Below are positions 1-64,000 of a stretch of DNA of 64,000 nt, in pieces (positions within the stretch are counted from its first letter, which is position 1; each line of letters starts with the position of its first letter). The stretch lies in IMG/VR virus record IMGVR_UViG_3300009788_000007, positions 1 to 64,000 of that record, one strand, 5' to 3'. The stretch comes from a virus. Position numbers and translations under genes: made by a program. The notes beneath the pieces are model-generated. The model searched no databases. It had not been told where the DNA came from and saw only the letters and a list, made by a program, of their open reading frames with translations.

Positions 1-12
1 TAATTTTACCCA

Positions 13-2524
13 TTATCTATTCCTTGTTATCCCTGCGTTCATAAATGATATCGTGGCCTCAAGTACTTTAATATGGTTAAGTAAACCCTTCCTATCCATT
101 GTAGATAAATCTGGCTGCACGTATTGGTACGTGTAATTTCTCTTTTGTTTGTACTCAACTATCAAAACCTCATCAGCCTGGGTGCTTTGCTCTACCCCTT
201 TGGGGTGCTGCAACACTAATTTAAATTTATGCTTAGGTGCAAGTTGGTCAACAGTTCTTTCTGTATTATTAAACGGTCCCCCCACCAGCCTTATGTTAGG
301 CATTATTTATTCTCCTTGTACTTATCAATAACTTTTTCAAATGGCGTCCCTGTTTTGTTTACTGATGCCCAGGACCATCTCCAACCCTGCGATTTAATTA
401 TAATTGCAAATTGTGTTGTGGCCTGTAAACCTATTAAAAAATCATTAGCATCTTTTATAGGTGCTAAAAAATCATTACGCCATGTCAACCCTGGGTTACT
501 ATTATTTTTAGGTGTATGGCTACGCGCTCTTAAATAAAATATATAATTTTTGTACTCCACATCAATAGTGTATTTATCATATCTGGTCACTGTTAATTTA
601 GTTCGCATCGTAAAACCTTTCTTCCTCATGTTTTGCGTACCTTTTAAAAAGTTTAATAAGGCACTCCATAATTGTTAAGCGCTCATGCCTATAAAAATAA
701 AGTGTATCATTCAATACATTTAAACTTTCTAAAAGGTACACATCTTTCTTTATTTTTACTGGTACCATTGGTGTTTTTATAACAGGTTCATAGCTTGATG
801 CTTTTTCACGCTTGGGTAAATTAAGCACAGCAATTTTTAAATTTTGCCATGTACCGTCCCAGGTCCCGCCTATTAGTAAAATCATTTTGTAAAACTTTTT
901 ATAAAAGTTACTATCATCCAAGCAAAAGCCCAGCTGCAGCTGCAATAAAAAATACATTCGTTAAGGCTCATTCGTCTTCCTTTTTTAATTCATGTAGCGA
1001 CCATACTAACATCATTAAACTCATACCAGTAAATAACCCTACTAAAAAATATCCTAATTGTTCACCAGTCATTCTAACCTTCCCATAAAGTTTTATCTTC
1101 ATTGTCTTTTGGCCCACATAATATTTTTACCATATTATAAGCGTGTAACTCTTTAGCAATCATAGCTGACTGCGTTAAATAAGATAAAGTTACTAACCTT
1201 AAATACCATGGTGTTTCTTCCTTAAGTTTATCTTTTACCTTTTTCCAAGATTCAATTTCATGGCAAGCAGTTTTATATTTTTCTATTCTTTCCTCTACGG
1301 ACATCATTAAAGTTTTATCAATAATCCTATCTAGCTTGCTCACTACTCAGCCTCCAATATTTCTAAAAGTTTATTCTGGTAAAAATCATCATGCACCCAT
1401 ACAGTTTTTGAAGTTCTAGAAAGGTCCTTGCATAACTTTTTAGGTATCCACATAAGTAATTTTTTACCGTCTACATCAAGCCTAAATAAATAGCTTTTAT
1501 CTGTCATACTTTTTATACTTACGTATTTAATTTTCATAGTGGTAAATGTTGTGTAGTTCCTACTATCACCTTCACCATCTAACATACGGTCAAAACCATC
1601 GTACATATCTGCCATGTCACCCATTACATAACCTCTTCCGTGTAACACTTACAATCTTCATACAATGGTGGTATTTGGCATTTATCTTTAATTACTATAC
1701 CATCTAAGGTATTGCACAATAAACCCTCTAAACTTTGTCTGCAAGGTTGGCAACATCTAAAAATTAAATTACTCATATCCTAAACTCTTCCGTCTCTGTA
1801 AGCTCATTTAGTATTTCTATAATATCGCACATAGCCTGCCCTTTGTTAACAACAGGGGTTACCTTAAACTGCAATTTCATTTATGCATACTGGTCATGCC
1901 CATTTTCGTCTACTGCGTATTTTTTAACCCAGTCATAGATTAAACTTTTAGCATGGTCTTTACTCATATTTTAAAATACCTCCTGCACATTTATAGCCCC
2001 ATGAAATTCTACTGCATCAATAAGCTTTTTTGCGTCATCGATACCTGCAGCTAATAGTGCCTTAAGTACAGGTAAACTATTTTTAGTAAAAGTCATATCA
2101 ATAACTTCTTCACCGCTTAATTTTCGTAAAGCATTTTTTAACTCGATGCTTAACGGGTTTGGGACATACTGCTGTGCTGGCCACCAAGTAAGGGTACTGC
2201 TCATTAGGGTAACTCCTTTAATTGTTTGTCTATACATTCGTTAATAGCTTCAAAATAATTTTTTAGGGTATCTTTATTAATTTCTATAATTTCTTTTGTT
2301 TTACTTATGTCTACATTCTCACATGCTCCTGGTGTGTGCTCCATAGCTAACTTTAAAGATTCAGCTAATAGGAGTGGTACAAAAGTAAACATTAAATTAT
2401 GCTCATCACAAAGTTTAGCTGCGTGCATAACTAAATCTTTACTTACTTTTTCACATTCATCATACGAGCTATTTTTATTTTCTTCATACTCGTCCATAAT
2501 ATCTTTAAAATTTTTCCTACCCAT
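13..2524 (-). CDS. Run of small hypothetical phage genes (13-303, 303-629, 598-957, 1074-1343, 1343-1648, 1971-2237, 2204-2524)
   Basis: Tightly packed or abutting minus-strand ORFs with natural protein composition; no recognisable motifs. Confidence 0.6.
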
Positions 2525-2891
2525 TATTTACACTCCATTTTTAAAACATCTTTTATATAAAAACTGCCAATCCCTAAACTATCCAACATCGTAGCTATCT
2601 AACTCGTATCTATCATACGTGTGTAGACTACCCTTAAGAATTTTTAATTCTATTAAGGCTTTTTCTTTATCTACATACACACCACATATATCTGAATAGC
2701 CGTAGTCTACTACAGCTGTAATAATCCAAACATTTTTCATGACAGATACTCAACAATTTCTTTTTTAAACTCTTCAGTACCTAAGTGCGCTATCCAAATT
2801 TGAGCCCATAACCAACTTTCATTTCTAGACAATCCATTATTTAAAAAATATATTTGTAACTTTATTTGGCAAGCCATTCCTACTAAGTCCA

Positions 2892-3485
2892 TTATTTACC
2901 ACACCCCATTTCTAAATGTTCACGTATATAGTAGCTGCCGATCCCCACAGCGTCTGCTTCATCTGCACGCTTACTGTCAAGTGTTAATCCCCACAGTCTA
3001 TTCATACGTTTCTGTGTAAGCTCTTTACTTAGCTGGCCCTTCCAAACGCCCACAGGCGCATAGTATACCTGCGATACATCATCCTCAATTAAAAACATCT
3101 CCCTAAGTGCAAAACATAGGCTAGTTAATTTTGTAATATCCCCTGCATTGTTAGCCTGGGCACCGTAAGGTAATTCAATAACTACAGTAGTGTCATCACA
3201 TTGTTGGGTCCACGCACACCACGCTTCATAAACTTTACCAGTCATATAATCAATACGCAGTACCCAATCATTAGCGTCATGTATGCCTTTATTAGCTAAT
3301 ACAGGGTTAGGTAAGCCACTTCTATTCAGCAAATAAAATTTAAAGTCCTTAGTAGTGTCTGCAGCTTTAAATTGCCCACTTTTAAAAAGGCTTACTTTAG
3401 GTTTTTTATCTTTTTGTTTTTTAATTTTAAAAAGTGCCCAGCCTAAACTGCGTAATGATGGATCAATAGCTAAAATATATTTCAT
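2892..3485 (-). CDS. RuvC-like Holliday junction resolvase
   Basis: N-terminal ILAIDPSLRSLGWA, central VVIELP and C-terminal DEADAVGIG match the RuvC catalytic D/E/D-D pattern. Confidence 0.85.
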   Translation of the reverse strand: MKYILAIDPSLRSLGWALFKIKKQKDKKPKVSLFKSGQFKAADTTKDFKFYLLNRSGLPNPVLANKGIHDANDWVLRIDYMTGKVYEAWCAWTQQCDDTTVVIELPYGAQANNAGDITKLTSLCFALREMFLIEDDVSQVYYAPVGVWKGQLSKELTQKRMNRLWGLTLDSKRADEADAVGIGSYYIREHLEMGCGK

Positions 3486-3718
3486 TCTAGGTTTTCCTTT
3501 TTACTAATCTCCTGTAAAACTTTCATAACCATATTACTCGCTAATGCCCCAATTAGCTGAGTATGGTAACCATCGTCATGTGTCATCTTATTCATCCTAT
3601 CAATTAAATCCATAAGCTCACCATAGGGCATTTCTTTAAAAGTCTTTTTTGCCACTTCCCATTCTTGGTCAGTACGCATTTGCATTTTTAAAAGTTCGGT
3701 TTTACTAATATTAGGCAT
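3482..3718 (-). CDS. hypothetical protein
   Basis: ORF overlapping the start of the RuvC-like gene by 4 nt. Confidence 0.6.
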   Translation of the reverse strand: MPNISKTELLKMQMRTDQEWEVAKKTFKEMPYGELMDLIDRMNKMTHDDGYHTQLIGALASNMVMKVLQEISKKENLE

Positions 3719-3908
3719 ATTATTTTTTCTTCTTAGTTGTTTACTTTATGTGGGAGTATGCGCCATTTTTCTGAGCTATGCTTAATAGCTCGTCCTAAAC
3801 CACGTCGATATTTTGAAGCTTCGTTTTGTGAAGGCTCAACACCTGCTTTTCTACAGGCATCTAAAAATGGTTTGTACTCTTTTGAAAATTTAGCAATTGT
3901 CATCTTAC

Positions 3909-4106
3909 TCATTTTTTCTTAGCCTTTTCTTTTTTAAATTTCAAAACATCTGCACGTATTAAATACTTAATATTACAACCAGTTATAACGTAAGTTTTTA
4001 AAGCTTTAGTTGTAATATACCAGTGTACATTGCTGCGTGCCTCCTGCAGTATTTTAGCTGCACCTGTTACAGTTATGTATCCTGGTATTAATTTACTCTT
4101 TGGCAT
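3909..4106 (-). CDS. small HTH DNA-binding protein (excisionase/HTH_17-like)
   Basis: YITVTGAAKIL...SNVHWYITTKAL...YLIRADVLKF pattern typical of MerR/Xis-like winged HTH. Confidence 0.6.
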   Translation of the reverse strand: MPKSKLIPGYITVTGAAKILQEARSNVHWYITTKALKTYVITGCNIKYLIRADVLKFKKEKAKKK

Positions 4107-4555
4107 TGTTGGCCCTTTCTTTTCTAAGTCTAGTCATTTGTTTATTAATGCTTTTTTGTGCTTGCTTACTTTGTACCATATAATTTACTATTTTAAATTC
4201 AGCTTCTTTATAACTAAGGCTATACCCACTAAAAGTAATATTCTTTGCCTTTTTTCTGTTTTCTAAAATTCTCATACTACCTGCCCAATACCCTGCTGCA
4301 TCTATCAGGTGGTCGATTGCCTCACTGTCTGCATAATATATAGTCGCGGCCTGTCTGTGTAAGTGCCAACCTTTACTTTTTTTTTACGCCTTATCTGCCT
4401 GCCACTATCTAAAGTAACAATAACAAATACGTGGTTTTTATGTACATCGGTATGCATAGGTGTGTCACTCTCTTTTAAGCTTCTCTATATTGATAATTGT
4501 ATGTCTAAACAGCCAATCTGTCTAGCCCTTGTTTTTTGCCGTATTACTGGCTTTA

Positions 4556-5508
4556 TTAGCCATAAACTGACTTACCAAACAAGCAGGTCTGTATAAACAC
4601 ATCTGCTGTTTCACCGTCATCATTTTCTGCTAACATATCTGCAAAATGTTTAGGTTCATTTTTTGCGAATTGTTTTAAACCTAGAATTACTCTATCATAA
4701 TTAATTTGGTGATCAGTATATTTATTTGTGTCTTCATCATGTTCAGTAACTGTTGCATCAGTAATTTTAAGCTCTGCCATCGTATAGGGGCCTTCCCAAT
4801 TCCTGCACCAATAACCTATGGCCTGTTCTACACCATTAATAAGTAAGTTATCAATGTCACTTATTTTAATTTCAATTTCTATTTTTACGTTTGCCATTTT
4901 AAGTACCTTTCTTTTTCTTAGTTAGTTTTTTAATTTTATGATAGTTTTTTTTTTATTATTAAAACCATACCTCCCCTGTTTCCCAAGCTTCAATAATTTG
5001 TTTAAAAGATTTTATTAATGTCTTTTCACCTGTGTCGTAATAATCCATAGATAGAATACCTTCAGTACCTAATAAGTATATACGCTCTTGCTGACAATCT
5101 AAATCAGTTACGACGAGATAATCAGGCCCTAAATAGCTAAACTTAGCAAATTTTAATTTATTGCCATTAGGCGCTGTTACTTTTTTTAATGTTTTCATAT
5201 TAATCTGTCTCTTTTTCTGAAAATTTTTCCCATCCATCCACATATTTCATTTGTTCAGGTTTTATACCTGTACAATCTTCAATAATTTTATAGGCTTTTT
5301 TATCGTTCCATTTATAAATAGTGTACGAAAACCAATTGTTCCCATTTTCATCTGGTTTGTTATACATACCAGCACTATTGAGTGTGAATATATAATTTCT
5401 AAAAGTTAAATTAAATAACTCAGTAAGTTCTTTTTTCTTACCAAAAAACTTAAATTTTAATTTCATGTCACTCTCAATTTTTTCAATTCTCATATTCAGC
5501 CCTTTCAA
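4556..5508 (-). CDS. three hypothetical early proteins (4556-4897, 4959-5243, 5200-5508)
   Basis: Directly downstream of the boxed promoter at about 5520-5555; GAAAGG-type RBSs upstream. Confidence 0.65.
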
Positions 5509-5521
5509 TTAAGCTATCTAT

Positions 5522-5553
5522 ATATTAATCAATAACTGTATACGTGTCCAGTA
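5522..5553 (-). promoter_or_regulatory. sigma70-like promoter overlapped by LexA-type box (5536-5551)
   Basis: Minus strand TGGACA-17 nt-TAATAT; palindrome CTGGACACGTATACAG (CTG-N10-CAG). Confidence 0.7.
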
Positions 5554-5585
5554 GATTTTTAAAGTTTTTTAAAATTAGGATAATC

Positions 5586-6050
5586 TAAATATAAATATAG
5601 TTGTCGTAATTGTTGTAATGTGGATTTCAGCCCCGCCTACACCCAATCTGAATCAAAAGTTTTTACAGTTTCTTATTATACGAAAATCTCAACTTTCTTT
5701 TCAAATCCTCTCTATAGTCTCTATTATTATTATTACATATTATTATTATTATTATATATATTATTATATATATATTATATATATATATGTATTTTTAGTC
5801 TAAAAAGGGGGTTTTTACTAGTTAAAGGGTATAAATATAAATATAAATAGAGTTGTCATAATTGTCAGTATTCTAGCAAATTTTGATTTACCTAGTATTT
5901 TGCAACTTTTTTACAGAAAATAGGCCAAATATAGATATAATAAGAATTGTTGTCGTAATTATTTGTAATCGAAAAAACTCTCAATGTGCGGTATAATTTG
6001 TGGTGCCAACCAATAGTGGATTTAACTTTACAATTACAACTACAACTATT
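5586..6050. repeat. putative replication origin: AT/TA microsatellite core flanked by GTTGTCRTAATT repeats
   Basis: Near-pure A/T tract at about 5720-5795; GTTGTC(G/A)TAATT at 5600, 5852 and 5949, with a related inverted copy at 6028-6050; lies at the switch in coding strand. Confidence 0.5.
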
Positions 6051-6072
6051 ATATGTATATTTATATCTATTA

Positions 6073-6101
6073 TTGCCAAAACACATGCAATTTTGTATGC
6101 T
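6073..6101 (+). promoter_or_regulatory. sigma70-like promoter of the rightward arm
   Basis: TTGCCA-17-TATGCT upstream of the AAGGA RBS and ATG at 6136. Confidence 0.5.
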
Positions 6102-6135
6102 ATTACTTAACCAAAATTGAAAGGAAACTAACAAA

Positions 6136-6948
6136 ATGAGTGAAGTAATTAAGTTTGAGGATGTTGAAGTGGAGCTATTTAGAGAGCATATAATGGTAAC
6201 TATTAAAGACACAGATTTTTTAGCAGAGTTAAGTAAAGAAGAGTTTTTAACCCTGTACGAAAAATTCATAAAGCCTGAAGTACCCGAAGTAATACCCGGC
6301 CAACACCTGCAAAAAATTATAGAGGATTTAGAGTATTACAAAGGCCCTGGGGATGTTATATGCAAAAGCGCCATTAGAATTATTAAAAAACTTGCAGTAG
6401 ACAATCAAGCATTAAATAATCAAATTGAAATTAATGGGTCTGTAGCGGCAGGCCCCAGGGGCGCACACCCTAGCCCATCCATAGCTGCATCAAAACACAG
6501 AGGAGAAATGCCATTTCAAATACTAAAAAGCACACGTATAGTACAGGTATCAGAAAAAGGTGTATCATTTGACCACATAAGGGATACAGTACACTTAACA
6601 CTTGATGAGCTTGTAGAAATGCAAAGAATTTACAGTAATCACCATAATGTCACGCTGTCACCTAAACCCAAAGAAGATAAATTTTACAGTGATACCCATG
6701 GCCGTTGGTTTAATTCCCAAACTGAAGAATTAATTTTTGGATTAGGGCTACAACAGCAGCAAATGAAAGACGCCCAAGCAAAAGCCAACAAAATAAAAGG
6801 GGAATACACAAATAACCTACAGCGCCTGGGAGAAGGTTTAGAAGCATTACTAAGTGTAGCAACAAAATTTGTGCCAGAGCTTAAAAGCATCATGGATGAG
6901 ACCCAATTAATGGAGGAAGATACAAAAAATAACTTTCACGGTGGGTAA
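6136..6948 (+). CDS. hypothetical protein (C-terminal coiled coil)
   Basis: 270-aa ORF with AAGGA RBS. Confidence 0.75.
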   Translation: MSEVIKFEDVEVELFREHIMVTIKDTDFLAELSKEEFLTLYEKFIKPEVPEVIPGQHLQKIIEDLEYYKGPGDVICKSAIRIIKKLAVDNQALNNQIEINGSVAAGPRGAHPSPSIAASKHRGEMPFQILKSTRIVQVSEKGVSFDHIRDTVHLTLDELVEMQRIYSNHHNVTLSPKPKEDKFYSDTHGRWFNSQTEELIFGLGLQQQQMKDAQAKANKIKGEYTNNLQRLGEGLEALLSVATKFVPELKSIMDETQLMEEDTKNNFHGG

Positions 6949-7054
6949 TTATATACACACTTTGTAATTATAGTGTCACAGAAAAATGGGTTTACCCATG
7001 GGTGGCGCTACAAACGTTAATTATGATAGGATATATAAAGGGAGAAAATAAAAC

Positions 7055-7603
7055 ATGTTTATTGAGTTACAAGAAAAAGACACGGAAGAGCTACAACTTA
7101 TTAATATCAAGCACATTGTTAGCATAGAACCAATAACACATTATTTACAAAAAATACATTTTAATAACGATGACCAAACTACTTATTTAGTTAAGTACAA
7201 AGACCTAAAAGAAAAACTGCAAAAACTAACTGAACCAACTTTTTTTATCCATGCCCCAGGTGAGAGCCCATTTGATGCCAAAGCCGCACAAAATAAAGAG
7301 CTAGTGGCCGAGTGCGCTATCATGGTAGACACATTAACTACAATGTACCCAGGGGCTTTAGGTGATAGCTACACATATGAACACCTTGTAAATCTAGGGC
7401 ATAGATTGAACGGTAATGAGGTACCTCTAAAAGAAGAGCCCCTAAAAGAAGAGCCCCCTGAACCTATTATGGCAAAATTTGATTGCCACCACTGCGGGGT
7501 GTACGGGGTTAATGTGCCCTTATATGAATGGGAAGACTTAAACATAGAGCATGAAGACTGCCCAGAAAAACCAGACGAAAATCCAGACGAAAAACCAGAA
7601 TAG
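7055..7603 (+). CDS. hypothetical protein
   Basis: 182-aa ORF with GGGAG RBS; CxxC and short duplications (LKEEP x2, PDE(N/K)P x2). Confidence 0.75.
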   Translation: MFIELQEKDTEELQLINIKHIVSIEPITHYLQKIHFNNDDQTTYLVKYKDLKEKLQKLTEPTFFIHAPGESPFDAKAAQNKELVAECAIMVDTLTTMYPGALGDSYTYEHLVNLGHRLNGNEVPLKEEPLKEEPPEPIMAKFDCHHCGVYGVNVPLYEWEDLNIEHEDCPEKPDENPDEKPE

Positions 7604-7606
7604 TCT

Positions 7607-7712
7607 AGTACCAAGGGGTTTGCTGCTCATAGCAGCTTTTTAGTGTCCCATCACTACCCCTTGGTACTTTTTATTATTTTACATTACTTTAGGGCTACTA
7701 ATGGCCCTTTTA
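7607..7712 (+). terminator. branched hairpin plus rho-independent terminator
   Basis: AGTACCAAGGGGT...ACCCCTTGGTACT followed by TTTT; then AGGGC...GCCCT followed by TTT. Confidence 0.6.
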
Positions 7713-7800
7713 TATTTGCTTGTTGACTTTTACACATTACAACACTATTATACTTATCTTTAAGCAGCTAACTAAAAAATCAACTGTAACTATTTAGAGC

Positions 7801-8598
7801 ATGGAGAAACTGGCAATGGATAACGAAGACATAGTAAAAGAACTAAAAGAAGACACCACTGTAACAAAAAGTGACACCCCTTTAAGTATCGAAGATCACA
7901 TAACACACGACCCCACAAAATTAGAACAATTTTTAAAATTGTTGCCTTGTGAGTGGGTCAAAGCACTAGTTACAGGCGTAGATGAGCACAAACTCCTGCT
8001 TAATGATAAGAGTATATTATTTGTAAACCACATTGAAGATGTATCCCAGGACGCACAAAATAGAATATGGATTAAATTTACTTTACCCCGCAGGCGTGGC
8101 TGGTACCCCAACACTCCAGACACCCCCAGAGTACTTAATGACCAAATACCAAATAAGACCATGGCTATACCCAGCGAGTTCATAGCCGCAGTGATGCCCT
8201 TTAGTTGCAAACATGACGGCTACCTGCACCGCGACACCTGCGGCGATTGTGACATGCCTGTGGACGATATAATGCGCATAGCTAACGAAGGCTTCGTGAC
8301 CTCAAAGCGTTTCATTGATGATGACCCCAGCATTAAATATGCAAATTATGGTAACCGTAAAACACTCAAATTAGACATGCCTGTACCCAAGTACGCTGCA
8401 GGGGACACCCCTATAATTGAGGGTACTGAGTATTTAATTACAGACATAACTTATGAACTTACATACAAATTAGCTTACCCCAACGACCCCGACACCTGCA
8501 TAGCCGCTGTAACAGAAGAGATTTTACTAGCCCATCAACCTAGTTTAAATAACACAGAACCCACACCTGAACAAGAGGAAGGTAAAGATGAAAAGTAA
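7801..8598 (+). CDS. hypothetical protein
   Basis: 265-aa ORF preceded by a TTGACT...TATTAT promoter-like element at about 7722-7750. Confidence 0.75.
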   Translation: MEKLAMDNEDIVKELKEDTTVTKSDTPLSIEDHITHDPTKLEQFLKLLPCEWVKALVTGVDEHKLLLNDKSILFVNHIEDVSQDAQNRIWIKFTLPRRRGWYPNTPDTPRVLNDQIPNKTMAIPSEFIAAVMPFSCKHDGYLHRDTCGDCDMPVDDIMRIANEGFVTSKRFIDDDPSIKYANYGNRKTLKLDMPVPKYAAGDTPIIEGTEYLITDITYELTYKLAYPNDPDTCIAAVTEEILLAHQPSLNNTEPTPEQEEGKDEK

Positions 8599-9199
8599 GG
8601 TGCTGGCACTAATAGACGGAATTGATATTGACATAGCTTTTAAAAATTCCTATGAAGCGTTCCACAAACCATGCGTAAAGTACATAAATTTAGTACGTAC
8701 TCAAAATTACACTGCTAAAATTTATGTTTTTGATAATGTTGAACTTAACGAACAAGGCTATTTAGTTAACCCACATAATCACGCATATAATTTTACAACA
8801 CATATATTAGTTGGGGGTGTGCGAAATGTTATCTTTGAAGTACAACCATATACATTAGGTGACTGGCAATTGTGTGAGTACAGCACCCCACTAAATGGGG
8901 GTGATGGAAGCGAGATAGTCACTAGGTGCAATTTAAAAGAAAAAAGTAATTATGACTACAACACATCAGTAGATATTTATAATATGGACCATAGACAAGT
9001 GCATACTATAATTCCTCGTACTGACAGAACTACAATACTATTTTTAGAGCAGTACAGAGACATAGTAGAAAAAACACATTACTTAAAACCTGAATTTGAC
9101 AACCACCATAATTGTATCCACCAAAAATTTAAAAATATTGCAGAATTTACTGAATGTTTAAAAACTATAAGAAGTTTAATAGTAGATGGTGATAACTAA
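8588..9199 (+). CDS. cupin-fold (double-stranded beta-helix) protein
   Basis: PHNHAYNFTTHILVG and DHRQVHTI give the HxH...H metal-binding pattern of cupins. Confidence 0.55.
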   Translation: MKSKVLALIDGIDIDIAFKNSYEAFHKPCVKYINLVRTQNYTAKIYVFDNVELNEQGYLVNPHNHAYNFTTHILVGGVRNVIFEVQPYTLGDWQLCEYSTPLNGGDGSEIVTRCNLKEKSNYDYNTSVDIYNMDHRQVHTIIPRTDRTTILFLEQYRDIVEKTHYLKPEFDNHHNCIHQKFKNIAEFTECLKTIRSLIVDGDN

Positions 9200-9573
9200 T
9201 GCCTGACCCTGACAACACCATACACATAATAAACAAATGGGTGCGCCTTGCTGATGTGTACCCCTGTGATATGTCGAACCCCCCAGGTACCTGCATAAAT
9301 AAAAAAATAAAAACAGGGCATAAGGTAAGGTACCTAAAATCTTGGGTAGTGGTGGAAGACCCAGATACAGGCGTGGCTGCCCCCAGGGTACTAGCACAAA
9401 ACCACCTGTGTAAATTCTGCTGGCAAAAACATAAAGCACTAATTTTAAAGCACCACAAGTTAGCAGCAAAACAAATACTACAGCAAGAGCATATGGCAGA
9501 CCTATTTGACAAAACAGTTGAGGCAACCCCTACAGGTAAAACAATGCCTGTTAAAAAAGAGAGTAGTGAATGA
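9199..9573 (+). CDS. hypothetical Cys/His-rich protein
   Basis: Coupled ORF; C...C and HLCKFC motifs. Confidence 0.6.
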   Translation: MPDPDNTIHIINKWVRLADVYPCDMSNPPGTCINKKIKTGHKVRYLKSWVVVEDPDTGVAAPRVLAQNHLCKFCWQKHKALILKHHKLAAKQILQQEHMADLFDKTVEATPTGKTMPVKKESSE

Positions 9574-9749
9574 TGGATATAAGCCGTATGCAGGATTTAA
9601 AATATGATCTAACTAAAGAAATAGCCAAAAAAATAAATGACTTCTGTTTAGAGACAGAATTAGAAGTAGATGGTATTGAGCTAACACCTGCACGTAGTAT
9701 AGGAAATCCTATAAGATACATAGTTAATATTGAAGTAAAGTTAAAGTAA
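9570..9749 (+). CDS. small hypothetical protein (59 aa, not in ORF track)
   Basis: ATGA overlap with the previous stop; fills the gap up to the AGGAGG RBS of the next gene. Confidence 0.55.
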   Translation: MMDISRMQDLKYDLTKEIAKKINDFCLETELEVDGIELTPARSIGNPIRYIVNIEVKLK

Positions 9750-9755
9750 GGAGGT

Positions 9756-10355
9756 ATGAGCGTGGGTAGGAAAAAACTAGTACCCAAAGGTAAATTTACT
9801 GTAGCATACCGTAAAGCGAAGAGCGCCCCAGAGCTTGCTGAAAAATTAGGTATAGCCATACCCACTGTGTATAAATTTATAACTAGGTACAACTTAAAAA
9901 ATTATGCAAGGGAACGAAAATTAATAACAGATAAAGAAATACTAGATGTTTTAAAGGAACACACATCGCTAAACCCTGCTGCACGTGAGCTTGATATACC
10001 CCCTACCTCATTAAGGCAGAGGTGTTACCGCTTAGGTATAAGCTTTACTGTAAATAGAAAAGTAAACAATAAAAAACTAGCCTTTAAATTTATTAAAGAG
10101 TACTGGGTTAAAACTGTTATTGACATAGCTAAATCTGCAAAAATGGAACCTAGACAAGTACGCTTTATGATGCAGAAATACAGTATTGATTTTTGTGTAG
10201 AAAACAAAGTGCCCATAATAACAAAGCTAACTGATTTAAAAATAGCAAATGAGATAATGAATAATAAGTCGCTGCGTAAAGACAGAAAAGCACTTGCTGA
10301 AGTAACAGGCCACTCTGTAGATTATATTAAAGAATATTTAAGGGGTGGTAAATGA
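9756..10355 (+). CDS. multi-HTH DNA-binding protein
   Basis: Repeated HTH-like units: ELAEKLGIAIPTVYK, AARELDIPPTSLRQR, IAKSAKMEPRQVR, LAEVTGHSVDYI. Confidence 0.7.
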   Translation: MSVGRKKLVPKGKFTVAYRKAKSAPELAEKLGIAIPTVYKFITRYNLKNYARERKLITDKEILDVLKEHTSLNPAARELDIPPTSLRQRCYRLGISFTVNRKVNNKKLAFKFIKEYWVKTVIDIAKSAKMEPRQVRFMMQKYSIDFCVENKVPIITKLTDLKIANEIMNNKSLRKDRKALAEVTGHSVDYIKEYLRGGK

Positions 10356-10470
10356 CAATAAACAATAAAGATAAGTACGGCGCAAAAGAATGTTTTGCCG
10401 ATATTGTCGAATACCTTTACAGCAGGTCAACCGCTAGTGTTTGGTGGTTTAAACTGTCACAAATAATTAT

Positions 10471-10788
10471 GTGGCTTATAGGATTTTTAACTGGGTTTTT
10501 ATTATGGGGGATCAAATGACAGCAAAAGATAATGAGCTTAGCTATGAAGATCACCAAGCAAGGTTGTATAGAGTGTTATCTGTACCAATTGCAAAAGCCG
10601 TAATTGAGGACCCATTTTTAAACAACTGTTTTAATGTTGCAGTCAGAAACAAACTATCTGCCCATAAAATGTTAAGTTTAATGGTTGAAAAGCTTTATGA
10701 AAAAAGTACCGACCTTGACAAAAGGCTTCTTAAGATAGCTATGAACTCGACTACACCAGCCTGGAACACCCGTCCCAACACTAAATGA
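10471..10788 (+). CDS. hypothetical protein
   Basis: ORF overlapping the helicase start (ATGA). Confidence 0.55.
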   Translation: MAYRIFNWVFIMGDQMTAKDNELSYEDHQARLYRVLSVPIAKAVIEDPFLNNCFNVAVRNKLSAHKMLSLMVEKLYEKSTDLDKRLLKIAMNSTTPAWNTRPNTK

Positions 10789-12251
10789 TAGTTGATACCA
10801 CATACAGGCCCTTAGACAAGTTACAAAGTAATGCAGTAAGATTTGCCCACGATTTTAAATATTTATTTGGTCTTTTTATGGATGCTGGGGCAGGTAAGAC
10901 CCTTACTACAATAAGGCTAATTGCACCAGTACGACGTAAACAATTTTTACCCGCCTTAATATTCTGCAGGCGCGATGATTACCTAACCTGGAAATTAGAA
11001 TTAATGCGTGAAGGGTGGTCTGAAGATGATATGTTTTTTATCCACCATAAAGACAGTAAAAACCAAGAATTTATAGATACCCCCAAAGCCTGGAATTTTG
11101 TCACCTACGATTTAGTAAAAGGTAAGTACCCCAGGCACGAAAGCGGAAAGAAAAAGAAAAGAAGCAGAACAATTAACTTAACTGATGCAGGACAATGGGT
11201 AGAAGAGAACCAGCATGAATTTGAAATAGTAGCAGGCGATGAGCTGCATATGATTAAGTCATGGGATAGCTACCGCACCAAAGTAGTTCACAGCCTTATT
11301 AAACCCATCCCTAGAAGAATAGGTATGACAGCCACCCCCCAAACGAATAAGCTTATGGACCCATTCAGCATAGGCTTGTTCTGTGACCGTGGGAAAACAT
11401 TTGGTACTGACCACTATAAATTCTTAAGGAAATATTTTATTAATGTACCGGGTAGCGGGTGGTTTCCGAAGCGTGAAGCTAAAGAGCAGATAAGAGAAAA
11501 ATTCCAAAGGTTTAGTTACTGCGCAAAAGTAAAAGTAGATGTTATTGAGCGCCCACCCATTATTAAAGGCGTACCCATGATGGGTAAACAACGCAGGCTT
11601 TATGAACAGGTATTAAATGATTGGGAGCTTGAATTAGATAACGGCCAAATACTAGAATACAAATATGTGATGTCTAAAATGCACAAATTAAAACAAATAG
11701 CATCTGGATTTTATTATAAGGAAGATGGTACTGCTGTACGCTTCCCCTGCAAAAAGTTAGACTTAGTAAGAGAACATTTTCTATCGCCCGATTATTTTTT
11801 AAACAGAGATAAAATAGTTTTGTACGGATCATACCGTGAAGAAATAGATATGCTTTACGACCTTATGCAAAAATTAAATATCACTGCAATAAAATATGAT
11901 ATGACTGCACCGAAACAAAAAGAGGAAGCCCGGTTAGCCTTCCAAAACCAAAAAGAAATCAAAACATTTATAATAAACCAAGAAAAAGCTACAGGTATGA
12001 ACGAATTAATGGTTGCTTTTACAGCAGCCTATTTTTCACGCAGTTACAAAGTCACTGCAGAAAAACAATCTAAGGGTAGAATTTTACGCAAGGGGTCAGA
12101 GATACATGAGTTTATTGAGTACTATGATTACATGACAGAAAAAACAGTAGACCCACTTATCAGACAGGCCCTATACAGGAAAGTAGATATCGCACAATAT
12201 GTTATGCAGTTGGCAAATCGTGGGCATTCTGTCAGAAGCATCACATCGTAA
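10785..12251 (+). CDS. SNF2-like superfamily 2 helicase
   Basis: Motif I DAGAGKT, motif II DELH, motif III TATP, motif VI QSKGRILR. Confidence 0.85.
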   Translation: MIVDTTYRPLDKLQSNAVRFAHDFKYLFGLFMDAGAGKTLTTIRLIAPVRRKQFLPALIFCRRDDYLTWKLELMREGWSEDDMFFIHHKDSKNQEFIDTPKAWNFVTYDLVKGKYPRHESGKKKKRSRTINLTDAGQWVEENQHEFEIVAGDELHMIKSWDSYRTKVVHSLIKPIPRRIGMTATPQTNKLMDPFSIGLFCDRGKTFGTDHYKFLRKYFINVPGSGWFPKREAKEQIREKFQRFSYCAKVKVDVIERPPIIKGVPMMGKQRRLYEQVLNDWELELDNGQILEYKYVMSKMHKLKQIASGFYYKEDGTAVRFPCKKLDLVREHFLSPDYFLNRDKIVLYGSYREEIDMLYDLMQKLNITAIKYDMTAPKQKEEARLAFQNQKEIKTFIINQEKATGMNELMVAFTAAYFSRSYKVTAEKQSKGRILRKGSEIHEFIEYYDYMTEKTVDPLIRQALYRKVDIAQYVMQLANRGHSVRSITS

Positions 12252-12344
12252 CTACCGCACAAATGGCTTTAACTTAAATAAATTATACTTTAGTTTAGCT
12301 GAAACTTACTTTAGCTTATTTGAAAAATAACTTTAAAATAGTTA

Positions 12345-12374
12345 TTGACACGCTCCCACCTCCTATCCTATATT
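12345..12374 (+). promoter_or_regulatory. sigma70-like promoter
   Basis: TTGACA-18-TATATT in the intergenic region after an AT-rich tract. Confidence 0.55.
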
Positions 12375-12468
12375 AAGCATCCAACCAAGCAGATAGAGGC
12401 GTGCATAATATGAGAGAGAAGAATTTTTTAACTGTAGTATCGCTACCCCTAATTTTAAGGGTTACAGC

Positions 12469-13449
12469 GTGAGGCCACTTTTAAGAGAGTGTAAATTCGC
12501 AGCCCCCATTATCCCTACCCGCTTTACCTGGACACACAGCTCTGTTAGTTTATTTCGCAGTTGTAAAAGAAAATTCTTTTGGAATTACTTAATGCTGATA
12601 CGGCCAAATTACCAAAATTATAATTTACTTATAGGCAGCGCTTTCCATAAAGCATTAGAAATTTGGTACAAGTTCCCACACAGACCCATGCATAGAATAG
12701 CCAGAAAGATATTTGAGCAGTTAAAAAAAGATATTATGGCCACTCAGAATTTTTATGATAGCTCAGACTGGGACAAGGCATCACAATTACTGCATGTGTT
12801 TACAGGAATGTGTCTAGGTTATGCAGCCCACTACAAAAATGAGCGTAAGAAATTCAGAAAAATTGAAGTGGAGAAAAATTTTAGAATTGAGTTTGAAAAC
12901 TTTGACTATGAAGGTCAGGTAGATATGCTCTATTCAACAAAGTACAAACGCTTTTTAGAAACAAAAACGGCATCCTTTGTAACTAATGTTTACATAAAAC
13001 GTTTAGAAATGGATAACCAGATACGGGGTTATTGGCTAGGCTTAAAAGAGGGACACGATTACACGCCTAAGTCATGCACTTACAATGTCATACGTAAGGC
13101 CCAACTGAGAAGAAAAAGCGGGGAAACACCAGATGAATTTAATGAGCGCATTGAGCTTGATTATCTTGAAAGGCCCGACCATTATTTTCATAGAGAAAAA
13201 ATAGTTATCCGCAAAGACGACTTAGAACGCTTTGTGGATAACTTACACATTGCAGATGCAGAATACCAGTACATTTTAAATAACTACGACCCTACAATAC
13301 CTGAAGCCTGGGGCACTAATGACAAACACTGCGATGCATACTTTAAACTATGTGAGTACTTTGAGCTTTGTACAGGTGGTTTAGACTACACCACAGAGGG
13401 CATGTTTGATCAACGCACAACAGCCCATAGTGAATTAGAGGATGCGTAG
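12469..13449 (+). CDS. PD-(D/E)XK exonuclease (Cas4/RecB-like)
   Basis: SC.RK.F, GSAFHKALE, EVEK, GQVD, ETKT, QIRGY and a C-terminal Cys cluster. Confidence 0.85.
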   Translation: MRPLLRECKFAAPIIPTRFTWTHSSVSLFRSCKRKFFWNYLMLIRPNYQNYNLLIGSAFHKALEIWYKFPHRPMHRIARKIFEQLKKDIMATQNFYDSSDWDKASQLLHVFTGMCLGYAAHYKNERKKFRKIEVEKNFRIEFENFDYEGQVDMLYSTKYKRFLETKTASFVTNVYIKRLEMDNQIRGYWLGLKEGHDYTPKSCTYNVIRKAQLRRKSGETPDEFNERIELDYLERPDHYFHREKIVIRKDDLERFVDNLHIADAEYQYILNNYDPTIPEAWGTNDKHCDAYFKLCEYFELCTGGLDYTTEGMFDQRTTAHSELEDA

Positions 13450-13743
13450 GTGGTAGATTTTAAAAAACTTTTAAAACCTAGGGTTATAAATAAACTCAAC
13501 AACACTACTGGTAGTTACGTATACATTGGCAGAGGTAGCCTTTGGGGTAATCCTTTTGTTGTAGGTAAAGATGGCTCTAGGGATGAAGTAATATTTAAAT
13601 TTATAAATTTCTATAAAAAGTCCCGCACCATAAGAGCCAAAAACATGCGGAAAAATATCAAGGATTTAAAAGGTAAAAACCTGGGGTGTTTTTGTGCCCC
13701 TGCAAAATGCCACGGTGATTTTTTATTAAAGAAGGCTAACTGA
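13450..13743 (+). CDS. DUF4326-like protein
   Basis: YVYIGRGSLWGNPF...LKGKNLGCFCAP.KCHGD signature. Confidence 0.85.
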   Translation: MVDFKKLLKPRVINKLNNTTGSYVYIGRGSLWGNPFVVGKDGSRDEVIFKFINFYKKSRTIRAKNMRKNIKDLKGKNLGCFCAPAKCHGDFLLKKAN

Positions 13744-13744
13744 A

Positions 13745-14149
13745 ATGCAACATTACAAAACAATAGTTTTTTCTGAAATAACCTGCTATAAATGCCACAT
13801 TGTTTTTTGTGTTACAAATGACCATAAAGAAAGACTAATAAATACAGGTGATGAATTTTGTTGTCCTAGTGGCCATAACCAAAGCTACTCAGAAGACAAA
13901 GATAAAAAAAGAATTAAAAAATTAGAAAAAGAACTAAGTGACACCCACACTAGAAAAAACTTCTGGATGGACCAAGCCAACGCATCAGAGCGCTCTAAAT
14001 CTGCAATGAGAGGGCACTTAACTAGAAAGAAAAATCAATTAGAAAAAGTTAAAAAAGGCGTCTGCCCTTGCTGCGATAGATTTTTTGAAAACTTACATAG
14101 GCATATAAAAAACCAACACCCAGAATTTATACCTTTAGAGGATAACTAA
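13745..14149 (+). CDS. zinc-finger / coiled-coil phage protein
   Basis: CxxC...CPSGH, coiled coil, then CPCC.R.F.NL.RH...H. Confidence 0.7.
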   Translation: MQHYKTIVFSEITCYKCHIVFCVTNDHKERLINTGDEFCCPSGHNQSYSEDKDKKRIKKLEKELSDTHTRKNFWMDQANASERSKSAMRGHLTRKKNQLEKVKKGVCPCCDRFFENLHRHIKNQHPEFIPLEDN

Positions 14150-14767
14150 ATGATAAAGAAAAAAGATTTGTTAGACCTTATTAAATGGGTTAATGATCAC
14201 CATCTTTTAAAACTAGAAGATGTCTTAATAAGTTGTCCAAAATGTGATAAATTGCATAATATAATTGATTTAAAAAGAGTTAAGCCAGCACCGCATTGTT
14301 TTGATTGTTTTATCAAAGAATTAAACAAAAATGAGTAATAAAGACAGAGCATATAGAAAATATTTAAGGATTGAGAAAATAAACGGCATGGCCAGTATCT
14401 CTGCAGCTGCATTAATAAAATATGTTAATGAAGATGATGATTTTAATATAGAAGATGCACATGAAATAGTTAAAGCTATGACTGATAGAATAGTATCTAT
14501 AATTGCAGAAAGAGAAAAAAACTAATGAAAGTATTTTTTAAAGTAACTGAAACAGATAAGCAGATAGCATTAATTAATATTGATGATGTTGTGGCCATAG
14601 GCTCGATGACACGAAATCAGGCCCTAGAAACAATGAGTAACCCGCCTGAAAATTTCCCTGATAGAGTTTCTATAATGAGCATAAGGAACTCTACGGGAGC
14701 GAACGGCAAAATTGCTGTGCTTGAAAGTGTTTTAGAAATTTGGGATAACAAATTGGTAATTAAGTAA
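14150..14767 (+). CDS. three small hypothetical proteins (14150-14338, 14331-14525, 14525-14767)
   Basis: Coupled or overlapping ORFs inside the replication operon. Confidence 0.6.
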
Positions 14768-14775
14768 GGGAAACA

Positions 14776-15669
14776 ATGATTAAAAAGAAAAAACGTAAAG
14801 CAACTGAAGACAACGATTTACCAACAGCACCAAGTATGCCAGAACAAAGTATGGAGAGTGCAATATTTTGCTTCTTTGGTGTCCCCGGTATTGGTAAAAC
14901 ATTTTTAGTTAATGCTATGGCCCCAGGGAAAACTTACTTTTTATCTTTCGATAAGGGTACACGTTATCTTAACACTATGCGTAAAGAGATTGTTGATTAT
15001 GCAGGTATAGATGATATACTAACTAAGCTTGAAAAAAAACAAAGGAAAACAGGAAGCTTACCCTATGAAATTGTTTGTATTGACCATATAGACGCATTTG
15101 CATTGTGCTGCGAAACAAAAACAATTGAAGACTACAACGATAACAAAAAAGATAACCAACCTATTGCGACAAGACTAAATGAAGTCCATGGAGGCTGGGG
15201 AGCTGGTCAAGACATTTATGAAAAGCTAATGAGAAGATTACAAGCAAGGCTTTCACAGCTTGACGCTTTAATTGTTTTCATTGCCCATGAAGATGACAAG
15301 CCTGTAAAGATTGACGGTAAGGAATTTGAGCGTACCCAGCCCCGCATGGATAAAAGAACCTGGAAAGTTTTTACACCGTTAATGCATATCATAGGTAGGA
15401 TGTCATGGAAACGTGTTAAGGTAAAGGGTCGTGCTGTTAAAGTTCGCATACTGCAAACAATACAAACAACTGATGACCTCGTTACTAAAGACCAAACAAA
15501 TAGAATAAAACCAGATATTGATGAACCGCATGAGTTAATTGATACTACTAAACATGTAGAAAAATTTTTAAAGTCATTTCGAGAAAGGGAAAGCAATGGC
15601 GACAAAGACAACAAAGAAGAAGAAAAAATCAACAAAAAAAGGCGTAAAAAAGGGCGCAAAAAAAGATAA
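14776..15669 (+). CDS. AAA_24 / Sak4-like ATPase (single-strand annealing recombinase)
   Basis: Walker A GVPGIGKT, VCIDHID, GWG, FIAHE; sits between exonuclease and SSB-like genes. Confidence 0.8.
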   Translation: MIKKKKRKATEDNDLPTAPSMPEQSMESAIFCFFGVPGIGKTFLVNAMAPGKTYFLSFDKGTRYLNTMRKEIVDYAGIDDILTKLEKKQRKTGSLPYEIVCIDHIDAFALCCETKTIEDYNDNKKDNQPIATRLNEVHGGWGAGQDIYEKLMRRLQARLSQLDALIVFIAHEDDKPVKIDGKEFERTQPRMDKRTWKVFTPLMHIIGRMSWKRVKVKGRAVKVRILQTIQTTDDLVTKDQTNRIKPDIDEPHELIDTTKHVEKFLKSFRERESNGDKDNKEEEKINKKRRKKGRKKR

Positions 15670-16648
15670 TAAAAAAGACGAACACGGCAAATCATCAAGC
15701 CTGAAGAAAAAACTACGGGCTATGAAAAAAGAATGGAAAGATGCACCAGAGATAGATGATTTTGAGGATCTACCAGACGGTAAGTACCAAGTGCGCATCG
15801 ATGAAGCAGTGATGACTGAGACAAAAGAAACCGAACTGCCTATGGCTAAATTTGCAATGACCGTTGCAGGCGGTGAACAAGTGAACCGTAAGTGCTGGAA
15901 ATATGCAGTACTTGACTTAGAAAAAATGCCAAGGTGCCTTAGCTTCTTGAAAAAAGATTTGAATAAATTGGGTGTTGAAATGCCTGATGACCCTGCAGAA
16001 CTTGAAGATACTTTACCAGAACTTGATGGTTCATATGCAGAAATTCAAATAAAAACCTCTTCTAAAGGTGATACCGAATATAAAAATACTTATTTCCAAA
16101 TCGCCCTGGATGAAGATGAAGTTGATACTGATGACCTAGAAGAGTTGTCTGAAGAAGAAGATGAAGACGACCCAGAAGAAGTAGTAGAAGTAGAAGATCC
16201 CGAAGAGGATGATCCTGAAGAAGATGAGATCGAATGGGAAAAAGGTATGGAGTGTGTTGTTGATTTTGAAGGTGAAGATTTCACTGGAGAGATTAAAAGC
16301 ATTAAAGGTGATGTAGCTAACGTTAAGTTTGAAGACGGCACTACAGAGAAAGTAGACCTTGATGAACTCAAGCCCGTTGAATCTGATGAAGTAGAAGAGG
16401 ATGATCCCGAAGAGGATGATCCTGAAGAAGATGGCGATAGTGAAATTGAAATAACTTTTAATGATAAAAAATTAAAAGCAGAAGACAAAAAAGCTATTAA
16501 AAAGTTAGCCAAAAAGTTAGAATTTGACAAAGAAGACTATGATACTTCTTCTGAAATGCTGGCGGATATGGCTGTGTACCTCAAAGTAGAATCAGGTAAG
16601 TACAGCTCACCTAAGAAACTACTTAAGGCTATTGCGGAAACAGAGTAA
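15596..16648 (+). CDS. DUF669-like ssDNA-binding protein with acidic repeats and a Tudor/SH3-like domain
   Basis: FEDLPDGKYQVRI OB-fold core; EEDDPEED repeats; WEKGMECVV...VKFEDGTTEKVDLDEL barrel. Confidence 0.7.
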   Translation: MATKTTKKKKKSTKKGVKKGAKKDNKKDEHGKSSSLKKKLRAMKKEWKDAPEIDDFEDLPDGKYQVRIDEAVMTETKETELPMAKFAMTVAGGEQVNRKCWKYAVLDLEKMPRCLSFLKKDLNKLGVEMPDDPAELEDTLPELDGSYAEIQIKTSSKGDTEYKNTYFQIALDEDEVDTDDLEELSEEEDEDDPEEVVEVEDPEEDDPEEDEIEWEKGMECVVDFEGEDFTGEIKSIKGDVANVKFEDGTTEKVDLDELKPVESDEVEEDDPEEDDPEEDGDSEIEITFNDKKLKAEDKKAIKKLAKKLEFDKEDYDTSSEMLADMAVYLKVESGKYSSPKKLLKAIAETE

Positions 16649-16691
16649 CTTATTTATTAAGTTAAATATTACAAGCACAGCAGGTACTTAG

Positions 16692-16724
16692 GGGGCCAAC
16701 TTAGTAGGCTTGGCCCCCTTTTTT
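16692..16724 (+). terminator. rho-independent terminator
   Basis: GGGGGCCAA...TTGGCCCCC followed by TTTTTT. Confidence 0.75.
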
Positions 16725-16737
16725 GAGAGATGGGGAA

Positions 16738-19641
16738 ATGGGCACATCATTAACAAAATTTGTACAAGATAATGTAAACCCTGCAGATTACTACCAGTGG
16801 GTGTTTTCCAACACTTCAATAACATCCGGTGAGAATCGGGTGCTATCTCCTTTCTCAAATGAAAAAACACCGTCCTTAATGATTAATGGGTCCAGTGGCA
16901 AATGGAATGATTTATCTGGTGGCGGTAAGGGCGAAAAATCAGGTGGGCCTTCTATCATATCATTTCATGCAGCCCTGGAAGACGAAAAACAAATCATTGC
17001 GGCACGACAACTATTCAGTAAGTTTATACATCCTACTATTAAAAGATCAGTTGTAAAACACTGGGCACGTGTTCTTAGAAAAACACCTATTGCTAAAAAA
17101 TATATCGTTATCAAAAGATTATTATCTCCTGAATTTATTAAAGAAATGAATATAGGGTGGGATGGGGACCGCATAACAATACCCGTAGAGAACGAATTTG
17201 GTTTATTTGTAAATGCAAAGCTTTATGATTTTGCTGCTAAAGCAAAGTCAACTAAAAAATTCACAGTAGCTAAGATGTTAAATTATTCTGATAAGAAAGA
17301 TCATAAAAAACCTAACGGCGAAAAAATGAAATTTGGCTCACCCGTTATGATTTACCCTTTCTCAGCTTTTAAGTTAGCCGAAAAAGAAGGTTACATTGTT
17401 GTCACTGAAGGTGAATGGGATGCTTTGTTTTTATTGTCCATTGGTATTCCTGCAGTAACAAGTACAGGTGGCAGCGAATCGTGGCCGGTACAGTACAACC
17501 ACATGTTTAGAAGTCTAGATGTTATTATAGCTTATGATAATGATTCTGCAGGATTTATTGGCCGTAAAAAATGGGTGATACCTAACCTTTCAAAATATGC
17601 GAAATCAATTAAAGTTTTAAAAATTCCTAAACTGGCCATAGGGGAAGGTAAAAAAACAAAAGATGTTTTAGACTGGGCATTAACTAAAAAATCAATGCGT
17701 AAAAAATCAGGGTGGTTAGAGAAGTTTGAAAAACGCGCAACTTTAGTTTTAAAAAATGATGAAAAAGATATAATACATGAAGAAATTTTACATGTACCTC
17801 TAGATAAAGCCAGCCTGGGGAAGTACTACCATAAACAAATAAAAGTAAAAGCACTTGTTAGCGGTAAGATAAATTCACCATATGTGATACCTAGAAAATA
17901 CCGTGTGTCATGTGCACAGCTTGACAGTTGTGACGCCTGCCCACTGCGAGAATACAACAAAGAATTCCAAGAAAATTCAGTGCAGGAAAACGACCCGGAA
18001 CTTTTAAAATTGTTAGATGTTTCTGATAAAGCCCAGCGGGAAATGCTGCAAAGGAAAGCAGGTTTTATTAAAACTACAGATGCTTGTAAGTGCAAAGTTG
18101 ACACTATCTCTAGCATGAACGTCGAGCAGCTTTTACTGATACCCACTCTTGATTCTGACAGTGTGTACACGAATCGAATGGCCTATTACGTGGGCCATGG
18201 TTTGGCGGCCAATAAAGCCTATGAATTTAAAGGCACTACCACATCATCCCCCAGGACCCAGCACGCCATACACCTGTTTGACAAAGCTTCGCCTATAGAG
18301 GGCGAAATTGACACGTTTTCAATGACTGATGATATCTATGCCCAGTTAAAAGTTTTCCAGCCTAAAGGCAAGGAGACCCCTCTGGGCAAGCTTATGAAGA
18401 TAGCAGACTGGCAAGCCCGTAATGTCACCGAGATCATAGAACGTCCTGACTTACATATGGCAGTTGACATGTCATTCCACAGCGTAAAAGAATTTAGGTT
18501 TAATGGCTCCCTTATGAAAAAAGGCATGATGGACGTGCTTATATTTGGTGATGGGGCTTGCGGTAAGGGCTGGGTTAGTGAGCGTTTAGGGGGGTACTAC
18601 GGGGTAGGCTCTGTGGTGTCTGGAGAGAATTGTACTTTTGCAGGTCTAGTAGGCGGGGTACAGTCCACAGGTAAGCAGTTTTTAGTCACCTGGGGGGCTA
18701 TCCCACTTAATAACGGGGGGCATGTGATCATTGATGAGGCTGGAGCGCTGGGGCATGAGGAATGGTCTAGGATGTCCAGGGTACGCTCTGAAGGTGTGGC
18801 TGAAATTAATAAAATTGTTTCAGAAAAAACTCAGGCATACACACGCCTATTATGGTTAGCTAATGAAAAAAACGGTAAACCCATAATGAGTTTAAATACA
18901 GGTGTTGAAGGTATCAAACAATTGATAGGTGCTAACGAGGATATCCGAAGATTTGATGTAGCCCTTACTGTAGCCATTGATGAAGTACCAAGCGAACTTA
19001 TCAATACACTTAATCCAGTCGATTATTCTGATTCTGGAAAGTACCCTGCAGAACTTTGTAAGCAGCTTTTAATGTGGTTGTGGTCTCGCACTGTAGACCA
19101 AATTGAATTTAGTGAAGCTGCAGAAAAAGAAATAATAAAACAATCGATAAAATTTGGTAGAATGTACTCTGCAGAAATACCACTAATACAAACTGAGAAT
19201 GTACGCTACAAGATTTGTAAATGGGCCATTTGGGCTGCAGGTAGACTGTTCAGTACTGACCCCACTGGAGAAAAATTAATTATACAGTCTAAACATGTGC
19301 GCACAGCCTGCCAAGTGGTAGACGGCTTTTATGAAAAAGAAAGCATGAATTATAAAATGTTCAGTGAACAGAAACATTCAACAGGTGGCAACCTGCATGA
19401 TAAAAAAGTTATTAAAATATTCAGCAGTAATGATGCTAACCGTGCAGTAGTTATTGAAGGGCTACTAAGACTGCATATAATAACAACAGATAACCTAGCA
19501 GACTATTGTGACGGTGACTTAGCAGAGGCCAAAATATTAATAGGTACATTGGTGCAGGCTAAATGTTTAAGCCGTGTTAAAAACGGTTACTTAAAAAACC
19601 AAGCTTTTTCTATGTGGCTCAGAGGCCAAGGGGGTATGTGA
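16738..19641 (+). CDS. TOPRIM primase fused to MCM-like AAA+ helicase
   Basis: VTEGEWD and AYDND TOPRIM motifs; Cys cluster; GDGACGKG Walker A, IIDEAG Walker B, RRFD Arg finger; ATG 16738 preferred over TTG 16723. Confidence 0.85.
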   Translation: MGTSLTKFVQDNVNPADYYQWVFSNTSITSGENRVLSPFSNEKTPSLMINGSSGKWNDLSGGGKGEKSGGPSIISFHAALEDEKQIIAARQLFSKFIHPTIKRSVVKHWARVLRKTPIAKKYIVIKRLLSPEFIKEMNIGWDGDRITIPVENEFGLFVNAKLYDFAAKAKSTKKFTVAKMLNYSDKKDHKKPNGEKMKFGSPVMIYPFSAFKLAEKEGYIVVTEGEWDALFLLSIGIPAVTSTGGSESWPVQYNHMFRSLDVIIAYDNDSAGFIGRKKWVIPNLSKYAKSIKVLKIPKLAIGEGKKTKDVLDWALTKKSMRKKSGWLEKFEKRATLVLKNDEKDIIHEEILHVPLDKASLGKYYHKQIKVKALVSGKINSPYVIPRKYRVSCAQLDSCDACPLREYNKEFQENSVQENDPELLKLLDVSDKAQREMLQRKAGFIKTTDACKCKVDTISSMNVEQLLLIPTLDSDSVYTNRMAYYVGHGLAANKAYEFKGTTTSSPRTQHAIHLFDKASPIEGEIDTFSMTDDIYAQLKVFQPKGKETPLGKLMKIADWQARNVTEIIERPDLHMAVDMSFHSVKEFRFNGSLMKKGMMDVLIFGDGACGKGWVSERLGGYYGVGSVVSGENCTFAGLVGGVQSTGKQFLVTWGAIPLNNGGHVIIDEAGALGHEEWSRMSRVRSEGVAEINKIVSEKTQAYTRLLWLANEKNGKPIMSLNTGVEGIKQLIGANEDIRRFDVALTVAIDEVPSELINTLNPVDYSDSGKYPAELCKQLLMWLWSRTVDQIEFSEAAEKEIIKQSIKFGRMYSAEIPLIQTENVRYKICKWAIWAAGRLFSTDPTGEKLIIQSKHVRTACQVVDGFYEKESMNYKMFSEQKHSTGGNLHDKKVIKIFSSNDANRAVVIEGLLRLHIITTDNLADYCDGDLAEAKILIGTLVQAKCLSRVKNGYLKNQAFSMWLRGQGGM

Positions 19642-19783
19642 TGGGAAAATCTAAAGGTAAGCATATTAAATGTATGACATGTTTTGTTAAAAAGACTGAG
19701 CATAAATTTGATAGTAATGATGTATGGGACATGCACACAAACGGTGTGCGTATTACCTGCAAGAAATGTAAAGGTAAAAAATA

Positions 19784-20053
19784 ATGGCTGTATACGTTGA
19801 CCCCATACAAAATTGCCCCACAAATAAAAACTGGCCGTACACCCAGTTCTGCCACATGATTGCAGACACACCAAAAGAATTAAAAGCCTTTGCTTTAATA
19901 ATAGACTTGAAACTAAGTTGGTACCAAGAAAAATCATTTCCACATTTTGATTTAACAAAATCACGCAGGGTAGAGGCTATAAAAATGGGGGCTATAGATT
20001 TAAACTTAAGACAATTTGTAAAAAAGATGCAGGAGATTAGAGGAAATGGGTAG
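19784..20053 (+). CDS. DUF4031-like protein
   Basis: MAVYVD...CHMIADT..EL..FA..I.L...W.Q....PHFDL...RR..AI..GA signature. Confidence 0.8.
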   Translation: MAVYVDPIQNCPTNKNWPYTQFCHMIADTPKELKAFALIIDLKLSWYQEKSFPHFDLTKSRRVEAIKMGAIDLNLRQFVKKMQEIRGNG

Positions 20054-20194
20054 AGTACCAGACCAAGTGTTTACAATTGAAGGTGTAGTAAGGCATTTCG
20101 AATGTAAGATAACAAACCACCAAGCACGCTACTATAGAGAAACTACAGCTTTTTGGTTGTACGTATATGAAAACTTTATTGTGGGTAAAAAATA

Positions 20195-20884
20195 GTGCTC
20201 TGCAAGATTGACACCTGCACTCAACCCCAACTAGAGGGTAGACCTTTCTGCTGTAAAAAACATTGGAATAAACTACCACGCAAAATAAAAACCGAACTAA
20301 ATAAATTGTATGACGATGGTAAAGGATCTATTACAGTTATCGCTCTTGAACGTTTAACTATAAAAGCAAACTTTGCAATTAAGCTACCCAGTACCTGGGA
20401 AAAACGCGCTGCATTTTACTTAAAGAAACTTAAAAAACAGGTTAAGAAAGAGCGCATATTAATTGTCACTGGGGATGTTACAAGAACTAATAAAAATAGG
20501 GGCTTATGGAAGATCTTAAATAAATTAATTGTTAGGGCTGGTATTGAAAATGAATCTGCAGTAAGAACAAATTTTAATAGTGAGCCCCACAGCATCGCAG
20601 TAGTCTTAGGTGTAGAAGGCTTTAAACAAACCCTACCACCCTATAAAGTAAAAAATGGTATAGTGCATATGCAAAACCAGATAGTAACACCTGAAGATTA
20701 TATAAACGCAGCTTGGGCCACACGCCCTAATAAAGGCACACGCTTGGGTAACACATATATGATATCTTGTGAGCCCCACCCAGAAGAGTATGACGAATTT
20801 GGTGAAGATGAAATAACTGAAATAAAATTTTGTTTAGCGTGGGCCGCAAAACTATATAAATCAAAAATGAAAGTTGGTATTTAA
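20195..20884 (+). CDS. hypothetical protein (N-terminal Cys/His finger; possibly degenerate UDG-like fold)
   Basis: C..C...CC..HW N-terminus; the rest is an alpha/beta pattern without clear catalytic motifs. Confidence 0.55.
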   Translation: MLCKIDTCTQPQLEGRPFCCKKHWNKLPRKIKTELNKLYDDGKGSITVIALERLTIKANFAIKLPSTWEKRAAFYLKKLKKQVKKERILIVTGDVTRTNKNRGLWKILNKLIVRAGIENESAVRTNFNSEPHSIAVVLGVEGFKQTLPPYKVKNGIVHMQNQIVTPEDYINAAWATRPNKGTRLGNTYMISCEPHPEEYDEFGEDEITEIKFCLAWAAKLYKSKMKVGI

Positions 20885-21214
20885 ATGAAAGATAGTGTAT
20901 ACCCTATATGTTGCTGTGGTAAAGCAATGATAAGTACTATGGCGTTCCATGGTAAAGAATATTGGTGTTGGAATTGTGGAGAAACCGATAGCTTTTTTGT
21001 TTCTGGTGATCGTCGTGAAATAACAGAGGAAGAAGAAAAAGAACTACAGCAAAAACAAAAAGAAGCTATTGAATTTTTAGATGCTAGAGGCTGTAAATAT
21101 GGCGGCGGTATGCGAAAAGTAAATGATGGGTACACCCCGTTTGATTGCCTACCCGAAGAACTTAAAGAAGAGATTTCTAAACTAGCTGATTCCTGGGTAT
21201 ACCTAAATGAATAA
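20885..21214 (+). CDS. hypothetical Zn-ribbon protein
   Basis: CCCG...WCWNCG. Confidence 0.6.
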   Translation: MKDSVYPICCCGKAMISTMAFHGKEYWCWNCGETDSFFVSGDRREITEEEEKELQQKQKEAIEFLDARGCKYGGGMRKVNDGYTPFDCLPEELKEEISKLADSWVYLNE

Positions 21215-21680
21215 ATGGCAGTCACCAACATCTATAAAACTTAAAAATGGTAAACGTATGTACTTTAGACTTTATAGTATCTGGAGAGGGATGAAAATAC
21301 GTTGCTACAGTAAGAAAAATAAAGACTATGAAAAATATGGTGGCCGTGGTATTTTAATGTCCCTAGGCTGGTATGAAAGCTACGACGAATTTTATGAATG
21401 GTCTGTAAACAATGGTTACAAAGAAAACCTAAGCATTGATAGAAAAGAAAATTCTAAAGGGTACACACCTAATAACTGTAGATGGGTGGATAAATGGACC
21501 CAGACTAATAATAGAGATATCACATTAACTATGACTTATCAAGGTATGACAAGAAATTTATATTGGTGGTCAGACCAAATTGGGGTATCGTATGACACAC
21601 TAGTAAAAAGAAAACAAAGATACAAATGGTGTGATGCTAAATGTATTGAAACACCCTTGCATAAGGGTAGTACATGGTAA
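21207..21680 (+). CDS. free-standing HNH homing endonuclease
   Basis: RLYSIWRGMKIRC...YGGRGI...SIDRKENSKGYTPNNCRW...QTNNR, a typical phage HNH. Confidence 0.9.
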   Translation: MNKWQSPTSIKLKNGKRMYFRLYSIWRGMKIRCYSKKNKDYEKYGGRGILMSLGWYESYDEFYEWSVNNGYKENLSIDRKENSKGYTPNNCRWVDKWTQTNNRDITLTMTYQGMTRNLYWWSDQIGVSYDTLVKRKQRYKWCDAKCIETPLHKGSTW

Positions 21681-21690
21681 ATAATGTAAC

Positions 21691-23682
21691 ATGACAGCTT
21701 TAAAAAACCATTATAAAAAAACTAAAGTGCCTTACAAGTTATCTGGGAAATTAGTTGCACTTGACTTTGAGACCACAGGTTTAGACCTGTACCATGGGGA
21801 CCGTATTTTTTGCTGAGCTTATGTTACTGATGAAGCTGAAGCAGGTTTTATGTATAAAACAAAAGCTAACTTAAAATGGTTAGAGCGCCTAATGATGGAC
21901 CCTACTAAGCACGTTATTTTCCATAATAAAAAGTTCGATTTAACTGCTATGCTTGTAGAAGGTTTTAACATTTTTAATTTTAAAGCAATAACAGAATGCA
22001 CACTAAGACTAGCAAAACTTTTTAATGCTACCTGGAACAGTTACAAGTTAAAAGATTTAGGTGCTAGGCTACTGGGCGTACCGACTGCAGACAAAGATGA
22101 AATTGAAGAATGGGTTAAAGATCGTAAGCGTGTAAATTATTATCGTAGAGAGTTTAGCCGTAAACCTAATTTTTCTGACGCCCCTGCAAGCATAATTAAA
22201 AAGCGTGCCGTATGGGATGTTGAAACTACTTTGATGCTGTACCTTAAACTACGTCCTGCAATAAATAAGGCTGCTGAGAAACTATACCAAACAGAGCTTG
22301 AGTTAGCTTATGTGTGTGTTGACATGGAAAGCCATGGGGTACCCGTTGATATAACACGTGCCAAACAATTAAAATCTCAGGCTGAAAAAGACATGGCTAT
22401 TATTATGAAAGACCTGCGTAAACTAGTAGGTAATTTAATAGTAGATAAAACTAAAGCTGGTGAGCAAATAAAAGTGCCCATCACCGCAAAAGAATTTAAC
22501 CCAGGGTCCTCAAAACATTTAGCTGCTGCTTTTAAAAAAGTTGGTATTGAGCTTGAATATAAGACCGATAAAGGTAACTGGTCATTTGATGAGTATTCCA
22601 TGATTCGTTATGTATCAGACCCATTAGTTAAAGTAATGCGCAAAGCTTCAGAAAACGGGTGGCAAGCTAATCAGTTTTACAGACGTATTAAACATGCAGT
22701 AAAACGCTACGACCTGGACATTAAAGAATTATTACCGCCCCTTATTTTAAAACATCAAAATCTTAAAAAGATGATAAGTACTTACTATAATGCAATTATT
22801 AACAAGTCGCTAAATAAGTACACTGCACCAAACGGTATAGAGTACGGGACGTTGCATTGTTCGTTTAACCCTACTACAGCAGTAACAGGTAGATTTTCAG
22901 CAACAAACCCACCGCTACAAACTATACCTCGTAACAGCGGACCTAGAGAATGCTTTGTACCTCGTAAATCCAGGCGCAATTGGTACCTGGACTATGACCA
23001 AGTGGAAATGAAAATATTTGTGCATTTTGCCAAAGATGAAGACATGGCCCGTGAAATTGAGAATGATATCCACGCTTATGTCGCAGGGCAGGTGTACAAG
23101 GTCGCCAAATCCTCTGTAACGAAAGAACAGCGGAAAAGGGGTAAAGGGGTAGGCTTCGGGGTTTTGTACGGCTCAGGGGCTAATACGATGGCTGAGACGA
23201 TGACTAAACAGGGCCTTAAAACCACTAAAAAAGATGCCGTGTATCTGGTGCGCAATTACCATGAATCATTCCCTTCAGTGCGCAGAACAACACGGTACTT
23301 TGAAGCTCAACTGCGGAAAAAGGGGTTCCTTACAAACCCATTCGGCAGGCGGTACCATATACCCGTAAAATTCGCTTACAAGGCCCTTAACTATATGTGC
23401 CAAGGTACATCAGCTGACATCATCAAGCAGGCCATGGTGAAGCTGTGGAAGTGGTTACGCAAGCATAAATTTAAAACTAAACTTATAATGACAATCCATG
23501 ATGAAATTGTTCTAGAATGCCCCAGGAGTGAAGAGAAGAAAGTCATTCCCCAGGCCCTGCGAATCATGGAAGACCTTAAAAATTACTTTGTACCGATTAC
23601 TGCTAGTGCAGAAGTTGTCACGGAAAGATGGTCTAAAAAGAAAGATGCCGTGAAAGATTTAAATCTTGCATGGGCTGTTTAA
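21691..23682 (+). CDS. family A DNA polymerase with 3'-5' exonuclease; in-frame TGA at 21814-21816
   Basis: ATG 21691 frame gives ExoI VALDFETTGL, then TGA, then continues in frame into FHNKKFD (ExoII), TGRFS, DYDQVE (A), RKRGKGVGFGVLYG (B) and IHDE (C). Confidence 0.9.
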
Positions 23683-23806
23683 TTTTGGTGTTTGAGTGAA
23701 CGCCCCGCCTCCCTGTCTCTGGCACGCCTGCTACTCAGGGGGGCATTTTTAACACTAAAACTACAATTTCTCCCTATTATGTAGCCCTTTCGTATAATTA
23801 AAGTAT

Positions 23807-23835
23807 TGCTTTAAGTTACATTAAGCAGTATATTT
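23807..23835 (+). promoter_or_regulatory. sigma70-like promoter
   Basis: TTGCTT-17-TATATT downstream of a GC-rich terminator-like hairpin at about 23702-23750. Confidence 0.5.
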
Positions 23836-23998
23836 ATATAGGTACAGATGCAAATTTGTAATAAGCAGCGAGAGAGAACATACATGTATAAGCCTTTAAA
23901 ACCAATCCAAATTGGTAAGCATATTGATATATTTGCAGGTGTTCTTTGTAGTGCTTATACACCGACAATAGCTCAACAAAAACTATTTAAAAATATTT

Positions 23999-24502
23999 TT
24001 GAACATGAGAAGAGAGAATGTAACAATGGATATAAATATAAATTTCAAATTTCTAAGTGGCGGCCACGCCCTCTTTACAGTAGGAAGCCCACGTAATAGG
24101 TTTACATTTAAGATCATTAAAAAACCTGACAGCCCTTTTTATGTGTCGTATCTTACTGGTAAAGATAATACAAAAGATTATACATACTTGGGCTGTTTTA
24201 TCCCCCTATCAAAAGATAGGTTTTTAAAACTGACAAATAAAAGTAGGTTAGGGGTAGCCTCCCAACCTGTAAAAGTTTTTGAATGGGCTGCAGAGATATT
24301 AGCAGGCCGCAAAGACAATCATATAAACCACCCAAACACTGCAGGATGTTATATTATTCATGCGGGTAAATGTTGTGCTTGTGGTAGACAGTTGACGACA
24401 CCTGCATCAATAAAAAATGGTATAGGCCCTGTATGCGTTCAGCTTAGGGATGGTGCAAAGAAAATAAAACCTAAAAAAGAAAACCAAGCAGCATTATTTT
24501 AA
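23999..24502 (+). CDS. DUF6011-like Zn-binding protein
   Basis: C-terminal GKCCACGRQLTTPASIKNGIGPVC motif. Confidence 0.75.
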   Translation: MNMRRENVTMDININFKFLSGGHALFTVGSPRNRFTFKIIKKPDSPFYVSYLTGKDNTKDYTYLGCFIPLSKDRFLKLTNKSRLGVASQPVKVFEWAAEILAGRKDNHINHPNTAGCYIIHAGKCCACGRQLTTPASIKNGIGPVCVQLRDGAKKIKPKKENQAALF

Positions 24503-24521
24503 AATTGAAAGGATCGCCTTA

Positions 24522-24719
24522 ATGAGTGGTTTAAAAGTAGAAGTAGATAAGAAAAAGAAAGTTCTTAAAATTGAGCTACCTTACGGGGACCCCCGCCCAT
24601 CAGCATCTGGAAAAAGTCTTATAGTGGCCACAACCAGTGGAAGCATCCAAACCGATACAAAATTTGAAGGTAAAAATTTAACAATTGGTATTAATGCCTA
24701 TATACCTAACATCAATTAA
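24522..24719 (+). CDS. conserved small hypothetical protein
   Basis: PSASGKSLIVATTSG...IGINAY; GAAAGGA RBS. Confidence 0.7.
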   Translation: MSGLKVEVDKKKKVLKIELPYGDPRPSASGKSLIVATTSGSIQTDTKFEGKNLTIGINAYIPNIN

Positions 24720-24770
24720 GCAGTAGTATATTAATCATAGCTTTCCTCAAATGGAATGCTCTCTTCTCTC

Positions 24771-24807
24771 AGGGGAGGCGGCTGCCCGGTCGTCTCCTCA
24801 TTTTTTT
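24771..24807 (+). terminator. rho-independent terminator
   Basis: GGGGAGGCGGC...GTCGTCTCCTC followed by ATTTTTTT. Confidence 0.65.
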
Positions 24808-24945
24808 GAGGCGGGGTTAAGTTGGGTAATTGTGGGTTTAAATGGGCTACCAAGGTCAAGTGCACTACCCCTTCCCCCTCTCTTTTTCCTTAAAAATAAG
24901 CATTTTTAAATTAATTTTAAAAATATGGTTATTTTTATTATTTTA

Positions 24946-24977
24946 TACTGGACACGTGTACAGTAATCAATTAATAT
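24946..24977 (+). promoter_or_regulatory. sigma70-like promoter overlapped by LexA-type box (24948-24963)
   Basis: TGGACA-17-TAATAT; CTGGACACGTGTACAG; AT-rich UP-like element upstream. Confidence 0.7.
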
Positions 24978-25030
24978 TTAGTTATGAGATTTGAAGAACA
25001 GCCCAACTAACCCAGAAAGAATTGAAGATT

Positions 25031-25868
25031 ATGAAAAAGCCAACCATGAAACAAATAGCCGCCTACTGTATCAGAGAGGTATTCGATAATGCCGCCTACA
25101 CTCTTGGAGACAACTTTGACAGCTTGACCGAGAAGCAAAAAGACGAGGCGGTAAGACACATGGAGAACATGTTGAAGCCCATGTATGACAGAATGGACAA
25201 TATCGTTGGTGAGCAGGATTCTGACATAGGGGACTTGAGATAATGAATCTGAACCACCAAAGAACACTGTTTGAAAAAGTAAATGGTCATCCTTGGGACA
25301 ATAGGCCAAAGGAAATAGCCCAACTGAAACCAGGGCAGAAAGAAGTGAAGATTATGAGCTGGAAAAAGAAACATTTTAAAAGGGTGTCGGTCCATTGGCA
25401 CGAGAAACTAAAGCAAGTGGAAGTAGTTCACGGAAGTATGAACGAAGACCCGGAATATTTTGACAGTTTTTTAGGGGAACTAAAAGAAGCCATAGCGTTT
25501 GGTTTGACTAAAAAGGCTGAACTAAACAGATAAAATAATGCTTCTTAACCACCCAGACCCTATCAGACCGGATGACAATGAAACTAATTAGAAAGGTAAC
25601 AATGAAATTTTTACACGTACAGTTACTTAGAATAGCTCAAAAATCTAGTGCAACAGATTTTTCAAAATTTTCGTACATAGAGCTAGAATCTTATTTAGCC
25701 TGGAACAACTTACTACCCTCAGAACACCAACAAACAACTACAGGAAAAGTTAACGAGTTATCAAACGCTTTAGGAAAAGATACAAAATTAGTATATGAAG
25801 TCGCACTATTACTTGCAGAAAATAAAATTGGTACAATAGACCAACTTAAGGTACAATTGCAAAAATGA
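25031..25868 (+). CDS. three small early-type hypothetical proteins (25031-25243, 25243-25533, 25572-25868)
   Basis: Operon downstream of the boxed promoter; first start taken at GAAGATT-ATG 25031. Confidence 0.65.
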
Positions 25869-26044
25869 AAAAAGTTACTCTATTACTGTTGATTATCTTT
25901 TGTACTGGGTGTTCCCATAAAACTAAAATGATGTTTGCTAATTTTGCTGCAGGCGCAGCCCAGGGGGCCATAGATCAACTATCTAATGACTTATTTGATA
26001 AAAGCCAAAAAGAATTTGCAAGGTTAGAGCGCCGTTTAAAATAG
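25865..26044 (+). CDS. small lipoprotein (59 aa, not in ORF track)
   Basis: MKKVTLLLLIIFCTG|CSHK: basic N-terminus, hydrophobic core and lipobox-like Cys; ATGA-coupled to the upstream gene. Confidence 0.6.
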   Translation: MKKVTLLLLIIFCTGCSHKTKMMFANFAAGAAQGAIDQLSNDLFDKSQKEFARLERRLK

Positions 26045-26554
26045 CCAAGCTATCACCCACCCCACAACTGCAATGAAAAAAGTTAAGTAAAAACCATAAC
26101 GCCATTTTTTATCAGCGTCTGCTTTACCTTCAGCCTTGTCTTCAACATCAGCCACTGCTGCGGCTGTAGCTTCCTTAGCTTCTAAACTAGTTTCAAAAAC
26201 AGTTTTTAAATTAGAAAACCCATTAGTTATCTTATCTTCCATATTTTTAGTATTTGATTGTATCTTATCTTCTAGGTTTTCTTTATTTGTACCGCACAAT
26301 GTTTCATTACTCTTTACTTTAACTTTTATTGCGGCGATATCACGTTCATGTTGTGCTTGATTTGTTGTAAGGTTAACGCATTGAGTGGCCATAGCATCAA
26401 CGCATTTTTCCATACTCTCAGCTGACTTATTAATTTGGGCTACGTGCTGGCTTTGTAATTCCATTTGCCCATTAACAGTGGCTTTGAAAGTTTTCATCTC
26501 GCCCTCCAATTCTATCAACCTTCTCAGGTTTGTTTCTGCTGTTGGTTCGGTCAT
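26036..26554 (-). CDS. coiled-coil protein with C-terminal transmembrane helix (possible lysis/holin-associated)
   Basis: Long heptad region ending in WRYGFYLTFFIAVVGWVIAWLF; last gene of the late operon. Confidence 0.6.
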   Translation of the reverse strand: MTEPTAETNLRRLIELEGEMKTFKATVNGQMELQSQHVAQINKSAESMEKCVDAMATQCVNLTTNQAQHERDIAAIKVKVKSNETLCGTNKENLEDKIQSNTKNMEDKITNGFSNLKTVFETSLEAKEATAAAVADVEDKAEGKADADKKWRYGFYLTFFIAVVGWVIAWLF

Positions 26555-26558
26555 CCCA

Positions 26559-27195
26559 TTAACCTTTCAAATTATTTTTAACTATAAACTGCTCTAACAA
26601 CTTCCTAGCCGCTAGTCTTCTGTGTTGGCATTTTCTGTGGTCGCTAAACCTTATTAATGCAGTTGTCATCGCAGGCCATTTATCTCCCACAATTAAAAGT
26701 ATTTCAGCATCAGACAAATTTGAAAGTGCTGTCATAACTTTCAAATTCTTCATCAGTGGGCATTTTACTAAATGCTACCTTCTGTTCCACTATTGCCCAA
26801 TCTTTTTGATTAGATACATCAAGGTTATCATGCACTAAACCCATCCAAATATACCTTTGTTCTCTTTTTACTTTTTCTAATACTTCCGCAGCTTTTAAAT
26901 CTACAGTATTCTGATTTACTTCAGCAACTCCGTCAATAATTTCGCCTGTATAAAAACAATGTGATACACCTTCTAAATCAAGAAAACATCCTAAAGGTAT
27001 TGTTTCGTCAAATTCAACTAACGCATAGTTTTTATTTTTAAATTGCAGTTTTGCAAAATGGTCTTCATCAGGGGTTTTTAATTTACCATCCTTACCTAAA
27101 CTACAGTGTACTTGTTTATGGCAAGCTTTGTTGACTGTAATAATAGGCATTTCTAATTTACCATCATCATCTATAGGTGTATAAAGTTGTAGCAT
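26559..27195 (-). CDS. two hypothetical late proteins (26559-26753, 26710-27195)
   Basis: Coupled ORFs after the DUF2793-like gene. Confidence 0.55.
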
Positions 27196-27902
27196 TAGTT
27201 CATCTCCTTAACTTCAATAGAAAACGCACCGTCTTCTTGGTCAATTTCAAGTATTAAACAGGTAGCACATGAAAATTGTTTCAATTCATCCATTTGCACC
27301 CTACACCCAGTAGGAGTACCAGCCCCAGTATCAGAAGTTTTATCTGTCACAGATTTTATATAAAGTGACTTGTCACCAGCTAACCTGTCATTAAGTTGGC
27401 TATTTATATAAACATTTGTTACAAGTATACCTGTAAATGTTAAATCATAAATTCCAGCACTTGGGTGAGACACAGCCACACTCGCCCCTACTTCACTAGT
27501 TTGTAATAGAATACTTCCTGCAGCATTAAAGCGTGCTAAAAGTAAAGTATTACCGGACCCTATTCCCCCAGTCACCCATGCAGTACCATTAAAATTATAC
27601 TCAACAGATTCATCTTCTACAAAGGCTCTCCAGCCCTGCAGTGGTGTAATAAAATTCCAGGTATTCCCAAAGAAAAAAGCTATGTTGTCTTCTTGCCCAG
27701 TCCAGTCACCAGAAGCTACCGAGGCAACTATATACCTATCACCTTCTGCAGGTGACCCTGGGGGTGCTGTAAGATCTTTGTCTTTTACTCTTGTTTGCAC
27801 CATGGCATCAAGAATATTTAAGGCTTCGTTATGGGTCACCTCTGCATTAGCCTGTGATTCACGCAGTAAGGGCATCTGTAGGTTTGGAGTAAAATCTACC
27901 AT
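27195..27902 (-). CDS. DUF2793-like tail fiber/tip protein
   Basis: TPNLQMPLL..SQANAEVTHNEAL..LD...PPGSPAEGDRYIV...W.G....IA...W.F..P..GW. Confidence 0.85.
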   Translation of the reverse strand: MVDFTPNLQMPLLRESQANAEVTHNEALNILDAMVQTRVKDKDLTAPPGSPAEGDRYIVASVASGDWTGQEDNIAFFFGNTWNFITPLQGWRAFVEDESVEYNFNGTAWVTGGIGSGNTLLLARFNAAGSILLQTSEVGASVAVSHPSAGIYDLTFTGILVTNVYINSQLNDRLAGDKSLYIKSVTDKTSDTGAGTPTGCRVQMDELKQFSCATCLILEIDQEDGAFSIEVKEMN

Positions 27903-30592
27903 TATAAAGTAGCCGCCTTTCCTTTTCCTCTTTGTTTAATTTCTGTAAGTTGGTATATGATCATGTTTACATCAGCCCCAGGTGCTAGCCCTGCAGCAGT
28001 TTGGTCTGCAGCTGTAAAAGTAAATTCTGGTAGTTGTGGTCTATCTACAGGCCATGGCCCCTCTACAGTAATAGTATCTACAATTACTGTAAATCCTGCA
28101 TCAAAAAAATCTATCTGGAATATTTCTCTATTTTCTAAAAGTGGGGTGGTTGTTCCTACTACAAAATGTTTTACTAGTGCCCTGGTTGCACGCTTCCAAA
28201 GTATCCTTAAATCGTTTGCCGTATTTCTAATACCTGTAATGTGTACGGGGCTAAAACCTTGTATTGTGTTTGCTTCTAAGGGTAACAGGGAAAACCCTGG
28301 GACCTGCCCAGGTAACACATTAGGGGGTACTGCTTTAAAAAATCTATCAAAATTTATTTCGCTTATGGCTACTTCATTAAACTGAACTCTCCCTATGTCC
28401 AATAAAATAAATCTTTCATCAGTTTGGGTGTGCGCCACTTCATCTGCAGTGTCCCTTCGTCCTCTGAGAAGTTTTGAAATCGTATAAATATTAGTGTCAA
28501 TGAGTACTGCATTTTGAAATTGTAAAACTTCTTCACCTATAATGCAGGTGTTAGCCCCTTCTAACATTTCTTCTTCAGTTACAGATTCTAAAGTACCATT
28601 AACCAAAGTAACATCTATAGTAGTGCCATTATCAAAATAACCTACTGGGCCTGCAGGAACAGCTACAGGCACAAAACCCATTGTGGATTCCTGAAAAATA
28701 GAACCTTTATAAAAAAAGTTTTGCCCATCATCTGATTTGAATATTTGCGCACTATTGAATTCTGCTGTAGGGTCTATTTTAGCTACTGCCATGTATACCC
28801 CAGGTGAATGATTTTGATCATTTGTAAATGGGGCAATATCAATAATTTCAAATAATAATGTGCCTCCTTGAAAAACAGCACGTGTAAGGTTTTGATTTGT
28901 ATTATCTTCTTCACCTACTTGTACGTTTGTCCTAATATCTTCAACAACACCTTCAATTAGCAAAACATGGTCTTTACCTCGGTCTATTTTTTTAGTAAGT
29001 ACTGTATAAGTTTCATCTTCAAAATTAAGATTAACTTTGTCATTTTCTTCTAAATCTATATATGCTATAGGTAAAGAAAATGTAATGGCTTGTCTACGTT
29101 GCCATGCGCTCCATAACTCACGCCTAGCAATAGTTCTAGCTTCTGCAGCACTCATAACAATAGGCACATTAAAAATAACTGATGTATTATTAGGTACATC
29201 TACTCTACGTTCTCTTTGGGCTGCTTCTTGAAAAGCTTGTTTTGGCTCAATAAATTTTACTATAATTTCGCTCGGTAAGTCAGGTCCAAAAGTATCTGAA
29301 ATTTCAAAAGGTCTTTGTATTGTGTTGTCTCTACCTGGAGAAGCTGCAAAATCTCCATCTTTAATTAGTTCTACAGTGGGGTCATCTTTCTTTTTAAATA
29401 TAATAGCCCCGTTACGCTCAAATGCATGAAGATTAGCGAAACGCATAAGTGGTATTAATAGTTCTACAGCTGGTTGAGGCCCTAATGCATGAAAGCCTTG
29501 CAATACATCTGTGGCCACAGAAGCATCAAATTCTGAGCTATCTAAACCTGCACGTGTTAATATTTTGTCAATACCACCCGCCACTGTTTCTGTAGCGGTT
29601 CGCTGCACAATAAATTGCATTTGGGGAAATTGGTTGCCAAAATTTATTAAATGTATTTTTTCTATAACTACATAACAAGTGCCTCTAAATGTAGGCACAT
29701 TACCAGTACCTTCTTTAGATTCTATTAATGGGTCTGCAGTTTGTACTAAATCACCTGGATAAAATCTAACATCAAAAATTTGATTAGGGTCAAAGGCATC
29801 AGTGTTTTCCTGTAAGGTTATAGTATTTCCTGCAGCCTCAGAGCCTGATGAGTTAGTTTCATTCTGTAAAGTCACAAAAGTCTCACTAGTAGCTGTATTT
29901 GTTCCTGATGAGCCTATAACCCAAGTGTCATTTAAAATGCTTGCGGTCCATCCTGACATAATCATTTCTTTACCACTTTGAAACACACTTAAGTCAACAC
30001 CAGATGCAACTGTAGCAATTACACGTACAAAGTTAGCCCCACCAACACTTTCTGCATTAGCCCTAATACCATCTGAAACAATATTTGTTAGTTCTGGGTT
30101 TTGATATATAACTTCACCATTGGCTATTATTTTGTCAAGCCTAGTACAGATTCCTTCACATAAACCTATAGCAAAATCTGCAAAATAATTGTAACCCACA
30201 ATATTGTTTTCAATAACTGTTTTAGACCTTGGTATAAGTTTTCCAGAATCTGAATTTGGTCTGGCTGTCTCTGAAGTTTCTGTTACGATTTCTTCGATTA
30301 AGCCTGATGTCCAAATAATTTGCCCTGCAAAACGATTTGTGGGACCAAGCACAAATGCCATAGGCCCGCCTTCAGCAGATGATTGTATTTGTAGCCCACC
30401 TACACGAGGCCCAACAGGGGATACAATTTCAGCCCCTAACCCACCATCACCAGCAATTTTTGGGAATAAATATTTGTTATCAATGTACGCACCTGCCGCG
30501 CTCCCAATTGCACCCCCAATTGCACCCCCAACTCCAGGTGCAATATAGTTACCAATTGCCGTACCAACGTAATTACCAACTATTGTTGCCAT
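27902..30592 (-). CDS. GTA-like tail tip / baseplate hub (host-specificity) protein
   Basis: GAIGGAIGSAAGAYID N-terminus, GPR..LQIQSS.EG, FYPG...Q..DPLIE, P.FRG.CY, GAN...IG.E.LQF..A, LLRG.R.T. Confidence 0.85.
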   Translation of the reverse strand: MATIVGNYVGTAIGNYIAPGVGGAIGGAIGSAAGAYIDNKYLFPKIAGDGGLGAEIVSPVGPRVGGLQIQSSAEGGPMAFVLGPTNRFAGQIIWTSGLIEEIVTETSETARPNSDSGKLIPRSKTVIENNIVGYNYFADFAIGLCEGICTRLDKIIANGEVIYQNPELTNIVSDGIRANAESVGGANFVRVIATVASGVDLSVFQSGKEMIMSGWTASILNDTWVIGSSGTNTATSETFVTLQNETNSSGSEAAGNTITLQENTDAFDPNQIFDVRFYPGDLVQTADPLIESKEGTGNVPTFRGTCYVVIEKIHLINFGNQFPQMQFIVQRTATETVAGGIDKILTRAGLDSSEFDASVATDVLQGFHALGPQPAVELLIPLMRFANLHAFERNGAIIFKKKDDPTVELIKDGDFAASPGRDNTIQRPFEISDTFGPDLPSEIIVKFIEPKQAFQEAAQRERRVDVPNNTSVIFNVPIVMSAAEARTIARRELWSAWQRRQAITFSLPIAYIDLEENDKVNLNFEDETYTVLTKKIDRGKDHVLLIEGVVEDIRTNVQVGEEDNTNQNLTRAVFQGGTLLFEIIDIAPFTNDQNHSPGVYMAVAKIDPTAEFNSAQIFKSDDGQNFFYKGSIFQESTMGFVPVAVPAGPVGYFDNGTTIDVTLVNGTLESVTEEEMLEGANTCIIGEEVLQFQNAVLIDTNIYTISKLLRGRRDTADEVAHTQTDERFILLDIGRVQFNEVAISEINFDRFFKAVPPNVLPGQVPGFSLLPLEANTIQGFSPVHITGIRNTANDLRILWKRATRALVKHFVVGTTTPLLENREIFQIDFFDAGFTVIVDTITVEGPWPVDRPQLPEFTFTAADQTAAGLAPGADVNMIIYQLTEIKQRGKGKAATL

Positions 30593-31014
30593 GTCTCACT
30601 AACTCCTGGCCATTGGAAAGCATGTGTTATCCGCTCATCCCAATTATAGTGTGTGTGGGTCTCGACTACCTTTTTAACTTTATCATATGTGTGCAGGATA
30701 CCTATATCAGTCATCACACCTACATGCTGTGGATGTTTTGAAATATGGTTTACCCAATAAATAATAACATCTCCTGGTTGTCGGTCTTCCACAGCTATAG
30801 GTATAAAAACTTTTTTCATATGCTCCATTAATAAAGTACCATCAGAATAACGCTTATAAACTGTATGGTCATAGTTAAATAATTCAAGCTCTTTAGCTAT
30901 CCCAACTATTAAACCTATGCAGTCTACCCCTATACCCTTTTTTCTTGCTTGATGCACGAATGGAGTATTTAAATATTCCCTAGCTTTTTCTATAATATTT
31001 TTTCTTGTGACCAT
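30580..31014 (-). CDS. NlpC/P60 tail-associated peptidase
   Basis: AREYLNTPFVHQAR..G.GVDCIGL...PGDV...HVG...LH. Confidence 0.9.
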   Translation of the reverse strand: MVTRKNIIEKAREYLNTPFVHQARKKGIGVDCIGLIVGIAKELELFNYDHTVYKRYSDGTLLMEHMKKVFIPIAVEDRQPGDVIIYWVNHISKHPQHVGVMTDIGILHTYDKVKKVVETHTHYNWDERITHAFQWPGVSETWQQ

Positions 31015-31886
31015 TATTTAGCCTTTGGTGTTTCTAACATCGCATCTGAGCCTGGGATAAAGGGGAACCCCCCGAAATTTTCTATAATGTTAAACTTATT
31101 TATACAGGTATCACGCAATTTGTCACATCCTGGCTGCACATTAAATGTGTCTAACACAGATATATTAAAATCAGTAGGCAGTTGCAATTCTAAAGTTTGC
31201 ACAGCTGCTGGTGTGCTGTGTAACTTTACTACAGATGTTTTAGCAGTGTTTGGACCTGTTAACCATGTAAGCCTGCCATGAGTGAAAAAATCAGCTGATT
31301 CTGTTAGTCCTGATGCCTCAAACAACGATCTATTATTAAGGCTACCCCCTGTAACAGATAGTATAGAGCCTGCCTCACTAAGCCCAACAACATCTACCCT
31401 ACACACAGCATCACCTAAATCATTATCACACTCTCTTGTGTACATGCGCCCTACTCTGGGTATTATCCAACGTGTTAAACCTTCTACCTTTGCTTCCCAT
31501 CTTTCAGCTGAATATTTGACTTCAGTAATCCAGTATTTTGCAGTTGTTATAGCAGGCATCCATGGGAATCTGTAATCAATCCAACTTTCAGTTATTTCTG
31601 CTTCATTAAAAAGACCTGAACGTAAATCTTCATGAGTTATTAAATTTGAGGTTATTGGCCCAATCATCTCAAGATTCTCTATAGCTAAATCAGCTTCTTT
31701 TCTTCTAGCGCTTACTTGCACACTATCTACAGGAGTATATAGCTCATTTTCAAAAGTTATTTCCTGAGTGTTACTTGTAAATCTAAAAACAGTACTATCT
31801 GTGCGTTCAATTTTCCACAAGGTAGCTAACCAGTGTTTTCTTCTTTTCAGAAGTTCCCTTGTACCGTTATCTAGAGGTATTGTCAT
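31014..31886 (-). CDS. DUF2163 / BR0599-like baseplate hub protein
   Basis: WKIERTD...FRFT, CDNDLGDAVC, PGCDK...C..KF....NFGGFPFIPG. Confidence 0.9.
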   Translation of the reverse strand: MTIPLDNGTRELLKRRKHWLATLWKIERTDSTVFRFTSNTQEITFENELYTPVDSVQVSARRKEADLAIENLEMIGPITSNLITHEDLRSGLFNEAEITESWIDYRFPWMPAITTAKYWITEVKYSAERWEAKVEGLTRWIIPRVGRMYTRECDNDLGDAVCRVDVVGLSEAGSILSVTGGSLNNRSLFEASGLTESADFFTHGRLTWLTGPNTAKTSVVKLHSTPAAVQTLELQLPTDFNISVLDTFNVQPGCDKLRDTCINKFNIIENFGGFPFIPGSDAMLETPKAK

Positions 31887-32236
31887 GGTGCTAATTCTCC
31901 AGCAGTTGTGTTAGTTAGCCCAAATATTTTACCAAACCAGCGCTCCTGACCATCATTTTTAAACGCACCTAAAACAATACCTTCTTCAGTACCTAATGAA
32001 AATAAATCAAATCCATTAGGTGATTCAACATCAAAAGTAAAGGTGTCACTAGTATTAATTATATAAAAATGTGGCCCACCTTTTTTTAATTGTGCAGTGT
32101 CCGGTAGTTCTACAGTATACCCATTAGCATCAGGTGTGAGCACTTGCACACGTGGAGCCCCCCGGTACAAAGATGTGTTGGCAGTGAGCGCTATAAAAGT
32201 GCCATTACCCATAAATTCAAGCATACGGTTCATCAT
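31883..32236 (-). CDS. tail tip accessory protein, paralogous to the C-terminal domain of the 38912-39931 product
   Basis: LP....L..GGP.FY..N motif shared with the DUF2460-like protein's C-terminus. Confidence 0.6.
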   Translation of the reverse strand: MMNRMLEFMGNGTFIALTANTSLYRGAPRVQVLTPDANGYTVELPDTAQLKKGGPHFYIINTSDTFTFDVESPNGFDLFSLGTEEGIVLGAFKNDGQERWFGKIFGLTNTTAGELAP

Positions 32237-34848
32237 GCGTTAGCCAATCCTGCTTGTAAGTCACCTAAAATTTGAGATCGTGACTGTTTAAAACTATTAG
32301 CATCAGTAGCGTTTACTGTAAAATTAATATTATTGTTAACTGTAGTACCCCCACCACCATCGGATGATACCCCAAGTTTACCATTCTTACGTTTGAGTGG
32401 TAGGATAGCTTCAGGGCCTACTTCAGACATAGATGAAAGTTTTCCGTTCGCCTGATTAAACAATGTTGGAGTATTTACAACACCCCCATTTTGAAATTGT
32501 TGGATATTACCTTGATTAAAAACATTACCGTTCGCACTTTGAAAATTCGTACCCGCACTACTAAATGTTTGTGTTTGTGCTCCTGCAGACTGTAAAGCTT
32601 CTGCATTAGTTTGTGTACCTCCAGAGAACCCTGCACTAATACCAGTTGTGATTGCTTGTGCAATAGCTTGTTTCGCTATCTGCTGTGTAATCTGTCTACC
32701 TGTTTCATTTAAAACTTCTCGTAAACTTTTTGCCTGGAATAACGCTGTAGTCAAACCATCGGCAATACCGCTACCGATAATTTGCCCGGTTTTTTCCATC
32801 TGGCCCATAGTTTCATTTGCATCTTTTAATTTTTTAAGAACTTCATCTAAACCATTATTTGTTTTTTCTATAGAATCAGGTATTTTTCCTGCTGAATTAG
32901 CCATTTTATCAAAACTAATAGCAACATCAAAAGATGCCTTACTAGTTAAATCTAAACCTAAATTGAGTTCATTGATTCCTGTGATAAGTTCTTTAACAGA
33001 TTTTTTTGCAGCTTTAAATATGTCACCTTTACTTTGCTTTTTACCAAACTCTTTTTGTATTCTTAAAAATTCTTCATTAGCATTTTTTCTTATAGCATTT
33101 AGTCTTACTCCAGATTCTAAAGCATCTGCTATGATTTCAGCATTGGCTTTTTTCTCAGCATCCACAATATCTTTTAGAGAATCTTTAAGTACCTGATTAG
33201 CTTTGTCATCAACAAACTTCCTAGCTAAACTAACATCTAAGTTTTTATTAAAAAAAGAAGCTACATCTAAGATACCATTTTCTATAAATCTCTCTGCTTC
33301 AGACCACGCAATTTTAAAACCACTAGTAAACGTCACCCAAATTTTAGTTAATTGTGACACGCCAGTATTCCAACCAAACCTAATACGCTCAACAATATTT
33401 AAAAAGAATTCAGCAAAAGCAGCTGCGGCTTCTTGGGCTATTTTAAATTCATTAAATAATGTTTTACCTATAACTATACCTGCAGCTAAAGCAACGAGGC
33501 TAGCAAATATAGTTAATAAAGGTGCTGTAGATATAGCAGCTGCTGCAGAGCCTTTAGCCAGTGCAAACATAGCCTTACTCATTCCAATAATTACCGCAGT
33601 AAATTTAAATGCAATAATAGCCCCTATAAAAATACTTATTGCCTTTAATGTTGCGGCAACAGCCGCAGCCCTTTGTGCCGTACCTGATAAACTATCCTGC
33701 AAACCTAACAAAAATCTTATGCCATCAGTTACGGCTTCCACCATATTTTTTAAACTACCCGCCGCCCCTGAATCACCGATAGATAAAATAAATTCTTCAG
33801 TTGCAGAGATAAGAGATTTAAACGCACCGCCTAAAGTATCAGCCATTACTCTAGCCTGTTCTTCTGCCGCACCTCTATTTTCTTTTTGGGCTTCTGTGAG
33901 TTCATCAACTCTGTTTGCAGCTTCACCGATAATAAGAGCAGCACCTGCAAATCTAGTATTAAAAACATTAGCCGCCCTGGGTAAGTCTGCGCCTGCCGCA
34001 ACAAATCTTCTTAATATTTCTGTGGCGGATACCCCTTGCTTATTAAATTCATCAAGGTCTAGACCTAAAGACCTAAAAGCTTTTCTAGCTTTTACTGATG
34101 GGTTTTCTAAACTAAGTAATATACCACGTAGGGCAACGCCAGCTTTACTACCTTGAATACCAGAATCACCAAGTACACCTAACTGTGATGCAGTTTCTTC
34201 TAAGCTTTGCCCGGCAGCCTTGGCAATAGGGGCCACATCTACAAATGCTTGCGCGAGTTGTGCAACACTTGTGTTTGCTCTATTGGATACGTTAACTAAA
34301 GAATCGACCACACGTGAAGTTTCTTTTGCTTCTAAGCCAAACCCGCTTAAGATGTTACTAGCCACATCTGCAGCCTCGCCTAGTTCAATGGCTCCCGTAG
34401 TGGCTAGATCTAAAGTAGCTGGTAAAGCGGCTATGGCTTCTTCAGTCTCAAATCCCGCCCTAGCTAAGAACAGGAGCCCATCAGCAGCCTCTGTAGCACT
34501 AAAACGTGTTGTGGCCCCTAGTTTCCTCGCAGTTACTTCAAGGGCTTCCAGTTGATCTCCAGTAGCCCCTGCCACAGCACCAAGTGTCACCATCGATTGC
34601 TCAAAATCCGCTATGGTCCTGATAGCATCTTTTGCCGCAGCCACTGCAGCAAGTACAGTAACAAATTGACCTAATGAGCTTGTTACAGACTTGGTTGATT
34701 TTTCAAGCTCTTTGTTCTTCTTATCGAATTTATCCAGCTCACCACGGGCACCTTTTGCACCTGTTTTTAATTTCTTAAAAGCTCTATCGGCTTTTGAGGC
34801 CCCTGTAGTGGCTGGTCGTGCATCAATGGCAACACTTAGTACTGGCAT
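32233..34848 (-). CDS. tail tape measure protein (TP901-family core)
   Basis: FEQSM..LGAV.GAT...L...ARKLGATTRFSATEAA...LARAG; Ala-rich helical; C-terminal FQNGGVV...EVGPEAILPL. Confidence 0.95.
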   Translation of the reverse strand: MPVLSVAIDARPATTGASKADRAFKKLKTGAKGARGELDKFDKKNKELEKSTKSVTSSLGQFVTVLAAVAAAKDAIRTIADFEQSMVTLGAVAGATGDQLEALEVTARKLGATTRFSATEAADGLLFLARAGFETEEAIAALPATLDLATTGAIELGEAADVASNILSGFGLEAKETSRVVDSLVNVSNRANTSVAQLAQAFVDVAPIAKAAGQSLEETASQLGVLGDSGIQGSKAGVALRGILLSLENPSVKARKAFRSLGLDLDEFNKQGVSATEILRRFVAAGADLPRAANVFNTRFAGAALIIGEAANRVDELTEAQKENRGAAEEQARVMADTLGGAFKSLISATEEFILSIGDSGAAGSLKNMVEAVTDGIRFLLGLQDSLSGTAQRAAAVAATLKAISIFIGAIIAFKFTAVIIGMSKAMFALAKGSAAAAISTAPLLTIFASLVALAAGIVIGKTLFNEFKIAQEAAAAFAEFFLNIVERIRFGWNTGVSQLTKIWVTFTSGFKIAWSEAERFIENGILDVASFFNKNLDVSLARKFVDDKANQVLKDSLKDIVDAEKKANAEIIADALESGVRLNAIRKNANEEFLRIQKEFGKKQSKGDIFKAAKKSVKELITGINELNLGLDLTSKASFDVAISFDKMANSAGKIPDSIEKTNNGLDEVLKKLKDANETMGQMEKTGQIIGSGIADGLTTALFQAKSLREVLNETGRQITQQIAKQAIAQAITTGISAGFSGGTQTNAEALQSAGAQTQTFSSAGTNFQSANGNVFNQGNIQQFQNGGVVNTPTLFNQANGKLSSMSEVGPEAILPLKRKNGKLGVSSDGGGGTTVNNNINFTVNATDANSFKQSRSQILGDLQAGLANA

Positions 34849-34857
34849 ATCAAAACC

Positions 34858-35259
34858 TTATTTCTTCTTTGATGTAGATGGTAAAAGTCTGTCTGAATCA
34901 TTACCATCTTCATCTGTTTCAGATTTTTTTCTAATGTACTGGAGATATGAACTTTCAACTGATTGAAACATTTCCATAAGAGTGACACGGTCATCAAAAG
35001 TGTAGTCATTATCACAGTAGAAATTAATCCAGCTAACCGCCTCAGAGAATAGAATAGGGGTGATGCCTTCGGTGTGTGGTCGTATGTTGTGTAACATAGT
35101 CCACATTTCCCAAATGAAAAAAACATGTTCTTCAAGCTCTGGCTGTTTAAGGGCTGTAATTTCTTTACCCTTAGCTTTAAGCCTTTCATTATGTTTTTTA
35201 AGTTTGTTCGCATACTTACCCCATTCTAAATGCCATCTAAGGCGGTCAGTTAGTTTTTT
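34858..35259 (-). CDS. tail assembly chaperone -1 frameshift extension (gpGT-like)
   Basis: The -1 frame from the slippery site reads KLTDRLRWHLEWGKY... and is open into the MWTMLHNIRP ORF ending at 34858. Confidence 0.8.
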   Translation of the reverse strand, partial: KKLTDRLRWHLEWGKYANKLKKHNERLKAKGKEITALKQPELEEHVFFIWEMWTMLHNIRPHTEGITPILFSEAVSWINFYCDNDYTFDDRVTLMEMFQSVESSYLQYIRKKSETDEDGNDSDRLLPSTSKKK

Positions 35260-35681
35260 ACGTCTTCTTCTTGCCCTTCAACTTGGTAAGCTTCAAAATC
35301 ACCTGCATACTCAGTAATAATTTCTGCGAACTTATCCATTTCATTTAAGTATTTAAGTGCAACTGCTTCTGAATACAAAACATCAAAAACTTTTCCATCT
35401 TTGCCTATATCCTGTAGATGCTTCCAATCAAGTAGAACATGCTTTGCTGTGACTTTATTATTTAGTTCTTCTATAATCTCAACCTCACCAGCTTGTATGG
35501 CTATTCTGTTTTTTCTATAAAGCTTATTTCTGTACGCTTTTGCTTTAGGGTTATTGGAACGGGCTATAAGCAGTTCTAGCCCGTTATGGTCTTGCCAAAC
35601 TCCCTCAACATCTTTTGATTTGTCAGTACGTAAAGAGGCGATATTAAACCCCTTTACGTCTGTTTTGTTATCATCACTCAT
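35250..35681 (-). CDS. tail assembly chaperone (gpG-like)
   Basis: Between tail tube and TMP; EGVW...LLIARSNNP...LLDW..L; ends GTA AAA AAC TAA. Confidence 0.85.
   Translation of the reverse strand: MSDDNKTDVKGFNIASLRTDKSKDVEGVWQDHNGLELLIARSNNPKAKAYRNKLYRKNRIAIQAGEVEIIEELNNKVTAKHVLLDWKHLQDIGKDGKVFDVLYSEAVALKYLNEMDKFAEIITEYAGDFEAYQVEGQEEDVKN
35253..35259 (-). other. programmed -1 ribosomal frameshift site A AAA AAC
   Basis: XXXYYYZ heptamer immediately before the TAC stop codon; open -1 frame. Confidence 0.85.
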
Positions 35682-35713
35682 TTGTGATTTTCCTTTCTGG
35701 TAGGCTCATACTT

Positions 35714-35755
35714 TTTTACTTTTACTTTTACTTTTACTTTTACTTTTACTTTTAC
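35714..35755. repeat. (TTTTAC)7 perfect tandem repeat
   Basis: Seven exact copies directly after the tail tube stop codon. Confidence 0.95.
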
Positions 35756-38482
35756 TTAGCAGTCACCAACAATACCTGGGCCTGTGAACTTAGCTACACG
35801 TAAAGTAATGTCTTCACTTGGGCAGCGGACAGCGGTAAATTCCATGTCAGCAATGATGTCTGAGTTCTGGCCACCTGCAACTTTTTGACCTGAAGAGTAT
35901 TTAACTTTTGGTAAGTCGTAAACATAAACGTTACCCCCAGCGTCTGTAGCCAAGAATGCAATACTACTTGTTTCAAAATCCAGGTACCTTTGAATGATTC
36001 CAATGTTATTGAAATAACTTTGAAGAGTTCCAGTGATTGTCACAACACCAGCACCAATACTATCTGCACCAAGCACCCCAATTAATGGCCGTGCTCTTAA
36101 GTTATTTTCTACAGCCAGAGATAATTGGGTGGCTGCAAATAAAACACCATTTTCTAGAATAGCGTTTGTGTCTTCGATACCAGTCATAACCGGATTAGTT
36201 GAAAGTTCAAGTGCATCAACAGTACCTAGTGACACTATGTTACTTTGCTCATTTTTACCAATAAAACTAAATGACCCAGTGGCCACTGCTCCTGCAGCTA
36301 TCTCTAAAGACATAGTACTAACCACCATACCCTGGTATAAGTTAAATGCGCCGGGTACATCAGTAAACTCTTTCTCAATACTAAAGAAACTTGTAGTCAC
36401 ACCATTTGTAACTTCACTAAGTTGTTCAAACGTTGTCGTGTCACTGTTACCACTTCCTGCAGTAGTTGTACCTAGTGTCGCAGCATCAAAAAAGTTACTA
36501 CCAGACACAAATACTGAAGTAGTTACAATACTGTTTCCTCCAACACCTGCGAGGTCAGCTGTAATGATAGAATCATCAGTAGCAAAAGCACCAGCACCTG
36601 TAGTTGGGTGCTCAGTAGTTGCTAAAGAATAATCAGTACCTGGAGTACCTGTTAGGTTAATGGCTGCAACTGTGTTATTTTGAGCATCAGCAGCTGAAGC
36701 ACCTACATCAATAGCACCATCAAAATTAAGTATTGATGCGTCACTAACATATTGATAGGTTTTTGCATCAATAGTTATTGTGTCACCATCTACACCTGCT
36801 GTAGTTGTGCCAAGTGTTACAGCATCAAAAACGTTAGTACCTGCTGTAAAAGTTTGTGTAGTGCTCACAGAATCACCTAAAGTTCCAGGTAGTTTTGAAG
36901 TTAAGATTGCATCATCAACGATGAATGATGCAATACTTGCCTGCCCGTTAACTGTCATTGCAGCAGCATAGCCTACACCAGGAGTACCCGTAAGATTAAC
37001 AGCGTTTTCAATGTTGACTTTGCATTGTGCAAGTGTGATTGCATTTTCAATATTACCGTCAACATTAGTTAAGGTATCTTTAAAAGTGTAAGTTTTACTA
37101 CCTATGGTCATTGTATCCCCGTCAGTTGGGATAGTGTCTAAGGTAAGTGTACCCTGGGATTCTGTAGATGCTGTAGGTTGTACAGGCATAGTTAAAGTAC
37201 CTTGCGCCTGTACTCCGGTATCCTGTTCATCAACTACATCAGTAAACCCGCGTAAAACAGCTTTACCTGGAGTTACAGAAATAAGTTTAAAAAACCCATT
37301 ATTTTCTACATTCACCCAGTCTTTAGTATTGATCCATTTACCGACCACTAAACCTGCAGTAACCAAACCGTTACTCTCATCATTCAATGAGTTATCTGAA
37401 TCCAGCATGAAATAAGTTGAACCACTAACTATTACCGCAGTGTCAAACGGATCAGAAAACAAACCGCCTTCAATAAACTCTTCATGTGATTCATAAGACA
37501 GTTCTGTATTAATATCGCCTTCAGCTTGGATGTTTGTTCTAATCAAATCTGAAAGCTGTCTGTCATCACGAAGTTCTGCAGAGGCAGTGGTGTCTGTACT
37601 TTGAATAAGGCTCTCACTAGTTAGCCTTATCTCTTTCATTTGTATATCAGTACCCAGGGTGACATTACCCAAAGTGACAGCATCAAAAAAGTTACCTGCA
37701 TCAAAAAATGTTTCACTTAAGGGTATCGCATTTCCTGCAGTACCAAGATTATTTTTATCAGTCAATGTGGCAACATTCGCTACAAAACTAGTAGTGCTTA
37801 CATCAGGGTTTATTGTAGTAGCTGTTGAATATTGCGTACCAGCTACCCCTGTAAGATTAATTGCAGCGGCTGTGTTGTTTTGTGTGTCAGTAACTGTGGC
37901 ACCTATTTTAATTTCACCATCAATCAAGTTATCTAACGTATTTTTAAATGTGTACACCTTAGCATTAATAGTCATAGTGTCTGCAGTAGTACCACCCAAT
38001 AATGTAGCAGTTGAGAACCCATCGCCACCAGCAGTAAGACTACTGACTGTAGCAATACTATTACCTGCTGTACCTGCAGTTTGAGCCCGTACTACAGCCT
38101 CATTTACAACCAATGCCCCAAAGGCATCTATATCTACAGTAGGGTGTGCAGTCATTGACAAAGCATAATCAGTACCGGGGATACCTCCTGCAAGGTCAAC
38201 AGCATTTTCTAAGTTTAATTGTGCTTGTGCAAGTGACCCACCAATAGCGACATTACCATCAAAATCAGTAAGCGCTGTTTGAAAAGTATAAACTTTACCA
38301 TCAATTGTTACAGTGTCGGCATCAGTTGGCATAGTTGCAATAAGTAATACGTTTTGTGCTTTGGCCTCGCCTATAGGGTTTACAGCAATTGTCAAAGCAC
38401 CTTGTGCTGCCTGCGCAGTAGGTGGATTAGCAAAACCATTTTCCTTTAGGTAAGACACTTTAATTCTATCTGCATCAGACAT
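35756..38482 (-). CDS. major tail tube protein with four inserted repeat domains
   Basis: Tube core motifs (RLTSESL...SAELRDDRQ...EGDINTELSY; FSIEKEF; ENNLR...ITGTLQSYF) interrupted by repeated GDT.TI..K.YTF domains. Confidence 0.85.
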   Translation of the reverse strand: MSDADRIKVSYLKENGFANPPTAQAAQGALTIAVNPIGEAKAQNVLLIATMPTDADTVTIDGKVYTFQTALTDFDGNVAIGGSLAQAQLNLENAVDLAGGIPGTDYALSMTAHPTVDIDAFGALVVNEAVVRAQTAGTAGNSIATVSSLTAGGDGFSTATLLGGTTADTMTINAKVYTFKNTLDNLIDGEIKIGATVTDTQNNTAAAINLTGVAGTQYSTATTINPDVSTTSFVANVATLTDKNNLGTAGNAIPLSETFFDAGNFFDAVTLGNVTLGTDIQMKEIRLTSESLIQSTDTTASAELRDDRQLSDLIRTNIQAEGDINTELSYESHEEFIEGGLFSDPFDTAVIVSGSTYFMLDSDNSLNDESNGLVTAGLVVGKWINTKDWVNVENNGFFKLISVTPGKAVLRGFTDVVDEQDTGVQAQGTLTMPVQPTASTESQGTLTLDTIPTDGDTMTIGSKTYTFKDTLTNVDGNIENAITLAQCKVNIENAVNLTGTPGVGYAAAMTVNGQASIASFIVDDAILTSKLPGTLGDSVSTTQTFTAGTNVFDAVTLGTTTAGVDGDTITIDAKTYQYVSDASILNFDGAIDVGASAADAQNNTVAAINLTGTPGTDYSLATTEHPTTGAGAFATDDSIITADLAGVGGNSIVTTSVFVSGSNFFDAATLGTTTAGSGNSDTTTFEQLSEVTNGVTTSFFSIEKEFTDVPGAFNLYQGMVVSTMSLEIAAGAVATGSFSFIGKNEQSNIVSLGTVDALELSTNPVMTGIEDTNAILENGVLFAATQLSLAVENNLRARPLIGVLGADSIGAGVVTITGTLQSYFNNIGIIQRYLDFETSSIAFLATDAGGNVYVYDLPKVKYSSGQKVAGGQNSDIIADMEFTAVRCPSEDITLRVAKFTGPGIVGDC

Positions 38483-38495
38483 TTCTAAATCTCCT

Positions 38496-38930
38496 TTATA
38501 ATAAGTTGTCTTTAAAGAATGGGCAACTTATTTCAGTTTGCCATTCGGAACCTTTGCGCCCTAAGTTACGCACCACCGGGGTTTGAAATGTAACGCCCTG
38601 GAACGTTAACCCCCTAAAAGCGTTTACAATAGCATCAGCCACTTCCAAGTTTTCACCGTCTCCAGCTTGTATTGGGAAGTGAACCAACGCTATTGCAACA
38701 CCACGTACCCTGAAGCGTCTTTTGGCTGCACCAACATCTACCTGACGACTAGATTCCGGTGTAATCCTAAGACGCACCCAACCATTAACGCAATCGTCTG
38801 GCTGGGGATCAGGGGCATTGTCATACTGCACAAATATAGGTAAAGCATCTTCTATATCTGTACCGAATTTACAGCGGATAGTATTGAATATGTCTACATA
38901 CACAGTAGCCATTACAGTAACCCTACCCAT
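38496..38930 (-). CDS. tail terminator-like protein
   Basis: QYDNAP...WVRLRI....S.Q...G......R..G......FP...GDG....AD.I...FR...W...I.CPF. Confidence 0.75.
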   Translation of the reverse strand: MGRVTVMATVYVDIFNTIRCKFGTDIEDALPIFVQYDNAPDPQPDDCVNGWVRLRITPESSRQVDVGAAKRRFRVRGVAIALVHFPIQAGDGENLEVADAIVNAFRGLTFQGVTFQTPVVRNLGRKGSEWQTEISCPFFKDNLL

Positions 38931-39931
38931 TCTTTAGTGCCTGCATTATCTGCAAGCAGCACAATCATTGTTTCATCTTGCAGCAAGTTACCTAACTCAC
39001 CGCCTAACCCTATACCTTGTTCCGGTACAATTCTTAAAAGGTTTGAGCCACTATTTTCTAAATAGAAATATGGGCCTCCAGGTTCAAGGTCATCAACCAG
39101 CGGTAGGATTATTTCAAGATTTGGAATAACACCAGATGTCATACGCAATACTCGACCCATGGCTACTGATATACGGAAGTCTGCGATGATGCTAAAGTCT
39201 TTGCCACCACCATAAAAAAATTCAGATTCAGTAAAACTTTCATTACGAATTTCGACAATAGGGATACTTGCACTGGCTGCTTTAAATGCATTCCACGTGA
39301 TACTTAATAGTTTGTCAGCTTCAGTACTAAATCTGCAGGGCACATCAAATTCACCACCCCAGGTTAGCTGTACTCCTGTAGCAGGGGCAATAGTGAATGT
39401 TACTTTTCCTGTAGTCGTGTCAACTGAGAATCCAGCTGTTTGCAGCGTACCATCAAAGGCTATCTTTACAGTACCACTTCTGGGTTTGGTGATATTGCGT
39501 ATTTTGGTATTCAGACCATCCTGGTATCGCTTGATAAGTTGGAATTCTGTTTGAGAAGAATCACCCACACCAAATACCACATCTTCAGCATCTGGGAGCG
39601 CTGCCCCATCCCCAAAGGTAATATGGTTACTTGTTGTGGCGTAATCACCCCAATCTTTGAATCTGAAGGACCCCAGGGCCCCCTCACGGGCTAAATAGAA
39701 CTCCATTACAGCACTAAGGTCATCTTGATCCCGCACCCCGTAACGGGCGTTATATTGCCTCAGGGCATCCGTCCAACGTGCGGTACGATGTTCAGCACCT
39801 GAATCTGTGGTCACAATGGCCGTATTGTACCCAGGGCCACCCCTTGAACCAAAGCTTATATTATCAGGGAATAGTGGCTCATCAAAGCCTGCCTGAACAT
39901 CTAAATTAAATAGTGTTGACACCTGGGCCAT
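38912..39931 (-). CDS. DUF2460 (TIGR02217-like) distal tail protein with extra C-terminal domain
   Basis: FP.NISFGSRGGPGYNT.IV..DSG.E.R...W, FRFKDW.DY, FQL.K.Y, ITKP, FDVPCRF. Confidence 0.85.
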   Translation of the reverse strand: MAQVSTLFNLDVQAGFDEPLFPDNISFGSRGGPGYNTAIVTTDSGAEHRTARWTDALRQYNARYGVRDQDDLSAVMEFYLAREGALGSFRFKDWGDYATTSNHITFGDGAALPDAEDVVFGVGDSSQTEFQLIKRYQDGLNTKIRNITKPRSGTVKIAFDGTLQTAGFSVDTTTGKVTFTIAPATGVQLTWGGEFDVPCRFSTEADKLLSITWNAFKAASASIPIVEIRNESFTESEFFYGGGKDFSIIADFRISVAMGRVLRMTSGVIPNLEIILPLVDDLEPGGPYFYLENSGSNLLRIVPEQGIGLGGELGNLLQDETMIVLLADNAGTKEWVGLL

Positions 39932-40677
39932 TAGTTCCCATCCTCTGCAATAACTTTGATGTTCAAACTTCCTATGTCATCTGTGGCGGGTACCCCGCTA
40001 AATGTCCTGGTTGATGAATCGAACATAAGCCAGTTTGGTAGCGGGTCGCCATTCTCAAGTTCGGCTGTATAGGTCAGCGTGTCCCCATCGATATCTTCAA
40101 AAGCATCACTAGGAAATTGGAAATTAAAGGCTGTGTCAGCTGTAGCTATCTGGTCTGATATCCCTTGGTCTACAGTAGGGCCATCATTCACATTTATTAT
40201 TTCAAGTTGGAATGTGTCAGAAACAGTGCTACCTACATCATCTTCAGCAATAACTTTGATATCTAAAAAACCCACATCATCATTAGTAGGGGTACCTACA
40301 AATCTACGGGTGGCCCCTGTGAAAGTTATCCAGGCTGGAAGAGGTGAATCATCACCTTTTGTTGCAGTGTATGTTAACGGCTGCATTTCAGGATCTTCAA
40401 AAGTGTCTTCAGCAAAAATAAAATCCCATATTTCATCTTCTAAATTTTGTTGATCAGGGATAGGGTTAGCCACTATAGGCGGTTCATTTATTGTAAAATT
40501 TACGCCTTGTTGAAAACTGGCAAATTTCCTAGTTCTAAATGAGTAGTTTTCGTCTAATGCCCATACAGCCGGATTAGAGCTTGAGAATTTACGTGTACGT
40601 TTAGAATAGTTCTCATCTAAAGCCCACACTGCAGGGTTAGAACTTGAAAATTTCCTAGTGAACAAAAAGTTAGCCAT
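39931..40677 (-). CDS. virion protein with two dystroglycan-type cadherin-like (He_PIG) Ig domains
   Basis: Two copies of P.V...I.DQ......F.F.F....F.D.....LTYTA.......LP.W..F...TR.F.G.P...D.G...IKV.A.D. Confidence 0.85.
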   Translation of the reverse strand: MANFLFTRKFSSSNPAVWALDENYSKRTRKFSSSNPAVWALDENYSFRTRKFASFQQGVNFTINEPPIVANPIPDQQNLEDEIWDFIFAEDTFEDPEMQPLTYTATKGDDSPLPAWITFTGATRRFVGTPTNDDVGFLDIKVIAEDDVGSTVSDTFQLEIINVNDGPTVDQGISDQIATADTAFNFQFPSDAFEDIDGDTLTYTAELENGDPLPNWLMFDSSTRTFSGVPATDDIGSLNIKVIAEDGN

Positions 40678-40678
40678 T

Positions 40679-42736
40679 TTATGTAGGTCCTACTGGTGAG
40701 CTTTTGAATGTACCACTGCTAAATTTAACATCATGGTAATTGTCATTCATTGGTGATTTATTATTAAAATCAGTACGTACCCATCTATCGATCCCTTCAG
40801 CATCCACACCTCCAGTGCCTTCGACACCAGAATCACTAGGGTCTCCAGTGCCTAGGTCATTCCAAATACCGCTAACAGCTGGGTCAGATACTCCATCGTA
40901 ATCAGTTGAAAATTCGTAAACACGTGCTGCATCGTAAAAATTTTCTAATACTGTATCATCAGCTTCATGGCTTGCGGCACTACCTGTATCAACAGGCCTA
41001 AACCCAGACCATCTATAAAAGAAATTAGCAATATCAGTACCTGTACCTGCAAGAATAACGAAGTTAGTTATAGCGCCTGAAACGGCAATACTCATTTTCT
41101 GAGTACCGGAATTATATGTGGGTGTGTACGTACCTGTGGCACTTGGTGCGGCTTCCATCTGTGTCTTAATTTCAGCAAGTACGGTTACAGTATTATAGAC
41201 ACCTACAGTTAGTGTAGCTGTACGTTCTGCACCACCATCTTCAGTAAAATTAATTTTGTTATCAGAAGTCGTGATATTTAAAGGCCATGCATCAAGAATA
41301 ACTAAGTCAGTATCCATATCAATATTTGAAGCCTGTAAAAATCTAGGCTGTACTGTACCTACACCATCAGGATCATCAGTAACTTTTGCGGCTAAGTAGA
41401 CTGGGCTAAAAGTAATAACATTTTTCGGTGACGCAACTTCTGCAATAGGAGGCAACATACCTAAAGCATTTTGGCATGGCCCTACCCCACGCTGTGAGAA
41501 TAAAGCATTACCATTTGCTGATGTTGCTGTACTGGGATCAACACTATCACCCCACAAGAAATTTAAACAATCGTAATCTTGATAGTCGTTACTACTTAAT
41601 GCATCAGTATGAAAAGAAAGTACTTCAGGAATACTACCTTTATCAAGTATTAGAGATGAGTTATTTAATGATGGGTCAGCATCAGAAACTATATCAGGGT
41701 CGCCTTCACTACTAAGTAAATCATAATTTGCACTAGGGCTAAATGAGCTTTCTACGGGCAGTGCAGAGTTCCATTTTGCAAAATCAGCACTATTTCTTAA
41801 CCAGTACCTATTATTATCACGCACCAAAACATTACTAATATCTGAAGACCCAACATTATTGTCATGGCATAATAGCCCTACTCCATCTAAATTAAAAATA
41901 CAATTCAAAGTTTCTGTTCTTGTGTTTATAGCTCCAGCCCAGTTATGTACTAAAATATTTTTTGTAGTATTGTGATAATAACAATTAACATGGAAGTAAG
42001 TGTCATTGTCAGCTGCAAATATATTATCAAATGGGTGTATTGAACAATCAAAAAATTGTGAGTGTGAATAACTTATCTCAGCAGCGCTTGTTGCTATTGG
42101 GTGTGAAGTTGTACCAACATGTGTATTACCTGCTTTAGTCGATGTACCACTATGACTACATCCGTAATATCTAATTCTGACACTATCTAGTATTGCCTGT
42201 GTTAGAGTAACTCTGATAGCAACATCTGCAAGATTAGCTGAATTATTTACAAATCTAATATCTTTCCATTCCATCAGCTTAGGGCCATGCAAATTTGAGG
42301 TTATAGTTCTTTGGAAATTACTAAACTCTGGTTTATGGGCTTGGCTTGCCCATCTTCCAGACTGGTCCCCGTAGAGTTGGTCACCCCATTCTTTTAGCCA
42401 TCCACGAAATGTAAATATAAATTGATCCGTAGAAGGGTATGTAGTATCAGAGTTATGGGTAATGGTCCCATAAGCACTTGCTTCATCATCATCAGTTAAA
42501 AATCTAAGTTCCCAGTCCTGAGTTACAAGCTCTTGACCTTCAAAAGCCCGTATCTCTTCCCAAGCTTGTTCAGGCGTAGCATAAGGAGCCCCTGCAACAT
42601 CACCACTGCGGCCATCTCCTGTTGTGTCATTACCAAGTTTCCAAGCCACACCGCCTTTAGTTTCAGGTACTCCTGTACCTGGGTCGTAACAGTAAACTAC
42701 TTTTAGGGCTGCTTGTCCGGCATTTAATGCACTCAT
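40679..42736 (-). CDS. putative virion accessory protein (beta-rich, possible beta-helix)
   Basis: 685 aa, Asn/Ser/Thr/Asp-rich; located in the structural operon. Confidence 0.55.
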   Translation of the reverse strand: MSALNAGQAALKVVYCYDPGTGVPETKGGVAWKLGNDTTGDGRSGDVAGAPYATPEQAWEEIRAFEGQELVTQDWELRFLTDDDEASAYGTITHNSDTTYPSTDQFIFTFRGWLKEWGDQLYGDQSGRWASQAHKPEFSNFQRTITSNLHGPKLMEWKDIRFVNNSANLADVAIRVTLTQAILDSVRIRYYGCSHSGTSTKAGNTHVGTTSHPIATSAAEISYSHSQFFDCSIHPFDNIFAADNDTYFHVNCYYHNTTKNILVHNWAGAINTRTETLNCIFNLDGVGLLCHDNNVGSSDISNVLVRDNNRYWLRNSADFAKWNSALPVESSFSPSANYDLLSSEGDPDIVSDADPSLNNSSLILDKGSIPEVLSFHTDALSSNDYQDYDCLNFLWGDSVDPSTATSANGNALFSQRGVGPCQNALGMLPPIAEVASPKNVITFSPVYLAAKVTDDPDGVGTVQPRFLQASNIDMDTDLVILDAWPLNITTSDNKINFTEDGGAERTATLTVGVYNTVTVLAEIKTQMEAAPSATGTYTPTYNSGTQKMSIAVSGAITNFVILAGTGTDIANFFYRWSGFRPVDTGSAASHEADDTVLENFYDAARVYEFSTDYDGVSDPAVSGIWNDLGTGDPSDSGVEGTGGVDAEGIDRWVRTDFNNKSPMNDNYHDVKFSSGTFKSSPVGPT

Positions 42737-42745
42737 GAAATTCTC

Positions 42746-43222
42746 CTAACCTACTTGGTCTGCCTGAAACGGGCAATTAATTAAAATCATCCATTCAGAA
42801 TCAAATCTTTTCCTATCACCTGTAAAGGGTGTTCTAAATCTAATACCTGAAACATTTATTGCTCTAAAATTATCCATGATGATATCGCTTATTTCATTCA
42901 TGCCACCATCACCTATTTCTATGGGTGCAAACAATTGAAAACGTGTGATACCTGCAGTACGATAAGTACGTTTACTGCCAAACATCACTTGCTTAGATTC
43001 AAGCGTTTTTATTTCAGCCCTTATCCAATGTGTTTTCTTTGGTTTTATAAATGGTGCGTTGTCGTATTGAATTAAACAAGGCACTGCACCAAAATCAATA
43101 TTTCCTATTTTCTTTCTGATAAGGTTATGGATTGCAGACATAGTTGGCACAACAACGACCAACGAATCCGATAAACCCCCAGGTGGGCAAATATAGCCAT
43201 TTGTTAAAAGACCTGTACCCAT
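42746..43222 (-). CDS. second tail terminator-like protein (paralog of 38496-38930)
   Basis: IQYDNAP...WIRAEI...ESKQV.FG.KR..R..G....LFAP...GDG....D.I..NFR...EW...INCPF. Confidence 0.7.
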   Translation of the reverse strand: MGTGLLTNGYICPPGGLSDSLVVVVPTMSAIHNLIRKKIGNIDFGAVPCLIQYDNAPFIKPKKTHWIRAEIKTLESKQVMFGSKRTYRTAGITRFQLFAPIEIGDGGMNEISDIIMDNFRAINVSGIRFRTPFTGDRKRFDSEWMILINCPFQADQVG

Positions 43223-43776
43223 TAGCCACCTACTCTTGTTTGAGTAAAGCTAACTAACCTGCCCTGTGTGTCGTATGTTGCCAAAACATCGTATGTGTCC
43301 TGCAAACCTAAAGCCGTATTCGCTGCAGCGTTTGCCGCAGTATCATAAACTTTTGCGGTACTGACTGTAGGCTGACTGCTTACAGGGTCATAGGCTGTCG
43401 ATTCAATTACAATATTTTCATGCGATAACCCAAGTATGCGCGATACCTTTTCTTCAAGGCTATTAAAGAACGGGTCAACATATGCAAATAAAACTTCAGG
43501 CTGTATCGTTGCAGTTAACGCTTCATTTCTCGGTTCAATAACATAATTATTTGTATCTAAACCTAATGATGTATTAAAATCAAATTTCCAAAATGTCCTA
43601 TCAACAGTAGTTTCTACTAAAAGCATAGCCACAGACACACGGGTACCTACAAAAACTAACCCATCAAAATACTCATCATTTAATTTTTCTCGTATAAATA
43701 CTACACCCGATGCGCCCAATTCCATAACAGCCTCGATAGGTATAATTTCACCAGTCCTAAATTTTTCACTGCTCAT
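43222..43776 (-). CDS. hypothetical structural protein
   Basis: 184-aa coupled ORF in the late operon. Confidence 0.65.
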   Translation of the reverse strand: MSSEKFRTGEIIPIEAVMELGASGVVFIREKLNDEYFDGLVFVGTRVSVAMLLVETTVDRTFWKFDFNTSLGLDTNNYVIEPRNEALTATIQPEVLFAYVDPFFNSLEEKVSRILGLSHENIVIESTAYDPVSSQPTVSTAKVYDTAANAAANTALGLQDTYDVLATYDTQGRLVSFTQTRVGG

Positions 43777-46700
43777 TTATGTAATCCTCTTAATCGTCAA
43801 GCCTGATGTGCCTGTACCGCTTGTAGTTGTCATTGTTACATTAGCAGGGTCAGTAAGCCCAGGCTCCCTACGTGCGCCCAATGTTAAAATATCATTAATA
43901 TTTACTGATAAAATATCAGATATTGACGAGGTGCCCTGATTTGCTGCAGAAGAATTCCTAACGTAAGCCGCCCCAACAGGACCTAAGGAAGCGTTATTTA
44001 TCTGAAATCTTGTTTGTATAATATTTCTGTTCACACCTACACCGATTAAATCACTGGTACTACTAACTTCTACATCGCCCGTAAAATCGAATTGTATTTG
44101 AGTATCATTTAACCTTGTAAAAAGACCGTTTATAGTTGTTGTTGAAATACCAAACACTGGAACATCTGTGTCAAAATCGGCTGAAGCTACATTTAGGTTT
44201 GTCGTTACGTCTATATTTATAGCTCTTACAAATTGTTTTGGTATATCTATTGCTTCAGTTAACCCCACAACATCGTTTATAGTTATAAGACTTAGAGCGT
44301 CAACAAATGATCTTCTTGAGGACCCGAAAAATAATGTGAAATTCTTTACTCCGCCAGCCGTACCTATTTTTTCACAAAGTACATGGTATCTAACACGATT
44401 ACCCACTGCAAAAATAAAATCTTGTGATAGAAAGCCAACTAACCTTATAAAGAATTGGTCGTTAGCATCCATGTTCAATTCAGCACTAAGCATTGTAAAA
44501 ACTGGACGTACTCCTAAGTCGCCAACGGGTTCAGAGAGTATACCCGAATCAATAACTACTCCTTGGTCATCAGAATCATAAACTTCTATATGCAATCTCT
44601 CTTGAGCATTGCTATTATTAACAGTTATTTCTAGTTGACTTGTATGTTCACCCTGAGAAGCGCTCAGTGAGTTAGCCAGAACTTCTGTAAGGTGGTCTTG
44701 ATCTGATCCAATTGTAGAATTATCATTAACAGGAACTACAACAGTAGCGCTAGTTATAGTTCCTTGGTCACTTCTCTTTGCTAAAAATACAGTCTCAGGT
44801 GTTGTAGTTATTTCCTCATCAGCAGTTAACCAAACTCTATCAACACCAACAGGCACAAGAGTATCACCTACTTGATTACTAGATACTGTGTTAACAAAAA
44901 TTATTCCTTCAGTTGCACTTACTTTAGAAACTTTCCCAACAACAAAAGCATTAATAGTTGGTTTAATGTTTGTTAAGTCTCCTGTAGTTACTGGATCAAC
45001 ATACAGAACGTCATTAATACTCCATAGGGAAGTGTTTGTATCTTTAACTTCACCATAAGTAGTAATTTTACCCTTTGCATTATTTAATAAACTAGTAGTG
45101 TTTATTCCCCATAACCCACCCTCAATAATCGTTGGGTCTGAAGCAAGCGCCTTAACAACATCATGAAAATCTTCATCGCCTATTTTTGCCCCCGTAGCTC
45201 TAAATACTTTTGGGTTCAATGCTGTTACTGCAACATCATTATTAAAAGCTAGAAAAAAAGTTTCTCGACCTAAGTTTTGAGTTTGGCCATCTTGTGTTTG
45301 AGGTAAACAAAAAGCATCTGTAAGTGCATCATATTGTAGCGTAATATTTTGCCAAGCATTACCCCCTAGTATAGGGACTATAGATTCAAATTTATTTTTG
45401 GTGTCACTAGCAAACCATATTTGGTTCGGGAAAGAAGAAGGATCTGATGCAAGAATATTAGCTTCTGTATCTACACCATCATATAGAGGTTCCGCAACAG
45501 TTCTTGTAAAAAATATAATAACTCCACAAACTCTATTATTTCCTAAATCAACTCCCGAATTTTCAATTACTATTGGAATTTTAAAATAAGTTGTGGCATC
45601 GGTAGGGTCACCCGTAACCCTGGCTAAATGAAAATTATCTGATTCAGCTGATTCTTGAATGTACAAACGATCATTATTTTTAAGTTGAGCAATTATGTTT
45701 GAAGCATCAACACCACTTTCAGCAATATTACTTATAAACATAAATGTTGATGCTGACTGTGTTGCATTATTTAGTCTAAAGTTTTTATTTCCGGGGTCGG
45801 CGTCCGTTATCGTTGTGCTAAAACGCCACGTTGTGCCGAGCGTTGCCCCACCTGCATTTGAAAGTTCATCAAGGGCACCTTTTACAAAAACAGCGTCTAG
45901 ACCAGAATCAGTATTATCGTAGGGAACATTAGCGGCTATTTGGTCACCCGTGTTTACACCAGATTGATTATCAAGATTTATAACCTGTGCGTCTGTTAAG
46001 TGATTTCTTTCCCCAGTTGTGCCGCCTTGAATATTACTTAAATTATTATGGTCATTGATTGAAGAGGTCATTTTAAACCACCGACCAACCCCCACCGTTG
46101 GCTGAACAATTCTATCTATGTCTTCTGTGTCTGTTGCGTCCCGGTCTAGTCTATACAGACCGTTATCCTCAACATTAATTAATGTCTTATCTGGGAAATC
46201 TACTGCAACAGTAGTATCGATTGCTTTTAAAGCCGTAATATCTTGAACAGGTGGAAGAAGTCTTGAACCTATATCTGCAGCAATATTATCTAATTCAGTT
46301 TGTATTTTTGTACCCGAGTACAGTGTAGTTAAAGAAGCGGTTACATCATCTATCTCACGGTGAGGGTCAAGGTCAGCAATATGCGAATCAATTTGTGCGT
46401 GTGAGTTTGTACCAATGTCTTGAATATTTAAATGGCTGATTGAACCTTCAGTAAAATGAATTGTTGGATCAGACATATGGCCATCAATCTGACTATGAGA
46501 ATTAGTACCGATATTTTGGATGTTTGTATGATCAATACTTGCTTCAGTAAAATGCTCTGAGGTATTATCTAAATGTGCTCGTAAATCAGCAGCGGTCACT
46601 TCGTTAGGTTGCCCATTATCTAAACTAGTATCAGTATTTTGTGTGTGTGTCGAACCTTCCAGGCTGTCAATACGTCCATCATTTTCATCTATGCCATCTT

Positions 46701-47445
46701 GTGCATTTGTTGCGGCCATTCCTGATGCAGTATTATCAAATGGTACCTCTGCAGCATTTTGGTCATCTTTAGCATTTTCTTCAATGTTAAATAATTTGGT
46801 TTTTTCAGCCCCAGTAAAAACTTGATCAATAGCTTGCACATCAGTTAATTCTAAGTCTGTTAAGTGGTTTACATTAGGTACACCATCATCTAAATGCAAT
46901 CTTAAATCAGCACTTGTTACTTCATTAACCTGACCATTATCAAGTTTAGTGTCAGAATCTTGAGCATGCAAACCTAGCCTTTCTGCATCAGTTATTATTG
47001 ACCCACTACCTGCACTATCTACGTCATCATGAGCAGTAACTAAACCAGCGTCACCAGCAATGCCTGCAGGGTCTACGAAAATAACCCCATTAGTTATATC
47101 TGATAGTAATATTTGCCCTACCTTTAAACCAGTTTCAGTTATGGTTAAATTACCATTAGCATCAGAAAATATTAAATCTAAATTTGAAAATGTAGCAGTG
47201 TTCACCCCTTCAACAAATCCTAATGCAGTGATAGAACCATTAGAATTATTTAATATTTCAGCATTAATTAATCCAGCAGGCTCGTCTGTTTCTGCAGTGA
47301 TAGCAGTAACAGTTGGTAGCCCAGAATCAAAACCAGAATACTTAACGACTTTCAAAGAAGTTAAAGTAACTCCTGAGATATTACGTACCTGCACGTTTGA
47401 TGGTTCATGCAGATCTTCACCTACTAATAAATGATGGAAGCCCAT
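43777..47445 (-). CDS. large mosaic virion fiber-like protein (1222 aa)
   Basis: His-containing repeats (IGTNSH.QID.H..D...HF x2, DT.LDNGQ.NEVT.ADLR.HLD x2, A..VP.DNT.SG x2); duplicated G.IT..G.V...NT module. Confidence 0.7.
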   Translation of the reverse strand: MGFHHLLVGEDLHEPSNVQVRNISGVTLTSLKVVKYSGFDSGLPTVTAITAETDEPAGLINAEILNNSNGSITALGFVEGVNTATFSNLDLIFSDANGNLTITETGLKVGQILLSDITNGVIFVDPAGIAGDAGLVTAHDDVDSAGSGSIITDAERLGLHAQDSDTKLDNGQVNEVTSADLRLHLDDGVPNVNHLTDLELTDVQAIDQVFTGAEKTKLFNIEENAKDDQNAAEVPFDNTASGMAATNAQDGIDENDGRIDSLEGSTHTQNTDTSLDNGQPNEVTAADLRAHLDNTSEHFTEASIDHTNIQNIGTNSHSQIDGHMSDPTIHFTEGSISHLNIQDIGTNSHAQIDSHIADLDPHREIDDVTASLTTLYSGTKIQTELDNIAADIGSRLLPPVQDITALKAIDTTVAVDFPDKTLINVEDNGLYRLDRDATDTEDIDRIVQPTVGVGRWFKMTSSINDHNNLSNIQGGTTGERNHLTDAQVINLDNQSGVNTGDQIAANVPYDNTDSGLDAVFVKGALDELSNAGGATLGTTWRFSTTITDADPGNKNFRLNNATQSASTFMFISNIAESGVDASNIIAQLKNNDRLYIQESAESDNFHLARVTGDPTDATTYFKIPIVIENSGVDLGNNRVCGVIIFFTRTVAEPLYDGVDTEANILASDPSSFPNQIWFASDTKNKFESIVPILGGNAWQNITLQYDALTDAFCLPQTQDGQTQNLGRETFFLAFNNDVAVTALNPKVFRATGAKIGDEDFHDVVKALASDPTIIEGGLWGINTTSLLNNAKGKITTYGEVKDTNTSLWSINDVLYVDPVTTGDLTNIKPTINAFVVGKVSKVSATEGIIFVNTVSSNQVGDTLVPVGVDRVWLTADEEITTTPETVFLAKRSDQGTITSATVVVPVNDNSTIGSDQDHLTEVLANSLSASQGEHTSQLEITVNNSNAQERLHIEVYDSDDQGVVIDSGILSEPVGDLGVRPVFTMLSAELNMDANDQFFIRLVGFLSQDFIFAVGNRVRYHVLCEKIGTAGGVKNFTLFFGSSRRSFVDALSLITINDVVGLTEAIDIPKQFVRAINIDVTTNLNVASADFDTDVPVFGISTTTINGLFTRLNDTQIQFDFTGDVEVSSTSDLIGVGVNRNIIQTRFQINNASLGPVGAAYVRNSSAANQGTSSISDILSVNINDILTLGARREPGLTDPANVTMTTTSGTGTSGLTIKRIT

Positions 47446-47587
47446 TATTAAATGCCCCTTACTACGTTGCCGTTAAGGTCTACTACCACTAAAGGCCCAT
47501 TAGGTAGCTCTTCACCCACGCCATCGAATTTATGTGTAATAATAGTATCAACATTAAATCCAGTACCAGCCGTTTCAAGATTTGCAA

Positions 47588-47986
47588 TCATGCTTGCCCC
47601 CCTGGAAAAAGTAATAACAATTCTTCAAATGTTTCTGCAACCATACCGTTAGGTGCCTGGGGGCTTCCTGGTCCTGGTCTACCTTCTTCAAGAAAAATAA
47701 TATAGGGTACGTTGTTTGCAATGTAAACGATTTCAAAAGGTCCTAAATTAAGTTCAGGTACAGGTGGCTCACCTAAGTTAAATGTTTCTTCTTCAGCAGG
47801 CGCACCTATTGTCATTTGCCAACCACCACGCGCACGGCCAGTATCAACTGGAGTTTTCTGCACAATACGGCTAAAGGCTTCAATTGCAATTGCTTTTTGA
47901 AATATTACTATTTGTACTTGAGTTAGATTTTTAGAGAACGCATCTACTTCTTTATTGAACCTTTCAAGACTACCTATCCTAGTCAT
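47588..47986 (-). CDS. HK97 gp10-like neck/tail-completion protein
   Basis: TPVDTGRARGGW...YIANNVPYI.FLE.G..S.QAP.GMV. Confidence 0.85.
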   Translation of the reverse strand: MTRIGSLERFNKEVDAFSKNLTQVQIVIFQKAIAIEAFSRIVQKTPVDTGRARGGWQMTIGAPAEEETFNLGEPPVPELNLGPFEIVYIANNVPYIIFLEEGRPGPGSPQAPNGMVAETFEELLLLFPGGQA

Positions 47987-47990
47987 CGGC

Positions 47991-48377
47991 TCAACTCCTT
48001 ATCTGTAATTCCCACGCTGCAATAGATTCACCACTATAAATAGGGTTTGTACTAATGACTTCCCAGCAGATACTATCAATATCAATATTCCAACCATTTA
48101 AAGTTCCACCTTTAACAGGTGTAAAATCATTACCCTGATTTCCAAGTAACACTTTTGCATCACCTGCCTGGATTAAATCGCCATCGATAAAGAATTTTTT
48201 ATATGGATCTGGGGGAGATACTTTTGCGGTGTGTGTGGTTTGAGATGTCGGTGTAGTTACACCTGTATTACGATCATACTCCCCAGGCAGAGGAGCTGAG
48301 GTAAAGATAACTACTTTACCAAACTCATTAATAAGCCGTTCAGCAAGTGGTAAAAACACAGTGTCAAGTCGTGTCAT
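47991..48377 (-). CDS. head closure protein
   Basis: A.RLI.EFG...YD..TG...IDG.LIQ.GD...WELQIR; position in the neck module. Confidence 0.75.
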   Translation of the reverse strand: MTRLDTVFLPLAERLINEFGKVVIFTSAPLPGEYDRNTGVTTPTSQTTHTAKVSPPDPYKKFFIDGDLIQAGDAKVLLGNQGNDFTPVKGGTLNGWNIDIDSICWEVISTNPIYSGESIAAWELQIRS

Positions 48378-49246
48378 CCTCTTCGTACCTCACCGGCTGG
48401 TCGTAAAATGTTCCAAAGTAAATCGGTTACTTTGCGATATCTTTTTATAGGCTCAAAACCACCAACATACCTAATACGCTCAAGTAGTGATGCAACTCTT
48501 ACTTCTGTTTCTGCAATAACACCATTATTATCTGAATCTGAATCAAATATATCTGTACCATCAACACCTTTTAAAGCCATCTCAGCAGTAGCATTTAATA
48601 ACTCTATTGGTAGTTCATTTGTCCCTAAAGAACGGCCATCATTTAAAACTACACCAGCACGTGGCCAATGGAGGCCCTGCTCATTAGAAAACCTGCTACC
48701 TATATAACGAGGTACGTATGTTGAATCTAGATACTGTGTACCAAAAATTAACGCCTGCTCTTTAGAATCTTCTCCACCTATTAAAAAATCAGATGAAAAA
48801 ATATTTAAAGCACTTAAAAAAGTTTCTGTAACTAAAATAGAATTACCCGCAGTACCGCCCACCTTTGCAGTAACCAAAACAGCAGCCGTACCGCTTAAAG
48901 CTGCAGCGACATCTGGGTGTGGTGTTGTCGTCGGTGGTATGTCGGGATTTCTCACAACATCACCATTAATCACATCTTTAGTATTTTTCAAAGATGCAGC
49001 AACATCTGCCCCTATGGGTATTTCACCGTCTGTAGGGGTTACTGTTGTTTTGTAAGTGTACACTGTTGCCCCTATGGTTATAGTTTCACCATCCAGGGGC
49101 AAAGTGCCCAAAGTCAAAGAGGTAGACGCTGCAGCATCAACCCAAGCAGCAGGGCTTCCGTGGTTAACGAAATATGCATCAGCATCTGCAACAGATAGAT
49201 AACTGTTTGCACCGACTACACCGCTACCGTCTTCGACTATGAACAT
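48374..49246 (-). CDS. DnaT-like head-tail adaptor with inserted repeat domain
   Basis: IVEDGSG..GANSY.SV..AD.Y...KEQAL...T.YLD....GSR....Q.L.WPR; insertion resembles the tail tube repeats. Confidence 0.8.
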   Translation of the reverse strand: MFIVEDGSGVVGANSYLSVADADAYFVNHGSPAAWVDAAASTSLTLGTLPLDGETITIGATVYTYKTTVTPTDGEIPIGADVAASLKNTKDVINGDVVRNPDIPPTTTPHPDVAAALSGTAAVLVTAKVGGTAGNSILVTETFLSALNIFSSDFLIGGEDSKEQALIFGTQYLDSTYVPRYIGSRFSNEQGLHWPRAGVVLNDGRSLGTNELPIELLNATAEMALKGVDGTDIFDSDSDNNGVIAETEVRVASLLERIRYVGGFEPIKRYRKVTDLLWNILRPAGEVRRG

Positions 49247-49263
49247 TTTCTAAAAGTCCTTCT

Positions 49264-49647
49264 CTACTCTTCTAATTCAAGAATAGAAATTACTTTATCT
49301 TTTTTCATTGAAAGAGTATCGCCATCAACAAAACCTGCATCAATGCTATACTCTTTTACGAATACATCCATATCTTTATTTGATCTGATATCACGAATAC
49401 TTTCTGCAGTAACCTCTTTACTAGAAGTTTCTCCAGTTTCAACATTTGAAGTTTTTATAGTAGGCTCTTTATGAATTTTAAAACCGTCACGTTCACATAG
49501 TTCTTTTGCTTTTTCTAGACTTACTTTACAAATACCTCCTGGACCTTTGACGGCTACCAGTTTAGTAGTAGTTGTTGGTTTTAGCCTCATATTATTATTT
49601 AGCTTAGTGATTGCTTTATTTACATGTTCTTCTGTATGGTTTGTCAT
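49264..49647 (-). CDS. hypothetical protein after the capsid gene
   Basis: GAAAGG RBS; position in the head module. Confidence 0.65.
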   Translation of the reverse strand: MTNHTEEHVNKAITKLNNNMRLKPTTTTKLVAVKGPGGICKVSLEKAKELCERDGFKIHKEPTIKTSNVETGETSSKEVTAESIRDIRSNKDMDVFVKEYSIDAGFVDGDTLSMKKDKVISILELEE

Positions 49648-49791
49648 TATTACCTTTCTGCTTAGTTAAAAAAATTCTATTTTAAAAATACCCACCCACC
49701 AACTACCTCTGAGCCTACCAGCTCAGTAGTGTGAAGTAACCCCAGCGAAAAGTTTAGAAAGCTCTCCACTAGGGCTACAAATTAGTGCGTG

Positions 49792-51042
49792 TTACCCAAG
49801 CAAACGTGCAGCAAGTTCTGCACGAATAAGGCGGGTACCCCATAAGATATCAAATTCCCAAACAACTTGTTTATGTTGCCTTGATACTTCAAGACGTAAA
49901 ACAATACCTGTTTTAGGGTCTTGCATTGACATGATTTTAGAACCCAAAGCCAAATCTTGAGTGCTTTGAGTAAGTGGGCGTGTCGCAAAAGCAAATGCGT
50001 CACGATGGAACACAAGGTTAACTACGTGGTCATCAATAACAGTCAACACTTCGTCATCAGCAACAGCAGTTTGCAAAGCTGGGAAAAATTTTAGTGCAGT
50101 GATAGCATTTGCAGCAAATGTGTACGTGCCAACTGTACCTGCTTGGTTATCAGTAACATTAGCAAATTCAGCAGAGGCTGCGTTATCTACAACCACATAA
50201 GATTGTGCATGACCAGCAAAAGTGAAAATGTCACCATTAAGCAAAGTGCCAGCAACAGACACTTCAGCACCATTGTCTATATTGATGGTGTCGATGCCAA
50301 TAGCATAACCAGCACCATTATTAACTGCAGCTGTACGTGTGGCACCCGCAAGAATAGTACCGGCTATGTGTGTGATAACTTCGTCATCAGCAACCCAGTC
50401 AATACCAAATTTCCGGCCAATCTCACCTTCAAGAATAACGTCTGCACTCAAAGTATTGTTTGCAGAAAAGAACGGTTCAAGCTCAAGCGCTTGGGCTTCT
50501 GCATCAAAATCAAGTACACCGCGCCTGTTATCTTTAGGGCAAACCTGCTGATTCAAAATTTTACGTACTTGAGTAGCTGATTTAACGCCTACGCTTGTAC
50601 CAAATGGAGTTGTGCCAGCTGTTCCGGTAACACCAAAAACACCACGCACTGGGCCACGGTACTCTTCATGAATAGAACGGTTTACATCATTGGCTAGTGT
50701 TCTGATAGCTTCTGACATTTGCATAGGTAAAAAATCTTCACGTGCGTCAATTTCAACCAAATCTTTATCGGTCAAATGGATAGCGTCGTTCTGCCTCCAA
50801 TAATTCAAAGGGATGGGCACTGTTTCAATCGTGGTGCTTGCAGGTACTGGGGGTGTGTTTGATGGTGCTACATCAGAAGTAGATACTGCAGAAGGAATGG
50901 GCACATTAATTGTGTCGCCTTTTTTTGCAGCCTCTTGTGCGTAGTCACCATTGACCAAACGAGGCATAACCGCAGCCTCGCGTAATGCCAAAAGTCCCCG
51001 TGCGAGAATTTTTGGTAGGATATCATCCAAATTATTTGCCAT
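49792..51042 (-). CDS. major capsid protein (P22 coat-like family)
   Basis: MANNL...ILAR.L..L.....MPRLVN.DY..E..K.GDTINVP; NLVFHRDAFAFATRPL; FDILWG; GGAGG RBS. Confidence 0.9.
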   Translation of the reverse strand: MANNLDDILPKILARGLLALREAAVMPRLVNGDYAQEAAKKGDTINVPIPSAVSTSDVAPSNTPPVPASTTIETVPIPLNYWRQNDAIHLTDKDLVEIDAREDFLPMQMSEAIRTLANDVNRSIHEEYRGPVRGVFGVTGTAGTTPFGTSVGVKSATQVRKILNQQVCPKDNRRGVLDFDAEAQALELEPFFSANNTLSADVILEGEIGRKFGIDWVADDEVITHIAGTILAGATRTAAVNNGAGYAIGIDTINIDNGAEVSVAGTLLNGDIFTFAGHAQSYVVVDNAASAEFANVTDNQAGTVGTYTFAANAITALKFFPALQTAVADDEVLTVIDDHVVNLVFHRDAFAFATRPLTQSTQDLALGSKIMSMQDPKTGIVLRLEVSRQHKQVVWEFDILWGTRLIRAELAARLLG

Positions 51043-51167
51043 TGTTATAGCCTCCTAGATAGAGCTTAATTGTTTACGATTCATGTTTAACAGAAAGCTA
51101 CCATCTCGGAAGCTACGCAGCGTCTCGCCGCGATTTATCTAGGGGATTTTTAGGATAACTTCAATCG

Positions 51168-51983
51168 TTAGCGTACGACCTTAGTGTTCCCTTTTGCAAT
51201 TGCCTCTAAGCTATTATTGATAGCATTTTGATCATTACCATCAACTTCACCTTTAACTACAGGTTTATTGCCACCCCCTGTGTTTCCTGCATTTTTATCG
51301 GATGAATCGCCAGACCCTCCACCACTGCCGGAATTTCCAGTACCACTAAAAGCAGCACCAAAACTATCTTTACTTTTCATTTCTTCGACTAATTGAGTTA
51401 TTGTCATTGCCGTACCTGCACTACCTGCAATGCGTGCCACACCTTCTGCATTAACAACTTCTGCTACAAACTTATCGTCTACCTGCTTCATCTTTACATG
51501 TTGTTTAACGTGCGGTAAAAGTAACTCAATAGAACCCCCAGCTTCTTGAATAGCCTTTGTTGCCTGGGCATCAATCAAGTTTGTTCTCAATTGCCCCATA
51601 GAGGCGTCCACTACTTGCTGCATAGTTGCCATCTCGGTAGTATGCGCTGTAATAAGATCACCTTTCATTCCTTCAAACTGCTCTTTAGCCTTAGCGTCCG
51701 GGTCCAAGTTTTTAAATTCTTCATACTTGGCTATGGCTACCTTTGCGGCTTTTGCATCAATACCATCAAAAACTTTTAAGGCTTTAACGCTTTCAGCGCC
51801 AGTATGCCTTTCAGTTTCGAGAGCTGATTTTAATGCGGCTGTGTTTGCAAATTCAAAACCGTCCATAGGTTTGATATCTGGGATGAATTTCCCAGGCTCT
51901 TTTGGGTTTTCAATGTACTCTGCTTTAATCACATCTTCTAGAGTGTCGTATGCTTCTTTGTTAATTACTGCTGCTAGTGTCAT
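51168..51983 (-). CDS. capsid scaffolding protein
   Basis: Coiled coil LKSALETER and Gly-rich C-terminus; start reassigned to ATG 51983 with AAGGA RBS. Confidence 0.8.
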   Translation of the reverse strand: MTLAAVINKEAYDTLEDVIKAEYIENPKEPGKFIPDIKPMDGFEFANTAALKSALETERHTGAESVKALKVFDGIDAKAAKVAIAKYEEFKNLDPDAKAKEQFEGMKGDLITAHTTEMATMQQVVDASMGQLRTNLIDAQATKAIQEAGGSIELLLPHVKQHVKMKQVDDKFVAEVVNAEGVARIAGSAGTAMTITQLVEEMKSKDSFGAAFSGTGNSGSGGGSGDSSDKNAGNTGGGNKPVVKGEVDGNDQNAINNSLEAIAKGNTKVVR

Positions 51984-52222
51984 ATTTAATCCTTGGGCGT
52001 CTCGCCCTGTTGGGTGGCGTCTCGCCACGTTTTAAAATACTGAGGTTTCGCTCAACTGCTTACTAAATAATATATGGTCTCAAAACAGACTTTTCAAACC
52101 CTTAAAATTTGGCGTTTCTGGTCCCTCCCTCCCTATAGGGGGAAATGTGGTTTTTAGAAAAAGTTTTAAATAGTCCTAAATAGTTACAAATATTTTAAAA
52201 TATTTCAAAGTATCTACACAAA

Positions 52223-54310
52223 TTAATCTAATTTTGCTTCAGCTGCACGCATCTGTGGAAGGGTAAGCTGCTTAGTTTTATCATTAAAAAAGAACTTATC
52301 GTTCAGCTTCCCGCGCCGAAATAACGCAGACCTTTCTTTGCCTAAAGCCATTTGCTGGGTAGCCTTTGACTGATTGCGTAACCACTGGGGGTATGTTTGA
52401 GTAGCCGGAACCTGCCCTTTAAAGGTATCGCTTGCTGATGCCCTGGTAGATGGTGGTAATTCATTAAGCCCTGGTATGCCTAAATCCTCAAATGATTTTA
52501 TTACAGGTACCGTGGTACTCCTGCAATTATGCACTAATAACCCATTAGCTAAATAAGTCTCGTCATCCACAACAGCTAGATTGTAAACATACCCGTTGTA
52601 GTACTCATCTACATTTGATATGCTTGATGAGGCAAACCAATTAGAGGGGGAGTTATGGCTACGTTCACTAAAAAAGAACTTGAAAAAATTATTAAAAGAG
52701 AGCACTGGAAATTGGGTAAACCTCTTAGACAAATTGAAAGAGAACTTGGGGTAGGTAAAACTGTTGTGCAAAGTAGTTGCAAACGCTTGGGAATTAAGAC
52801 ACGCACCAGAACCGAGAGTATTAGAAGTGGGCACGCTAATGGCCATCTTAAGGGGGCATCTGGTGCTGACCATTGGAGAAAACAGAATATCAAAAAAAGT
52901 AAAAAGCTTGCTAAACAAAGTTCTGCAAGAATGAAGAAGTCTAACCCAATGTTTGATAAAGGCACTAAAGAAAAAATTCTTAAAACACGTGCTGATAATT
53001 ATAGTAAAAATCCAACAAGACATGAAGCGGCACTTATTAAAATATTTCAACGCAGGGGTATAATATTTTGTTTTCAAAAATCTGTCAGGGGTGGTATTGC
53101 TGATTTTACTTTTGGTAAAGTTATCCTTGAGATTGACGGTAGAGGACATGCCAGCAGAAAAACTGCTGATGCTATACGGGATAAGGTCCTCAATACACTT
53201 GGTTGGCATGTTGTGCGAGTTAGTCAAGACAGCCTGCGTGATTACAGACGACACCCCAACGGCCATTGGCATCTTAGTAAACTTTTCAAAGTTTTGAAAA
53301 AGTACATCACCTGTACAAACATCCCTAGCATTAAGCCATCCTCTGGTTTTGGTAAGTATCGGGTGGTCGTCCGTGAGGCTAACACAGGTATTGAAAGACG
53401 TTTTTAGTTTTTTAATTTTACCGTTATGTGATTTAGCCATAACTGTATAAACTTTTTTCCATCTGTTTAAATGTGTCAATACCTCGTCACCTACCTTAAC
53501 ATCTTCAATAGGTGTTAAACCTTTTTTTGTAGTTATTAGAGTACCCCCCACAAGCGCATTAAAATGTTGGGGAGGCCTGGGGCCTTCACCAATTGGGAAT
53601 ACCTCACCATCAAGAGAAGCGCAGATAGGTGTTGTACGGCTGTCTAGTGTTGCGACATATTTTACTTTATCAATCACATCAGAATTTGCTTCGTAGGTTG
53701 CTTCTCTTGCTTTTACAGTTACCTCGGTCACAGATGTGCGCACTAACGTCTGCGCGTTATGGCGAGTACCATTAAAAACACCATCTGAAAAACCTTGTGC
53801 TTTTGTGCCGACAATCCTACGCGTCATATCCGGGATACTGTCACCCTCTGCTAAACCTATACTAAGCCGTCTTGTAATTTCATTGGCGTCCCGGTCTGCA
53901 TACTGATTAAAATATTTTTTAATAGTTTGCCCTCTTACTTTACCATTTACAATTTGCCGCATCACTGCTTGAGAGGGTACAGTTAGTGCTAATGAAATAG
54001 GGGAATTTTTATTAATAATACGTATTTGATTCTCTGCTTCATTATTTGCAATGTCTAAAAGATCACTCTTAAGGTCAACACCTAAACCCTTGTACCCTTC
54101 ACGCAAAAGTATTGTGTATGCTTTTCGCATTCTGATAAATCTATCCGCTGACATATTTCTGCGCAGTCTGCGGTTTATCTCTTTTTCGACATCAGGCAGC
54201 ACATCATCATTAAGCGTGGCTAAAATTTTATTGACTTCTTTATTACGCAGGCGCTCTAAAAAAATAGCATGCTTTATGGCCTCATCTTGTATGTCGTCAT
54301 TTATTGCCAT
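52223..54310 (-). CDS. head morphogenesis protein (Mu gpF / SPP1 gp7 family) containing an intein
   Basis: TLVRT...YVATLDSRTT.IC..LDG...PPQHFN | intein | CRST; spliced product 351 aa. Confidence 0.9.
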   Translation of the reverse strand: MAINDDIQDEAIKHAIFLERLRNKEVNKILATLNDDVLPDVEKEINRRLRRNMSADRFIRMRKAYTILLREGYKGLGVDLKSDLLDIANNEAENQIRIINKNSPISLALTVPSQAVMRQIVNGKVRGQTIKKYFNQYADRDANEITRRLSIGLAEGDSIPDMTRRIVGTKAQGFSDGVFNGTRHNAQTLVRTSVTEVTVKAREATYEANSDVIDKVKYVATLDSRTTPICASLDGEVFPIGEGPRPPQHFNALVGGTLITTKKGLTPIEDVKVGDEVLTHLNRWKKVYTVMAKSHNGKIKKLKTSFNTCVSLTDDHPILTKTRGWLNARDVCTGDVLFQNFEKFTKMPMAVGVSSVITQAVLTNSHNMPTKCIEDLIPYSISSFSAGMSSTVNLKDNFTKSKISNTTPDRFLKTKYYTPALKYFNKCRFMSCWIFTIIISTCFKNFFFSAFIKHWVRLLHSCRTLFSKLFTFFDILFSPMVSTRCPLKMAISVPTSNTLGSGACLNSQAFATTLHNSFTYPKFSFNLSKRFTQFPVLSFNNFFKFFFSERSHNSPSNWFASSSISNVDEYYNGYVYNLAVVDDETYLANGLLVHNCRSTTVPVIKSFEDLGIPGLNELPPSTRASASDTFKGQVPATQTYPQWLRNQSKATQQMALGKERSALFRRGKLNDKFFFNDKTKQLTLPQMRAAEAKLD
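52526..53557 (-). mobile_element. intein (344 aa; Ala1 ... His-Asn | Cys+1)
   Basis: Block A ALVGGTLITT, PIEDVKVGDEVLT, block B LTDDHPIL, block F VYNLAV...Y.ANG, block G LVHN/C; splits the conserved HFN-CRS motif. Confidence 0.9.
52655..53407 (+). CDS. HTH + Vsr/DUF559-like (EDxHD-type) homing endonuclease encoded antisense inside the intein
   Basis: GAGGGGGA RBS; PLRQIERELGVGKTVV HTH; RMKKSNPM DNA-binding segment; PTRHE...ADF...ILEIDGRGH...RDKVL..LGWHVVRV nuclease core. Confidence 0.85.
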   Translation: MATFTKKELEKIIKREHWKLGKPLRQIERELGVGKTVVQSSCKRLGIKTRTRTESIRSGHANGHLKGASGADHWRKQNIKKSKKLAKQSSARMKKSNPMFDKGTKEKILKTRADNYSKNPTRHEAALIKIFQRRGIIFCFQKSVRGGIADFTFGKVILEIDGRGHASRKTADAIRDKVLNTLGWHVVRVSQDSLRDYRRHPNGHWHLSKLFKVLKKYITCTNIPSIKPSSGFGKYRVVVREANTGIERRF

Positions 54311-54535
54311 TAGGTTTATTTTTCTTTTTAACAGTACGTTTAGTTATAGATCTTTTGGTTACAGATTTTTTAGGTGCAGTAGTTTTTTTAAGGTGTTTTG
54401 GCATCAGTGTCTCCCATTATTTTATCTATATAGTGTTGCCGCATGCCTTTATCTAAATGGATAAAAATTCTTTCCATCATTTCACGCCCACGTATACCGC
54501 GCTTGTATTCAAGATATAATAAAAACGCTAGTTCT

Positions 54536-56044
54536 TCACTCGTCCATTTCAAGTTCGCTATCATCTTGGTTTGTCCCATCATCATCGGGGTCATCATCGT
54601 CCCCTGTAATAAGTCCTAAAGCTGGGCCTTCAGCTAAAATAGCTTCTATCTCATCTTCAATATTTACATTTTCAGATAACACACTTCGGCGTTTCAACTC
54701 AGTTAAAAATGTAGTTTGTGATATTTCTTTAGCAGCTCTCATGTTAAAAAGAATTGTTAAATCTTCTTTATTGCTAAACACCACACCAAAGTCATTAAAA
54801 ATATCAAATGAAAAATCTTTAGGTAATTTTTTATTTAACCACCGCGCAGAAAATTCTGCAGATTTATTTAGGGCTTCTTCTTCTCGCCTAATCCAAGCTT
54901 GTACAGCACTCTCATTGTCATTAGCATCAATGGCCCTACCAGTAGCACTTACAGAAGGGCTTGTAATAACCAAAGGTTCAGTACCTACCACAGTCATTTT
55001 ATTTTCGATATCCATGATATCATCTTGACCTACTTTAATTGAATTTCCTGAATGTTCTACCCATTTCATATCAGCCTCATGGTTCGCTGTAGCAAATTGT
55101 GCACGAGGTCCTATAGTAATACCATTATCTACTTGTTCTTGTGTGACACCTTTAATAAAAAGTACACCTGCACGTGCAACATTAAGTAAGCTGCGTTGGT
55201 CAGAGTATGATTGCCAATGTGTAAGGTTTAACCAAGCTAGTTTTAAAAATGGTGGCTTTGCTGTTAGGTCTCCATCTTGATCTGTGTAGTAAGTAACTAA
55301 AGGTATCTCCCCAAATGTATGTGTGTCACTTTCCTTTAGAACCCAAGTACTAGAGCTATCAGCATTTTTACTTTCTTGCCATAGTTCCCATTTTGTACGT
55401 GTCCATCTTTTAATTTGTTTAACTACTTCGTCCCCAAAATCACCTTCACTAGAAATAAAACTTTGAAAATACCTTATCTCATCTAACTTTGTGTCCTCTC
55501 CCACCTTCCAGAAGAACAAATTTAACGGCGAAATCTCAGACCATACAGGCCTTGCCCCTGCAGATTTTTCTTCTGCTATTGTGGCTGTTCTTGGCACATC
55601 ATTTTTATCAAAAAATTTCATTGTGTTAAAATCTACAAGTACATGTGAAAGGCCCCACTTTAAAGATGTTCTAAAAAGGTCATACCCAAACTGAGTTACA
55701 CTCCTGCCTTTTTTATCCACATCTTTAAAAACAGCTTCTAAAGCAGGGTCTAAACCTTCAGTAGGAGCCCATGTAACCTGTTTTTTAAATGGTTTTGCAG
55801 ACAGCCTATCAATAGTGTTTCCCAAACCTTCAAACAAAAATGATCTATCTAACCTGTTTTCATATGCAGTTTGTGATTCGGCTTCCTGCTTAGGTAGCCA
55901 CTTGGTAGCACCTTTACGCATTGCTTTTGTGCCATCAAGTAAATCTGATATTAAATCCCAAGAGAACTTTTCACGCATGGTATCATAGCGTACTGAAGGT
56001 GTAGATACATCAGCTTTTTTAGGAGTACTTACAGTGTTCACCAT
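54536..56044 (-). CDS. portal protein (DUF4055-like)
   Basis: GT.AMR.....WLP....ES..AY..RL.RS; EIPLV; PP...LA.LN..HWQ..SD; upstream of gpF-like, scaffold and MCP genes. Confidence 0.85.
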   Translation of the reverse strand: MVNTVSTPKKADVSTPSVRYDTMREKFSWDLISDLLDGTKAMRKGATKWLPKQEAESQTAYENRLDRSFLFEGLGNTIDRLSAKPFKKQVTWAPTEGLDPALEAVFKDVDKKGRSVTQFGYDLFRTSLKWGLSHVLVDFNTMKFFDKNDVPRTATIAEEKSAGARPVWSEISPLNLFFWKVGEDTKLDEIRYFQSFISSEGDFGDEVVKQIKRWTRTKWELWQESKNADSSSTWVLKESDTHTFGEIPLVTYYTDQDGDLTAKPPFLKLAWLNLTHWQSYSDQRSLLNVARAGVLFIKGVTQEQVDNGITIGPRAQFATANHEADMKWVEHSGNSIKVGQDDIMDIENKMTVVGTEPLVITSPSVSATGRAIDANDNESAVQAWIRREEEALNKSAEFSARWLNKKLPKDFSFDIFNDFGVVFSNKEDLTILFNMRAAKEISQTTFLTELKRRSVLSENVNIEDEIEAILAEGPALGLITGDDDDPDDDGTNQDDSELEMDE

Positions 56045-56297
56045 TATTTTTTACTCCGCTTTTCTCCAACAATATAAGTGCAGCTTAAGTAACCCCCAAC
56101 ACCCCAGGCACTACCTACACACCACTTAACACTAATGTATTGATCTTCTGAGTATCTAAGCATTCGGTTGATCCATTTCTTTAGGATGATCTAAAAAATC
56201 TAGTTCTGATTCTATCTCTACTTCGTTGAAATTATCCCATTCAGGCAATAACCCTTTAAGTATTGAGAAAATGAATTCGCCAAGTGCAGCACACATA

Positions 56298-56549
56298 CTA
56301 AAAATTATCTATGGTCATATCATCATGTGTATGGCGGTCTTCACCACCTGGGGAAAATGTCACTTCAAACTTCTTTTTATCACCATCCCACCACATAGAC
56401 CAATTATGATCATGAAATCTTGAAGTGCGTGTACCGTCTAAAGTAGTTTTGCCAAATGCATGTGTTGCATTGTCATCAAGCCTTTTACCGTCTTCTTGCA
56501 TTGGCACAAACGCATGGCTATGGCCGTTAACTTCTGATGTTCTGGGCAT
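56298..56549 (-). CDS. His-rich hypothetical protein
   Basis: GHSH, FHDH and RHTH repeated HxH motifs. Confidence 0.55.
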   Translation of the reverse strand: MPRTSEVNGHSHAFVPMQEDGKRLDDNATHAFGKTTLDGTRTSRFHDHNWSMWWDGDKKKFEVTFSPGGEDRHTHDDMTIDNF

Positions 56550-56818
56550 TATATCTTCTTTCCTTGAGATGACTTATCGCCGTCACGTGAAGCTGCAAAA
56601 CCAAGCAGGACGCCAACAGCCCCCAAAACTATTTTCCACTCTGGGTTAGTTGTGGGGTCATCGTCAATGTAGTACTGCACTTGTGGAAAAATAATAGCAC
56701 CTGCAGTGACAACACCTGCAGCAGTAGTTTTCCAATTAGTTAAAAATTTAGGTTTCTTCATATCCCATTCCTTTGCTAAAAGTATTTCAATAATAGCAAA
56801 AGAATTTATTTTTACCAC
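56549..56818 (-). CDS. putative holin (2 TM)
   Basis: NWKTTAAG...TM...TM...A.RD pattern; true start is probably MKKPK at about 56761. Confidence 0.55.
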   Translation of the reverse strand: MVKINSFAIIEILLAKEWDMKKPKFLTNWKTTAAGVVTAGAIIFPQVQYYIDDDPTTNPEWKIVLGAVGVLLGFAASRDGDKSSQGKKI

Positions 56819-56968
56819 ATGAGGTTATTTAAGTATGATTTAGCAGCCTGCTCCCTATAGGGAGCGAGGGAGGGAGGTAAATAAATAGAAAAACCCCAAA
56901 TGACATAATCAAATGGGGTAAAAAGTAATTATTATGTGCTTAATATTATAGCAGATTTCTTATCTGGT

Positions 56969-57753
56969 TTATACTCTGTTCAATCCTTCCATTAAAATTT
57001 CTAAGGCTTTGTACTGGCTGTGGTGGAAAATTGTTTTACTCCTATCGTTTGCATTCTGAGCGTGAATGTACTCATCACAGTGTTTTTTGAATTCATCTTG
57101 ATAAATCTTTTTTAATTCTTCTTTTTCCATAATCTTCAATTCTTTCTGCCCTTGTTGGGCTGTTGGTGGTTAAGAAGTCGTTTCGATAGGGGTTATTTAG
57201 AGTTGACTGAATTTTTAAAACACTCAAAACTTAAGTACCCTAGATTTAAGTTAATTTTTCTTTGTTTGTAGATATCGTATGCCAATTCTATTTCCTTCAA
57301 TGTGTATTTCATAATCTTCAAATCTTTCTTAAGCATTTCTGCTAATCAATGGCCAGCGTCCCGCCTCGTATTCTTTTAAATCTGGGGCCGGTACGTACAC
57401 CCCATCTTTTGCTTTTTTATATTTTTCAAGTGCCAAAATATTTAAGTGGTCTTGTGGGCATGTGTGCCTTGTTTGCCGCGCTGTTATAAATTTTACTACT
57501 TGCATGGCTCTGACCAAACATTAGTAATTTCAACATCATTTTTAAACTGCAGAAATAAATATCCATGTAAATTATATAATGGCGTGCCTTCTTCTTTTTC
57601 GAAATCAAAATCAAAATAGTCTATATTTATTAGTTCTGATACAAGGGATTCGCAACCCGCAACTTCAGATAAAATACTTTGATCTATTGTTTTAATTTCA
57701 CCGTTACCTTCAAAATTAAGTTTCATAATCTTTTCACCTTTTGTCATTTCCAT
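56969..57753 (-). CDS. cluster of small early-type genes (57496-57753, 57329-57517, 57193-57312, 56969-57130)
   Basis: Downstream of the boxed promoter at 57760-57791; the two shortest ORFs were read manually and share the AGAAAGAWTTGAAGATTATG leader. Confidence 0.55.
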
Positions 57754-57759
57754 ATAACT

Positions 57760-57791
57760 ATAATACTAAACTACTGTACAGATGTACAGCA
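57760..57791 (-). promoter_or_regulatory. sigma70-like promoter overlapped by LexA-type box (57774-57789)
   Basis: TGTACA-17-TATTAT; CTGTACATCTGTACAG. Confidence 0.7.
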
Positions 57792-58248
57792 GAATAGTAT
57801 ATATTTTTAAAATTAGTTTAAATGTTTGAATTTTGCTGCATAGTTAACACATTTTATTAAAGCCTTGGCAAATTTACGTGCCCTTTTATCACTTTTTGGC
57901 CTGTGGTCATTAAAAAATATGGCCGTATCTACCATAGGGAATTTGTCTGATAACTTCTGCTTAACAAATTCCTGCAAAAATATAGGTTGTGGCTTATTCA
58001 TAATAAAAACTCCTTTTGCTAAGTCCTGTTACTTATGTAAAATCCCCAGGCACAAAGTACCTAGGGTAAAAAGTATTTGCTAATCTTTTTTCTTTGGCCA
58101 AAATTTAGAGATTAGCCAAACTGTGATATTTAATATCACAGTAAGTATGATAGCTGACCATATGATATAGCCAATATCTCCTTGTCTTGCCTCTCCTGGA
58201 AAGTCTTTTGCAATTAATAGTAGCATAATGTATACTCCTTTCTACTAG

Positions 58249-58283
58249 AAAAAGGCCCTGTTAACAGTTAAGTTAACAGGACC
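58249..58283 (-). terminator. rho-independent terminator
   Basis: CCTGTTAAC...GTTAACAGG stem followed by a T-run on the minus strand. Confidence 0.55.
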
Positions 58284-58304
58284 ACAAACTAAAAGACTTA
58301 CTTT

Positions 58305-58937
58305 TTAAAGATCTTTGATACCTTGCATAATAGCTTCGATCTTTTGTATAGCAACGGTATGAAAAACTACTTCTGTGTTTGCTTTTTCTTTTTTCACATC
58401 GTCTGCAGCCTTCACAGCTTCATTAGCTGCTAATTCTGCTTTTGCTTTTAGTTCTCCATGCTTCTGCACTGCTTCCTCCAGTGCCTTAAGCATTTCTTCT
58501 TTGTCTTTTTGTACCATAGGCGGTACCCTCCTTTCTGGCCTTTTGGCCGGTTAGTTGTTTTGTTTTATTTAGCTTAAAACATCCTCCACATTTGCTACCC
58601 ATTTAGCCTTGCGGCCATCACTAACACCCTCACGTTTACTATGTGTGGCTTTAACAATCTTAAACCATGTGTCTATCATGTCATCTTTTAATTCGTGAGT
58701 TATCCAGTCACGACCACCTATGATTAGCTCAACTTTTCTACGCAAGCCAGAACCCAGCACTACTTGCGCTTTCCAGTCAACACCTACTTTATGTTGGTTA
58801 GTTACTTGCCCTTCTATTTGGTTATCCCTCACTGTATCAATAATGTGGCTCTTACTGATGAGTGTTTCTATTGATTCAAAAATATCTTTCATTTTGTTTC
58901 CTTTGTCAGTTGTCATATAAATATTATCGTCTATCAC
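58305..58937 (-). CDS. two hypothetical early-type proteins (58305-58517; 58569 to about 58892)
   Basis: AGGAGG and AAGGA RBSs; downstream of the boxed promoter. Confidence 0.6.
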
Positions 58938-58954
58938 TGTATGCGTGTACAGTA
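58921..58954 (-). promoter_or_regulatory. sigma70-like promoter overlapped by LexA-type box (58937-58952)
   Basis: TGTACA -35 with GATAAT/TAATAT -10 region; CTGTACACGCATACAG. Confidence 0.65.
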
Positions 58955-59029
58955 CTTTATTAAAAAAATATTAAAATAAATATAATAGTGCGTTTTTTGT
59001 AAAATAATGGGGGTTATGGGGAAATAAAA

Positions 59030-59469
59030 GTACAGGAGGAAGGGCATACCGACCCTTCCCTTAATTACATCCTAGCATTGGAAGATACTCTCAATAATTA
59101 ATTCCTGCACAAAATGGTGGGATCTGCCAGATGTTTCCAGCATCGTGACTTTCTAATCACCGCAAAGGCTGTTAACCTTGAACGCCCATAATATGGGAGG
59201 AAGGGGAGGGACTTGCACCCCCTTTTAAATCCCCTCATCGCGTTTAGGGAAATACGGCTATCCGCTGCCTCGATTCTTCAGCATCACTTCCTATAAAAAA
59301 AATATGGTGGACGCGGCTAGGTGAGGGTGTCCCTCGATGTTCCCTACCCGTTTCCATGTAAAAATTGATGCTCGTTTGCCTCGTCACTTAATTTTAATGG
59401 TGATATTCTAGCCTAGATTGCTTATCGGTTAGGCGGTGATCTCTTATCACTATTGGCTATCCATTAAAA
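59030..59469 (-). ncRNA. array of structured, partly tRNA-like small RNAs
   Basis: Five GC-richer self-complementary units separated by AT-rich spacers; three end in CCA on the minus strand. Confidence 0.6.
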
Positions 59470-59492
59470 ATAACATCTGCTTAACAGTATAC

Positions 59493-60986
59493 CTAAATAT
59501 CAGTAATCGCAATACCACCTTCTTCAATTGGGAATTTATTGACCACATAGTACCCTACTGCATCGGAAATGTGGGTTAAATGCTTTTCTGACTTTTTATC
59601 AATCTCGCCGCTGCCGCCCTCGACCACAGAAACACCTTCAAAATCTTTTACCACATGTGGTGCGTTATCGGGGTCAACTAAAAACCTTATCTGGCCGTCC
59701 ATAGTTTGTATACGTGAATTCATAGCATTAACACGCACACGCTCTGGTCCGTTTTTATTTGCAACTCTATATTTTAATCGAGTGCCAAACACAGGTTTTA
59801 ATTTCTTGCGTATCAAATCCCAGTCAGACCCGGCTACCTTTGCGCTGCCCTGATTACCCCCTGTAGAATCACCATATAAATATACATCACCTGTATGGTG
59901 TTTCCAGTCTTTGATTATTCGGTCACAGACTATCAATGTATTTGAATGCCTGGGAATATAAACTTCACCTATTACTGCAGTGAATCGTCGGGACACCTTT
60001 GGGTTTTTGCCTTTATACAATTGCTCCTGCATAACTGCACAAACACCTGGAGCGATATTAAAATCAAAGGCTAAGATAATATCTTTGTCTGGGTCGTAAT
60101 CTAAAGATTCAACGGCGTGCACCTCTGAATCAAAATCATAATAGGCCCTGCCCTGGAAATTAATAAAGAGCCCCAGGACCTCCTGCCGATATGACAGCTC
60201 ATCCATGTCAGCTTTCATGGCTTCAATTTCACTCGGGTCTAAAATGTCTTCAGCTGACCAATGGAAGTACCCCCAATTTTTATTACGCTTACCTTTGGCC
60301 TTCATTGCCAAATCGTAGTAATGGTTGCGCCCTTCAGGTACACCGATAAACCAAGCGAACCCAGGGCGGCCTATGGTGGCCAAAGCTGGACGGATATGGT
60401 CTATCCATGCAGTCTTTTTCATGTTGCCGAACTCGTCAAGTATGATGCCATCCAGAGGTGAGCCCTCAATACGCTCCGGTTTGTCCATCCCCATCACCTG
60501 GATTTTAGGACCATGTACCAATGTAATTGTCAAGTCAGATTCTGATATTTTGTCAACACAGGATTTAGGCACCAGCTGTTTCAGGTCTTCCCAGTAGATT
60601 TGCTTAGCCTGGGCTCTGGTGGGCGCTGCAGCCACAAACCACCCGTTAGCGTGCATACAACGCAAGGCTTTGATAATAAGTGCCCTTTTGCAGTATTCCG
60701 TCTTACCAGAGCGCCTGCCGGACGGTACAACGACAAAACGCTTTATTCCCGACACGATGGTGTGGTACAGCGCTAAACGTTCCTTGTGTGGCCTGAGAGG
60801 GTACCAGCGATGCCCCAGGGTGGTGTTTACGGCCTGCTGTATGGCGTCATCGGCTTCCTTGAGGGATGCAGCCTTGATCTCATTCTCACCAATAGGGTCT
60901 TTTTTGGCTTTTTTTGGGTGTTTTAAGGCCTTCTGCCCTTTGACCAAGCGCACCGATTTCTTCAAATTTACTGATTTTGTGGTCAT
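59493..60986 (-). CDS. terL: terminase large subunit
   Basis: Walker A GRRSGKT, APTRAQAK, Walker B IILDEF, IGVPEG, nuclease FDFN, YGDSTG and HISDAVGY. Confidence 0.95.
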   Translation of the reverse strand: MTTKSVNLKKSVRLVKGQKALKHPKKAKKDPIGENEIKAASLKEADDAIQQAVNTTLGHRWYPLRPHKERLALYHTIVSGIKRFVVVPSGRRSGKTEYCKRALIIKALRCMHANGWFVAAAPTRAQAKQIYWEDLKQLVPKSCVDKISESDLTITLVHGPKIQVMGMDKPERIEGSPLDGIILDEFGNMKKTAWIDHIRPALATIGRPGFAWFIGVPEGRNHYYDLAMKAKGKRNKNWGYFHWSAEDILDPSEIEAMKADMDELSYRQEVLGLFINFQGRAYYDFDSEVHAVESLDYDPDKDIILAFDFNIAPGVCAVMQEQLYKGKNPKVSRRFTAVIGEVYIPRHSNTLIVCDRIIKDWKHHTGDVYLYGDSTGGNQGSAKVAGSDWDLIRKKLKPVFGTRLKYRVANKNGPERVRVNAMNSRIQTMDGQIRFLVDPDNAPHVVKDFEGVSVVEGGSGEIDKKSEKHLTHISDAVGYYVVNKFPIEEGGIAITDI

Positions 60987-61336
60987 ACGTACTTAATTAT
61001 AACAACAGCTTTGCAAGATTCCTTGAACAAATCTATAGTGTGCCGGGTGCCGGGGGATTGGCCATCCCAGAAAGCTATGCATTCATCAGCGCGTTCTTCG
61101 ATCTCAGCATTACGGATAAAGCCTGCATCCTTGCCGTACAGGTCCCAGTCAGCCTTTAATTTTTCGTAGGGTATGTGCCAAACTTTTTTAGCCAGCTTCA
61201 CTGCGCAATCATCAGCCCCTTTGGCATCTCCGGTAATAATTTTAATACAGTCCAAATCGTAACGTTGCTTAATCTCATTAATCATAAATCTAGGTCGACA
61301 AAAATCACGACCACCAACTACTGCAAGGTTAAGCAC
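60983..61336 (-). CDS. YspA/SLOG family (DUF2493-like) protein
   Basis: LAVVGGRDF...IITGDAKGAD...ADW..YGK.AG.IRN..I...AD..IAFWDGQS.GT...I. Confidence 0.85.
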   Translation of the reverse strand: MLNLAVVGGRDFCRPRFMINEIKQRYDLDCIKIITGDAKGADDCAVKLAKKVWHIPYEKLKADWDLYGKDAGFIRNAEIEERADECIAFWDGQSPGTRHTIDLFKESCKAVVIIKYV

Positions 61337-61453
61337 CTCGTATTACCAAGCTCATAAGCATTACTATTGCAGAACCAACAAACACAATATTACCCTGTAT
61401 TGAGCCTACCAATAAAAATAATACTGCAATAATAAACCGTATAGGGTGCTTAT

Positions 61454-61826
61454 TCATTTTCTCTTCTTACTCTTCTTACGCTTTTTAGATTTTCTAGCCT
61501 GCTTAAGTTCTGCAGTACACGTGGTGCAGCGCTTTTTGTTGTCTACCCAAAACTGCTTAGGTGTTCTTAAGCCGCATTCTACACAAAGGCATTCAGGGTC
61601 ATGTGGCCTGAAGCCGCTTTCGTTAGTTGTACTCATAGTGTCCCATTCTACTAAATTCTAAAAAAGTATTATCGTGCACGGTAAAAGTTTTACAGTGTAA
61701 GTTACCAACCTCATCTATTTTTATAAATCCAATTTTACCAGTTCGTCTTTTAGTTTCTTTTTCTGCAAATAACTCTTGGTAAATATCTTCACTGTATTTT
61801 AAATCAGTCTCATCTGTTATTGTCAT
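61454..61826 (-). CDS. two small hypothetical proteins (61454-61636 Cys-rich/basic; 61623-61826)
   Basis: Overlapping minus-strand ORFs. Confidence 0.55.
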
Positions 61827-61967
61827 TTGTATGTGCTTTCTAAATGGTGGTAGTGTCAGTTTGCATTAGCATTTCCCCACTGCGGGTAATAAATGAGGTG
61901 GTAAAATGATTAAACAAAACCCACCCTCTAAGCCATGGCCCCATACCAAAGGCCACACTACCATATG

Positions 61968-62411
61968 TTATTTTTTCTTTTTAACTTTCTTTTCTTTCTT
62001 TTTAGGCTTAGGTTTTACTAATGGTATGCCTAAGCTCTTTAGCATAAATTCTAATTGTTTAACAGTCTTTTCACAACAGGCCCCAAACACTACATCCATT
62101 GCCATAAATTCTGGCTTAGTCATGAGCAGGCTAGCAGCCTTTCTGTATGTTTCAAATTCTGCATGTACTACGTGCAGCATTTCATGACGTATTGTGCGCA
62201 CTAAAATTTCTTCGTTTTCATGTAGTTCAAAGTTAATTTTTATAGTTGCAGTATTGTAGTCTGGATCAGGCCAACACTTACCATAAAAACTATCTTCAGC
62301 GTCGTCTATCCATCCGTATTGAAAGTTAAATATCCAATGGGGTAAATTTAAAAGCTTTTGATAACGTGGGACTTCTCGTTTAGCTATTTTTATTACTTCT
62401 GGTTTATCCAT
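61968..62411 (-). CDS. putative zincin-like metallopeptidase
   Basis: TIRHEMLH (HExxH) preceded by a ATIKIN strand. Confidence 0.6.
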   Translation of the reverse strand: MDKPEVIKIAKREVPRYQKLLNLPHWIFNFQYGWIDDAEDSFYGKCWPDPDYNTATIKINFELHENEEILVRTIRHEMLHVVHAEFETYRKAASLLMTKPEFMAMDVVFGACCEKTVKQLEFMLKSLGIPLVKPKPKKKEKKVKKKK

Positions 62412-63535
62412 TAAAATAACCTTTTTATAATTTCTAATTCCTGGTCTTCATTACACACACCGCTATCACCATCAGCCCAAAATATAACACAGTCACCCGA
62501 ACCATAAGGCCCACCTATACCTTCTCCCAGTTTAATAGCGATGCCCTCGATATCCATACTAATAATACGCACTAGGTACGCAGGCTGCAGGCAATCATCA
62601 ATAGCTTTTAAATGCTTCTCAAAATCTTCCCATCTCATTTATTCAATCTCCAGCTCTGGGCATTTGTGGTTTTGTAGCTTATCGTGGTCTTTAAATTTTT
62701 TATCACACAACATACATTTAAGTTCATTCACCCATTTATCTAAAGGGGCTGCATTTTTTAAATGGTAAGGGCTTTCTGTGCTGTACAAATCACTAGGGCC
62801 AATCATGGGCTGCACTAACGCTTTAGTTTTTTTGGCGATATTTGCCAACACTGGATTCATCAACGGGTGCTTTAATGGTAGTGCGCAGCCAGGGCTGCCA
62901 GCTTCCCCCATAATAACAGGGCCTTTAAGTTTAACAATACCACCACTAGCTAATCTACTTTTGCAGTTTTTTGTATGGCCAAATTTTAAAAAATCTGCAG
63001 GCTCTAATTCTGCAACAGCATCAGCACCACAGTCACAATTTTTAAGGCTGTCTAATATTTTTTGTCTAAACCCAGGCATATGGGGTGCTTTGGCTACGGC
63101 TTCTTCCATAACTTTTTTACCTGCATTTTTAAGCATAACCTCTTGTATATTACAGGCACATACAATCTGGTCATCTACCTTAAGTTCATAATCTTTTTTA
63201 CATGTTGGGCAGATATCCCCAGGGCGCTTTATTTCACCACTGCGTAATTTAGCATAATACTCATCTGTTAGCTTTTGGGCAATACTTGTATTCGTTGCAG
63301 GTGCTGTTGGCATGTTGGCCATAGATCTAATAGGGTCTTCAGTATGTACTATTTTTATAGGCCCTACCATTTCAAAATATCGTGACCACCTATCAGGGTA
63401 ATGGTACTCTGTAGTCCTGAATAAATCAGCTATGGCTAGTTCTGCTGTGTCCCCTGATCCTACATGCCGTAATAAATGTACTTCTGGAAAGCTTGCCCTA
63501 AAATGGTCAGTATGTTCTGTTATATTAATTTTCAT
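62411..63535 (-). CDS. hypothetical proteins (62411-62638; 62639-63535 with Cys motifs and C-terminal C2H2-like finger)
   Basis: Coupled ORFs; N-terminal HicB-like segment (FRASFPE...VGSGDTAELAI.DL); CxxC motifs. Confidence 0.6.
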
Positions 63536-64000
63536 TTTTACCTTTATTGTAGTAGGGCTCCATTACTTTAATAGTTTCTTCATAAAGTTTAAGTATCTCA
63601 CATTGCTTTTCTATAATTTTATCTTTCATCTCGGTCTGTTCTGTGTGACACTTAATTAATAAATCTTTTATTTCTTCTATTTTATCTATTTTATCCATCT
63701 TCTTCCATTTCCTTTAAATGTTTCTCTACCCACTCCATCAATGCAGGGCTTTCATAATAAACTTCCATAGTGCCAGTTATAGTAATACTCCCAGATAAGC
63801 CTTTTGGTTTTTCCTCTGGTTTTGGTATGGGCATAATCATCAATCAAATGGGTGGTTTATTTTACAGCTATCACACAGCCCATTATTCCTATAATCTGTT
63901 TCTTCAGTTATTGGTGTAAAACAATCATCGCAACACCGCGACATCATTAGTATGTTTGTGCCTACTGTAATAACTCTACCATCAGATTTAACATAACCTA

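Follow-up and report, generated by a model that had tools for sequence, protein, structure and literature searches.

The window analysed here is a 64,000-nucleotide stretch (positions 1 to 64,000 of IMG/VR record IMGVR_UViG_3300009788_000007) of the AT-rich genome of an uncultivated phage. The genome is complete at 80.6 kb and carries terminal repeats, so that its head gene is presumably functional. This gene is flanked by the portal gene (54536-56044) on one side and by the genes for scaffold and capsid on the other, and contains an intein that is overlapped on the opposite strand by a gene for a homing-endonuclease-like protein. The locus comprises the following features:

52223..54310, minus strand: MuF/SPP1-gp7-like head morphogenesis gene including the stop codon, encoding a 695-aa precursor (PF04233 and phrog_241 matches)
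53558..54310, minus strand: N-extein, aa 1-251, ending ...PPQHFN (junction mapped)
52526..53557, minus strand: intein of 344 aa, Ala1...His-Asn followed by Cys+1 (junction mapping and profile match)
53285..53557, minus strand: HINT N-lobe, intein residues 1-91, with block B LTDDHPIL (pLDDT 72-86)
52643..53284, minus strand: read-through linker, intein residues 92-305 (214 aa), the antisense translation of the nuclease gene (pLDDT below 50)
52526..52642, minus strand: HINT C-lobe, intein residues 306-344, with blocks F and G, ending LLVHN (pLDDT 74-85)
52226..52525, minus strand: C-extein of 100 aa, starting CRSTT (junction mapped)
52616..52624, plus strand: candidate extended -10 element TGATATGCT, weak, located about 30 nt ahead of the nuclease ATG (found by eye)
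52644..52651, plus strand: Shine-Dalgarno-like motif GAGGGGGA, 3 nt 5′ of the nuclease ATG (sequence reading)
52655..53407, plus strand: gene for a homing-endonuclease-like protein of 250 aa, with stop codon, whose codons are in exact antiparallel register with those of the intein (DUF559 and fold matches)
52655..52840, plus strand: helical N-terminal DNA-binding-like region of the helix-turn-helix type (model helices 6-61; weak GntR and RWP-RK matches)
52982..53236, plus strand: Vsr/DUF559 nuclease core, aa 110-194 (profile, alignment and fold matches)
53285..53407, both strands: dual-coding overlap of the ~41 final nuclease codons, which lie antisense to HINT N-lobe sequence that includes block B

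In a profile search the host open reading frame matched Phage_Mu_F (PF04233) over aa 144-251 with an E-value of 8e-11, and the head morphogenesis family phrog_241 was matched with an E-value of 6e-91. The PF04233 domain and the adjoining portal gene assign the protein to the Phage_Mu_F/SPP1 gp7 group. The Intein_splicing profile (PF14890) matched aa 285-595 across a large gap with a score of 35.8 bits, which equals the gathering score. These matches and the mapped junctions confirmed the original prediction, made from the DNA sequence alone, of a gpF/gp7-like head gene on the minus strand with a 344-aa intein at 52526-53557. The insertion point falls within the most conserved MuF motif; the junction of the intein-less allele is written ...CATTTTAAT|TGCAGGAGT..., and the spliced head protein is predicted to have 351 aa. 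Explanations of the insert by a group I intron or by frameshifting of the gene were rejected, given the uninterrupted host frame and the intactness of the two HINT lobes.

With the linker omitted, the HINT fold of the modelled intein was complete, and alignment of the model with VIA-align placed 130 residues on the NpuDnaB intein (Z 19.9, rmsd 1.6 Å). Structure alignments with gp41-1 and the KlbA precursor gave Z-scores of 19.1 and 14.5, respectively. T62 and H65 of block B as well as H343 and N344 were invariant in alignment A4, and the intein has the T-x-x-H motif, the terminal His-Asn and a nucleophile at position +1. Position 1, which is Cys, Ser or Thr in standard class 1 inteins, is Ala. 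Class 3 inteins carry a WCT triplet consisting of Trp at B:12, Cys at F:4 and Thr at G:5; when the blocks were read by eye, the corresponding residues were Ile, Asn (VYNL) and Val (LLVHN). Ala1 excludes the standard first splicing step, and the splicing route must therefore be a non-standard one. It is established that KlbA-type inteins with Ala1 splice through direct attack by Cys+1, and the intein described here is probably spliced in the same way.

Relatives at the same site, which the original prediction had proposed to look for at an HxN|CR motif, proved to be numerous. Among the best 150 cluster representatives of a profile search, 112 contained a full intein with an open linker, all of them at the H-x-N|C site, so that the family comprises at least 112 diverged cluster representatives. 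Cys+1 was present in 112/112, the terminal His-Asn in 106/112 and His at position -3 in 110/112; position 1 was Ala in 97/112, Ser in 13 and Cys in 2. These data bear on the question of whether the intein splices at all. The head protein might work with the 344-aa insert in place or be trimmed by a protease, as Ala1 is incapable of the first acyl shift and the Asp found in block F of many inteins is replaced by Asn. We consider this very unlikely, however, given the strong conservation of the splicing residues, with Cys+1 and the terminal Asn at 100% and the penultimate His at 95% of the 112 members and the block B Thr and His invariant. Moreover, the occurrence of Ala1 (97 members) and Ser1 or Cys1 (15 members) in one family fits interchangeable splicing routes, the precedent of the KlbA inteins and the similarity of the model to their precursor point to a way around Ala1, and the position of the insert within the best-conserved MuF motif also argues against a tolerated insertion.

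The plus-strand product matched DUF559 (PF04480) with 41.1 bits at a cut-off of 20.6. Among PDB profiles 3hrl was matched with an E-value of 1.4e-10, and the 3r3p profile with an E-value of only 0.08. The AlphaFold2 model of the nuclease had a mean pLDDT of 83, and its best Foldseek match was 3r3p, the catalytic domain of the EDxHD-type homing endonuclease I-Bth0305I (prob 1.0, TM 0.60 on target), followed by DUF559 (3hrl) and Vsr (1cw0 and 1vsr), with E-values of only 0.02-1. The significant profile match and an alpha/beta core of the Vsr type, in which acidic and His residues are conserved, place the protein in the Vsr/DUF559 superfamily, and its core motif is E-x-D-G-x-x-H, as in DUF559. 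In 12 sequences that were 33-69% identical to the window's nuclease (69% in the case of homologue P0001), 19 columns of the core were invariant. The invariant residues include F151, E159, D161-G-R-G-H165, R168, D172, R175-D176 and R188, and D150 was present in at least 90%. For the N-terminal region there were also matches to phage 'HNH endonuclease' PHROGs, in their N-terminal modules. In nine of ten loci, the nuclease ATG was preceded at 5-10 nt by a purine-rich Shine-Dalgarno-like motif; in the remaining one, L006, the motif was weak. The search of both frames by profile and structure, as suggested with the original prediction, thus assigned HINT to the minus strand and DUF559/Vsr to the plus strand, and the postulated 250-aa nuclease with its own ribosome-binding site, a helix-turn-helix-like region and a Vsr/DUF559 core was recovered.

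The starts of the nuclease gene and of the host gene's interval differ by 432 nucleotides (52655-52223 = 432 = 3x144), and the codons of the two frames therefore coincide. In this register, the only sense codons that give stops when read backwards are TTA, CTA and TCA. As each of them has synonyms, the nuclease gene is free to keep any amino acid sequence while the host frame stays open. A recount agreed with the register and the codon numbers given earlier: the Leu codons of the nuclease are 11 CTT, 3 TTG, 1 CTC and 1 CTG, TCA is used for 0 of 18 Ser residues, and none of the three critical codons occurs. Elsewhere in the window, TTA and CTA make up 56% of the Leu codons and TCA 27% of the Ser codons. 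The proposed test of stop avoidance against genome codon usage gave a probability of 6e-9 for the lack of any antisense stop, given the amino acid composition and the codon usage of the phage, and 1.7e-7 if 250 codons are drawn at random. Among 5740 windows of 250 codons from the other genes, 0 were stop-free in this frame, and the longest run was 161 codons. Four other AT-rich loci showed stop avoidance with probabilities of 7e-10 to 5e-9; little can be concluded from the open frame in GC-rich relatives (P 0.03-0.37). Reverse complementation of the codons for the block B sequence LTDDHPI gives the nuclease tail YRVVVRE, just as the C-terminus had been said to run antisense to this block.

Comparison of eight diverged loci revealed which strand is under selection. 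In the exteins and the HINT lobes, the most variable codon position was the third position of the minus frame (0.66-0.75), but in the linker it flipped to the third position of the plus frame (0.63-0.67 vs 0.49-0.57). Amino acid identity in the nuclease core was higher in the plus frame (0.42) than in the minus frame (0.25). In the overlap zone 53285..53407, substitutions mainly followed the minus frame. These patterns indicate that both frames are maintained by selection. A functional protein domain encoded by the minus-frame middle, with dual coding over the full length, would be in accord with the open frame, the conserved length and the alignment of the linker across many members in the profile search. 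Yet such a domain appears hardly credible, since AlphaFold2 gave no confident structure for the 214 residues, the best structural match had a Z-score below 5, and minus-frame identity is just 0.20-0.25, below that of the plus frame. In addition, the minus-frame linker, used as query in a word-based search of proteins, recovered only the window's own protein, and the composition of the linker follows the GC content of the genome. The earlier impression that about 220 aa of the intein middle look like non-protein sequence is well supported by the pLDDT values below 50 over residues 92-305.

Relatives with a fractured host frame were found in locus L007 and in 10 protein clusters, and their stops are confined to stretches in which the host frame is not read. 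In L007 the N-intein is terminated by a stop codon and the C-intein has a start of its own, an arrangement absent from the window. The L007 nuclease gene contains 11 TTA, CTA or TCA codons among the 90 codons between the host open reading frames, compared to none among the 160 overlapped codons (Fisher P 9e-6), and the 11 stops tolerated in this viable-looking lineage also speak against a function of the minus-frame linker. A family tree was built with FastTree; the fractured lineage is long-lived. The fractured relatives indicate that the open linker is not strictly required for persistence of the family. Taken together, the domain and fold searches, the substitution patterns, the stop avoidance and the L007 control uphold the proposal of an inverted endonuclease gene inside a contiguous intein that reads through it, and they indicate that the antisense arrangement is real and kept by selection.

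Between the loci L001 and L003, from two Vibrio phages, divergence amounts to 14% in the exteins but to 1.6%, nine times less, in the intein, which points to recent transfer. Of the codon changes between the two, five were synonymous in the plus and non-synonymous in the minus frame, and one was the opposite. Both observations are difficult to reconcile with a nuclease gene that is a silent relic, no longer expressed or active, in an element inherited only vertically, where selection keeps just the host frame open. A relic would be consistent with a consensus scan of the region for sigma-70 promoters and terminators, which gave counts equal to those in shuffled sequence and no promoter at 52616..52624. 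The homing cycle also predicts endonuclease decay, and partly deleted linkers occur in P0095, P0124, P0102 and P0145. Nevertheless, we regard a relic as unlikely, as it is the plus frame that linker substitutions follow, the 19 invariant columns of the nuclease core have been retained, and the nuclease open reading frame was intact at every locus examined, including the fractured one. The same layout is present, unannotated, in the cultivable Vibrio phages 1.266.O and 1.082.O, Salmonella phage Jersey and E. coli phage Snoke. A search of viral contigs with the single nuclease protein gave no match, but alignment-based scans did recover loci; L009 was an unrelated chance match and was dropped.

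The architecture had been believed to be undescribed, which turned out to be incorrect. The layout was already described in 2025 for VSR-like and in 1998 for LAGLIDADG endonucleases, and the window's element, with a complete opposite-strand endonuclease open reading frame in the endonuclease slot of a contiguous intein, adds to a rare known kind. Full inteins with anti-sense VSR-like endonucleases were reported in minor capsid proteins of actinobacteriophages (Gosselin, Arsenault and Gogarten, bioRxiv 10.1101/2025.01.02.630785). Those inteins share with ours the full, not split form, the MuF-type/minor capsid host, the opposite-strand Vsr-like endonuclease in the endonuclease slot, an in-frame middle without recognisable structure and signs of horizontal transfer, and their endonuclease also matches 3R3P. 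They differ in coming from actinophages, whereas the window's element was found in an AT-rich uncultivated phage. Its Ala1 intein family is a separate one and has the classical E-x-D-G-x-x-H core of DUF559. The preprint describes such elements as rare, and says nothing on codon register or on the avoidance of stop codons. In Gordonia phage Vivi2 we confirmed the antisense layout, which is also in exact register. Anti-sense LAGLIDADG endonucleases in the inteins of Synechocystis DnaX and a Chloroflexus SpoVR-like protein (Gorbalenya 1998, as cited in the same preprint) likewise lie opposite a contiguous intein, but have a different fold and cellular hosts.

In the fractured genes described by Dassa et al. 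(2009, PMC2677866), split inteins are parted by a free-standing Vsr-like/EDxHD endonuclease gene. There, the same nuclease superfamily has invaded phage inteins at the same internal position, but the window's host frame has no stop and restart and its intein is contiguous. According to that article, Vsr-like endonucleases were then not known within inteins, and a term search of it did not bring up any antisense or opposite-strand gene. Canonical bifunctional inteins such as PI-SceI and PI-PfuI share the HINT fold, the endonuclease insertion point and the presumed homing logic with the window's element. However, their endonuclease belongs to the intein polypeptide as one of its domains and is produced only when the host gene is expressed, whereas that of the window is encoded by a gene of its own with separate translation signals. 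The ShiLan insertion, in which an HNH endonuclease lies hidden out of frame (Arsenault et al. 2025, PMC11855218), is likewise stop-free in the host frame with a homing endonuclease read from another frame. It differs in that the endonuclease lies on the same strand in a shifted frame, splicing domains are lacking, and the insert is thought to stay in the protein. The likeness to the Ala1 class 2 KlbA-type inteins comprises Ala1, Cys+1 and the terminal His-Asn, and the kinship seen in the model comparison (Z 14.5) is that of the general HINT fold only.

The reading that we consider highly probable is that of a composite selfish element, in which an Ala1 intein that is spliced out carries an antisense Vsr/DUF559 homing-endonuclease gene on the same codon triplets. 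A class-1-like Ala1 intein interrupts the MuF-like head morphogenesis protein at its conserved H-x-N|C motif, and the Vsr/DUF559-type gene fills the usual endonuclease insertion site of the intein on the opposite strand. A ribosome on the host mRNA would read through the ~214 codons of meaningless antisense sequence, the HINT lobes would assemble around the linker loop, and protein splicing would excise the whole insert to yield the 351-aa head protein. The nuclease would be made from a plus-strand transcript via its own ribosome-binding site, at a time that may differ from that of the host gene; it is reasonable to assume that its expression is uncoupled from the late head gene. The putative enzyme would cut intein-less alleles of co-infecting phages, and repair would copy the element in.

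Beyond this composite element, we tentatively put forward a wider reading, to which we give somewhat less than even credence. The exact antiparallel register may be a general rule by which any free-standing endonuclease gene can be hosted backwards in an intein without amino acid cost. Contiguous and fractured forms may interconvert, and the fractured clades may be working natural split inteins whose endonuclease gene runs antisense over the N-intein tail. The inverted placement may provide for early nuclease expression, uncoupled from the head gene and silenced later by its convergent late transcription. If this is true, many 'large inteins without a recognisable endonuclease', for example in Jerseyvirus and Kagunavirus annotations, hide an unannotated nuclease gene.

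The locus shows one DNA stretch that is selected for protein on one strand and merely for 'no stop' on the other. An arrangement called rare in actinobacteriophages is a large and diversified family in marine and enteric phages, and its coding rule of exact register and TTA, CTA and TCA avoidance could let annotation pipelines find endonuclease genes hidden in 'large inteins'. The cultivable carriers make splicing, antisense expression and homing directly testable, and new natural split inteins may be obtainable from the fractured relatives.

The virus record from which the window is taken is complete (80,600 bp with direct terminal repeats), and the capsid protein of this phage and that of MAR10-like Vibrio siphoviruses share ~40% identity. 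Two genes on opposite strands are considered here:

52223-54310, minus strand: MuF host gene, 695 aa, with the portal gene on one side and the scaffold and capsid genes on the other
52655-53407, plus strand: nuclease gene, 250 aa, with a DUF559 match at twice the gathering score

The host protein matched Phage_Mu_F (PF04233) over aa 144-251 and PHROG 241 (head morphogenesis). The Phage_Mu_F match breaks off at ...PPQHFN, directly before an intein of 344 residues that starts with ALVGGTLITT, ends with LLVHN, and is followed by CRSTT. Pfam Intein_splicing matched aa 285-595 of the host protein with a large gap within. In an AlphaFold2 model built from six family sequences, intein residues 1-91 and 306-344, the HINT lobes, were confidently predicted (pLDDT 72-86), and residues 92-305, the linker, had a pLDDT of <50. 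After removal of this low-confidence stretch, the model superposed on mini-inteins, namely NpuDnaB (Z 19.9, rmsd 1.6 Å, 130 residues aligned), gp41-1 (Z 19.1), and KlbA (Z 14.5); a structural search with the middle gave nothing above Z 5. The class 3 intein signature is absent from the window intein, and the combination of Ala1 and Cys+1 suggests a KlbA-type splicing route.

The nuclease ORF is preceded by GAGGGGGA, and a Shine-Dalgarno-like motif ahead of the nuclease ATG was found in 9 of 10 loci, the motif of L006 being weak. In a model of the nuclease based on 12 sequences (mean pLDDT 83), the N-terminal half is helical and the core is alpha/beta. Its best structural matches were the I-Bth0305I catalytic domain, the DUF559 protein 3hrl, and Vsr, with modest Foldseek E values of 0.02-1; the sequence profile matched 3hrl with an E value of 1.4e-10 and I-Bth0305I with 0.08. 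The host and nuclease frames have common codon boundaries because the offset between the two genes is 432 = 3x144. The final ~41 codons of the nuclease are the antisense of the HINT N-lobe, where YRVVVRE corresponds to the reverse complement of intein block B (LTDDHPI). The gap between the scaffold and MuF genes holds a near-palindrome, TCCCTCCCTATAGGGGGA (window 52126-52143); a terminator scan called it terminator-like for the plus strand, on which it precedes the nuclease gene by ~500 nt.

In exact antiparallel register, the genetic code leaves TTA, CTA, and TCA as the sole sense codons giving antisense stops. As each of them has synonyms, a nuclease gene can fit backwards in the endonuclease slot at no cost to its protein sequence if it avoids those codons. 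Most likely, the host ribosome would then read across ~214 codons of meaningless antisense sequence, the HINT lobes would close round the linker loop as round a normal endonuclease domain, protein splicing would take out the entire insert, and the nuclease would be translated from a separate message of its own. Linkers at the endonuclease site are tolerated, as is known from mini-intein engineering. Within this scheme, splicing, cleavage, promoter, and timing are what we infer.

Using 32 gene proxies of the window as codon-usage reference, TTA, CTA, and TCA together make up 6.0% of codons; 56% of Leu codons and 27% of Ser codons are of this antisense-stop kind. In the nuclease gene none of the 16 Leu and 18 Ser codons is, for which the chance is 6e-9 given its composition and 1.7e-7 for 250 codons. 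The coordinates and codon counts of the original prediction were all correct on recheck. Other genes provided 5740 windows of 250 codons, each with at least one stop in the same antisense register, and the longest stop-free run outside the nuclease gene was 161.

A tblastn search with the nuclease identified three Nahant Vibrio phages (38-43% identity) in which the nuclease lies antisense within an annotated ~700-aa 'hint domain protein' adjoining portal or capsid genes, and alignment-based scans yielded five more viral contigs and one near-identical metagenome contig pair. In 9 of the 10 related loci the nuclease gene is spanned whole by a long host ORF, invariably in exact register and with the intein ending VHN/CRS. 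These nine full loci and the window represent eight distinct sequences when two near-identical pairs are collapsed, and in all of them intein residue 1 is Ala, after H-x-N or H-x-R. With local codon usage as the basis, four more AT-rich loci gave P values of 7e-10 to 5e-9 for the stop-free host frame, which was uninformative in three GC-rich loci.

The strand under selection was analyzed with a codon alignment built from minus-frame proteins, in which any bias favours the minus frame. Variation peaks at minus codon position 3 in the exteins and HINT lobes (0.66-0.75), whereas in the linker it is minus position 1, equivalent to plus position 3, that varies most (0.63-0.67 versus 0.49-0.57). The nuclease core has a higher amino acid identity when read in the plus frame (0.42) than in the minus frame (0.25); the zone overlapping block B showed mostly minus-coding behaviour. 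The comparison of the closely related loci of Vibrio phages 1.266.O and 1.082.O gave a strand pattern that agrees with that of the diverged loci: 7 of 9 linker differences are at plus position 3, and five codon changes are plus-synonymous and minus-non-synonymous, with one the reverse. Between these phages the exteins differ at 156 of 1098 sites (14%), but the intein, including the nuclease, at only 16 of 1023 (1.6%). Such a contrast is the classical mark of an element that has recently been transferred horizontally, and it suggests that homing took place recently between these two phages, both of them isolated and cultivable.

A search of 1.84 billion cluster representatives with the intein profile, linker included, gave 237 hits with E values of 1e-30 or better, and 112 of the best 150 matched in a single stretch over the whole profile. 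The inteins of these 112 full members are 304-358 aa long (median 337). At residue 1 (window codon 53555-53557), 97 members have Ala, 13 have Ser, and 2 have Cys. All 112 have Cys+1, 106 have the terminal His-Asn, and 110 have His at -3. It seems that one intein family switches between standard and Ala1 splicing chemistry. Hosts are ~350-aa MuF proteins, portal-MuF fusions, and larger proteins; two polypeptides, P0014 (998 aa) and P0024 (1629 aa), carry one or two other, unrelated inteins besides this one. In P0095, P0124, P0102, and P0145 the N- and C-parts of the profile match and 100-160 positions of the linker are deleted; by sequence, these members look like stages of endonuclease loss toward mini-inteins.

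One related locus, L007, has a host gene broken into two ORFs:

2856-4925 of IMG/VR contig 3300022707_000389: fractured element, host gene in an N-part and a C-part ORF, with the antisense nuclease gene intact across the gap

The N-part ORF comprises the MuF N-extein, an N-intein with Ala1, and a tail, and the C-part ORF comprises Met, a C-intein ending VVHN/CRS, and the C-extein. Both lie in one frame and one register, and the intervening stretch contains 11 in-frame stops. TTA, CTA, or TCA occurs 11 times in the 90 nuclease codons between the host ORFs but never in the 160 under them (Fisher P 9e-6). Stop avoidance is therefore found exactly where the DNA is also read as host frame, and the fractured gene continues to be kept open in both of its halves. 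L007 probably represents a natural split intein whose endonuclease gene is inverted. Among the best 150 of the 237 hits, 10 proteins likewise terminate within the intein (profile positions 165-189). In a tree covering the first 160 intein residues, fractured forms fell into two clades, one with eight members (support 0.97, pairwise identity 0.42-0.77) and one with two (0.905). They represent long-lived lineages and not fresh pseudogenes.

A search with the whole precursor matched many Jerseyvirus and Kagunavirus phages. The capsid morphogenesis gene of Escherichia coli phage Snoke is described in annotation and publication as containing 'a large intein', which has Cys1 and sits at the identical H-x-N/C site of the MuF gene. 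The same layout was found as follows:

Escherichia phage Snoke (MK931441, locus L013), 2212-3021, minus strand: antisense ORF, 269 aa, exact register
Vibrio phage 1.113.A (locus L014), 2230-3198, minus strand: antisense ORF, 322 aa, exact register
Gordonia phage Vivi2 (KU963250, locus L015), 1594-2466, plus strand of the locus: antisense ORF, ~290 aa, exact register

The Snoke and 1.113.A ORFs encode an HTH and a Vsr-like core (EVFGGGW) and belong to a second intein family, which has Cys1 and occupies the same MuF site. Neither is annotated in its record, and the Snoke genome paper does not mention the Snoke ORF, which is weakly similar to the window nuclease (BLASTP E 1e-4). With this ORF, tblastn matched 103 phage records, Jerseyvirus jersey among them, with hosts including Salmonella, Escherichia, Shigella, Klebsiella, Vibrio, Gordonia, Acinetobacter, and Aggregatibacter; among the matches listed, the gene that covers it, if named at all, is mostly a head-morphogenesis or MuF gene. 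The Vivi2 ORF sits within a 1084-aa MuF-like minor capsid gene of this actinophage, whose intein end lacks His-Asn plus Cys, Ser, or Thr, and it probably corresponds to an anti-sense VSR-like case of Gosselin, Arsenault and Gogarten (2025 preprint, bioRxiv 10.1101/2025.01.02.630785).

That preprint, on anti-sense VSR-like endonucleases in full inteins of actinobacteriophage minor capsid proteins, matched the nuclease to 3R3P by HHpred, described the in-frame middle as unstructured, and gave evidence of transfer. It termed such architectures rare and, in its account of earlier work, credits anti-sense LAGLIDADG inteins to Gorbalenya 1998; its text does not mention register or codon usage. A fractured version at the same locus with Vsr-like endonucleases was described by Dassa et al. 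2009 (PMC2677866), and a hidden out-of-frame HNH endonuclease by Arsenault et al. 2025 (PMC11855218). The layout of the window element is therefore known and was recently described. Our analysis adds to this the scale of the layout beyond actinophages, statistics on register and stop avoidance, a family of Ala1 inteins, a fractured lineage that carries the antisense gene, and nuclease genes left unannotated in enteric phages that are well known.

Follow-up and report, generated by a model that had tools for sequence, protein, structure and literature searches.

A serine-type tRNA-like element with a closed anticodon arm behind a phage large terminase gene, possibly a non-decoding tRNA mimic

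The gene-free stretch behind the large terminase gene (terL) of the uncultured phage represented by IMG/VR record IMGVR_UViG_3300009788_000007 contains a class II tRNA-like element, apparently derived from tRNA-Ser, whose anticodon arm is closed into a short hairpin (element (b); 59194–59291, minus strand). We suppose, with a probability of about 40%, that this element is a selected, non-decoding tRNA mimic. Coordinates given without a locus label refer to the window, i.e., the whole stretch of 64,000 nt that was analyzed; it comprises bases 1–64000 of the 80.6-kb record, which possesses direct terminal repeats.

The gene terL (59493–60986; minus strand; 497-aa ORF) was assigned from a match to Pfam Terminase_6N slightly under the cut-off and from homologues numbering in the thousands. 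It lies just upstream of a gap on the same strand, where approximately 560 nt 3′ of terL carry no credible gene; all five elements discussed here, (a)–(e), are located inside this gap. Two small ORFs within it (59098–59238 and 59244–59387) were rejected, having an odd composition and no ribosome-binding site ahead of the ATG. The next unit is opened by a promoter-like site (TGTACA, 17 nt, GATAAT; 58923–58951, minus strand) overlapping a CTGT-N8-ACAG palindrome (CTGTACACGCATACAG). This unit is a cassette of small genes (56820–58937, minus strand; approximately 2.3 kb) with seven ORFs of 47–122 aa, none of which has a PHROG match. The portal gene (54536–56044) lies beyond the run of small genes downstream of the gap. 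The cassette sits between the gap and homologues of the first two downstream genes of a related phage, L002 (IMGVR_UViG_3300023223_000198), which has no such cassette. Nine neighboring small proteins gave zero matches to PHROG families, and a search for a CCA-adding enzyme, Pth2 and RtcB found none encoded by the phage; therefore, the gene context gives no pointer to a tRNA-related pathway.

A preliminary description of this locus had proposed five structured minus-strand RNAs, none of them able to decode. The five stretches are present at the coordinates it gave, the stems it listed are the minimum-free-energy pairings, and the lack of decoding capacity is confirmed. No hairpin with a 5-bp stem and a 7-nt loop in the tRNA register was found anywhere in the gap (5-7-5 scan). 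ARAGORN predicted no tRNA either in the window or in the whole 80.6-kb genome, and its tmRNA search was also negative. An Rfam search of the window produced nothing at gathering score and nothing tRNA-like even at E ≤ 10; at neither level was there a match to RF00005 (tRNA), tmRNA or the YrlA/bacterial Y RNA-like family RF02553. Canonical tRNA calls, named in that description as the contrary outcome, are thus absent by both programs. Running ARAGORN with introns and lowered thresholds yielded noise only.

The layout of the gap agrees with the earlier comparison to phage tRNA arrays, which rested on short AT spacers. Spacers of 13, 6 and 4 nt, containing no G or C, separate the units (c), (b) and (a); the spacer between (c) and (b) is UAUUUUUUUUAUA (59292–59304, minus strand). 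GC content of the units is 63% for (c), 54% for (b) and 51% for (a), compared with 38% for the window. CCA ends are found where they had been noted, (a) ending in ACCA, (b) in UCCCA and (c) in ACCA. The motif CCMCCATWTT occurs seven times in the window against 0.89 expected, and among these only the pair located inside the gap is preceded by 73-nt stretches with strong folding (approximately −22 kcal/mol versus −2 to −13). The suggestion that the structures exceed chance holds for part of the set: compared with dinucleotide shuffles, z equals −2.58 for (c), −3.60 for (d) and −2.74 for (e), whereas (a) (−1.45) and (b) (+0.92) do not stand out. Fold stability by itself cannot demonstrate selection, and (a) and (b) are the weakest cases in this respect. 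Taken over the entire gap, neither strand stands out: z is −2.48 for the opposite strand and −2.07 for the strand carrying the elements. A blastn search of the gap against 50,697 INPHARED phage records, with a sensitivity of roughly 65–70% identity and above, found no match, and in a comparison with 80 related IMG/VR loci all matches were attributable to chance. An attP-type tRNA fragment was also considered and set aside on grounds of position and form, given a location behind terL and structures that are more than plain 3′ halves.

The tRNA origin of (b) is shown by a covariance model. Two models were built from phage tRNAs: R1 represents 54 of the type with an extended variable arm (Leu, Ser, Tyr), and R2 represents 80 class I tRNAs. 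R1 matches (b) over its full length (59195–59291, minus strand; 25.8 bits, E 3e-4), and this is the sole R1 match in the 64-kb window; real phage tRNAs score 37–88 bits under the same model. R2, applied to the gap alone with filters off, reaches 10.3 bits on (b) and covers no more than its 3′ part. Because the R1 match is full-length but scores below the range of real tRNAs, (b) is tRNA-derived, yet far from a working tRNA.

The acceptor stem of (b), GGAAGUG/CCCUUCC, retains six of seven pairs, with one U-C mispair. Its 5′ strand begins with GGAAG, which among the 54 class II phage tRNAs is found in tRNA-Ser only. It also carries G1-C72 and G2-C71, pairs conserved in bacterial tRNA-Ser; together with the long variable arm and G73 they mark class II tRNA-Ser (PMC9976931). 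The discriminator of (b) is U, compared with the G73 preferred by SerRS; U73 is also found in some phage tRNA-Ser. The UCCCA tail contains one surplus base (U-CCCA). The D arm is GCUG/CAGC, with AG and no GG within the first nine bases of its loop, and the long variable arm comprises 6 bp (UUCCCU/AGGGGA). In place of a 17-nt anticodon arm there is a 12-nt hairpin, GCGG-AUAG-CCGU, and the R1 alignment skips this part of the model. With the arm closed by a 4-bp stem and a 4-nt loop, (b) cannot read a codon. Serine identity itself is independent of the anticodon, which SerRS does not read (PMC9976931). An alternative arm, AUUUC-CCUAAAC-GCGAU (anticodon UAA), was rejected, as it has C33 and one mismatch and costs the variable stem. 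In total, 25 of the 26 stem pairs are intact, and the whole element folds no better than its shuffled versions.

The T arm of (b) (59206–59222, minus strand; GGGGG-UGCAAGU-CCCUC, 5 bp and a 7-nt loop) had been recognized in the preliminary description, and its loop can be placed among known ones. The core 16-mer of this arm (GGGTGCAAGTCCCTCC) is present in 73 IMG/VR loci with 74 occurrences, at least 38 of them within tRNAs or tmRNAs called by ARAGORN, and several others in obvious tRNAs missed by this program. Since the 16-mer recurs inside called phage tRNAs, we consider UGCAAGU a genuine T-loop variant that phage tRNAs often carry. In a set of 353 unique phage tRNAs, those with a UUC T loop have a D-loop GG in 164 cases and lack it in 4, while those with a UGC T loop lack the GG in 77 cases and have it in 15. 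This pattern looks like an A18/G55 elbow in place of G18/U55. As a UGC T loop goes without the D-loop GG in 77 of 92 phage tRNAs, the D and T loops of (b) still fit each other.

T loops with UGCRA (G at position 55) instead of UUCRA are found in many phage tRNAs of loci L082–L154 and L269–L296 (e.g., L148:4658-4747, L113:1975-2059 and L275:6179-6264), and tRNA-Ser of this type is often missed by ARAGORN. In contigs of GTDB genomes (L298–L319) variant-elbow tRNA-Ser lies within tRNA arrays on MAG contigs, which probably are phage or prophage arrays. Of the 22 hits in these contigs, nine carry the label Verrucomicrobiota (Akkermansia and Limisphaerales among them); the labels could hint at the hosts of phages using the variant tRNA type. 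The UGCAAGU T loop is also present in the tRNA-like domain of phage permuted (two-piece) tmRNAs predicted by ARAGORN at L092:4696 and L143:7737, with the tag ANDEVYDLAIAA.

A pattern scan combining a serine-type acceptor with the variant T loop finds ordinary tRNA-Ser genes, many of which ARAGORN overlooks, and one element built like (b), at L270:2698-2786. The latter possesses GGAAG/CUUCC, a 12-nt hairpin (GAGGUCGCUCCU) at the anticodon position, a long variable hairpin and the UGCAAGU T loop. The same phage carries a second tRNA-like element with a closed arm (L270:4151-4218; 68 nt). L270 is a 90-kb phage contig with six normal tRNAs. A loose script for anticodon-less tRNA-like sequences, which flagged 175 of 703, mostly normal tRNAs, served only to pick examples. 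On the MAG contig L307 (approximately 2060–2133, minus strand) there is a copy of the phage tRNA-Ser(GCU) of L272 and L276 that lacks 11 nt of the anticodon arm; the deletion either arose naturally or is an error of assembly. In L084 (approximately 6690–6745, minus strand), a 5′-truncated tRNA-Leu(CAA), extending from the anticodon loop to CCA, lies directly behind a complete tRNA-Leu(CAA), and a full-length version of the truncated gene exists in L097.

Relatives of terL were collected from IMG/VR and metagenome contigs by alignment search, with the C-terminal half of terL as an additional query. Among the matches listed, several hundred relatives, L002 is the closest (67% terL identity), and the C-terminal query gave nothing closer among the matches listed. 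Outside these collections the five closest terL relatives are P0002–P0005 and P0007 (66–74% identity; ENA and Logan); the comparison of gaps covers L002 and the more distant relatives. In approximately 147 of the relatives listed, at terL identities of 56% or less, the next gene abuts terL with no gap, which is why the gap can be taken as a kept feature of a small lineage. ARAGORN found no tRNA near terL in 60 related IMG/VR loci. L002 has a 470-nt gap behind terL, followed by homologues of two small genes of the window and then by the portal gene.

The gap of L002 contains two pieces with canonical GGTTCGAATCC T arms. One of them, element 2 (L002:1775-1857; z −3.0), combines a 9-bp acceptor stem, one long arm, a T arm with the loop UUCGAAU and a GCCA tail; the R1 alignment places AUGUG-GAAAA-CACAU, with a 5-nt loop, at its anticodon position. 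It scores 24.1 bits with R1 and 21.3 bits with R2. In Rfam it matches tRNA-Sec below threshold and mascRNA-menRNA at 15.4 bits, far below threshold. A 22-mer of this element matched its own contig only. Just past the terL stop, L002:1572-1612 forms a 41-nt mini-helix with a 5-bp acceptor-like stem and the T arm GCAGG-UUCGAAU-CCUGU but no CCA (19.5 bits against Rfam tRNA, below threshold). A terminator-like hairpin is present in this gap as well. Two related phages, the only ones among the matches listed, thus keep a non-decoding tRNA-like element behind terL. MAFFT gave no real alignment of the two gaps except for ACTNTTAAGCAG, which directly follows the terL stop (59472–59483 in the window; L002:1567-1578) and is the sole stretch common to both. 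Because their T loops differ in type, the elements of the window and of L002 may be independent insertions at a hot spot and not one conserved gene.

The remaining elements were classed as tRNA-like in the preliminary description, a view that stands for (b), by its R1 match, and is not supported for the others: (a), (c) and (e) are generic hairpins, and (d) resembles a terminator. Element (a) (59115–59187, minus strand; minimum free energy −21.9) is 73 nt long and ends in ACCA; it has the size of a tRNA and is not tRNA-like by profile. It consists of three hairpins (6 bp with a 3-nt loop, 5 bp with a 6-nt loop and 7 bp with a 4-nt loop) closed by GGG/CCC. With filters off, R2 gives it 2.0 bits, which come from the CCA end only, and a 17-mer scan found chance matches in coding DNA only. 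Its anticodon-like loop CUGGAAA was rejected, having no T arm or acceptor stem in register. Element (c) (59305–59355, minus strand; minimum free energy −20.3) is a GC-rich extended hairpin of 51 nt that ends in GUCCACCA, with an inner stem GAGGG/CCCUC and a 3-nt loop. Its 4.6 bits under R2, again with filters off, likewise reflect the CCA end only, and the 17-mer scan returned one chance match in coding DNA. The closing helices ahead of ACCA in (a) and (c) comprise just 3 bp. Element (e) (59392–59469, minus strand; minimum free energy −15.2 kcal/mol) is an AU-rich three-way fold closed by UUUUAAUGG/CCAUUAAAA, with no hit to R1, R2 or Rfam. No T arm was found in (a), (c) or (e). These three elements appear to have no tRNA likeness past GC-rich hairpins and, in (a) and (c), the CCA end.

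Element (d) (59030–59110, minus strand) is a branched fold with a 3′ hairpin and a U tract. An intrinsic-terminator-like site at 59060–59037 comprises nine pairs followed by the U-rich CCUGUACUUU, and the promoter-like site lies beyond it. Most simply, (d) is the predicted intrinsic terminator of the terL transcript. No promoter-like site was found between terL and (d).

We propose that the terL 3′ UTR may be the remains of a small tRNA-gene array, or may have been built from one, with (b) as its core. The region and terL would share a late transcript that runs as far as the terminator in (d). Host tRNA-maturation enzymes would then excise (c), (b) and (a) at the spacers free of G and C, RNase P cutting the 5′ ends and RNase E with exonucleases trimming the 3′ ends. 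Element (b) keeps the parts read by tRNA-handling proteins, namely acceptor pairs, matched D and T loops, a variable arm and a CCA-type tail. It could thereby occupy a protein that recognizes tRNA shape or the acceptor end, e.g., a defense nuclease or an acceptor-modifying toxin, and it might be charged by SerRS, for which the anticodon is not required. Elements (a), (c) and (e) would be accessory hairpins for processing or stability, or separate small RNAs, and not tRNA mimics.

This reading is favored because L002, the nearest listed relative, holds an anticodon-less tRNA-like element in the same gap, because nearly all stem pairs of (b) are intact while its T arm, acceptor and R1 match point to a tRNA origin, and because closed-arm tRNA-like elements are found in other phages (both elements of L270). 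The contrast between GC-rich units and spacers devoid of G and C, the terminator-like (d) with no internal promoter-like site ahead of it, the matching D and T loops of (b), the anticodon-independent identity of tRNA-Ser and the gap itself, which the approximately 147 more distant relatives lack, speak in the same direction. It is weakened by the fold z-scores of (b) and (a), by the R1 score of (b) below the range of real tRNAs, by the extra base of the tail and the discriminator U in place of G73, by the different T loops and non-aligning gaps of the window and L002, and by a gene context that gives no pointer to tRNA-related functions.

In an alternative that we regard as possible but doubtful, the gap holds decaying remnants of a former tRNA cluster behind terL. 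Element (b) would then be a tRNA-Ser pseudogene short of approximately five anticodon-arm bases, (a) and (c) older wrecks keeping their CCA ends, and nothing would be selected except perhaps the terminator. Every element fails the tRNA detectors ARAGORN and Rfam, and (b) has a U-C acceptor mispair, an extra C in the tail, a score of 25.8 bits where real tRNAs reach at least 37, and a fold no better than shuffles; (a) and (c) have no remaining tRNA likeness. Truncated or internally deleted tRNA copies are known in other arrays (the tRNA-Leu of L084 and the tRNA-Ser of L307), and the DNA separating terL from portal varies, the present phage having 2.3 kb of small genes there that L002 does not. 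However, useless DNA is quickly lost from phage genomes, and a gap of approximately 500 nt persists in both lineages having one, against approximately 147 relatives without it. Decay is also hard to reconcile with 25 of 26 stem pairs remaining intact, with an anticodon loop that in both phages is not disrupted but closed into a tidy hairpin, and with the hairpins of (a), which are longer and tighter than tRNA arms and not what random decay yields.

A role in cis only is, in our opinion, unlikely. According to this explanation the units would shield the terL mRNA against degradation by 3′ exonucleases, or they would be cutting points at which RNase P or RNase E detaches it from the RNA further downstream, so that the tRNA-like shape of (b) would be a processing signal alone and no free RNA would have a role. 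Such signals exist: tRNA punctuation of mitochondrial transcripts and mascRNA at the end of MALAT1 are tRNA-shaped processing signals. The elements are indeed bounded by the terL stop on one side and a terminator-like hairpin on the other, and no promoter-like site belongs to them; the L002 gap too has a terminator-like hairpin, and L002 element 2 weakly matches mascRNA-menRNA, at a score far below threshold. Nevertheless, the approximately 147 relatives express terL without such a region, and a single terminator hairpin would suffice for stability. It is very improbable, finally, that all elements other than (b) are chance folds in a GC-richer spacer, the apparent array resulting from boundaries picked at CCA triplets. 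The modest z of (a), the 3-bp closing helices of (a) and (c), the about equally good folding of the opposite strand and the failure of 17-mer scans to find homologues of (a) and (c) would fit such an explanation; the excess of CCMCCATWTT, whose gap copies alone follow strongly folded 73-nt stretches, and the sharp change from GC-rich units to spacers devoid of both bases argue against it.

Returning to the mimic reading of (b), one may speculate further that L270:2698-2786, the L307 form, L002 element 2 and (b) itself make up a class that recurs among phages, namely serine-type tRNAs in which the anticodon arm is closed on purpose. We consider this extension a long shot. If true, such RNAs would undergo maturation and, as SerRS pays no attention to the anticodon, might also be serylated, but would never decode. 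They could be decoys for defense enzymes attacking the acceptor end or the tRNA shape, or serine carriers outside translation, and the present phage would keep a tRNA mimic while holding no working tRNA. 

Recent work has presented phage tRNAs as weapons against tRNA-cutting defenses. In a phage that retains a closed-anticodon tRNA look-alike but lacks any working tRNA, the uses of tRNA shape alone could be examined cleanly. The serine type matters here, being among the few identities chargeable without the anticodon. If (b) is only a dying gene, the locus is ordinary.

Non-decoding tRNA-like phage RNAs, such as RNAC and RNAD of phage T4 (“species 1 and 2”), have been known for fifty years; RNAC and RNAD are processed like tRNAs and are CCA-ended. 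They belong to the late class and are described as “RNAs of yet unknown function” (PMC9697503). Element (b) would resemble them as a small, late, non-decoding phage RNA that occurs with, or instead of, tRNA genes. However, T4 RNAC and RNAD are located beside eight working tRNAs and their expression has been shown, whereas the present phage has no working tRNA.

The closest structural counterparts of (b) are ordinary class II tRNA-Ser genes of phages (L148:4658-4747, L138:6059-6150 and L272:3082-3167), which share with it GGAAG.../...CUUCC, the D arm, the long variable arm, the T arm GGGGG-UGCAAGU-CCCUC and an AT-rich spacer after the gene. Element (b) differs from them by a 12-nt hairpin in place of the 17-nt anticodon arm, by UCCCA in place of G/U-CCA and by its R1 score (25.8 versus 37–88 bits).

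Several phage tRNAs are known to counter bacterial defense: T5 tRNA-Lys counters PARIS (PMC11464382), other phage tRNAs counter retron and further effectors (PMC11555353), and anticodon-loop variants are found among the defense-countering tRNAs (PMC10264068). Element (b) shares the tRNA shape with these molecules, which act toward host tRNA-targeting nucleases. Unlike (b), they decode, either replacing cut host tRNAs or escaping the cutting. Since (b) cannot decode, the roles left to it would be those of decoy or competitor, for which we found no demonstrated case among phage RNAs. Fremin et al. (2023) reported tRNA-like structured RNA candidates from IMG/VR that are only sometimes called by ARAGORN (PMC10690425); those candidates show covariation over many copies, whereas (b) has a single distant counterpart. 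Element (b) adds one more to the unexplained tRNA look-alikes known from phages; the gap does not hold an array of five such elements.
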